A DNA stretch of 64,000 nt from Dicyema japonicum. Lineage: Eukaryota > Animalia > Dicyemida. The notes under the pieces are model-generated. The model saw only the letters and a list, made by a program, of their open reading frames with translations. It ran no database searches and had not been told where the DNA came from. Location of the stretch: the NCBI GenBank assembly GCA_011109175.1, contig RDEW01000019.1, positions 158,172 through 222,171 of the forward strand. The letters are read 5' to 3'. This document shows positions 1 through 64,000 of this stretch, piece after piece. The stretch's first letter is position 1. Every line of letters starts with the position of its first letter. Both the position numbers and the translations under genes were made by a program.

Positions 1-12956: not shown

Positions 12957-13240
12957 TATAGCTCCGCATAGGCAGGACACACACTTTATTTAAGTAAAGA
13001 ACAGTTAATTTTAACTAGTCGTAGAACCAAGGAATGATCTTCACTTCTTTTTTTCTTTTTCTTGTGTGAGTGTCCTTTCTAGACAATCCAGTTCCGCAGT
13101 GAGTATCCACTGATGACGGCGTCACTCGTCCAAACCCTTTTAGCATCGTAGATGCGTGGAACCTTCCACCAGGTGAACAGCAGCGAGAATCGAACCCGTA
13201 ACCTAAGTCACTTTAGCCTGACATCTAACCACTACCCGGC
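12957..13240 (-). mobile_element. tRNA-derived SINE (family B), nested in the hAT element
   Basis: Head GCCGGGTAGTGGTTAG (partial A box), B box GGTTCGATTCTC, body GACGAGTGACG..CATCAGTG..CTCACTGCGGAAC shared with three other copies. Confidence 0.8.
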
Positions 13241-13934
13241 TATTTCCCCTTCTGATCAGAATTATTTTGAAAAGATAGCCAATTTCAGTAAAATTTTCTA
13301 TTTTTTATGCAAGAAATTTATTAGTGGATTCATATATATTTATATGGATCCCGTAGATCAAACCAACTTTTCAAAATCTATAATAAATACATTTAAAAAA
13401 CTCAAAAATAGCTTCGGTCAAGTTACCTTTGCATAAGTTTTCTACACTTTAACATAAAAGTAAAACGATATCCTAATACCCTCAAACAAGTTTTGTAAAA
13501 TTTACTGTTCAACTTATGCAAGGAAAATCATATTCGACTAAGCATTAGTGACCTCATAGAGTCAGTGAATGGAATGAGAAAATCAAATATTTTTACAGTG
13601 GCACCTGTGAAATACTAATAAAAATGATAAACTTGTTAGTTTGAAATGTTTTTTAGACAAAAAAACATAATAAAAAGCTGTTGCTAGAAAATTCGTGAGT
13701 TGATAGAAAATTCACAGGATGTTTTCTAATAACAGTCTCAATCTTTTCAATGACCGTCCTGATTTGAATTCGGCATAACAGTTGCCACGCTATTATTTTA
13801 TTCAAAAACTCTAAAAATTAATAAATAAAAAATAAAAACAATAAAAATTTTGACTTTATTGACCTAAAAAATTAAATTTTGACTATTTTTGACTTTATAA
13901 GTTTTAAATTATATAATATTTTTCGGTTTTACAA

Positions 13935-14100
13935 AAAGACCTGGTCAATATCAAAAGAAATCTAAAAAACGCCGACGACCTGGACAACATGAGAGCCTTG
14001 GCTAGGAACAGGGGCATGGAAAAGTATGACAACTAACCTTGTTTATTTTGCTGCACATGCGGGGCTATAATTAGTATGGCTCTCGTGAAGTGCTTAAATA
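13935..14100 (+). mobile_element. RTE LINE 3' stub nested in the hAT element
   Basis: GACCTGGACAACATGAGAGCCTTGGCTAGGAACAG...TTTTGCTGCACATGCGGGGCTATAA..ATGGCTCTCGTGAA matches 23530-23640. Confidence 0.7.
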
Positions 14101-16299
14101 ATAATATAATATTTTTTGATAAAAATCACATTTTTATAAGTTTTAGGCAATTTTAAAGAACATATAAATTTTTGACTTTATTGACAAAAATCTCCCTACT
14201 GATGATCAATCCCAGATTCATCGTAAATGACAGTAGCGAGATCGACCCTAGACCATCTGGATTTGGTCCGGGACTCATTACATTGCGCCATCCGATCGTT
14301 ATCTTAAGATAAAGTGAAACTCATCTTTAAGGAAGAGGTCGAAAATAAGCAATTCCGTGGCTTCAAAAGTACAGATAATCTCATCCAAAAAACCAGTTTG
14401 TCTTACTTGGAGGTTCTCTCTTCTGTACTACCCTTTGAACCTGTTGGTATCGATTATTTCTAAAGATATCAAACAAAATCCTTGATCATCATTCAACTAT
14501 TCATAATAATCAGAAACCTTCTGAAGCAGTACTACGTCGACATGTGTCTCCAACAGGAGACGAAAGTTCACATTCTTCCCACAAACTGACATTTCCAGAA
14601 TATTCAGTTATCAGAAAGTATCGATCCTCTTGCCTTGAAGTAAAAATCATTACCCTCGTCAAAGGAAAATTTGTTGCAAGATAACGCCTTGCCATTACGA
14701 ACCCCCATCCCCCGTAGAATATCTCGGGATTTCCATAGATACAAATATTACAATGGTAACGTGCGTATCCCCCTGCCAGTTCTTGTCCAATGGATTGTAT
14801 TTCATCAGACCTGACCCTTGCCTCCTTTAATATCGCCACATTTATGCTTTCCGACTTTTGGGATTCTCACAATCCTATCATCCAGGCACGTTCACCTCTG
14901 AAAAGAAATAAAACACTTTCTGTATTACAAAAACGTTAATTGGGACATTTTAACCGAAAAATTCAGATGGCAATGAAACTTCAGATTGCTTTTCAGAATC
15001 AATTGGATGTGGGGAAGTTGAGGACGCCCCATTGGAATGAATCTTTTGCGAGCTTGGAGTATAATTTCATGAGGTTTCTGACGGCGGCGTCGATCGAACA
15101 GAAATATCCGGAAATCTTGAAGGATGTGAATTCGGGCCACGCTGGACGTGAGAAGTTGACAATGACTCTTTCTGGAGTGACTCCAAAATTGTCACCGAAT
15201 CATCGATAATGCTATGATTTATGAGTTGGTTGACGATCCCCGTAGTAGATAAAGAAGGCAATTCGTGAGTACAAAAATAAAGAAGAACTCAAAGTCAACG
15301 AAATGTTTGTGGTGGGTTTGTGTAAAGGTGCTGCCGCCAAGACAGTTATATACTCAATGGAGGTGAAAAAGACAAGATTGTATTTAACAATCTCCACAAT
15401 CTTTCAATTTGGCAGTCAGATATTGGAAAGAGAGGAATGAGATCGTTTCATCGATGATATATTTCCAAACTTATTGGTATTCTTCATATGGGGGGACTAA
15501 GTTGGCTTTGTATTATGTTTTTGATTGGTAGAACTTCAAAGAATAGCGATAAAGAATTGTGCAAGTGGAGAATCAGGATTGGGTTCTCCAGCATATGGGA
15601 TGCTAGTTCAACATGTGGAAAGCTTCTGAGATATCCATAGCTTAGAAAGACTAAATTGCAGGCGATAGGTTGTTATGATTTTTTAAGGATCATCAAAGAA
15701 AAGTGGAAACTAGTATTTTTGCTGAGACTATAAAACGGAAGAATTAACGGATTACCAAGAAGGTTAAACTCACTAATTAGGTGATCCCAGACTTTGTTAT
15801 GGCGGTCAGTATCAACGTGAAATGGAAAGTACTATTATGACCATTCAATTTGGTGTTTATTTATTATTTCGGCACTCAAACCCAGATATTTCAACACATA
15901 TAGATGAGTTGCAGAGAGAGCCATTAACCAGGACGTTCTTAAGATTATGCCTACCATAAGGAATTCAATCAACCACTACGAACCGTGTGATAGAAGAGAA
16001 ATCTTCAATCGAGTACCCAAATAGTATCAAATGGCACCACGTGGTCAATTTAATTAACCTTTAATAAGCTAACAATATAAATTTTAATTATTTGAATTTT
16101 TATTTTATTTATTGTCACTGGTGGTCTATTGAATCCGTGAAGCAGCATTAAAATAGAACACATTTCCCTGCTATCTCCCTTACCATCATAAATTAATTTC
16201 CCATTTAGTATTTTGCTCATAAGAAGCTTCAGTATTCGGCCGGCTTACTGAAAGTAGACATATGCTGCGGTATATTTGATACAATTTTTTTTCAAAGAA

Positions 16300-16990
16300 C
16301 ATAAACCAAAACTTAAAAGAATTAAAAATATCATAACTTTTTGACCCGCCTCATATGTATGGTGTTAATTTCTTTATCTTCATCTAGAATTCTGACCATT
16401 TCTTCTTCGTGTTCGTTACTGTATATTTTTCGTAAAAATTTGGGCGTATAAGGGGTATTTTCTATTAGCGTCTTTGCGTCCCCATCGTTACTTATTAAAA
16501 TTTCATCACCGTCTTAAATTTCGTCGTAGAATGTACTAATACTGCCTCGTTTTCATTTTGGACGTCAAAATCTAGTAGCGCTTCTTCTTTTTTTTTTCAT
16601 ATTTTTTAGAAAGATTCAAATGGTCTTTGTTTTGTTGTATCGTGGACAGCATGGTTATGATCGCTAACAATGTCTTTTATCAAATTGATATAGCATCCAA
16701 AATTGCCTCTCGATGCACTCGCCGATGAGATTCATCATTTTATTGATTAAATCTATTGACATTAAACAAAAAATACCGTTCGACTTGTCCCTGTATCCAT
16801 GGAGCTCGTGGTCGTCCCGAAACGTGGGACATATTGTTGTTCCATATGGGAATTTTTGAATTCCCTTCCATTATCTGTATGGAGAATAATTGGAGATCAA
16901 TTATGCAAAAAATTCCATTCAGGATTCGGCGAATCTCATTTGCAGATTTGCCAACGGCACCTTCTACCACACCAAATTTTTAACTAGAAT
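16300..16990 (-). mobile_element. Retroviral-type (rve) integrase fragment, Ginger/Gin-like or LTR remnant
   Basis: HVSGRPRAPWIQGQVER resembles the integrase GRPRHPQSQGSVER motif; downstream frames are broken. Confidence 0.5.
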
Positions 16991-17989
16991 TGAGAGAATT
17001 AATAATTTTACCTGACAATAAACACGTTTAGAAACCTCAGTTAGCCACTTCACTACGTCTTGCAACGTAAATGGTAAGTGACAGTAAACTATATAATTTA
17101 TCACGTCCAAAGTGATTTAGATTATGTTGAGCCTAATTTAAATCAACAAATATACAATTTCAATGTATTTTAGTTTTAATTCAGCTTCCTCAATACAAAA
17201 GAATCGCAACTCTCGACCATTTTAAGTGATGTAGGCTGCGGATTCCTTGAAACTTAAACTTCAAGCATATTGCTTGATATTTGCCCTTTCTCTCCTGTCA
17301 ATGGATTTATCGAGTTAGTCCCGATTCTTCGTGTTAATTCCACCAGAACCATATTTTATAATTGATATTTTTTAAAAAATACTATATATAAGTTTTATTT
17401 TTTATTATTAATAATTTCTTCCAATGAAATGTTTTCTGAAAAAAAATATTTTTTTCGTATTTTGAGCATTGACTGGCTGGTCTGGACTGTGACAAAATAT
17501 TCAAAAAATTAAGACTTGTCAATTGAATAAGACCGTTCCTGAAACGTCAGATTAAAAGGAAAGGTATAGGATACGATCCCTCTCAAAAAATATCACGTTT
17601 GAGGAGTCTGACGTGTACATGTACATGGGAAATAAAAAATCACTGTTCTACCCTATTGAAGAGATCAAATTGAACATAGAAATGATTGAGGTTTCTACAT
17701 TAACTGACAAACATAAGCTCAGCAGTTTAAATCATTTTGGTCGTGAAAGATATAGTTTGCTAAAAAAACAAAATTTAAGCCATCACGAGAAATGATGTCT
17801 ATAATATCATATCCAAGTCTCTTTTTGCCAGGTTTAACTGCTTTAATAAGTGTAGTCTTTGCGTTTGATGCCCACTAAACTACAATTACACCAATAATAG
17901 CATATGCGCCGCGTGATTGATATCTTGTTGACTTAAGGAGACATTCGGAACTTGAGGAGTACTCTCGGGTCTAATTTCATAACAAATCG

Positions 17990-18188
17990 TAGAGGGAGAA
18001 CCAAGGAATGCTCTTCATTTCTATAGACGATCTGGTTCCGCAGTGAAATGCTTACTGATGACTGCGTCACTCGTCAAGCCAAAGCATTGTAGATGCGTGA
18101 AACCTTCAAAAGGAATATACAGCAGCGAGATTCGAATAATGGGCCATCAGGCCTTTTGCCCGGCACTCGTTACACTGCTCCACCCGGA
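17990..18188 (-). mobile_element. tRNA-derived SINE (family B)
   Basis: CCGGGTGGAGCAGTG A box, TTCGAATCTC B box, family B body. Confidence 0.8.
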
Positions 18189-18249
18189 AGAATTCATCAC
18201 CAAATAGATTTTCGGTCGTCTAAGAGCATCTGAGTACAGAGGAAAGTAG

Positions 18250-19990
18250 AGTGGTTGTATATAACTATTTTTTGGTTTAACCAATCGATAGAGGTGGATA
18301 TCGGTGGCACTCCGCAAATACAACACGGAGCATGTCAAAATTCTCAAAAATAGAGGCCACTCATTCAAACCGCAAAATGATCTAAAACTGTGTCATGGGA
18401 AATACAGTCTACGTAGGCAGCATATAGCACTTCATTTATAAAAATAGTCCTCAGATCCCTCAGTTCCGCTTAGAGATAGACTAACACAGGGTATAGTGAG
18501 TCGCTTTGAGGTGTTCTAATAGTTGTTCTGAATTATCTTGACTCTGTGGTTCCAATACAGCTGTGTGGTTCCATTACCTGACTGTGAGGTTCCAAATAAG
18601 TGTCGGCAACCAGCACACAAACCATCCTAACATAGTCGTAGTCCACGATTGTTTGAAGTTTTCCATTATTTTGTCTCTAAAAATTTTATCAAATACGCGA
18701 CTCATGCCAATGCCAAATATGGTGGTCGCAATTTTGAATCTCTTAGATATGGCACAGAGCCCCCTATGCACTCATTACATCTGCAGTTGATCTTCCTGGC
18801 TTGAATCAACTTTGGGTAGCCGACGGAAGCTTCAATGAGTCCTAACATTGCCAGAGAGAAAATTTTCTTTAGCGTATCCAAGAGAATAATTGAACGGTTA
18901 TTTGGCGGTTTAAGCAACGATTCCCTTTCTCAAACGGCTCTACCGTTGAACTTTCTTTCGAAGTAGTCGCCACTATTTCAGTTTGCCTTACAATTGTTTC
19001 CTAGCTTCGTCTGCATAAAGTTAGTCGATGGAGTAATCTAATAATCGTGTATATTTTTGCCCACATCTCAGGTCCTCGAGTTATAATATACGAGAGATTG
19101 TGAACGTTTCTTCAAAATATTCCAGTTTTTTGGATCTTAACATGTCTCCACTTCTGGCAGGTTTTCTCCGATACCCATGGAATAGTCACCCTCGTAATCT
19201 CTGAGGGAATCAACTTTTCGACTGAACATCTCATGGTTGAATTCATTCTATCTGCAAATAGTCTTTCCGGATAACCTTTTTAGTACTAGTCGGGCGACAT
19301 TGACCTTGTGGTCGCTGAATTTACGTTCCCAACCATAAGAACTGGTGTCCACTGGTCGACGTTTTCCTTCCTGTAGGAAAATAATATGATCGATTTGGTT
19401 GTCAAGATCGACGTATCCCCCATTTTCGTTTCTTCTACCTCCAATCCACGTCGTTTTAAGACGCGTTGCATAATGGAAGATTGTATTGGATATTACGAGT
19501 GAATATACTCCCAAAGTTGTTGGCATGTCATCGGGAGATTTCTTTTCCTCCTCCCTGATTTCCCACTCACAGCTCTTCACCACGGCATTTGCATGTTTTG
19601 GCATTCCAGTCCTCGGTAAGTAATACAAGAAAAGATGGTTTTGTGCTCATGTAGGTCATTGACAACATGTGGTAAGAGTCTAACTTGTCCACTTTATTTC
19701 AGCCTTCCACTTGGTGGAGCGTAGACATTGATGATGCTTATTATTCGATCCAGGTGAGTCACATTGTCGTGCTCTAGCTGTAATATGGACATCCGGTCCT
19801 CACATGCTAGTGCATGTATATTACATTCCAAATCCCAGGTGAATGCCGAACAAGTTCACATATAGTGTGATTCTGATGGAAGGAGGATTCTGTAATCGTT
19901 ATTTATCTCAAAGTCCGCTCTTGATTTTCGTCCCGTGAAAGCATTCATCGTGAGTATTCAGTACTTAATTAAGATTTCTCGTTTGGAAAT
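18250..19990 (-). mobile_element. RTE-clade LINE (APE + RT), degraded
   Basis: APE motifs NQIDHII and SDHKV (ORF 19248-19628). RT motifs FKPGRSTADV and IFGIGMSRVFDKI (about 18650-18830). Confidence 0.7.
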
Positions 19991-20181
19991 ATCATTCAAA
20001 CCACTAACATTGAACGATAGCTCGATGATTAAGAGTTCTTGAAAATGAGCTACGTCATTTTCTAACAACCTCATATGTGAGTAAGACTTCGTGCAATTTA
20101 GTTACGTCAAAAACTCAACCAAAAAACACCAAAAACTATGACCTAAGCACCAGGATATAAATTAAAAAAATCCGTCATATT

Positions 20182-22110
20182 ATGTTTTCCGCCAAGTTAA
20201 TTGCCTTTGATAAATGTGGAGGAGGAATTCGTCCTATTGCTGTTGGGTTTGTTTTTCGTCGACTGGCTTCTAAACTTGCTAGCAGAGCAATCCTTCCGAT
20301 GCTTGTCAAACAACTGCGACCAACCCAAGTAGGGGTCGGTACTCCTGGTGGATGTGAGGCGGCGGTTCATGCCGTTCGGATGTTTACTGGAAACAGAACG
20401 AACATGCCTTGTGTGGTCCTCAAGATTGACATAAAAAACGCCTTCAATACCATACGGCGCGATGTAATTTTGGAAGATTGTCTTACCCATTACCCGTCTA
20501 TATATAATTATGTTCATTGTTCGTATGGAAAACCGTCCAGTCTTGTACATGGGAAATACTTCATTCCCTCGTCGTGTGGAGTTCAGCAAGGAGACCCACT
20601 AGGACCGGCATTGTTCTGCCTCGGTGTCGACCGTGTCATGAGATGCCTTACTACTCCGCTGAACGTGTGGTATTTGGATGATTGCACCCTGGGAGGTCAT
20701 CCTAACAATGTATATGACTGTCTACAGAGATTACTAACCCAATTGGATACGCTTGGTTTAAAGCTAAACGCATCCAAATGCGAAATTGTTAATTATGGAT
20801 TCTCCCGATATGAATGGAATCGAATCCTATTAATGTTTCGGGGATTATTCCTAAAATATCGGAAATCGAGCCGGATTATTTGGAAATACTTGGATGCTTT
20901 CTGGCTGAAACTGGAATTAACGACACTCTGTTGGCTAAAGAACAGCAACTAAGAAAAACTTTTTTACGCCTTGGGATGCTGGATGCACATACCTCTCTTT
21001 TTCTCATAAAAAACGCTTTATTCACGCAGAAATTAAATTACGTCCTTCGAGGAGCTCCATGTTACCTGAAAATGCAACAACTCGGGGCGATTGACTCCCT
21101 ATTCCGGTCTACGACCGAACGTATTACTAATGTCGAATTCGACGAACAAGGATGGGAACAAGCAACCTTGCCCGTTCGCTTTGGTGGACTCGGAATTCTC
21201 TCACCATCTGATTTACACCCGGCATATCAATCCTCATTGGACTCCAATCAGAATTTGATCATGATGATTCTCCAGCTCCCATCAGAGTCGTCAAAGATCG
21301 AAGATTTGGTACACCCTAAAGTCAAACAACTCGGGCAGAGAGACCTTTATGAGTCTGTTTGCGAGGATAAATACGAGAGGCTTTTGAAAATATCTAACCA
21401 ACACCGACGAGCCTGTCTTTTAACTGCAAGATGCGAGTGGAGCGGGGCTTGGATCAATGCCCTACCCATTGGAAACGTGGGAACTCACCTAGACGATGAA
21501 ACGGTCCGCACCGGAGTCTCCATCAGACTTGGATTGAAAGTTTGTCAACCCCATGAGTGCCGATGCGGCCGGAAGGTCGACTGCTATGGACATCATGCCC
21601 TTTCTTGTCGAAAAAGCGCAGGTCGATTCGCTAGACACAAGGCTATAAATGAAGTGGTGAAGCGCGCCCTCGAGTTGGCGGGATACCCATCCATTCTAGA
21701 GCCAACGGGCTTGAGTAGGGATGATGGGAAGCGACCCGATGGAATTACTGTCTTCCCCTTCTCTCGGGGCAAATGCTTAATTTGGGATGCTGCCTGTACT
21801 GACAGCTTTTCCCAGTCGAAACTTTTGAGGTCGGCAATGAAAGCGGGAGAGGCGCCCGTTTATATGAAAACTCAAAAATAAAGAAATACAGCAGCCTCCT
21901 AAACCGTTTCCATGTACAGCCAGTGGTCGTCGAGACGAGCGGAGTCTTTGGCCCCAAGACGGTCTCTTTCCTTAGAGCACTTGGGTGTCTATTGACCAAA
22001 GCCTCGAGGGAGCGTCGGGAAACCGAGTGGCTTTTCCAAAGGATATCCCTGGCAGTAGTCAGAGGTAACAGCCACTCGATCATATCCGCTGGACTTTAGA
22101 ACGATTTTAT
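20182..22110 (+). mobile_element. CRE-clade non-LTR retrotransposon, 5'-truncated, RT + CCHC + RLE, one frameshift
   Basis: IRPIAVG, KIDIKNAFN, GVQQGDPLGP, YLDD. A frameshift near the G-run at about 20840 leads into CRCG...HALSC...RHKAIN...KRPDG...LIWD; an A-rich tail follows. Confidence 0.9.
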
Positions 22111-22329
22111 TGTTATAAATAAATTTAAAGTAATTAAAAAAAAAAAAAAAAATTAAAAAATATTTTTTAAATAAAAAAATAAAATTTTTAATTTACTATT
22201 ATCTGTAAATAATCTATTGTTTTATTAAATTATAATAATTATTCTCCCTTTTTGAAAAAATCGCTACACTACTAAATGAAATGTTTTCAACTAACTCAAC
22301 CTTGCCCTGGGTACGGGATTACTAATACC

Positions 22330-23645
22330 TATACAAAAACCCAATAAACCCGAAAGGACCGGTTGAAAACTTACGACCTATTATATTATCAAATTCTCTA
22401 CGGAAAGTCTTAGCTAACATTGTATTGGAACGAATAAAAGGACCTGCCTATGAATACCTACCCGAAAGTCAAAGTGGGTTCAGAGAAGGAAGATCAACAG
22501 CTGATGCAGTCTGGAGTCACAGATGGAGATGTGCAACACATCAAAGATATTGCAATGCCATCCACATTCTGGGAATAGATCTATCGAAAGCCTTTGACTC
22601 GGTTAACAGAAAAAAATTGATGACAGTGCTGGAAGGGTTTATTGACGAATCGAGTCTAAGAATAATCCTTCTATCTAACACAGAGCTCCTTGTGAGAGTT
22701 GGAAAAACCTACTCAAGAAAATTTGAAACAAACACAGGCACTCCTCAAGAGACTCCCTCTCTCCCCTACTATTCACAATATACTTGGAGGCCTCTATGAG
22801 GGAACTGAGACCATTATATCAAGGAAAAATAGAAGAAGTGATTTATGCTGATGATGTTGACCTAATTTCTGAAGACAAAGAACTCCTGGAGCATGTACTA
22901 GAAAAAGTACCAGATATACTTGAGAAATGGTTTCTCACCATGAACAGGGAAAAAACAGAACGGACAGAGATAAGAAGAATGAACAACTCACTCGAAGAAA
23001 AATGGAGACACATAAAGAAACTTGGCTCACTACTAGGAGATAGCGAAGACATCATACGGAGAAAAACATTGGCAAATGCGGCATTACAAAGGCTTAAAAT
23101 CTTGGCTAAAACGGAAAGGGTACAACATAAAACAAAGGATTATGTTATACGACACTTTCATCAAACCAATTCTACTATACAACTCTGGGACCTGGGCCAC
23201 CTCTAAAGAGGAATTGGAAAGGCTAGACTCATTTCACAGGAATCATCTAAGAAACATAACTGGAATGTCCTGGCCATCCAAGATCTCGCGGAATGGACTG
23301 TACAATAAATGTGACTGTATACCATTAAGTCACGAGATCATTAGCTCTCTTTGGAGACTTTTTGGACACGTCCTGAGGTTGGACCCGATATCCCCTCCGA
23401 ACATCGCAATGGAAGATTACTACTCCTCCAATGTAAAACGCTTCCTTGAAGGACGGAGAACTACCCTCCCGGTCTTTTACAAAACGATCTGAAAGCCGTG
23501 AAGAAAACATTGGCATCTCGTGACGATCTGGACTCACTGAGGGACCTAGCAAAGAACAGAAGAGCTTGGAGCAACCTAACTAATTCTCTTATATTTTTTG
23601 CTGCACATGCGGGGCTATAAATATTATGGCTCTCGTGAAAGTGAT
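22330..23645 (+). mobile_element. RTE-clade LINE, RT to 3' end, frameshifted
   Basis: ESQSGFREGRSTAD, GIDLSKAFDSV, YADD, LLYNSGTW, RLFGHVLRL in successive frames. Confidence 0.9.
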
Positions 23646-23849
23646 AATAATAATAATAAACAATTTATTATTAAACAAGAAAAACAATTTATTACGCGGT
23701 CCTACCCAAGGATTCTTTGTTTGTTCCACTTGCCGTTGAGACGTCTCGTGCGTTTCCAAGAGTGCCGAATGAGTATTTTTGTACAAAATGTTTGAAGATC
23801 AGATTTCAATGTCAAAAATATTACTAACTAACTAAAAATATGATATTTC

Positions 23850-24170
23850 AATGTCAATATATTCGTACAGTAACGAGACTGAGCCATGTGAATACTCTAA
23901 GTACATCATAATGTCTGCACTTACAAATATGAATTCCAGTCCCAACAAATAGCAAAGAAAAGCTGGTTTTATGGTCAGAATGTTGACAATCGTTGAGATA
24001 ATGTGGTAAGTGAGTCTAACTCGCTCACATTATTTCAGCCAACCACTTGGTGGAGTGTAAACATTGATAATGCTTATTATTCTATCCTGGTGTGTCAGTT
24101 TCGTATTTTAGTTGCAATATGGATATCCGGTCTCACATGTAGTCACTGTAAATTGCATTCCAAAACACTT
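23850..24170 (-). mobile_element. RTE AP-endonuclease fragment
   Basis: Nucleotide similarity to 19680-19850 (AGCATTATCAATGTTTACACTCCACCAAGTGG; IISIINVYTP). Confidence 0.6.
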
Positions 24171-24267
24171 GTGAAGAGCGAATAAAAATTTAATTTTTAT
24201 TTTTTAGAATTTTTTATCTACGAACATTCCACGTTCTGATTACCGTTTATGCGGAAACAACTTAATT

Positions 24268-24345
24268 TATTTATTAACCCGGATACACCGAGATTGAAGT
24301 TAAAGCAAACAACTAGTTAAGTGTATCCAGTTTCCACTTGTACAG
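24268..24345 (-). repeat. Repeat family A 3' stub
   Basis: TTAACCCGGATACACCGAGA...AAGTGTATCCAGTTTCCACTT, nearly identical to 2388-2455. Confidence 0.65.
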
Positions 24346-24394
24346 TCGATGGTCGTAGAAACAGACAAAATGTTTTTTATAAGCAAAAAATAAT

Positions 24395-24990
24395 TATGGA
24401 CAATTATTCACCCAGCATTGGATTTTTGATGGAATTTTCAGGTAAACTAAAGAATGTTTCCTAATGGAAATTCTAGGTCGCAAATGGAAACACTTAAAAA
24501 AGCAATAATCGAAAATGTGACACTTGGCTGAACACTTATATCTGACTATTTACGAGGATATTCGACCAACAGTCTTCAGATATAGGCTTAGTACACGGTC
24601 AGTCATTGTTATAGCGTTATTGACTCGAGTACTTCTCTTCATACTCATCATATGGAAAGGTTCTAATCTCATTAAAATTATTGCAGAATCAGGGGTAGTG
24701 CTAAATGGGGAAAGAAAAGGGAAAGAAAGGGGCGAATTAAATATTTTCTTTTTAACTAAAAATACCATATATTTATTTTGTTGCAGGAAAGTAGTAGCCA
24801 CTTTCTAAAGAAAAACCGAGTCAATCCAATAGTGTGTTCAGTTCTCAGGCTGGATATTTATAGCATCCTCAATTATTTATGTGTCCTTTACCAATTCTTG
24901 ACAGCCATAGAATCCCACTAACTCGAATACTTTTCGAACAAACTCATCCTTGTCCTAATTTATCCACGTTTTGAGGGGAATATGATTAAT
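24395..24990 (+). pseudogene. Possible calpain-like gene remnant with short introns and stops
   Basis: GFLMEFSG| then LKKAII..LG*TL, SHCYSVID, RIRGSAKWG, CPNLSTF*. These resemble calpain GFEDFTGG, HAYSV, RIRNPWG and GGCRNYPxTFW motifs. Several in-frame stops. Confidence 0.4.
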
Positions 24991-25438
24991 ATCCGGACAT
25001 TTGTTTATCAAGACTCCAGTCTCCCATATCACCTGCCATCTGGTATATGCACACTAGAAGATCTGGGATTGCAACAGTGACGGAGAAATCAGGCATTCAA
25101 TCCAATTGATTGTCCTCAAATACAGGGAGAAACAACACAGCAGAAAAAATTAGTTGACTGTATCAAGTTCCAGTTGTTGGATGGAGACATTCCCCCCTCA
25201 CCAAAGGGAAGAAAAGTCTCGCAGTTGAACATACCCCAATAACTAAAATTAAACTTATAAAAATAAAAAAAATTGATTTTTTATTAAAAATTGAAAACTT
25301 TACTAACAACACTGATTAAAATGATACTTAAATCGGCAAGCATGATCGATTAGTGAAATTTTAAATGGCTTTCGTCAATAAAGCAGTAAATACAATTCCA
25401 TAACAAAATAACGATATATTATTGAAAATACAAAAGAA

Positions 25439-26107
25439 TTAGCAATTGAACCTATTAAATATAATCTCTCTATGTTTCGGATTGAGAATAGGACTAATAA
25501 TGCTCTCCAAACTGATAATTCTATGGTTAAACCTTGCAATGTCGAATAGTTTCCAATCAAATCGGTCCTCGTCATTGTCATCAAACAAGAGAAACTCAAC
25601 GATTGGAGAGAAGGCAATCTTTTTAACGTCACAATTCTTCCTCTCTTTGCATACGTCGCAGACAACACGAACAGAAGTACAAGACTGCTCGCAGACGCAC
25701 TCCTTGTCCTTATGTTTGTCCAACAAGGTGTTTATGGCCGTATATGAATATTCAATGTTGGGGTTTTCGTTGTTTAGCGTCAAAATAGATCGGTAGTAGT
25801 TCTTGCACGTGTGATTGTTGACTGAAGGGGTTGAGTCAATAAAATTCAACTCTTGGGAGGAGTCCATAGAAACCAAGTCGTGGTTTTCAAATTTCAAGTC
25901 ATCAAAGGGGTCTGTATTCTTTATTTGGTTAGATATCACTGTGGGTTTCAGGACATTTGAGAAAACAACGACGAGGCCACTGTCATCGTCCTCCTCCTCA
26001 TTTTCTTGACAAGTTGGAATAAGAAGTGAGTCATTGGAACCCCAGGAACTCAACTCCAAGGAATCAAGGGGAATATCATACAAGGATGATTCTGAATCTG
26101 AAGCCAT
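25439..26107 (-). CDS. PPP1R15: PPP1R15 family (GADD34/CReP-like) PP1 regulatory subunit, intronless, about 222 aa
   Basis: Acidic Ser-rich N-terminus, then KKIAFSPIVE (RVxF-type) and DEDRFDWKLFDIARFNHRIISLESIISPILNPKHREIIFNRF. This aligns with CReP KKVTFLEEV...[22 protein letters not shown]...LTFEHRERMFNRL. Likely start MASDSE at 26107. Confidence 0.8.
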   Translation of the reverse strand: MASDSESSLYDIPLDSLELSSWGSNDSLLIPTCQENEEEDDDSGLVVVFSNVLKPTVISNQIKNTDPFDDLKFENHDLVSMDSSQELNFIDSTPSVNNHTCKNYYRSILTLNNENPNIEYSYTAINTLLDKHKDKECVCEQSCTSVRVVCDVCKERKNCDVKKIAFSPIVEFLLFDDNDEDRFDWKLFDIARFNHRIISLESIISPILNPKHREIIFNRFNC

Positions 26108-27084
26108 ATTACAAACACACAATGATGAAATAATATTATTATTTTATTAATTATGAAAATTAAATATTTATATTTAAAAATTATTAATTTTTAATAATAT
26201 TAAATATTCTCGGAATTCATTCTCATTTATTTACGATTTTTTATTCCGTTTTCAAGGCAACAAATTTTTGTTCTATTATTAATTGCTTTGTCGTTAAAAA
26301 TCAGAAAATTCAAAGAGAAAATTTTTCTTAGAATTATATTTTTCATAATTGAACAACTTTAGAAGTTAGAAGCATTGGTAAAGGAAATCGGGAATCCAAC
26401 TAGACGCGATTCGATAGATGGTTTTCGCAACGCTTGGGAATTGCCATCGTCCGTCAATGTCCTCATGAATCCTTTTTGTGCCAATATCATTGAATAAATT
26501 TTAGTTAAAATTTAATCGATATATTTTCTAATTATAAAACACAAAAAACACGTGGGTAATAATTTATGGGAAATTATTATGGAATTGATTTATTTGGAAT
26601 TTCCAACTTCCACTTTCATTGATTTATTTTTTTCTGCTTATTATAATGGACAAGTCTGTTGCACTCAAATGAAGTAGAACTTTGAAGGGAATCCAATTAA
26701 TCGAGTAACCTCCATTGTTTGAGACCTTCCAATGTCACCAGAACCAGTGAAATGGAGAAATATCCATTGTAGTTCGTGAACCCTCCAATGGAGTGGGGGG
26801 AAGCGAAGCTCCTTTTGTGTGCTATCTAGGTGTCGCCTGTGGATCGCATGAAAGAAGAGAAGATTGATGATGGAAGATAAGATAGAGTAATAAACTTTCT
26901 GCCTGGTCGGTAGAGCATGAACCCTGTTATTTAAGTATTTGAAGTGACTCGATCTGTTTACTATGGACTTTAAAGACAATTTAGTAATCTCTTATTTTCG
27001 AGGTTCACGTGTTTACATTAATTTATTCCTCATATTGAATGAACAGTTCGAAAATAATGTAATAATCCTTCACATATTTCTTCT

Positions 27085-27295
27085 GGGCTGACGAGTGAGC
27101 TATCATCAGTGTTTCATCACTGCGGAACCAGATTGTCTTCTGGGACTCCACACAAGCAAAATAGATAAGAACGACAAGTAAAAAACATTGTCAATGTCTT
27201 GGATATGCCTTGGCTTAATTAGCAAGACTGTTCTTACTTCTCAAACAAAGTGTAGTTCTGCCTATGCAATGGAAACATTACTACTCCTTCCGGAA
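27085..27295 (+). mobile_element. SINE family B, 5'-truncated
   Basis: GACGAGTGAG..ATCATCAGTG..TCACTGCGGAACCAGATTGTC body without the tRNA head. Confidence 0.65.
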
Positions 27296-28005
27296 GAGCT
27301 ATCTTTACTCCACTGGTCCATTGAGTCTCTAGGTCACTGATTTGAAATAAAGGCCTTTCGGACATATTTGAGATTGAAAATGGGATACCCAGCTAATCTA
27401 GCGATTAAGGAGTACTTAGTTGAGACTGGATAATTCTCTACTTGCTTCCATCATTTGAACAGACCTAATCCCATAATAACCGATGATTTTTAATTTCAAA
27501 AAAATTTAAAGTATTCTATATTTCTTTTCTCGGTGTATCCTAAGTTAATAAAATTATAAAAAGAAGTAGTTGGTCGAAGGACGAGAAGTGACTTCCTTCT
27601 ATATTCCGAGAAACATTTACAATTTAATTTACTTCCTTCCATAGAAAGTATGCAATGAGTTTATGTATCATTGTCTGAAAATAGATTTCATCATTGTCGG
27701 GAACAGAACAGGGTCGAGAGCTCAGGAGAGGTATCCAAATGTTCAGGACATACAGCACATTGGGTGTGTCAACCTTGGTCGTTCAAAATCATCAAATCCG
27801 GAATATCCTGTTTATTTTGAAGGCTGTGCCTATCGAACTTGTGGAGGACACAAGGTAGAATGGTGGGCGATAAAATCACCGTTTAGAATATGTTAAATTG
27901 AAAAGGGGGAAGTAATCAGTTTGAATCTATTACACTTAGTTACGAATCTGAGAATAATTTTTTTAAATCAACAATTATTTTTTTATTATTAAAATAACAA
28001 AAAAT

Positions 28006-28292
28006 GCCGGGTGGCACAGTGTAACGAGTGTCGGGCGAAGGTCTGATGGCCCCTTGCTTTCGCTGATGTACATTCCAGCTGAAGGTTTCACGGATCTAAG
28101 ATGCTTTAACTTGACGAGTGACGTCATCATCAGTGAACATCTCACTGCGGAACCAGAACGTCTACAAAGGGACTCACATCTAACATAAAGAAAAAAGAAG
28201 TGAAAAGCATTTCATGGTTCTCCCACATCGATTAGTTATGGTAACTGTTCTTTACTTAAAATAATGTGTGTCCTGCCTGGGAGGAGCTATAG
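28006..28292 (+). mobile_element. tRNA-derived SINE (family B), full length
   Basis: GCCGGGTGGCACAGTG A box; body and 3' TGTGTGTCCTGCCT..GGAGCTATA match the 12957-13240 copy. Confidence 0.8.
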
Positions 28293-28653
28293 CTAACTTG
28301 CAAACGAGATGGCAGATGCTTGGTTGCAAGGTCCTCGTTATTCAAATAGTAATGACGTGGGAGGAATTGCAACACAGTACCACAAGAGTTATCTGAAGCA
28401 ATTGGTGGTAGATAGGAAGCTCCAGGTCTATCTACAGTCCACTGTATTAAAGCGGACCCTAGAGAGCCTGACACTGGAGTATAGGAGGCAGAGCCCGGAG
28501 ATGCCATATGGGCAGAGGGTTCAATTGGACAAGGCGCTCTCGGAGTTGTTTCAGCAACCAGAATCGAACCTGCATGAGGAGACTGGCGAAAGCAGGCGAG
28601 GAAGGTTGTTGATTATTAAATATTAGTTTTTTATTGTTTGTTAAATAAAGTGG
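28293..28653 (+). mobile_element. R4/Dong-like LINE 3' stub
   Basis: RKLQVYLQSTVLKRTLESLTLEYRRQSPEMP; ends TTAAATAAAGTGG like the copies at 35675 and 50087. Confidence 0.8.
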
Positions 28654-28999
28654 GATTATTTTTAGTAAAATAAAATAAATTTTATATATTGACTGTGTTA
28701 TAGTGTTTTTTCGTTACACATCTTTAAGTCGCAATCAGAAACAAGAAATCACTACAAGTGAAAATGGACATTCTTTATGTGGAACTGTTAAGGTGCTCAG
28801 ATAAAAGATCATCTTATATCTCATAAAGCTCAATTTGTGCTAAGATGTCGACATTTAATCACTTTTCTATGAATTTCTAAAAATTTCATAAATTATTCCG
28901 ACAGTGACATATATAATCTTGATGAGACTCCTTACTCGACTTACTCAAGAGACGCCCTATGCCCGGACGACATTCCGTATTTGCAGACTAAGAACTCTT

Positions 29000-30480
29000 G
29001 GATATAAACATTTCAAAGACTATCATCAGTGAAAATTGACGCCGAATTAGATGACATTTAAAAAACTTTTACGAAAACAGAACTAATTGAAAAACAACGT
29101 AACGATGATCACTTCTGTAAGAAGGTGATAGCAAGGGATCGTAAAGGAGATAAAAGATTTGGCAGATGTCATATGTCATTTTTGATAAAAATTAATCAAT
29201 ACTTAAGGGTGTGTCAAGCTATCCCAAACCGTAGCGAGCGCGCTTGGAATATGGCATTTCCAGTCATGCCTTGGACTATGCAGGAGGTTCCCCGTATCCG
29301 CGCCACTGTTGACTCTCCCGTTAATTACCCATCAACCACCACAAAACATTCCTACGTCTCATCTATGAGCGACGTTCTTCACGGAATATCCCTGTGAAGA
29401 CTATCGTCCGGTAGCGAGGCACTCCACGTCCTGTCGCCGCGGATGCCCTTTCCAGTACGGTCGAAGATGCCTTCCGCACGAACGCAATACAGGACTGGGT
29501 GCGCTAATCAGTTTTGCGCTTTCCGCACTGGGACCTGATCGAGATGGTCAGGGAAACAAGTGTCTCGCTACCGCTTTGAGGACCAATATTCATTCTCTTA
29601 TGGAAGAAACACATATCCCCAGTTGGCCCACATTTTCTAATCATACTCGGAATACACGTGGTCCGAACTTCCCGAAGTAATCTTTCACGTCCTGTTTTCC
29701 GCCAATTTGATAGCCTTCGATAGAAGGGCGGCGGAGTACAACCGGTTAAGGTCGAGTTTGTCTTCAGGAGAATGGCTGCTAAGATTGCCTCCAGATTTCT
29801 ATTCCACTCGTCACACAACTCTTCAACCCACCTCAAGTAGGCGTCGGTGTGTGCCTGGAATGTGAGACAGCTGTCCATTAAGTGAGAACATTCCTAAACC
29901 GCAGTATAGAAAATTCATCCTTACTTTAAGGGGACTCTTCAATTCCGGAGTGCAACAAGGAAATCCCCTTAGACCCCTGTTGTTCTGTCTTACAATCGAG
30001 AAGATCCCCAATCATCATGCGTTCAATGGGGAGGGCTATTCGAGAAAACGTGTCTACTTGACGTACAGCTTCAACGTACAAGGCTTGCATATGTCCTGAG
30101 AACTGCCCCCTATTTTACCCAATGTGACCAACTCGCACAAATTTACGGGATTTTGCGTTAGACAGAGCAGCGTATCTTAAACGTCCGGTTTGAAGAATAC
30201 TCATGGAAGCAGACCACACTGCAGATGAGACTCGGAGGGCTTGGAATTCACAACCCTGTAGACATTTATCTCCCTGCATATCTCTCGTCACTGATGACCT
30301 GTAATAACCTTGTCAAGAGGATTCCACACTCCTCCATGAATTCTCTATGACCAGGATGCAGGTCATTCTCGTGAGTCTGGAGCCGTACCTATTAGTTTTC
30401 CCAACCTTCCATGTTCTCTCAACGGGGTCTGGACAATGCCGTATGCCGGAAGTTTTTTAAAGATCTGCTAGTATCACTTA
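29000..30480 (+). mobile_element. CRE-clade LINE RT region, degraded
   Basis: PQVGVGVCLECETAVH*VRTF and SGVQQGNPL motifs with many stops. Confidence 0.65.
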
Positions 30481-30615
30481 ACCAACCATTTTTTCGAGGA
30501 CATGGAAATTTAGAAAACAGATAAATTTAATAAAAAATTAATCGTCAAAAAATTATATATTTTTAATTTTATAATAAAATTAGCGCATTATTTTATTCTT
30601 ACCTAGTGTCTTGTT

Positions 30616-33535
30616 ATGGATTATTCCCTGGCCTCCACACCTATTAAAAAACCTCGCGACCCAGCTGCAGCTAAGGTAAAACACTAAATAACCCTTTAGC
30701 TGCTAAAATCGAAACTGAAATTTTATAGTTCACTTCTTGAAGAGAAAAAAATTAATAAAATTAGATTCGAAGGAGAGATTCGTAGCAAAATCGTGGAAGA
30801 GATCAAAGAATCCGGAATCCTTTCAAAAAAGAGGTTTTCTTGTCTCGTAAAATCCATAGTCAAGTCTTAGACGATGATTTCAACAACGCCCTTAACACAA
30901 CTCGTGGAGAAATAATTCGCCTCGTAGAAAGCGTTCGTCAACCAGAAACCGATAAAGTAAAACATGTTAACTTATTTTAGACAGAAAATCAAATTTTGGA
31001 AGCAAATCTGTAGTTTTGATGATTTATTTATAGGAAAAAATGCGAAGAAGAGATGAATGAGGTTAAACGGAAACTCAGTTTGACCGAATTTGAGCTTTTT
31101 GAAATGAAAATGTCGAGAAAATCTCAGGCCTGCAACGAAGTTTTTAATTGTCTTTAGCTTAGCCTTTTCCTCAGCGAATTTTACGTCAGCTTAAACAGCT
31201 AAGAAAAGAAAACGCAGAAAACCGTGAATTTATCGCTAATCTCCACACTACTTTTACTGCTTTTAAGGACATTATAGCAATCCCCGACGCTAATGAAATC
31301 CTCCACCATAAGATACCAGTTGTCAAGAGCCCCCTAAAAGCGGAAAATCAGCAGAATACTCCGAATTTACAATTTTCCTATCGAAGTTCAGATATTTTCT
31401 CTTCGCGTGGTGAAATGGATATTGATTTGGGAGATAAACCCGAAACTACTGGGGAAAATTCACCTATTCCGCTTTTTAAAAGAATACGCGAAAATTCTGG
31501 AATATATTCCGCCGGAAAATGCAACCGAAATGATTCGGGTATGCTCTTCTACACTGCTGGGACTTCCATAAGCTACAGAACGTGTCAAATGTGACATCAA
31601 TAATTAAGGATTCTATAATCATCCAAAAGATTATCGACGTGAAGAAACTGAGACAAACTGTGAAAAAAAGACGGCTTGGATCAACCTAAAAATAATTCTG
31701 GGATATTTTCCATGGGAAAAAATCATCAAATTGATACTGATGTGTTATCATGCATCTCTGAGGTTCCTCATAGTCAGAATGTTGAGCTACAGAACGCCTC
31801 ATTAAGACCAATAATCGAAGAATCTCAAATCATCCGTGATGGCTACCAAGGTTGGGGAACACAGGCAAATAATGACGACTTGTATCAATCCATACGTGAT
31901 AATTCTGCTATATGTTCCGCGATAAAAAGTTCCACCATTGATTCGATTTTGTTGTCCCACACAGCTGAGGCATCTCAGAGGCCAAATTCAGAGTTACTGA
32001 ACCCCTCATGTTTAATGCCAATGGTTGATGATGCTCTAATCGTCAATCAAAATCAGAGTGGGATGAATGAGACAGACAAAGATGGAAGTGACAGTATGAA
32101 AGATCATTCGCCTGTCTTTGTGAGTAAAACAAGAAATTTTGGTCAAACTCTTTCACCCTCGTGTGACTTTATGGCAAAGAAGTCATTTTTTGAATCCTTC
32201 GTGAGTCCTAAACCTTCGGAAAATGAAGATATTTGTTCCACAAAGTCGATGGATTTTGGTATTATTAACGACATGGAACCCTCAGGTATTTCCATCAAGT
32301 CTTTACTTTTAGTTCATAGCCCCAGAGTTGGTGACGTTTTTGATGGCGTTCATCTTTCCGAGATTTCTGTTCCTGCTGGATGTCAGTCAGAACAGTGTTT
32401 TGATGCGACTACACATGCAAATAATCCCCCAAATGTGCAAACACCATCAAAATCAGTTAATTCTCTTCGTGAAATGAAAATGACTACGTTTCCTGTGCAT
32501 TCTCCCGCCAACAATAATTCACAGGAGAGCTGTGCTACACGTCATGATGCACTGGAATCCCGTCTTTCTGCTCTTACTTGTGATTTTGAGACGCTCAAAC
32601 GACGATTCGAAGATTTCTTAGTACGATATGAGACTGAAAAGGAATCACAGAGAGACGTTGAAGTGTCCAGGAAGCAGCATTCGTTAACTCCCTTACCCAA
32701 ACGTTTCTGTTCTCCTAAAGACGATACAGTACACTTTGATTCGTCTAATCAACATTCCACTCATGAATTTCGTGAACTGCTCACAGGTCTTCTTCAAGAA
32801 GAGTTCCTTAAATGAACCTAAAGAGAGTTCACTTCAGCATACAATCACAAATCCTGATTTGACCTTGGCAAATCAGAGTTCTGCTAATGTTGAATGTACT
32901 GGGTCTCCCATTAAATCAAATTACTCTAAAAATAGTGCTACATTCAGGAGTAATTCCGTTTATTTATGTTAGGAATCCCTTCTTCAACACTAAATTCCTC
33001 GGAAAAACCCAAAAAAGAGTTTATTTGAAGGTGGTGTATGGTTTTATGATAGATGACGCAACAGAGAATAAAATTGGGTCTATTTTGAAGGGTAATGCTT
33101 TGTTTATAGCTTAGAAGCGAGAGAGTGTGCTGTGTCTCTAACAAGTGTTGGTCCCTGTGAAGAGGTTGGGAGATTTTTTAATGCAGGCTGTGACCACTTC
33201 TTTGATGGCTCTATGAGGAAATGGGACAGTTTATAATAGACTATTCTGATGCTGGCTGTAATGAGCTTGAGGAAGATATTGACGACAGCGTACATTTTGA
33301 AGATTTACTGTAGAGTTCTGGGAGTACTGTCATGAGCAGAGTAATAAAACGGAGAAGGAATGCTACATTAAAGTCAAAGCTTTTCTCTTTAATGTCCCCA
33401 CTCAAAAAACAAAGAAAAACAGAGGAAAAGAATGCGCCCAAGCATAAATACAAATTGAGGAGTAATAAATACTCGGATTATGATTGTACTACTTCTAATT
33501 TGTATTCTATGAAAACTAGATCAAAGAAAAAATAA
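30616..33535 (+). CDS. Multi-exon gene or decaying gene: coiled-coil N-terminus, long Ser-rich low-complexity exon, basic C-terminus; unknown family
   Basis: From ATG 30616, several 23-26 nt GT-AG introns join MDYSLASTPIKKPR...KIRFEGEIRSKIVEEIKE...EEEMNEVKRKL. The 379-codon ORF 31676-32815 follows, but junctions near 31.66 and 32.8-33.1 kb need frameshifts or unresolved introns. Confidence 0.45.
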
Positions 33536-33639
33536 ATAGTTTAAATTGCTATTTTGATTTTTGTTTTTTACTTTGCTATTTTTTGAGTAATTGTTTTTTA
33601 GCGTTGTTTCATGTGTTTCACAATTTGTTGAGTCGTTCA

Positions 33640-34520
33640 ACATCAACGTGATATGGAAAGGATCCATTATACTCCCATACCCAACTGATTACCTCGAAGG
33701 GGTGACTCGATTATGTTCCTGTTCTAATCTTCTTGCTGTCTAGTGGTGTGGACCCTAACTATTCTACAACTGAATGTCAACGGGGTATGTAGTAAAGTTA
33801 TGGAATTGGCCTTTCTGATTGCAGTCTTTAAAGTGGACATTGCTTTACGTCAATTCAACTCCAGAATATCGCAGCTGATTCGAGCTAACTAGACACAAAT
33901 GGACCCGTCTCTTTAGGCAAATATACCACCTTCTCTAAACGGTCTTATCAACGACGATGACAATGGTGGATCGCCCAGTCCCTACAGTCTAGCTACAATC
34001 ATGTGAATAAACTAATAAAACACTACGTCGCCATAAATCATAAAGACTTAGATCATTCCGTACGAATGGAGTACAGCAATCCAAAACCTACACTTCAATT
34101 ACCTACTTTTCACCATCTCCAACCCGTGTATGTGGCCTTTATGTGATATTATAGATTCACTTTAAAAATCTTAGACCTCGGGCTTAATTATTCAATCAAC
34201 ACCACATTCCCCCAATATCTTAATTATTCTATCAACTTCAAATTCCCCCAAATATCTGATAGAATTCCTTGATCACATCTATTTTGAAAACAGGAGAGCC
34301 AAAAGATGAATCTACGTTGTACCGCCAAGTCTCCCTTACATGCACAATGTCAATGTGCTGTAAAAACTTGTCCTAAGGATAATTTTCCCAGATCTTTTAT
34401 CGCCTCCCTTCCAGCATGGCTTCAGACCGGATCGTTCAACTACGAAGCACATGGTCTATCTCACAGTCTATCACCGATGGTTCAGCACACTAAAACTCTT
34501 ATATGAGCAGCCTTGTTCCA
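33640..34520 (+). mobile_element. Jockey-like LINE RT remnant
   Basis: Patchy RT-like translation, similar in style to 62100-62560; many stops. Confidence 0.4.
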
Positions 34521-34609
34521 AGTTGACATACTGTAGGCCAGGAGTCTCAAACACGCGGCCCAAAAATAATCTAAAAATTAATATATTTATTTATTTATTT
34601 TTTTTTTTA

Positions 34610-34930
34610 TTTTTTTATATGAAAATAATTTTTTAACAAAGAAAATGTCAGTTGAGGAAACCTGCTGCGTGGATTGCGAACGAGTTCCCTCGGAGTATGG
34701 CCATTCCAATCTTTTGTCTCAGCCATAACCCTTCTCGTTGATCCCTTTTCTTTTCTGGCAAGCATTCCTCCGAGTTCTTGCAAGAACTCAGCTGTCATTG
34801 GACCAACGGCTCTCGATGATTCGGTCGCAACAGGAGTAAATTGATAGCTGTCTCCTAGGCAAGAATATTTCTTGATTTTTAGGTTCTCCGTAGTCGAAGC
34901 AGCTGCTCCAGGTGTCTGAATTATGTTATT
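34610..34930 (-). mobile_element. CRE-clade LINE 3' stub
   Basis: KIKKYSCLGDSYQFTPVATESSRAVGPMTAEFLQELG matches the C-terminus of the 20182 element. Confidence 0.7.
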
Positions 34931-35674
34931 CATTTTGAATTAAAATAATTTTGACACTCATTTTTTTAATATGAGACTAGACTTCAGATCACGGGAAGGT
35001 GGCCCTGAAAATTCAGGCAGTCCTGTACGTTCATGCGCGGGCACGAAGGAAGAACACCGGGCAAAGATGAAGTCTCTGTCAGAATGCATCGGGATCACGT
35101 GATAATTAGTTTGTTTTACCGTGGTCTTGGGTTAAATAAATAAATTAATTTAAAAAATGTTTTTTGTTTGAGTGCGAAAAGAGTATAATATAAAAAAGCA
35201 TTACGAGTCTTGCCACAAAGATGACGGTTGAGTAGAAGAAATGTACTGAAAATATTTTTTGCTTTGAGACAAGAAATTAATTTGTTTTTGGTAATAAGAG
35301 ACAATCATGTTCCTGAGCTCTCTGAACAAATTTTTATGACAAATCTTGAATTCCAATGGAGATAGTAGAACTTCAAAATGACACCCCGTTAGAAAGAAAA
35401 ACGTAAAGTTGGAATTCCATAATTACATATTTTAACTACATGCTTTATCTTTACGATTTATGCAATGTTTGGCAATACTTACGTATGCGAACAATTTTTT
35501 TCAACTATGAAATTAAATAAGTCCTCTTTTAGATCATGATAATGAGTGAGCATGTGCAGTCTTTATTAAGGCTGGCTACTTTAAAAAAACATAGTCTGAC
35601 CAGAATCATTGCTTTACAAGAGAAGTTGTCAAAAATCGTTGAATATTAAGTAATAAACTGTTTTACGTTTAAAG

Positions 35675-35985
35675 CCACTCTATTTAACCAACAATAAAAA
35701 GTTAATATTTAATAATCAACAACCTTCCTTGCCTGCCTGTTTGCCAGCCTTCTCAGGTAGGTTCGATTCTAGTTGTTGAAACAACTCCGAGTGCGCCTTG
35801 TCCAATTGAACCCTCTGCACATATGGCATCTCCGGGCTCTGCCTCCTATACTCCAGTGTCAGGCTCTCTAGGGTCCGCTTTAATACAGTGGACTGTAGAT
35901 AGGCTTGGAGCTTCCTATATACCCCAACTGCTTTAGATATCCCTTGTGGTACTTTGTTGCAATTCCTTCCCACGTCATACAAACC
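35675..35985 (-). mobile_element. R4/Dong-like LINE 3' stub
   Basis: RKLQAYLQSTVLKRTLESLTLEYRRQSPEMPYVQRVQLDKA. Confidence 0.8.
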
Positions 35986-36669
35986 TCCATGATGAGGATT
36001 TTGGCCAGACTCCTTATAGTGTACCGCAAGGCAATTATAAAGAAACGCCCCTTCCCTCCTGTTGACTGAGTATTCAGATTGTATAACCAGGCAATCCCCC
36101 AACATGGTCAGAACAATGAACACTTATTTTGTTATTCCGCTCAGACAGATTAAGATTTCCATCACTTTAATTCAATTTATTGACCTCGGAATAACAAGAG
36201 TTATTGTTAAGTTAAGTGATTCCTGTGTCCATGTGAGGTTTTCCCTTGCGGTTAGTTTTGGAGTCCTGAATTAATATCTATTAAGGAAAAGGTTTCTTCT
36301 CGTATCTCTCTGGCGTCTAGATATAGTTCAGCTTTCTGCCTGAGGGGATGTTCAGGAGACTTGACAATCTTGAGGAAGTCTCGATGGTGTTCTGTATGGT
36401 CTTCCAATCAATCTTATGTTTAGCCTTTTCTTCAGTAATATTTACTTATTCGTGATGCTTTTAGGGTATTAATTTGTGCTACCATTTTATAGGCAAAACA
36501 TCCTCAATATTTTACATATAGGTCTTTTTGTACCTGCTACCTATAGACAGTATGGAAGGAACTGGGAACGTAGCCTTGGCGCTCGTCTCGTAGTCACTAC
36601 TAGGCAAACTAATATTTGCTTGTAAGAGAGAAGGTGAGTCTGTTGGTTACAATTGTATGCAGTTTTCTC

Positions 36670-36905
36670 CAGACAGTATGCATTCCTCCGAAATCTGGCC
36701 AATCCAAGGTGGTGTCTAAGCCAATATGCATTCCCCCAGACAATGGCCAATCCAAGTGGTGTCTAAGCCAATATGCATTCGCCCAGACAGTCAAATTCAA
36801 TGCGATGTATAAGCCAATATGCATTCCCCAGACGCTAGCCAATACAAAGCGTTGTCTACGCCAATATGCATTTCCCAGACGCTGGCCAATCCAAGGCAGT
36901 GTCGA
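36670..36905. repeat. Imperfect minisatellite, about 5 units of 46-48 bp
   Basis: Recurring GCCAATATGCATTCCCCAGAC...GGCCAATCCAAG. Confidence 0.8.
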
Positions 36906-36969
36906 GACCATAAGGCAGAATGAATTGATCTAAGAGACATCCAATTTTTTAAGCACTTACGGGAAATCA

Positions 36970-37325
36970 AAAATTAATTAGATTAATTAAGTTCCCTTTG
37001 TGCCACGTCCAGTATCCTCCCACACATCCTCTTCCATGTTCCCCTATTCCGGGCCATTGCTCGTAGTGAGTCAAGATCTTCACCATTTCGTTGAGTTTTG
37101 TTTATTCGGATTAGGTCATCATTTAGTACTGAAGGAAACGTCACTCTAGGCCTGCCACGGAATGATCCCTTCAGTTGTGCGAAATAGTTCTCCATTGCAA
37201 TGTTTGGTGGAGTCAACATATCCATTCGTAAGATGTGACCAAAAAGTCTCCACCTAGCCTTGAGAATCTCCTCTGATAATGGCCTTAAGCCACATCTTTT
37301 GTACAGTTCTGAATTTGACATCCAA
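36970..37325 (-). mobile_element. RTE LINE 3' stub
   Basis: ELYKRCG...RWRLFGHILRMD...RGRPRVT...ARNRGTWKR, ending in a TTAA-rich tail. Confidence 0.8.
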
Positions 37326-38289
37326 TTGCTAAAAATATAATTTCAAAAAAAGTATTTTTCGTTTAGTAAAAGTTAATTTAAACAAATAATAATTTCTTAT
37401 AATCAAAACATCAGATATGTCTAATAATATAGGAATCGTAGACAACTGAGAGAAATTTGATTGTCTACGACCTTGTCCTTTCTATTAATATCTGAGACGT
37501 GATAAAGCGCACTGATATTCTTTCCACCAATAATATAGAATCCTTCTCCAAAGAAGCCAACGTCTTCTTCATTTTTCCCGTAATAAAAGTCATGCTGCTT
37601 GTTGTTTTCTTCCACGGAATACACTATCCAGCCTTGTTTATAAAGGATTTGATATTAAGTTTCGTTTCCAGGCCGAATTTGTCCGATTTGAGTTTCAATA
37701 TTTCGCATAATTTTTGATTCTTTGATTTTTTAAGACCCCAACTCAAGGAGGCGGTTAAACTGAACAGTAGAAGGCCTAGAAAATCAGACCACGTTTGAAC
37801 CAATAAGTAAGATTGCGACTCCATAATTCATTATGTTCGATTTTTTCTGAATCTTCGGTTTTTCGGACATTTTTTGTGATTCCGGTTTACTAATTTTTAA
37901 TAAAATTTACTTTCCCGAAGTCAACCTCCTATTAATGTTGCTACTGGAAGATGAATCCTGGCTGTTCTGTGCTGTAGTTTTTCCACTGTCTTTGTATAAG
38001 TTAGAGTATCCACTCCCAGACATGCTATTTTCTTGGGGAACAGTCATCTCAAATGTTGCAGGATACTCAGTAGTGACCCATTCGTAATCTGTGGATGCTG
38101 GTTACTAAGAATAAACGTAGAATTAATACGAGAAAGATTCATGGTCAATTTTGAAAGTCTTGTCCCCTTTTATATTGGTCTCGTTTTTGGGATCAATTTC
38201 GAATCTCATGATTGATACCACATCCACGAAATTCTTCCATTATCGACTGTTTTCTTGATAAATAGATTTGTTGAGTTTTCACTGGGAAA

Positions 38290-38655
38290 ACTAAAAGGCT
38301 TCTGAAGATCGTCCGTTACGGGAACGAGTTCTGACGGGAGATTGGTAGTTGAATAATCTGGTTCCTGAAGATCTTCAGTTATGGTGACGACTTCTGATGG
38401 AGATTGGTAGTTGGTTTTGAAGATCGCCAGTCATGGGGACGATTTCTGATGGGAAATCGGTAGTTGGTTCCTAAAGATCGTCAGTTATGGGAACAACTTC
38501 TGATAGAAGTTTGGTAGATAGGATTATTTTAGGAATTAGGTCTGCCTGTTTGGGATCTTCTTCAGGTGAGGATGATGAGCTCTCGAGAGTATCGCTATCT
38601 ATGGCAGTTCCTTCGCTCGATGAAACATAGCTTGATGAACTTGAGTCATCCCCTA
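38290..38655 (-). pseudogene. Decayed Ser/Thr/Pro-rich coding segment with four 54-bp-type repeats
   Basis: After a GT-AG intron: DDSSSSSYVSSSEG... then EPTTxxPSExVPxTxDLQ units. One unit has TAG where the others have CAG/CAA, and others carry indels. Confidence 0.5.
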
Positions 38656-39939
38656 AAATTATAGAAATGAGTAAATACCACGATTAGGTCTTACAATCAT
38701 TTTTGCCATCTTGGAGGTGGCAAAAACTCTCTATCAGAGTAATCCAATGTCGTTAAATTTGGAATATTTTCTCGAATTTCTATATAAAATTACTAGTTTT
38801 TGAGGGAATTTCTGAGTCTACAGTGGTCACTTTCATTTGGTCCTCATCTGACAACTCTTTAATGGTGGTAGAACCTTGTATTCTATATATGAGGCATGTG
38901 TTACTACTCGATTTTGGGAGTTCGTATCTTTCCATATAATCCTTCTTTCTCTGACGTATGTAAGCAGGTACAATGATTGTCTGATACCGTGGAGTTGTTT
39001 CTTTGAATAAGTTAATCACTGACAATTTGTCCCCTATTTTTATGTAATCGTCAGGTGATGTCGTTTTTACGGTTGGCTTTCCCTTCATTCTTCGGTTTTT
39101 ACGCTGCTGGATATTTATATACATATATTTCAAATTAGTCAATTTTTTTCTTGTTTGGCCAATTATAAAATAACTAAACTTTCCAAGTTTAACAATTAAT
39201 CAAAGTGGGGGCAAAATTAGTTTTCCTTCGGAGGAATAATCTATGTCAATGTTTCTCAACCTTTTTTTCTGGTGACCCCTAAATCTAGAAAATATTTTCC
39301 GGGACTTCTAATTTTTGATATTCAAATTGAACTAATATTTTTATTCAGTCAACCCTCGCAAATTGGTTCCTTAGAATTTTGTGGCCAATTTGAGGAAATA
39401 AAATCAATAATTTTAAAAAGCAATTTTTTGTAAAATTCCTTAAATGAACAAAAAACATTTTTAAGTTTTATAGCTTCTACGAAATCATTTGAGTCCGGAA
39501 ACTTTTCTCTATGTTATATAACTTGTATAGAACTATTCCTGATTTATGGCTTTAAAGGATGGTTTGAAAGTGATGAGAGAAGTATTCTAGTAGAGCTTCT
39601 TGATAGGTCGAGGAGATATGCTATTAAACTGGCATATGGATTTGATTTAAAATCTAAATTACCGCCTAGTTATGAGAGATGCGCAATATCTATTGAAAAA
39701 ATATTGCACCACTTGAAAAAACAATTATTGTTCTGGTGCAAGGGGTCAATATTTCGAAGAGGAGACATATGATGTCTCGTTATACCGGACCCCACCAACT
39801 AGGACAAACTCATTGGCTTCTCCATGTTCAATTAGTTTTTAATTAGTAACGAGTTTGTTATGTCAATAAGATTATCTATCTAATCCATGAAACGTGATGA
39901 AAATTCTAATCTCAATTCCATAACCAACATCCCCCTGTT

Positions 39940-40580
39940 TGTTGCCGGGGGCGTCATCCGAGAGCGGTGCCTGGCTCAACGTCATTCCCAATGTAGTTTT
40001 GGTACCTTCCTGGATGATGAATGCGTTCGTATTGGGATCTCATTACGACTAGGATTAAAAGTCTGTGTTCACATCTGTGCCGATGCGAGACTAGATCGAC
40101 TGTTTTGGCTCTCATTCTCCCACAGGAAGAGTGCAGACAGATTTCCCAGACACATGGCCTTGTACGAAGTCGTTAAGCGAGCTCTGGACGCCCCCGGACA
40201 TCCCTCCATGCCCGAACCAGTCGGTCATGCAGGCGGGAAAAGACCAGATGGATGACAATCTTCCCTTTTGAAGTCGGGAAACATTGTCTGGGACGTCACC
40301 TGCACCGACACGTTTGCCTCTTGAGCCTGTTCTGCTGCTGATAGGACCATTAGGTTGAAACTGTCAAAGTACACGGTCTTAGCCAATGATTTTTTTGTTC
40401 GTTCCAATCTCGGGTGAGACGCTGGAATTCTTGAGTCGTCTAGGGAATCGGATTTCTACATGATCAGGAGACCCTCGTGAGCGCTGCTGATTATTTAAGC
40501 GAATCTCGCTCGCCATCCTGAAAGCGAATAGCCACGCAGTCAGGGCAGCCCCATATGACTATTGCTCTCTTTTCTCCTAA
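39940..40580 (+). mobile_element. CRE-clade LINE 3' fragment
   Basis: GTFLDDECVRIGISLRLGLKVC...RFPRHMALYEVVKRAL...GKRPDG. Confidence 0.75.
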
Positions 40581-41160
40581 ATAAAATATTTTAAAATTAA
40601 AAAAATTCCTTAACTATGTTTGCATATTCATGAGCATCGGTAGGATTCGTATAAAGAAAATTCACAAAATGTGTCATATTTCATTTTTGTAATTGTAATT
40701 CTCACAACGTCATTTTCTTTTCAAAAGCAGTGATTTGGACATATGTATAAATTAATTACTTCTTTGTAGTTTCAAATTTAGGTCATATAAATGCAAAGTT
40801 ATCGGTTCCTGTCACTGTACTCATCATTGTAATGACTTTGACAAATTCTTCAAAAATGTGGAATGTTTCAGTTATCCCTCGTACAAATACGGTAAGTTAA
40901 GAAGTATCTCCTGTCGGTACTAGTATCCAATGCGATTGAAAATTATTCAAAATTGTCCTTAGATTGCAACAAAATTCCATCAATAACATAAATTCTCTGT
41001 TATAAATTAGTTATATTTTCCTGACTTGAGGACTTGCTCACGTTGGTTTTCTCAGTCAAAAGGATTACCAATACGAAATACGAAATGAATTTTTATTACA
41101 TCCAGTCGAGATAGGCTATTTTTCTTCTAAAAGATCCCGCGTATGGATCTTGCAGATGTA

Positions 41161-42866
41161 CAGTCCGACCCCGAATTGGGGCACCAAGTGCCCCAAAAAG
41201 CGGGTGCCTCAAAAACAGGGGTTTAATAAAACAGAAATTTTAAACATCAAAAATCAAATTTAGAAAAATAATCAGTTAATTTATCCCCAGTTATCCTTTT
41301 ACTTCTTACATTTTTCATAAAATTAAGTCGAAAATCGTAAAATTCTTTGAGCATTTCAGGAGATATGTAAAAAATTTTCTTCTCTAACTGATCAAGAGAA
41401 TCTTGCGTTTCTTTTAGAATTGTTTCCATGTTATTGTTTTCTAAACCTTCGTTGTAAATATTATCAACGAATTCGTCACTTTCCCCATTCAATGTTTCGT
41501 TTACGGCATTGTTGATCATTTCTTCTGTAATGGTATCTTCAATTTTTACGGAATCACGAATCTTTTCAATTTGATTCCAACAATTAAATATTAAACTTGG
41601 ATCAAGTTTTTCCCAGCTTTTAGAAATTAGCAGAATTACATGACGAAGGTTTATTTTGTTTATCAACCGTTTGAATTCATCATCATCCTCCTCAAAACAC
41701 AAATACTGAATCAGATAATTTGAGTAATAATCTTTAAAGGTCTTGATAATTCCCATATCCAATGGTTGCAAATACGGTGTTGTATTTTTTGGCAAAAATA
41801 AAAACTCAATATTTGAGCATTCAATAGTTTTATGACATCCCGCATTATCAAGCAATATTAATACTTTTCTGTTGATTGTATAAAATCTTTCATTTATCCG
41901 AGTCAACCAGCTCATAAAAATATTTCCAGTCATCCATGCATTTTTAGAGGATGAATATGAAATTCCAAAATCTTTCACATTGAAATTTTTGAGACATCGA
42001 GGGTTTTTAAATTTTCCAACAATCAATGGCTCAAGTTTTTCCCCCATGGAATTGCAACAAAGAAGTACAGTGACTCTTTCTTTTCCCTGTTTAAAGCCAA
42101 AAGTATCGTCATTTATTCCGACAAAAGACTTTCGTGGAGTCCTTTTTATATAAAGAGCAGTTTCATCACAATTAAAAACATTTTGTCTTCCATATTGAAT
42201 AATTTTATCAAGAATTTTAAAAAACTCATTGATGTAAGTCAAGTCACATGAATTTTTTTCTCCACAAATTGATTTAAATTTCAGTTCATGTCGCTTTTTA
42301 AATCTGTCAAGCCAGCCGTTTGAAGCTTTGAAAGTATCAAATCCAATTTTTGAAGCCGTATATAAGGCAATTTTCTTTATGAAAGGACCTGATATTGGAA
42401 CCTTATCTTCTCATAGTTTCTGAAATATTTCAAAAACATGATCATCGAATTTAGAATTCTCACAATAAGGCATAGGATCCTCATCCGTGTTTAAAGTCCC
42501 TTGTTCAAGAAAAGGTACAATTGTTTTTTTATTCGCGAAATCATGCTTTTAGTAGTTTCGTATTTTTTAATTATTTGTCTTTCAGATAATTTGTTCTTCA
42601 ATATTAATTTAGCAATCGTTAATTTTGTTTCGTAGTTGATACCATTCACAACAAAAAATGTAAATAAACGTGTAAATTAAAATTATATATTTATTAATAA
42701 AATATAATTTTATTTACTTATAATTTCATTCCTCACAATTTTATAGTGCCCCAAAATTTCCATTTTTTTATCGATTTTCCATTTTACTCTGCCAAAATGT
42801 TGGCCAAAAAAAATGCCCCAAAATGCGGGGTGCCCACCCCTGTCTGCCCCAATTCGGGTCGGACTG
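41161..42866 (-). mobile_element. pogo/Tigger-like DNA transposon with DDE_1 transposase (5' part disrupted)
   Basis: TIRs CAGTCCGACCCCGAATTGGGGCA / TGCCCCAATTCGGGTCGGACTG, TA on both flanks. Motifs FKASNGWLDRFKKRH, NCDETALY, LLDNAGCH, LQPLDMGII. A stop and a frameshift lie in the HTH region. Confidence 0.92.
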
Positions 42867-42883
42867 TACTAATGTTTTTAAAC

Positions 42884-44150
42884 CAGGGTTGTTAGATTTA
42901 AATCATTTGATTTTAATCAATAATCTAAATCATTTAAAAGATAATTTTTTTTAATGTCTGGTACAAAGCGTGATGCCTTATGGGTTCAACTCGATAAATG
43001 TATTATTCCTGGAAAGACCGAGATTCGAGCCAGAAACCGCAATTGCGGAACGAGGTACTAGGTCTCGGATGAGGCAGCATCATTTGTTCAGTCAAACTAA
43101 TATTGATATCTTTGAAAATCTGTCGAAACCTGAAAGTGACATGATGAACGAATTACTCCCAAGGACGAGGGACCATTCTTTAATCGACTTCGTTACTACG
43201 ACGACGTCATCAAAGAAAAATTTGATTGATATGCAACTAGCTAGATACATATATTCCAGTAACACTCCTTTTGCTGCTGTAGAACATCCGGAATTTGTCC
43301 AAATGCTTCTTCCTGGGTATCGTTTACTCTCTCGTCATCAAATTGGTGGTTCATTGCTCGGTCGTGTGTACGACCAAATACATTAAGACTGTCGGCAAAG
43401 ACACCAAGGACAAGATAGCGTCTATGATGTTGGACGGGTGGAGTAACATTCATAATGAACCTGTTATTTGTGTGTCAGTTGTAACATCGGATGGAGAAAG
43501 CTGTCTAATTGACAATGTGGACACCTCTGGATATAGCTACACCGCGGAGTATCTTCAATCTGTTGCTTTAGCCTCTGCAATTTGAAAAGAACTTGAACAG
43601 ACTTATATTGACTATGAATTTACGACTATTCTAGAAAAAGTGAAAACTCGAGCAGATCAAGCATTAACACTTTCCACTTACTTGCGAATCTAATGGACCC
43701 AACACGTTGTGGGAGATCTCTTTCAACTGCTGAGATTTACCTCGCCTTGGAGTATTGTGCTGAACATCACAAATATGCTCTTCCGACTCTGATTAATTTC
43801 AGAGCAAAAGCTGATCCATTCAAACTATACATGTTCGCTCCGAATTTATTGAACAAAGTATCATCTATAGCTTGGTGGGAGTCGTACTCTTACCAGTTAC
43901 CTCTAAAGTAATTTCACTCTGCAAAAAATCTTTTGGAGCAGTTGCTTCCACAGGTGGAATAGAACGAATTTTTTAAAAAGCTGCCAAACTTAACTTTGTT
44001 TACGAGCATTTAAATAAATAAATACGATTTCCATTGTTTTTATTTTTATTTTACTTTGATTCCGAATAAAAATCATTTAATTCAAAAAAATCCTGTTTAA
44101 ATCAAAAAAATCCTATTTAATTCATAAAAATCAGATTTTTAACAACCCTG
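42884..44150 (+). mobile_element. Internally deleted hAT transposon
   Basis: 11-bp TIR CAGGGTTGTTA / TAACAACCCTG. 8-bp TSD TTTTAAAC / TTTTAAGC (7 of 8). Transposase remnants FAAVEHPEF, LLSRHQIGGSLL, MLDGWSNIHNEPVI. Confidence 0.88.
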
Positions 44151-44569
44151 TTTTAAGCCCATTAATTCTACATAGGACTAATGGCAAGAATTTGTGATTG
44201 ACAAACTTATGAATTATGCTTGGACAAACGAATTAAACATCAAGGGCCCTGGGTGAATAGGATTGAGGGTCCCTTCAGACTGGAAATCAAATACATCTCA
44301 CTAATGAAGGATAATTTCTTAACGGAAGAGTTTCGTTGTGAATGAGAAATATGTTTAAGTGAATGGTGTAAGGGGGTATTTGTTCTGAATATTTGTAAGG
44401 TATATCAAACATGGTCACGTGGTTTTCCTTAAAATATTTGTAGGTATATCAAATATGGTCACGTGCCGCCTTGCGAGACAATTTCGCTCCATGGCGACGA
44501 GTTTTAGAATTGACCTGAACTCCCAGGAAGACGCGCTTGAGAGAGGATTTTGCTATCAAGGAATTAGTT

Positions 44570-46680
44570 AGTTTGGTTTACCATTGGTCTTTGGAATAAT
44601 TTAATTTAACTCAATAGTAGAGTCGGACAAAGAAATTACTGCGTCGGCGGGAAACTCTGGTCTTCTACACAAAAGAGAATCATTTGCTACTCTCCTTTAG
44701 AGGAGTCGATAGAAACAATGGAATAGGTTTTCTTCGTTTCTGCAATAAACCAGAAAACTCATTTAGGAAGGCCTAACCATAGGGAAAAATTCCGATTAGT
44801 CCCGAAGAAGGACACTTGCATCGAGTTCCTCTACAGAAAAAGAATCTCCCGAAAGTGGTGGAATTGCTGGGAGAATCATGGAAAAAACTGGAATCAATTA
44901 ATTAATTAGCTTTAGCACCGTTTTTTTCCGTGATCTTTGGGTGTATAGATAAAATAATCAGTGACAGGTCGTAATGTTCCATCCCCCAGTAGATAGTGGC
45001 CATTGCTGCTGAGGAGCTTATTCCCAGATGCTCTGAAAGCCACCCGCTGTTCGTGAGGGTCTTATCTATGGATCTAGTGATAAGTTCGGTTAGTGGACTT
45101 GAAATGTCTAAATTTTTATTACAGATCCCTTTGATCCTTTTAATAACAGGCACTGAATGCCAATTTTGACAGAAATTTGAGTGTTCTGCGGGAGAAGGCG
45201 TATTATTTAAGGTCGTATGGGTGAAGAAAGCTCTTTAGAACTTCCATAAGTTTTCCCGGAGTATCGAATCGAATGCAAGAGACATATCAATGCCAAGTAT
45301 TTCAATAGATTTTTATACTATTGGCATAAAGCACAATACCATCTGTGCCCCCAGTGTGGCCTAGGTTATCGTGGACAGTGATCGAAGCCGAACTCCTCCC
45401 TCTGTTAATGAAGCGAATTCTTTGAACATCCTTGGTACGTCTTTATATTTCGTATTTTGGGAAATTTGATTATCTGCTTCACTTCTGGCAAAGGATTTTT
45501 GTGTTTGTTTGATTTTTATTAAAACTCTGCCTTTCTGCGCGGAGCTCGTTGATTTTTCCCGTCACTTGCTTGGAGCACTTTTTATTTTCAGCAAGGCTCT
45601 TTTTGTATTACAGAAAGTCGTCTTATATCCGGACTGCTTTGTTGTGACTGGGTTTGGGGGTGGGACCCAAAACACTAGAAGCTGTTTTTTTTGTATAGCA
45701 ACAACTATTTCTCCCATACATTATTTGCTGGTTGATTTTTGTTAATGGAGTTTATGTTTTTCCTTAGAGTTATACTATATCGAAGACTGGTAGATTATTC
45801 ATAACGTTGCCTCTCCTTGTCGTATCGTACTGAGGCGTTTTCCACGTATTTCATGAATTCTGTTTAATATTAGCAGAGCAACAACAAGTTTGTGATCGCT
45901 GCTAGTATCAAGTCCGCCATATGACCTCGAATTTTTCATGATAGCCTTCAGATGTTGTTTGCAGAGAATATAGTCAATCTGGTTGTATACTCGGATTGTG
46001 TTGTCTGATTTGTATTTTTTGGTGCCAACCCAAGTGGTCTTGTGTCTTGTTGAGTGCTTGAAACAAGTAGGTTGAACGCCAGAAAAATTGTATCAATGAC
46101 TCTCCAAGAAGGTTGCGATGATTCTTTCCGTGTGTTTCAATACAAGTTTCCCCTGGTATGGCTTTTCCAGCTCTGGCGTTCCAATCCCGGTGACAAGGAG
46201 AATGTAAGATGACGAAAGCGAGTTGTATACACTAGTGAGAGTAGAGTAAAATGTTTCCAGGTAATTCGATATTTGTTGAGACTCGCGCTCTTTTTGGGGC
46301 ATATATATTTATAATGGAAATGACTGAGTTGATTTTATTTCCGCATTTGATTTGCAGCAGTGCGACGCGGTCAGAATGTGCCCACACTCTTGTAACACAG
46401 TGAATCAGGTCCTGATGGACTGCAAATCCAATACCATATTGACAACAGGCCGATGTGAGGGTAAATAGGTTGAGTTGCAATACATTTCTGCACATTGTAA
46501 GGTTGTTTGTCTCTTGTAGAGAGCAAAGAGAGATGTTGTATTTTGCTAGATCACATGTCAGTTGGTGTTTCTTGAGGTTGTTTAATTCCACAGCATTCGA
46601 AAGTTCCCAGAGTGAACGGGGAAGTTTTTAACGAATACGAATAAGACATAATGCAATAGAGATGTCGTCACCACCTCGTC
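44570..46680 (-). mobile_element. RTE-clade LINE (APE + RT), degraded
   Basis: CSLQET, GIGFAV, IINIYAP (ORF 46232-46591), NQIDY and SDHKLV; then GIDMSLAFDSI at about 45280. Confidence 0.75.
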
Positions 46681-47347
46681 TCTACCTCAACAAAAAAATT
46701 TTATATTTTAACAAAAAATTAAACCAACTATTCATTTTTAAAAACTTTTTATACTAATTAGGTCAACAATTTAATTTTTTAGGTCAATTTAAATAATTTC
46801 TATCATTTTCATCATACAAAACCATAATTTTGGATAGAATTGAACAGTCTGAATGAAGCGTTCAACAAACATTCGACTCTGCGGATTGTTAGGGCATCAA
46901 TGTTAAAATTTTTGTAATTTCAAAAATTCGGTCAAATAATTATTTTTAGGGCAATAAGAAAAGATTTTCATTTTTGATTATTGAAAACTGAGATAATCAT
47001 TGACATCAAAAATATGTGCACAAATTCTAATCGGGAAGAATTCAGATTTCAATAAGATATTTCCAGAAAGTATATTACTCATAAAATTGTCATCCATTCA
47101 TTTTAAAATTGGGAAAAGTAAATTTTTTTGAAACCTAATCGCTGATTAGGACTACAATCTGATAGCAGTCTTGGAAACAAAAATCTTTATTTCCATTAAA
47201 ATTATAGTGAACGGTAATTATTGTTGGAGACTCTGTAGAAAAAAATTAACAAGAAAAGATAAAAATAACCCAAATATGATTATCTAATTAAATAAATATA
47301 CTGGGTTAAATTAGTGACTATATAATCGAATATATCGTTATAATTTA

Positions 47348-49188
47348 ATGATATCGGTTTATTGTACATTATTTTTAATAATAAAATCTAGTGATATTCG
47401 TATACTCAGGATTTGTACTCGGGAAATATATATGGGAATGTGAATAATTATTATTTAGGACTTTTACTTAGATCCTTATGCAAACAGATATCAATGGAAA
47501 AGTATATTTTTAAATTCTCATAGAAGATATAAGTGCGGAAGATCGTCAATCTAGAAAAACAGGTTAGATTAATGATTAATCCAAGAACCTCCAATGACAA
47601 CATCTCCAAAAGGTTTGATTCCTTTTTATTTCAAGAAACAATGAACTTAATAACTACCACTGGTTTGTTAATAAAACTTTATTCTAGAATCTCCAATGAC
47701 ATCATCTTCAGGAGGTTTGATTCCTTTGTATTTCAAGAAACAATGAACTTAATAACTACCACTGGTTTGTTAGTAAAACTTTATTCTAGACTCTCCAATG
47801 ACATCATCTTCAGGAGGTTTGATTCCTTTTTATTTCAAGAAACAATGAACTTAATAACTACCACTGGTTTGCTTCAGTAAAACTTTATTCTAGACTCTCC
47901 AATGACATCATCTTCAGGAGGTTGATTCCTTTGTATTTCAAGAAACAATGAACTTAATAACTACCACTGGTTTTTTACTAAAACTTTATTCTAGAATCTC
48001 CAATGACATCATCTTCAGGAGGTTTGATTCATTTTTATTTCAAGAAACAATGAACTTAATAACTACCACTGGTTTTTTATAAAACTTTATTCTAGACTCT
48101 CCAATGACATCATCTTCAGGAGGTTTGATTCATTTTTATTTCAAGAAACAATGAACTTAATAACTACCACTGGTTTTTACTAAAACTTTATTCTAGAATC
48201 TCCAATGACATCATCTTCAGGAGGTTTTGATTTCCTTTATATTTCAAAGAAACAATGAACTTAATAACTACCACTGGTTTTTTACTAAAACTTTATTCTA
48301 GAATCTCCAATGACATCATCTTCAGGAGGTTTGATTCATTTTTATTTCAAGAAACAATGAACTTAATAACTACCACTGGTTTTTTAATAAAACTTTATTC
48401 TAGAATCTCCAATGACATCATCTTCAGGAGGTTTGATTCATTTTGTATTTCAAGAAACAATGAACTTAATAACTACCACTGGTTTGTTAGTAAAACTTTA
48501 TTCTAGATCTCCAATGACATCATCTTCAGGAGGTTTGATTCCTTTGTATTTCAAGAAACAATGAACTTAATAACTACCACTGGTTTGTTAGTAAAACTTT
48601 ATTCTAGACTCTCCAATGACATCATCTTCAGGAGGTTTGATTCTTTTTATTTCAAGAAACAATGAACTTAATAACTACCACTGGTTTGTTACTAAAACTT
48701 TATTCTAGAATCTCCAATGACATCATCTTCAGGAGGTTTGATTCATTTGTATTTCAAGAAACAATGAACTTAATAACTACCACTGGTTTTTTACTAAAAC
48801 TTTATTCTAGAATCTCCAATGACATCATCTTCAGGAGGTTTGATTATTTTTATTTCAAGAAACAATGAACTTAATAACTACCACTGGTTTTTTACTAAAA
48901 CTTTATTCTAGACTCATCAATGACATCATCTTCAGGAGGTTTGATTCATTTTTATTTCAAGAAACAATGAACTTAATAACTACCACTGGTTTGTTACTAA
49001 AACTTTATTCTAGACTCTCCAATGACATCATCTTCAGGAGGTTTGATTCCTTTTTATTTCAAGAAACAATGAACTTAATAACTACCACTGGTTTTTTAAT
49101 AAAACTTTATTCTAGAATCACCAATGACATCATCTCCAGGAAGTTTTATTACTTATTTCAAGTAACACTGAAGTCACACGCAATTTAG
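47348..49188 (+). CDS. Predicted 36-exon micro-exon gene encoding a secreted mucin-like Ser/Thr-rich protein (about 334 aa)
   Basis: Exons 47348-47390, 47410-47439, 47472-47501, 47524-47562, then 31 repeat exons of 27 nt (one is 26 nt), and terminal exon 47163-style final segment 49163-49188. All introns are GT-AG and phase 1. Product MISVYCTLFLIIKSRFVLGKYIWEYPYANRYQWKKDISAEDRQSRKTEPPMTTSPK-(ETMNLITTT-[E/D]SPMTSSSG)n-ITLKSHAI*. The 5' exons are less certain than the array; no RNA evidence. Confidence 0.78.
47586..49162 (+). repeat. Tandem array, about 15.5 units of 102 bp
   Basis: Unit = 27-nt A block + 23-nt GT..AG + 27-nt B block + 25-nt GT..AG; 16 A blocks and 15 B blocks counted. Confidence 0.97.
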
Positions 49189-49897
49189 GCTTAATTAATT
49201 TAATTAATTATTGGGTTTTGGGTCTTTAATTGGGTTTTTTCTGAAAATCATTTATTAATCCACTTGCTTGCAAAAAGATTTTCAATAATACCTATATATG
49301 AATTTTAAATTATGTCGTTTGCTAGGTTTTTGCTAGCATTTTCTCTGCACTCCAACCTTTAGGTAATATAGACGCGATTGAAACTGGACGAAATGACTAA
49401 TTATCTGATGGTACTTGTCTGGGATGTCACGTGTAATATCATTTTGCCTAACAACTTAATAAAATGAATCCTTGAAGGACAGACCTGAATATATCAGTAT
49501 CTCGGAAGTATAGAATGCTGAAAACTTCCTTTTGATAAACGGAGATCTCTATCTTGAAAATTCGTATTTAATCCAAGCTCGTTATCGTTTCAACCAACAT
49601 TGACGTGATAATTTCTGAAGAGATCCATGACGCTAACCATTATGGACAATATGCTTCATGAGAATTATGTAGAAAATGATTTCGCTTTATTAAAAGCAGG
49701 TACCTTTTTCATCTAAGTGGGAACATTTTTTTCAGTTGCTTTTCTCACAACAGACATAATCACAACAAACACGTAATTTTTTAAATCTAAATATAGTTTT
49801 TAAATCGAACACCGTCAATTTCAATAGATTCTGGTGGCGGACAATTGATAGGACAATTGATAGAATCCTCAATTTTCCCAGGAATCACACTCATCAC

Positions 49898-50085
49898 TAG
49901 GGCGATTTTTGTCAATAAAGTCAAAAATTCATATGTTATTTAAAATTGTTTAAAACTTATTTTTAAAAAAAGAAGTAGTTTTTAATCAAAAATATTGTAT
50001 AAATCAAAAGTGATAAAGTCAAAAAATCAAAATTTTGTGTAATGTTAAAAAAGTCGAAATTTAATTTTTTAGGTAAATCTTATAA
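49898..50085 (+). mobile_element. Terminal fragment of the same hAT family as 12348-14198
   Basis: TAGGGCGATTTTTGTCAATAAAGTCAAAAATT matches the reverse complement of 14150-14198; interrupted by the R4-like stub. Confidence 0.65.
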
Positions 50086-50086
50086 A

Positions 50087-50450
50087 CCACTTTATTTAAC
50101 CAACAATAAAAAAATAATATTTAATAACCAACATCCTTCCTCGCCTGCCTGTTCGCCAACCTCCTCAGGAAGGTTCAATTCTGGTTGCTGAAACAACTCC
50201 GAGAGCGCCTTGTCCAATTGAACCCTCTGCACAGATGGCATCTCCGGGCTCTGCCTCGTATACTCCAGTGTCAGGCTCTCTAGGGTCCGCTTTAATACAG
50301 TGGACTGTAGATAGGCCTGGAGCTTCCTATCTACCCCCAACTGCTTCGGATAACCATTGTGGTACTTTGTTGTAATTCCTTTCCACGTCATTACTATTGG
50401 AATAACGATGACCTTGCAACCAAGCATCTGCCCCATCTTGGTGCAAGCAA
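50087..50450 (-). mobile_element. R4/Dong-like LINE 3' stub
   Basis: GQMLGCKVIVIPIVMTWKGITTKYH...LQSTVLKRTLESL. Confidence 0.8.
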
Positions 50451-50499
50451 GTCATACTTCCTTTTTTTCTCAAACCTCCACAGTTTGCAAACGGTCTTA

Positions 50500-52080
50500 A
50501 GATGTAATGCCACCCTCCATGATAAGGACGCGAGTGCATACACCTCCGGAGAAGACCTTTCCCAGTTGGATCCAGATTCGCTCCTCAAACTTATCAATAA
50601 ACGTCGTTCATCGAAGAGTATCCCGGTGAAGATCCCAAAAGCAACACGCCCTCTGCTGCCGAAGCCAAAGCAATCGACGATGCTCTCCGCTCCGACTCTA
50701 TAAACGACTTAATTTTGCTCCTTTCGCACTTGGCTCCCCCGAGATTGCAATGGGAACGAGTCTATTTCAATCTAAATGAAAAACAACATCCGCGCTTTTA
50801 TGGATGGAACTCACTTTACGGACCTCCCGTCCTTTTGCATCCGTTCAACTGAGAATTAAAGTTCAACTTGGGAAACTGAGATTTTTCGTTTTAGAAGGAC
50901 CGTACGATCGAAGTTGCCTCAAAAAGGAACCCGATCCCCATTGAAGGCCCTCTCACTCTCGGGCGGACCACGCAATCCAACCGTTGATACTTACAAAATT
51001 CTATTGGAGAAGCATCCACCCTCTCCGAATGACCTACGCAACTGTTCACCCTTATCAAAAGTGACCCCTTTGACCACGTCGCTTGAGGATGTCATCACGG
51101 CGTTATAGAACTTTGCACCAAGTAGCAGTGGAGGTCTCGATGGCTTAAGGCCCGGCCATCTTAAAGACCTTATTTCACCGACTATTGGAGACCAAACATG
51201 TCGTCTCTCCTTCTCACTCACTTCTCTTAGGAACAGGATAATATCTGGATACTTGCCTGATTTGATACGTCTATCTTGTTTTCGGCTAGTCTGATTGCAG
51301 TCGACAAAAAGGGAGGTGATATCTGCCCGATCGTGGTCGGATTCACCTTCAGGAAACTAGCATCCAAGATTGCTTCCAGATTTTCTACGTCAATCTTGTC
51401 AAAATCCTTACTTCCCAGTCAATTCGTCTTGGGTGTGAGGCAGTCGTTCACTCCGTCAGGACATTCTAGGAACCGCAGCATTCAAAACTTTAAAAGGCAC
51501 ATTATGGTAAAGCTGGACATCAAGAACGCTTTTAACAGTTTAAGAAGAGACTGCATGCTGGAGGCCTGCAAAGAAAGATGTCCATACATATTTGAACTGG
51601 TCAATTATTCATACTAAAAGGTTGCGTCACTATTACATGGGGATTTCATGGTTCAATCGTCCTCAGGTGTTCAACAGGGCGATCCCCTCGTACCACTGCT
51701 GTTTTCCCTCGGAATTGAGAAAATTACGAAGAACTCTCGAGGCCTACTCAACATCTGGTACCTCGATGACGCTGTCCTAGGAGGTCCCCCGGAAACGGTC
51801 TTCCAAAAGTTAGAAGTACTCATCCCCGCATTGTCCGAGGTGGGTCTTGAATTGAATACAACGAAATGTGAAATAACAAACTGTGGTCTTGCTGACGATG
51901 ACTTCTCTTCAATTGTTCAAAATTATACTCCTTGTTTTTTGGGATTTCAACCCCTGAAAACGAATTGATTTTTCTTGGATCCCCGATCACTAAGAATGCG
52001 ATGAAGCATGAATTTTCTTGGATCCCCGATCACTAAGAATGCGATGAAGCAGTAAAAAAATATCACAAGATTGTGGAGTT
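50500..52080 (+). mobile_element. CRE-clade LINE, pre-RT and RT region, frameshifted
   Basis: LLEKHPP, GGLDGLRPGHLK, VKLDIKNAFNSL, GVQQGDPL, WYLDD. Confidence 0.8.
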
Positions 52081-52235
52081 TCTTAATTAACCTGGACAGG
52101 CTTAATGGCTGGATATTTTAAAAACCGGCTCGTGGTGAATGCAAAGAAGTCGTCTACGTCACTAATTACCTTTGGAAGAAAGACACCTTGAGTCACCTTG
52201 AAGTTAAACAAGGTCGGCATCCCTTTCAACAGATG

Positions 52236-53080
52236 TCAAAGGATCTTGGGTGTGACAATTGAAAAGTTTATCGGGAATATGGAAGAGTGGTACTCACCCA
52301 GTCTTGATGAACGTGTACAAACAGTACATCGAGCCATGTTTCTCATATCTATGCGACTCGTGAATTTACTGTCATCGGAGTCAATAAAATTTTCACTATG
52401 GTTCACCCAGCCATGACTTGCAAAATGCTTATTTGAAGTAGCACAAGCAGCCCATTGATCACTATAAATATTCGTTTCACTACCCACATTCTTTTTTTGG
52501 ATAGGTAGTAAAATTTCCCTCTTTCTATTTAATACATAAAAGAGTCTTGTCCTTCTGGTTCCACGTTGGATCATACCGAAGACCCAAGGGCTGTCAATAC
52601 TCTCTTCAAAGTTATTTCTTCGAGATTTTTTACCCGGGTCCTCATACCGAAGACCCAAGGGCTGTCGAGATTTTTTATCCGGGTCGCCATTAATGAGATC
52701 ACCTATCAGCATCCTTCTCTGGTGATTTTTCCTTCTCCCTCTCATTAGGATCTCATCAATTTCTACAGCTGTTTCATGTCCTTTAGTCTTATCCCTTGAG
52801 TTTAAAAAATCAGATTTCGTTTCGTGTACGAAGTTTGACCAGTTTATAACTTTGTGGTTACTATTGATCCCCGTCTGAAGTATTTTGTATTTCCTTGTAT
52901 ATTTTTTCCGTATTTTTAAATTTCCTTCAAATTTCAAAAATTTTTCTAATGAGAGATCCGGTAATAAGCCCTATCCTTCTAGCATGTCCAGTGTATTACA
53001 ACAAGAACCAAAGTTGACATAAAACTCTTCAGGTAACTAAAAAATTATTTTTTATGGGGGTTCTATAATTGCTTAGGGAG
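52236..53080 (-). mobile_element. Merlin (IS1595/ISXO2-like) transposase, degraded
   Basis: VEIDE...RGRRK...WVFGMIQRG...IYSDQW...VNHSENFID; TIRs not located. Confidence 0.75.
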
Positions 53081-53719
53081 TTCTATACTGCAACAGTACT
53101 CAGTTTTTTGTCCCTTGCAAAGCCAATCACGTTTTTAGACAAGATTTAAAAATTTCGATTTTCATCCGAAAATAAAGCACCGATGTCAAGGTCTCCCATA
53201 TATGTAAGTCTGGGGTAAATAAATAAATAATAAATTTTAAACAATAACCTTCTTAATTTCCTCTGGTAATGTTTTGGAAGAGAATATGAGGATTAACTCT
53301 TGACGTGAGGACAAATCCTGACAGATAGTAAAGCAAGAAACTGACACGTGACTCCCATCGTCGAATTAATCTCCAAAATCGTATTTTAACTATAGTATAA
53401 AAATCAAAATTTCGACCTCTTCTATATAGAATCCGCCCACGTGGTCCCTTGATTTACGGCGATGAATTTATCGGTTCCAATAAATTAATATTAGTCCTAA
53501 AATCAAAAATGAAAAAAAAAATTATTTTTTTGTCAGATATAGAATTCTAGATGTATTCCTTCTATATATTCTCCCCTCAGTTTGTATATGTTATCTTCTC
53601 TTTTAACTACGCAGTATTGATCATAACCCAGTTATTGTATAATGGATATCGGGGGATATTTTGATCATTTTTTTGTCTAAAAATTAGTATTTGTACCTTA
53701 AAATCACTTTATCTCCGAT

Positions 53720-54780
53720 ATCATGACTGAGTCGTCAAATTACCAATTTTGGCGAGAGTTTAAGCTTTCCAGGGATTTTTGGTAAATTTTCCAAGTAAAA
53801 TTTTCCTTGACAAAAAGTCAAAAGCTTTTGGATCTCAGTGGAGCAAAGTACAGTCTTCATGTGCCTGTTCGTAAAACCATATCGCATAAAGCTGGTAAAT
53901 GCAGATAAATGTGTCGAGGTAGACCTCTCCTCTTAAAAACCATTTTGAAATGACAAACCTGGAAGATAATTTTTGATTTTCGCAAGAAACAGGCTTTCCA
54001 GAATTTTCGACAACGAACACAATAACACTACCGATCTGTATGAAGCCTGGGTACTTCTTCACTTTTCCGAATTTCAAATAGGACGTAGCTGGGCAAGCTT
54101 CCATATGGCTGGAAAATAATTTTTGTTAATAGAGTGGTGAATATCCTCGTTAATGCAGCGATTCCATAATCTCCAAGATTCTTTAGGAGGATCATTGGTT
54201 CTCACCCGGTCCGTTAGAATACGTTGTTTTAAATGGAATTCAATACATTTCTCACGTCGCTTTCAGTGAAGAATATCATATCCGGTTTTTTTCGGTTTAC
54301 TGAGATATATTGGGGGTACATCCGACTTCTTATGGTTCTTATAGAATATTTTTACAACATTTCATTAGGTTGTTCAAATCATTTGGCTGTGATTCACCTC
54401 AGATGATCTTTCATCCTCTCTTGAGACGTCTCGTATAGTTTTACAGACTTCAGCAGTGGGTCTATTTCCATTCAAAGAAGATAACATATGTTTCCATCTC
54501 TATTTTTGTGCTTTGACCTCCCTGTTTTTTAGTTCATTGTTCGAATCCTTCAGTCTAACCTTATCCTCAGTAATTAATCGAACAGACTTTTCGAATTCGT
54601 TTTTTTCCATGATAAATGCCGACCTTCCATATCCCCTAGTGTAGTTATGGTGGTGTTTAGGTACAGATAGTGATCTCGTATCCATGATAGTTCGGTTTAC
54701 ATAAGCGATTACTTTGTCCATGGAAGTAATCCAGGTAAGGGTACTGTAGTAGGTTGTCAGTAAGTGTATGGTAAAGTCTC
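53720..54780 (-). mobile_element. Jockey-like LINE (endonuclease to RT), degraded
   Basis: ASYRSVVLLCSLSKILESLFL...FQNGF*EERSTST motifs across stops. Confidence 0.5.
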
Positions 54781-54827
54781 CGTCTGCACGTTAATTAATT
54801 TTATTGATTATTAAAATTTTAGATATA

Positions 54828-56424
54828 CAGTCAAACCCCTTTAAACCGATTCCTCTCGGGACCGACAGAATTGTCCGGTATAGAGGGGAGGCCGGTATAT
54901 TGAACAAGTCATTAAATTTACTTATAACGAAAAAGTGAAACAGTAAAGTTAATAAGAAATCTGTCAAAAAGGATTGCCTCGTATTTAGCTTAGATTCAGC
55001 AATCGCTTTATTGTTCAGATAGATCAGTCTGTTGACGGGATCGAGTAATACAGGGTCTTGAGTGCAAACAAAGCGGCAGATTTAGTCTAGTATTTGTTGA
55101 ACATTTGTGCGTGTTAATTTCTCCATATGTTTTGGGTTTGTTTGCTTATCAGAATTTGAGTCTCTGTCATTATCTTTAGAAGCTGTGACTGTTTGGTATT
55201 ACTCAACTAGGGATGATTCCCAATCTTTGGAATTTTCAGCGGGTATTTCCAAGTCCAAGTTGACAAATTTGTCTTCTGTAATTGGATTATCGACTAGTCT
55301 ATTCAGGTAACTCATTCAGATTAATATTCTTTAAACATCGGGGTTTTCGAGACTTGCCAATTACAATTGGTTTAGCTTTTTTCCTGTCGAACTGCATGCA
55401 GTCATTACAGTAAGACGTTCCTTTGACTTCTTTGATCCACTGTGATGATTACCTCTTAGTGATAGTGTTTTATCAGGAAGGGCACGATAGAATAGTCCGG
55501 TTTCGTCGCAGTTAAATATATCCTCTGGTGGATATCCCTCACTTAGAAAAGGTACACGTTCCACCCAGTCAGAAACAACATCACTGTCAACATTTGCTAT
55601 TTCACCTCTGATACAGTACGACTGGATTGAGTAACGAGACTTCCACCTGCATAACAAGCCAGTGGAAGCTTTACAATCATTTTCGCCCAGTGCTTTAGCA
55701 AACTGTAGCTTTTGCGATAATAATTGGTCCTGACAAACAAAAGTTTTTGGAACGTGCTATCTGGAACCACTCCCAAGTGATTTTATTCAAATTTGTAGTT
55801 GTTGTCAAAACGTTTTTAGCAAAATTTGCGTTGTTATTGAATAATTCAAAATAAATATCAGCCTTTTTAAGCATGTCTGATACAGTGCTGCATCCAACTT
55901 TATACTTCTTGCTGAGAAATTTTTGTGTCGGCTTATGTGTTTGGTTCGATTCATTTATTATTTGAATTTTCTTCTTTAAAGACAATTCGCAACGTAATTG
56001 TTTTCTTTACGGAGCTATCATCTTTTAGTTTTTGATTTTCTGTCGAGTTGTTCGCAATATATATTTCTATCGTTGTTCGCAATTCAAGGTTAAAGACAAT
56101 TAATAGGATTAGATCAAAGATTGATGTAAGAAGCCCGGTTTATGATAAAAGAAAATTAAAACTGGGACCACAAAATACGGCCGGTATTCGGAATAGAAGA
56201 GATCCGGTATATCAAAGATGAAATAGCAGTGATGGNCCTGTTTATGATAAAAGAAAATTCAAACTGGGACCAGAAAATACGGCCGGTGTTCGGAATAGAG
56301 GAGATCCGGTATATCAAAGATGAAATAGCAGTGATGGCATATGAGGTGAATCTGGACCAGAAGTTTAGTCTGGTTTTAAAGGAATTCAGGTATACCGAGG
56401 AGTCGGTTTAGAGAGGTTTGACTG
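54828..56424 (-). mobile_element. pogo/Tigger-like DNA transposon, disrupted transposase
   Basis: TIRs CAGTCAAACCCCTTTAAACCGATTCCT / AGGAGTCGGTTTAGAGAGGTTTGACTG; TA on the left flank only. MSLKKKIQII HTH region, IFNCDETGLFY, SKERLTV. Confidence 0.85.
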
Positions 56425-56825
56425 AATTCATATTTTTTTCCATTAACAATTAATTTATTAACGAATTAATTAACAGGTACTCCTCAAGGGAAGTACCCTT
56501 TGTTATTCCACGTGTACTTGGTGACGGCACTACGTACCTTCTATGAAAATGACATAGCTGAAACCAATAATGGTGACGACGTCGATTTCATGTCAACGGA
56601 TAAATCAGGTCTTCTTTGCACATCGGAAGTGGATCCTAGTGAACTTAGACAACAGTGGAAAGTAAAACTGCTTACTGTTATTATTTCGAAACCACAAAAA
56701 TATAAAAGTACCACATTATATTTAAAAATTATCTAGTGAACTTAGACAACAGTGGAAAGTAAAACTGCTTACTGTTATTAATTCGAAGCCACAAAAATAT
56801 AAAAGTACCACATTATATTTAAAAA

Positions 56826-57557
56826 TTATCTTAATAAATCATTATCTTCACTTTCAGGAAATCCTGAATTAAATGCTGAAGGATGAATCTGAAATCCGTA
56901 CAGTCTACATTCACAACAAAACTCACGTTGGTTTGAAGATCTTCTCCACTTTGTGTGGCTTTTTCTCTGGGTAAGTTAGGTAGATCATGTGCGGAAGTCC
57001 AGTCCCAAAATAGGCTCCATCGATTTTACGGTGCTTTTCTGATTTTGGGGTGTAAATGTCCTCACATTTTGGACAGTACAACTTCACGAAGGCAGTCCTC
57101 GGAACATCAGAGATACCTAGCAACTACAAAAAAACATCTGACCCACTGGAAGGAGGTTCTGTTGGTCACAATAATATCGTGGACACATACCAAAGACTCC
57201 GCTCAAACATTTATCGATCTTTTTTTAGGCAAAGAATTTCAACCATTTTTCCCATCCCACGTGCAGTGAGGACATAGCGGGCATGCATCAAACCATATAG
57301 TTCCTCTGCGTAACCTTCGATGGTAGCATCATCTGTTATTTCATTGCAGGAAAAGTCATCATCATAGTTGAGAATGAGTCTGAGTGCGTGAGTATAGCTA
57401 GGTATTTGACTGGATAATCCTGTACTGTTAAATCGATCACTGAGATATTCTGGGTCGATCTAGGGGTGTAAGAGTTATTGTTTACTTCACAAAAGTATTC
57501 GTTTCCTGTTTGTGTGCAAAAAGATTTAATCCAAGATACCTGGTCAGAACTGGTCAT
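56826..57557 (-). CDS. CSNK2B: Casein kinase II regulatory subunit beta, 5 exons
   Basis: Introns 57460-57485 (26 nt), 57219-57243 (25), 57117-57142 (26), 56905-56926 (22). Product MTSSDQVSWIKSFC..NEYFCE|IDPEYLSDRFN..LYGLMHARYVLT..M|IDK..FGMCPRYYC..LLPVG|ISD..KLYCPKC..DGAYFGTGLPHM..KPT|LYGFQIHP. Confidence 0.97.
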
Positions 57558-57895
57558 TGCCGGTCCACAACAAGCAGAAACGCTAGTTTAATTATTTTTG
57601 AAATTTAATTTGATGTTTTAGTTTTTAAAATTTTCTAATTATTTTTAATAATTAATTGTATGTACTTTTAATTGAACGAGTCTTAGACCCAACCTAAGCC
57701 GCGTAGTGAGTAAAACCGGAGCCTTTCTACCCTCCAATAATGTTAGAAACCCCCGCCTAACCCGGTAATGCGTTGGAACCCTAGAAGAACACCGAGCAAG
57801 AATGAGATTGCTACTCGAGGCGGCCGGAATCACCTGACGGCTATGTAGTTTTTTAATTTGTCGATGATTTTTGGTTTTTAATAATAATAACCTAA

Positions 57896-58075
57896 GCCAC
57901 GTGGCGCCATGTAGAGCTGCGTGGTTAATTTGTTGAAGTTTCTATTAGAGTGGCGTCATGTGATCCACCTGTCAAGGTGGCGCCAGGCCGGCACAAAAAA
58001 GGATCATTTTCTCTCCCCCACTCCACTGGAGGGGTTTCCACAACTGCATGTAATGGACGTCCTACTTTTTATGCA
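57896..58075 (+). repeat. Repeat family A copy
   Basis: GCCACGTGGCGCCATGT head; core nearly identical to the reverse complement of 2500-2620. Confidence 0.72.
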
Positions 58076-58239
58076 GGTAATGGTTTTACACCGAGAGTGC
58101 GTACCTAATACCAAAAAAATATTGCGAATCTCCGAAAGATTTACGACAATCACTTGTATTCCCATCTTATATAAATTGACAACAAAATGTTTTTACAGGA
58201 AATTGAGTGATTTCTTTGAAGCATACTAACTTATTTTGG

Positions 58240-58560
58240 ATGTAAACTTGGAACGAGAATGATGTGTCAGGGCGCTAAGGAACGGTCCCTGAGCAATCAA
58301 TGTAGTCATCAAAAATGGCTTATATTCAACTTGGATTAATTAAAGAAAAGCGTTCGACTTGGTGGATCACTCATTTTTATTTCAAATGTTCTGGATCCTT
58401 GGAATGTTAATTTGAGAAAAACAGTGACAAGACAGCTACTAATCTAGAATGCTTATCAAAGGAAGTCTAGTATTTGGATCGAACAGAGGAATATCGATAT
58501 CCTGGAGTGTTAGAAGATGAATTGAGTGACACTAAAGCAGGAAATTTTACAAAAAATCTG
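58240..58560 (+). mobile_element. R4-like RT remnant
   Basis: YSTWI..KAFDLVDH and YRYPGVLED-like motifs, broken. Confidence 0.4.
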
Positions 58561-58803
58561 ACTTATCAACATTGAACTATATTAGTTTGAAGATATCGAT
58601 GTTCATTGTATTCTCTCTATGGTACACTGCATATGAATTCCGATTCAACATCTCAAAAGTGAATGCATGCTATTTTAATTCCTCCGTGAATTTGAAAGAA
58701 AATCTACTACGTATCCCAGGAAAGCGAGTATATCCACGATTATGAGATTCATACACGGAAATTCGTAAACCACACAGTTGTGGAAATTGATAATTAAAAA
58801 ATG

Positions 58804-60167
58804 TCAGGTAATATTTTGCAGTAAAACTTCTTCAATGGCACCATGATTGTGCTGCAGTAAATGAACAGATTTGATGGTCACAACAAGATAGTACAAGACC
58901 ACGTCAAATTTAGGAATAATTGGAAAAATATTTAGTACGGGGGACGAAAATCTATGTTTAAATAGCACACGTGCTCTTGGGGCAATATAACACTTTTCCT
59001 TGCCGGAATTGCTTATAATTTGAGTCTTGAAAGCCGCCTCTCTGGGGGACGATATCTTGTAAGACGTTCGATGGCTGGAAGGATAGGTCTCTTCTATTTT
59101 GAATATTATGAGCTCCTGAAATTAAAATAACCGAGACATTAGAAAATGTCGTAATCATAATTTCGTCCTCCCCATCAAAGTCGACATCACTGATGCAGAC
59201 TGAGGTCACTAAACCATTACTGCCAGCTAGCACATCTCTCATAATCGCCCCCTCCTCTGTCACGTTGCTAACAAAATGTTATACTTGAGCGAACCTGAAT
59301 ACAATTGATGGTGAATTAGCACACGTGACCGCCACACAATAACAGGGGATCGATTTTTTCCCTTTAGTAAACAGGGCAATTTCAGTAATTGAGGAATTAA
59401 AGTTATAGGTGTAAGTTTGGGTGATTCTGCCTGTCTTGGAGCAATTATATCAAACCATTAATAAATGTGAAGACGTATATGCGACCTCCTTCGACAGCCA
59501 TGGCAGTAGTTCTGCTCCCGTTTGGTCCTTCGATGATTCGAGCATTCATTACTCTCAAATACGTTGAAAAATGAACTTTTCCCCAGGAAGATCAAACTCT
59601 GGGAACGTCTCTGAGGTATTAACCTCACAGAGACCATCCAATCTTATGATTTTTAACGATTCGCTGAAAATGAGGCCATAGTAAGTGTCGGAAGACCTAA
59701 AGAGTCAGATAAGAGTAAACTTCGCCATTAAAATTTCAGTTGGGGGTGATTTTAACTCAATTTGTTGGATTTCTTTAAGGTCACTGACCGATGAAACATT
59801 ACTAGACTGAAGGACATACAAAATGGTAGTATCGTCAGAGTCCTGCATTTAAAAGTAATAAGAGAACACGTGGCACTCCTGTGAGCATCAAGGACGACGT
59901 ATTTAGGTGCGTGAAGCAGTTAAGAGAATAGTAAATGTTAGAATCTGTCATGTGTGAGCATCATTTACCTGGTATTTTAAGGTGAGGACGGGTATTGCGG
60001 ATGATAACGTCATCGGCGACCTCCACCACAGTGAGAGCGTAGAGGGAAGAGTCGTATAACACCAACAAAGCAGTCTCACTAAAATTAGCGGGGAGAACGC
60101 AAAGGCAGTGTCTAGAAATGCGAGAAGTGAATTGAAGCGATGATATCTCATTTATTATTACTGACAT
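58804..60167 (-). CDS. KPTN: Kaptin (KICSTOR complex subunit), 8 exons
   Basis: Seven GT-AG introns (24, about 34, 24, 23, 25, 27, 22 nt) give one ORF with IELKSPPTEILMAK, ETFPEF, SVCISDVDFDGEDEIMITTFSN|ELIIFK, HRFSSPVL and TIKSVHLLQH. These match KPTN [51 protein letters not shown] and SLKGVHILQH. The second donor is uncertain. Confidence 0.86.
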
Positions 60168-60319
60168 TTAAATATTTTTTTAAATAAATTTTAAAATTTT
60201 CCATTTTTTATTTGAGTTTTATAGTGGAAACGCGGATCAAAAATATTGGAAACAATACTAAATAAGTTAACATAGCGAAAAACGAAAAAACTTGGCTTTT
60301 TACTTGAGACAGTCAAGAT

Positions 60320-60900
60320 ATTGCAAGAAGGAAGGCCCTCGCTTGGGTAACGATGAACAAGTTTAAGAAAGAGTGGATTGGCAAACGACGATCTTGCACA
60401 TCACTCCGTATGAGACTGTATGAAGCCTTTGTCAATCCGATCCTAATATACAATTCATCAATCTGGGGGACGTCCAAAACCGAAAAACTTGGACTAGACT
60501 CTTATTACCGAAGACAACTTAGATCCTTACTAGTACTGAATTGGCCAGCAAGAATAAACATGGAATCATTATATAAGAGATGTTGTAAGGGTCCACTGAG
60601 TCTTGAATTTGTTGATATGCGTTAGAGGCTATTTGGACATATCTTGCGTATGTACTTGGGTGCTCCAGTCAACATAGCACTATAAGGATTACTTCATGAG
60701 ACAGGGACCGTGTTTTCATGGACGCCGGCGTATTACACTACCAGAAAAACTTGACGGAAATTTAAAGCTGTGAACAAACGTCTAAGAAGTGGAGACGACC
60801 AGGACGAGCTGAGGAAACTCTCTTGCGATCGAGGAGGTTGGAAGAAGTTGGTTCGGAGGATTATTTCGAGTGCTGCACGAGTGAAATTATAACTATTATG
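60320..60900 (+). mobile_element. RTE LINE 3' fragment
   Basis: RLYEAFVNPILIYNSSIWG...RRQLRSLL...RLFGHILR. Confidence 0.8.
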
Positions 60901-62099
60901 ATTTTACGCATATTGCTTATAATAAATAAGTTAACAGAGGAATTGAGCGTTTGGTGACCACAAAACTAATTTAAATAAATCTTTTCAAGGCGATAAATGA
61001 GTATGTATTGATACCCCCTACTCCACGGAATGGGTTTAAACAACAGCTTATTAATATGGAACCATACGACTATGAATTGATTGATTAAGTAATTTGTTCA
61101 AAACTGACCAAATTGAGTACATCTTAAACCAGCAAATAAATAAAGGATATATCTTCCTCGTGATGAGGTCTGCTTTTCCTCTCTTTTATGAGCGAGAAAA
61201 TGCTCTTGGGACTTATTATTACTTAAAGGGTATGACTGTGGAATGTAGCAGGAGTGTCGCATTTCTTCAGGCCGAAATTTCAAAGAAAATCCATCAGGTT
61301 ACAATTGAAGAATATTTGCGATATAAAATTGTTTTTCAGTTTTGAATTAAATTTTAAGACGTTCTGTGAATTACAACTTTAAAGCATCCTCTCTGTCCTT
61401 TAGAAAAATTTGGCAGAGGGATGTATGAATATTGTATCATTGGCTTTTAAATGGAAATAATTCTCCACGCTCTGAAGCCTTATATTGCCTAATTCAGGGC
61501 AGAAATTTGTTCTTCGCAAAACGTAATGCGGTCAGTAGTGAATACAAACCAGATCTATTAACAAGTCTTTTTTCCTTGTTGAAGTGGGAGTAACTTTGTC
61601 AGAGAATTTACAAATTGAATGAGAAATTGAGACAATATGACATTTTATCTAAAGAATTAGAATTAGTCCACCATGAAAAGGTAAAGGTTGTCCCAATAGT
61701 CCTCACTTGGAATGCTCTGATGACATCTTAAATAGGCTGCCTCATTGAACGTAAGCGAGAGGACAGATGCTTATACAATCATTAAAGAAGACCTTGAAGG
61801 GTATGATTAGACAACGAACCAGTCCTTGGGATCACAATTTTCGAATCAACAAATTGGTTGAAGACATTTATTACCACTCTGATTTGCATGAGACCCTTCC
61901 TGTTTCCCCATCCACACTTGACAAAGACGCAAGTATGTACACAAACGTAAAGCTGTCGGTCCTGAAAGGACGGTGGAAGATGTTCTTGAGTTCAATGATC
62001 TTAATCAAATGAGAAGAGGGTTAGGTGGATATCTTGTTTACTAATGGTTTATTCAGACCTGACAAAGTATCTTAAATTCATCTAAAATACCAATAAGCC

Positions 62100-62560
62100 A
62101 CCATGCCATAGGCCTACCTCACAAAAAATATTTAATCCGTCTATAAGCTACAATATTATCCCCACGATTTGGAAAAACTCGCTCGGCTGGAAACCCGAAG
62201 GGAGAACCTACTGCATACAAACCCATCTCTCTAACCTGCACGCTATCAAAAATTCTTGGAAAACTTGTACTCTCGGCCATTACTCCGTATCTTCCTCAAC
62301 CTGGATCCAACACAGTTTGCATCCTGGAAGATCTACTATTAAGCAGTTAACTACATCAATTTCTTGCTAACGGTTTTAAAGCTACTCCACATCACATTTG
62401 TACGACGATGGTCTCCATTGACATTAACAGGTCATTCGATACAATTCCTAGAAAACTTCTCATTCCGAAGATTTTTGCTTAATTAAGTTATGTTAATTAT
62501 ATTTCGGAGTTTGTTAGAAAGCATATATTTTGTCCTCCCCCGTGGTCTGGACATTTCTCC
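62100..62560 (+). mobile_element. Jockey-like RT fragment
   Basis: AYKPISLTCTLSKIL...GRSTIKQL...SIDINRSFDTIP. Confidence 0.55.
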
Positions 62561-62649
62561 AGTTCCCCGATAAGCAGGAAGGTATCCTTGTTGACTCGTA
62601 ATTTGTGTGTGCGTAAGAGGGCCTGGAGGGCTCTTTTCCTTCTTATTTA

Positions 62650-63620
62650 AATGTCATTAAGGTATGTGCCTTCGTGGTCGATTGTAACTTATATGTAACG
62701 GAGTGACCGCACTCTCGTTAGTCCCAGTGTGTATAGTTGAGCATGCGGCCGTTTGAGTCGACTTATCTTCATTGAGTTTGATTTTTCAGCAAAAATCTTC
62801 TGACCTCTTCTGTCACACCAGTATAATTTTTAAGTCTTCTTTTTGACAAGGCTGATATACCTGGCTCAAGACAGAATCCTGTGGGACACTTCTCGCAACG
62901 GGAACCCCTTCTGATAAGAACCCCACAATTTCTTCCGTCAAGAATAATTTCAGACATATGAAAAGGGGTTTGTCGACACCAGTTGTGACAGAAGGACTTG
63001 GTGGCAAACACTATCGAATGCCTTGGAGAAAACCAGGCATATCAGGTTCAGGTGCCTCCTGTTGCTGACTGTCCTTATGTGTTTGGTATTCAAGAAGTAC
63101 AGTCAATGCATGAATTCCCATTGCTATGAGAAAAGAATTACGCCTGTCAATATCCCGACACAGCCTCTTGAAGATCCCTACTCACGGAAGCTACGACCAG
63201 TAGTCGTGGATCCGGATTCCTCCCCGTTTGTGAAGAGGGTGGAAACCTGCTTCACTTATTCATATCAAGGCAAAAGAGAACCGATTGGTACACAAGTTCC
63301 ATCCCTAAGAGTAGGCTCTTTTGTAGGAGCAATTAAAGATCACAGACCTTGGATGGCGTAGTTGATTGGAGGAACTAGGATAACCTAACTGTTTGACGTT
63401 TTTTTCTGTCTTTTTTATCGGTGATCCCGGAGTTCTAAATAAAGAAATCTCAACACATGGATAGGGTAAGTGTAGCTCTTTTCTTTCAAATGCCACCACG
63501 TCATCGGCGAACCACGTGACATTATTCCAATCCCACGACATGCGTTGGAAACTCAGATGCCTTTTTAGCGTCATTCGTAACGGAACTCCGTCTAGGATAT
63601 CACTGACTACACTATGCTCC
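62650..63620 (-). mobile_element. CR1/L2/Jockey-like RT fragment, degraded
   Basis: VFSKAFDSVCHQVLL and VPQDSVLS motifs. Confidence 0.5.
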
Positions 63621-64000
63621 ATGACACTGGAAATCTCTTACTTGTGGCAACCAAAATCTGATTCCCCAGACTTTCTCCAACATTAGTCAACGCATATCTT
63701 CCACCTTTAATTTCTACTCTTCACGAGCTCTCAGATTCTTTCACCTCACTGAAGAATATGCTTGTGACTTCAATACGAAGCATCCATTATGGTTTCTAAT
63801 ACAGTACCATGACAAGAATATCTATGGTCTCTGTATACTCAACGATCAGGCTTTCCATACAAGAACACCAACTCGATGAAATGATAAACACTCATCTATT
63901 GATATCTCACTGTCATCTCCCATCCTAGCCTCTCTTATGAAACCAGGAGTGACCATAACCGATATTTTGGAGGTCAAGACGAAATCACGGATGGGAAAAC

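Follow-up and report, generated by a model that had tools for sequence, protein, structure and literature searches.

The 102-bp tandem array described here, found in a 64-kb window (the whole stretch of DNA that was analysed) of the genome of the dicyemid Dicyema japonicum, is probably the repeat domain of a micro-exon/micro-intron gene whose predicted splicing would give a mucin-like protein. According to this reading, each unit would carry two 27-nt phase-1/phase-1 exons (A and B) and two GT-AG introns of 23 and 25 nt. The removal of 35 introns of 19-32 nt would leave an mRNA of 36 exons, coding for a low-complexity protein rich in Ser/Thr and Met, in which a hydrophobic N-terminus (a probable signal peptide) precedes about 15 copies of [E/D]SPMTSSSG-ETMNLITTT. 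Such a product may be secreted or located at the surface, would be mucin-like, and is probably O-glycosylated. The spliced reading is preferred over chance and over the unspliced and non-coding readings because of the shuffling statistics, the reading frame, and the placement of variants among the units. The features are listed in Table 1.

Table 1. Positions of the array, of the putative gene parts, and of neighbouring elements in the window
Feature	Position	Strand	Remark
Putative exon 1	47348..47390	+	ATG and hydrophobic N-terminus (MISVYCTLFLIIKS), phase 1; candidate signal peptide, inferred from the model
Three putative unique micro-exons	47410..47562	+	47410-47439, 47472-47501, 47524-47562 (30, 30, 39 nt); GT-AG introns of 32 and 22 nt between them; frame-consistent, alternative chains exist
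ATG of the rival unspliced reading	47572..47574	+	27 stops up to 49188 as assembled
102-bp tandem array	47584..49172	+	unit: 27-nt A block, ~23-nt GT..AG spacer, 27-nt B block, ~25-nt GT..AG spacer
A0, diverged first A block	47586..47612	+	22/27 identical to the consensus; EPPMTTSPK
Sole 26-nt A block	48507..48532	+	base lost in the AA of CTAGAATC
Last A block (ESPMTSSPG)	49116..49142	+	followed by a 20-nt GT..AG spacer, 49143-49162
Terminal exon, degenerate B copy (ITLKSHAI)	49163..49188	+	TAG at 49186-49188
RVT_1	about 20.2-20.9 kb and 51.3-52.0 kb		
pogo DDE_1	41.2-42.4 kb		
DUF659/hAT-like piece	43.3 kb		
IS1595/Merlin-like transposase	52.2-53.0 kb		
CENP-B_N/pogo	55.7 kb		

Anatomy of the array

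Tandem Repeats Finder reported a single array with a period of 102, 15.6 copies, 94% matches, and 1% indels (score 2739). When the array is cut at the B blocks (AAACAATGAACTTAATAACTACCACTG), each segment runs through a GT..TAG spacer of about 25 nt, a 27-nt A block, and a GT..AAG spacer of about 23 nt before the next B block begins. This segmentation recovered the unit layout given in the original prediction, namely a 27-nt block followed by a GT..AG spacer, twice per unit. There are 31 repeat blocks (the diverged A0, 15 A, and 15 B), of which 30 are 27 nt in length and one is 26 nt. The 15 copies of the B block have no mismatches between them, and the block was found nowhere else in the whole window at three or fewer mismatches (0 expected in shuffles). 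The 31 spacers are 20-27 nt in length, and nine of them are off the modal 23 or 25 nt. All three counts (30 of 31 blocks, 15 of 15 identical B blocks, and 9 of 31 deviant spacers) came out the same as those first given. The base composition alternates sharply along the array; the exons have 24% T and 40% A, and the spacers have 52% T.

A proposed spliced gene model

In the spliced model, the open frame runs from an ATG upstream of the array to a TAG just past it and comprises 334 codons. The exons are 43, 30, 30, and 39 nt in size, followed by the 31 blocks of 27 nt (one of 26 nt) and a terminal exon of 26 nt. Every intron is in phase 1, and a GT start and an AG end are present in all 35 proposed introns. 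The most frequent spliced units are ESPMTSSSG-ETMNLITTT (ESPMTSSSGETMNLITTT; seven copies) and DSPMTSSSG-ETMNLITTT (DSPMTSSSGETMNLITTT; five copies), and there are two further variants. The first unit is the diverged EPPMTTSPK-ETMNLITTT, and the C-terminal end reads ...SPMTSSPG-ITLKSHAI. Nine of the 18 residues in a spliced unit are Ser or Thr, which agrees with the 50% originally stated. Over the entire model, Ser and Thr account for 146 of the 334 residues (80 Thr and 66 Ser), and there are also 32 Met and 19 Pro residues. The predicted protein thus reads as Ser/Thr-rich and mucin-like, yet Pro-poor and unusually Met-rich. The predicted exon-exon junction words are ...CATCTTCAGGAG joined to AAACAATGAACTT... 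and ...ACTACCACTG joined to A[A/C]TCTCCAATGAC..., while the exon-intron boundary words in the array are ...TTCAGGAG running into GTTTGATT... and ...CCACTG running into GTTT[G/T]TTA....

The reading frame is kept at 34 of the 35 junctions. The 26-nt exon (48507-48532) leads to a stop after codon 212 in the sequence as assembled, and the 334-codon reading was continued past this exon with an unknown residue (X) at the break. The truncated product has 212 residues, made up of the N-terminus and 8.5 repeat units. Since this is still an N-terminus followed by repeats, the frame break need not kill the gene.

Upstream of the array, a hydrophobic first exon and the 30-, 30-, and 39-nt phase-1 exons can be built in the way originally predicted, but the chain is not unique. 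It is one of 163 possible paths from an ATG to the array, and thus the 5′ exon chain carries little weight. The hydrophobicity of exon 1 ranks in the top 2.7% among the 1078 ATG-initiated open stretches of the window.

Ultra-short introns of the host genome

Are introns of this size used in this genome? The CK2-beta gene, which lies on the minus strand at 56.8-57.6 kb of the window, consists of four coding pieces, with GT-AG gaps of 26, 25, 26, and 22 nt. The pieces match the Pfam CK_II_beta profile at positions 1-17, 18-88, 90-113, and 116-176 and join into an uninterrupted conserved protein. Because the profile positions are contiguous, introns of 22-26 nt are real in this genome. Among animals, such introns have been reported only in myxobolid myxozoans and in D. 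japonicum, with signals of approximately GTa...AG (PMC13644364); ultra-short introns of D. japonicum were also reported in another study (PMC6736024). It had been proposed that both the lengths and the GTT donors of the array spacers match the introns of three genes in the window (LRR1, CK2-beta, and KPTN). As examined on CK2-beta, the match in size stands (22-26 nt), while the donors of the four introns are GTA, GTT, GTC, and GTG, so that GTT is found at one of four. The T fraction of the proven CK2-beta introns is 0.23-0.50, and the array spacers lie at the T-rich end.

On the other hand, 17 segments with GT..AG ends and lengths of 19-32 nt lie in the conserved exons of CK2-beta and are evidently left unspliced. 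Thus, GT, AG, and a suitable length are insufficient to define introns here. A census of introns that join ORFs in the window showed no length peak over shuffled sequences. Two intron catalogues were dropped, namely this census, which had no peak, and a minimum-intron path finder, which mis-called a known CK2-beta intron.

Shuffling and the placement of variants

How often would a 102-bp unit offer such a splicing solution by chance? Under strict rules, which required two introns of 20-27 nt together with an open frame and no exon shorter than 18 nt, a solution was present in 0.9% of the 20,000 versions of the unit obtained by dinucleotide shuffling, and in 0.46% of them when both exons also had to be multiples of 3. 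Under loose rules (one to three introns of 19-32 nt), some spliced ORF was found in 20% of the shuffles, and one with at least two introns in 4%. Together with the introns of the host genome, these statistics partly support the exon/intron reading of the original prediction, which is weakened by the frame break at the 26-nt exon and by the non-unique 5′ chain.

The variants are unevenly placed among the 14 complete units: 21 variant states fall in the 48 spacer columns versus four in the 54 exon columns (binomial P=1.6e-4). The skew is seen for substitution states (11 in spacers versus three in exons, P=0.017) and for indel columns (10 versus one, P=0.003). Within the spacers, the variable positions are those of the 5′ middle; no variation was seen at the GT end or in the final 15 nt (AAAACTTTATTCTAG) or 9 nt (TATTTCAAG). 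If the spacers are introns, this pattern fits a minimal intron in which a branch site and a 3′ site are kept. Read in the spliced frame, the changes in A0 (S>P, S>T, S>P, and G>K) preserve the S/T/P character, while the unspliced frame would turn them into radical replacements (I>T, I>N, and F>S).

However, the array is young or homogenised, and invariance is therefore weak evidence of selection. As long stretches of the spacers vary as little as the B block does, much of the conservation may be due to homogenisation and not to selection. The earlier view that the exons are conserved and the spacers variable is thus borne out by the skewed placement, but the argument is weaker than it seemed in view of the invariant 15- and 9-nt 3′ ends of the spacers. 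About half of the indels lengthen or shorten a homopolymer (T or A runs, nearly all in the spacers), whereas at least four are of a complex kind or fall outside homopolymers (GCTTCAG for GTTAG, a variable base lost in TTA-TAAAAC, GATTC-T, and GATTA-T). It is therefore unlikely that all the indels are errors. The caveat about homopolymer sequencing errors, which had been raised together with the original prediction, applies to about half of the indels, in keeping with a hybrid assembly, and does not cover the at least four indels of other kinds.

Sequencing reads and genomic setting

Reads over 47000-47830 from four runs of one sample (2019) are DNA, with Nextera junction adapters, even intergenic cover, and no joints. 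In run X1, the summed contig depth over the repeat units is about 63,000-86,000 versus 541 in the single-copy flank, a ratio of about 116-160, although copy numbers cannot be read directly from summed contig depths; in runs X2-X4, the repeat-unit depth is about 30-110 times that of the flank. Given this excess, the number of units in the genome must be far above the 15.6 that were assembled, either because the array collapsed in the assembly or because further arrays exist; judging by the reads, it would be tens to more than 100. Single-copy depth was seen for the unique 5′ part (47165-47640). Furthermore, one contig at single-copy depth (539 versus 541 in run X1) has a repeat unit joined to a variant 3′ end, ATTTCAAGTAACACTGGAGTCACACGCAAG (..TAACACTGGAGTCACACGCAAG), versus ...CTGAAGTCACACGCAATTTAG in the window. 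Thus, there is another locus or allele whose C-terminus and stop differ from those in the window.

The window has a G+C content of 37.4% and is rich in transposon remnants. The D. japonicum assembly has 36.7% G+C, 49% repeats, and many LINEs, and was made from Illumina paired ends, four Nextera mate-pair libraries, and PacBio RS II reads (PMC6736024). Stranded RNA-seq data (BioProject PRJNA496385) and a transcriptome assembly (TSA GHAB00000000) of this species are listed in the same paper. No Rfam family matched in 46500-50000, which speaks against a structured RNA. No terminal repeats (TIR or LTR) linking the flanks of the array were found. The flanks are unique, and sequence homologous to other repeated elements in the window first appears at 49891, some 700 nt beyond the array. 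A transposon-borne repeat and LINE 5′ monomers were rejected on these grounds and on the absence of the B block from the rest of the window.

Alternative readings

The main remaining rival is a plain non-coding minisatellite or satellite in transposon-rich intergenic DNA, which I consider unlikely. In that case, the GT..AG pairs and the open frame would be coincidental, and the uneven variation would come from mutation or sequencing bias in T-rich runs combined with concerted evolution. The neighbourhood of pogo, hAT, LINE, and IS1595-like remnants fits a satellite, and so do the array depth of about 30-160 times the flank, with many more units than 15.6, and the invariant stretches that occur within the spacers as well. 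Loose criteria are also easily satisfied by chance, some spliced ORF being present in 20% of the shuffles and an open unspliced frame in 26-27%. Yet the strict symmetric two-intron solution was reached in just 0.46-0.9% of the shuffles, the variants are not evenly placed (P=1.6e-4), an ATG with a hydrophobic start lies upstream while a stop directly follows the array, and the array is not among the repeated elements found elsewhere in the window. A different possibility, and an improbable one, is that the micro-exon/micro-intron architecture is genuine while this copy is a dead or decaying paralogue of functional copies elsewhere in the genome. The premature stop from the 26-nt exon, the single-copy-depth contig with a different 3′ end (a second locus or allele), and the excess of units in the reads would all agree with such decay. 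Against it, the 212-residue product would still consist of a signal peptide and mucin repeats without the loss of any C-terminal domain, the AA>A base loss could be an assembly error, and the other 34 exons are intact.

Least probable, in my estimate, is an unspliced ORF from the ATG at 47572 to the TAG ending at 49188, encoding a 34-aa repeat (RISNDIIFRRFDSFLFQETMNLITTTGLLLKLYS) and broken by indels that would be assembly errors. The consensus unit is open in that frame, the span of 1617 nt is a multiple of 3, and the five common polymorphisms all fall at codon position 1 or 3 (L/F, L/V/I, I/L, S/S, and L/V); moreover, hybrid PacBio RS II assemblies are indel-prone in repeats. But the unit length is not a multiple of 3 in seven of the 14 units, the assembled frame contains 27 stops, several of the indels are complex or outside homopolymers, and the A0 changes are the radical ones given above. 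The open unspliced frame, as noted for the satellite, occurs in about a quarter of the shuffles anyway. AlphaFold2 predicted the repeat with low confidence (pLDDT 59.9 and pTM 0.28), which is not decisive. No homologue was found: an unspliced 115-aa ORF had no match in the protein database at E<=1, but the CK2-beta exon 2 used as a control was also matchless, so this negative is uninformative.

A possible hidden gene class

Returning to the spliced mucin-like gene, the array would expand and contract through unequal crossing-over in the 102-bp register. Since all the exons are symmetric, the frame is kept at any number of units and after any exon skip, and the introns would take up indels. If the array is spliced as read, the spliceosome can handle long runs of 27-nt exons between introns of 23-25 nt. 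To my knowledge, about 50 nt per nine residues, over dozens of repeats, would then be the most compact exon+intron module in an animal.

I tentatively propose, with a confidence slightly short of even, that dicyemids carry a class of genes resembling 50-100-bp satellites, of which this locus would be one member. Such genes would be composed of tandem cassettes of a symmetric exon of about 27 nt and an intron of about 24 nt, and their products would be secreted or surface mucins, with the cassettes coding for the repeat domains; the introns would buffer slippage indels, and unequal crossing-over and exon skipping would vary the protein length. They would have been lost from the published 5,012-gene set through repeat masking. 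In the D. japonicum annotation, repeats were masked before transcript mapping (PMC6736024), and thus tandem-cassette genes would have been missed. If the array is spliced as read, a host-interface gene class would be hidden by repeat masking in the highly reduced dicyemid genome, and 5,012 genes would be an underestimate.

Comparison with known systems

The genomes with ultra-short introns, namely those of D. japonicum and the myxobolids (PMC13644364, PMC6736024), resemble the array in intron length (20-27 nt), in the reduced GT..AG signals, and in the A residues before the AG. They differ in that the intron length is a genome-wide trait there, and tandem exon+intron cassettes or satellite-like genes were not described in those papers. 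In the literature searched, no description was found of tandem exon+micro-intron cassettes or of micro-exon mucin genes in dicyemids or myxozoans. The single-exon VNTR mucins and PTS-domain proteins also have tandem peptide repeats rich in Ser/Thr, and unequal recombination changes the number of these repeats. However, their repeats lie in one large exon, while an intron would occur every nine residues here, and the residues counted here include 19 Pro and 32 Met among 334.

The original prediction called the gene "MEG-like". The micro-exons of MEGs are 3-81 bp in length and unique in sequence, their introns reach up to 5 kb, and MEG status rests on secretion and on observed splice variants (bioRxiv 10.1101/2023.06.21.545858, PMC4350168). 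The likeness lies in the signal-peptide exon (a candidate here), the many symmetric 3n micro-exons, the small secreted products (predicted here), and exon skipping that is safe for the frame. In silico, the coding sequence of the array gene indeed consists mostly of symmetric micro-exons between a 5′ and a 3′ exon, as in the exon layout of MEGs. MEGs have long introns and unique exons, in contrast to the 19-32 nt introns and the homogenised tandem exons of the array. The term is thus apt for the micro-exon layout but not for the intron length or the tandem exons, and another system is nearer.

The closest known analogue is SmPoMuc, the polymorphic mucins of Schistosoma mansoni, which is closer than the MEGs; the likeness is one of predicted architecture. 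Exon 2 of SmPoMuc is 27 bp in length, encodes a nine-residue repeat, and is part of a tandem genomic unit of about 1 kb that is present in up to about 20 units (PMC2576457). These units have kept more than 93% identity through concerted evolution and have resisted genome assembly (PMC2576457). Both systems have mucin-type repeats with nine residues on a 27-bp exon of their own, an exon repeated in tandem together with its flanking intron, and a parasite as the host of the gene. The array has the same type of repeat in silico, with 31 blocks, 30 of them of 27 nt, nine residues for each block, and 50% Ser and Thr per unit. On the other hand, SmPoMuc has a unit of about 1 kb, long introns, GA microsatellites, one type of repeated exon, and 13 further exons for a conserved C-terminal domain (exons 3-15), whereas the present array has a 102-bp unit, two alternating exon types, introns of 23 and 25 nt, and just eight residues past the array. 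Without the unit of about 1 kb, the microsatellite, and the C-terminal domain, the array is an analogue of SmPoMuc and not a member.

Given the SmPoMuc precedent (PMC2576457), the original suggestion that the architecture was not recognised as described is too broad, and the claim is narrowed to a miniaturised tandem exon-intron mucin of the SmPoMuc type. What is new, judged by this analogy, is that the exon+intron module would have shrunk to about 50 nt. If the array is spliced as read, it would represent a convergent parallel to the systems by which flatworm parasites diversify SmPoMuc and MEG proteins.

Unit number and 3′ ends of the array

In the DNA contigs assembled from the four libraries, the repeat (47588-47830) has a summed contig depth, not itself a copy number, of ~30-160 times that of the single-copy flank. 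This implies that the genome holds tens to more than 100 units as compared with the 15.6 assembled copies, and thus that the array is either collapsed in the assembly or accompanied by paralogues. It was also found, in the same libraries (X1-X4), that a contig of single-copy depth connects a repeat unit with a variant 3′ end, TAACACTGGAGTCACACGCAAG, in contrast to TAACACTGAAGTCACACGCAATTTAG of the window itself. This contig meets the window at 47726, at a loose contig end. The variant represents either a second locus or another allele, and the same stop codon may be missing from it. The region at 47093-47243, upstream of the putative mucin gene, is covered by several short contigs that are alternatives to one another, differing by SNPs and 1-nt indels, consistent with the pooled, heterozygous sample; the heterozygosity of the sample is 1.24% (PMC6736024).

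Introns of the CK2-beta gene and neighboring repeats

A clean case of ultra-short introns inside the window is proven by the casein kinase II beta (CK2-beta) gene. Its four introns are 26, 25, 26, and 22 nt in length, with GTA, GTT, GTC, and GTG donors and phases 0, 0, 1, and 2, and the Pfam CK_II_beta profile positions run contiguously across the exons. Two tandem duplications lie just downstream of its stop codon; they have no sequence relation to the array. The window is dense in transposon remnants, including LINE reverse transcriptases, pogo DDE_1, a hAT-like DUF659 piece, an IS1595/Merlin-like transposase, and a CENP-B_N/Tc5 DNA-binding piece. Copies of 50084-50432 (92%) were found at 28311-28653 and 35672-35978.

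Features of the window
Feature	Position	Strand	Remarks
Transposon remnant	20161-23489	+	
Transposon remnant	41250-42410	-	
Transposon remnant	43283-43582	+	
Transposon remnant	50084-51965	+	
Transposon remnant	52239-52970	-	
Transposon remnant	55364-56006	-	
Tandem duplication	56138-56338		two copies; period 102; identity 95-97% (both duplications)
Tandem duplication	56636-56831		two copies; period 97
CK2-beta gene	56824-57557	-	complete; all introns GT-AG

Within the conserved CK2-beta exons (56927-57557, minus strand), 17 GT..AG segments of 19-32 nt evidently stay unspliced. Thus, the splice code of the Dicyema japonicum genome must draw on further features besides GT, AG, and length. The T content is 23-50% in the proven CK2-beta introns versus 16-37% in the cryptic segments.
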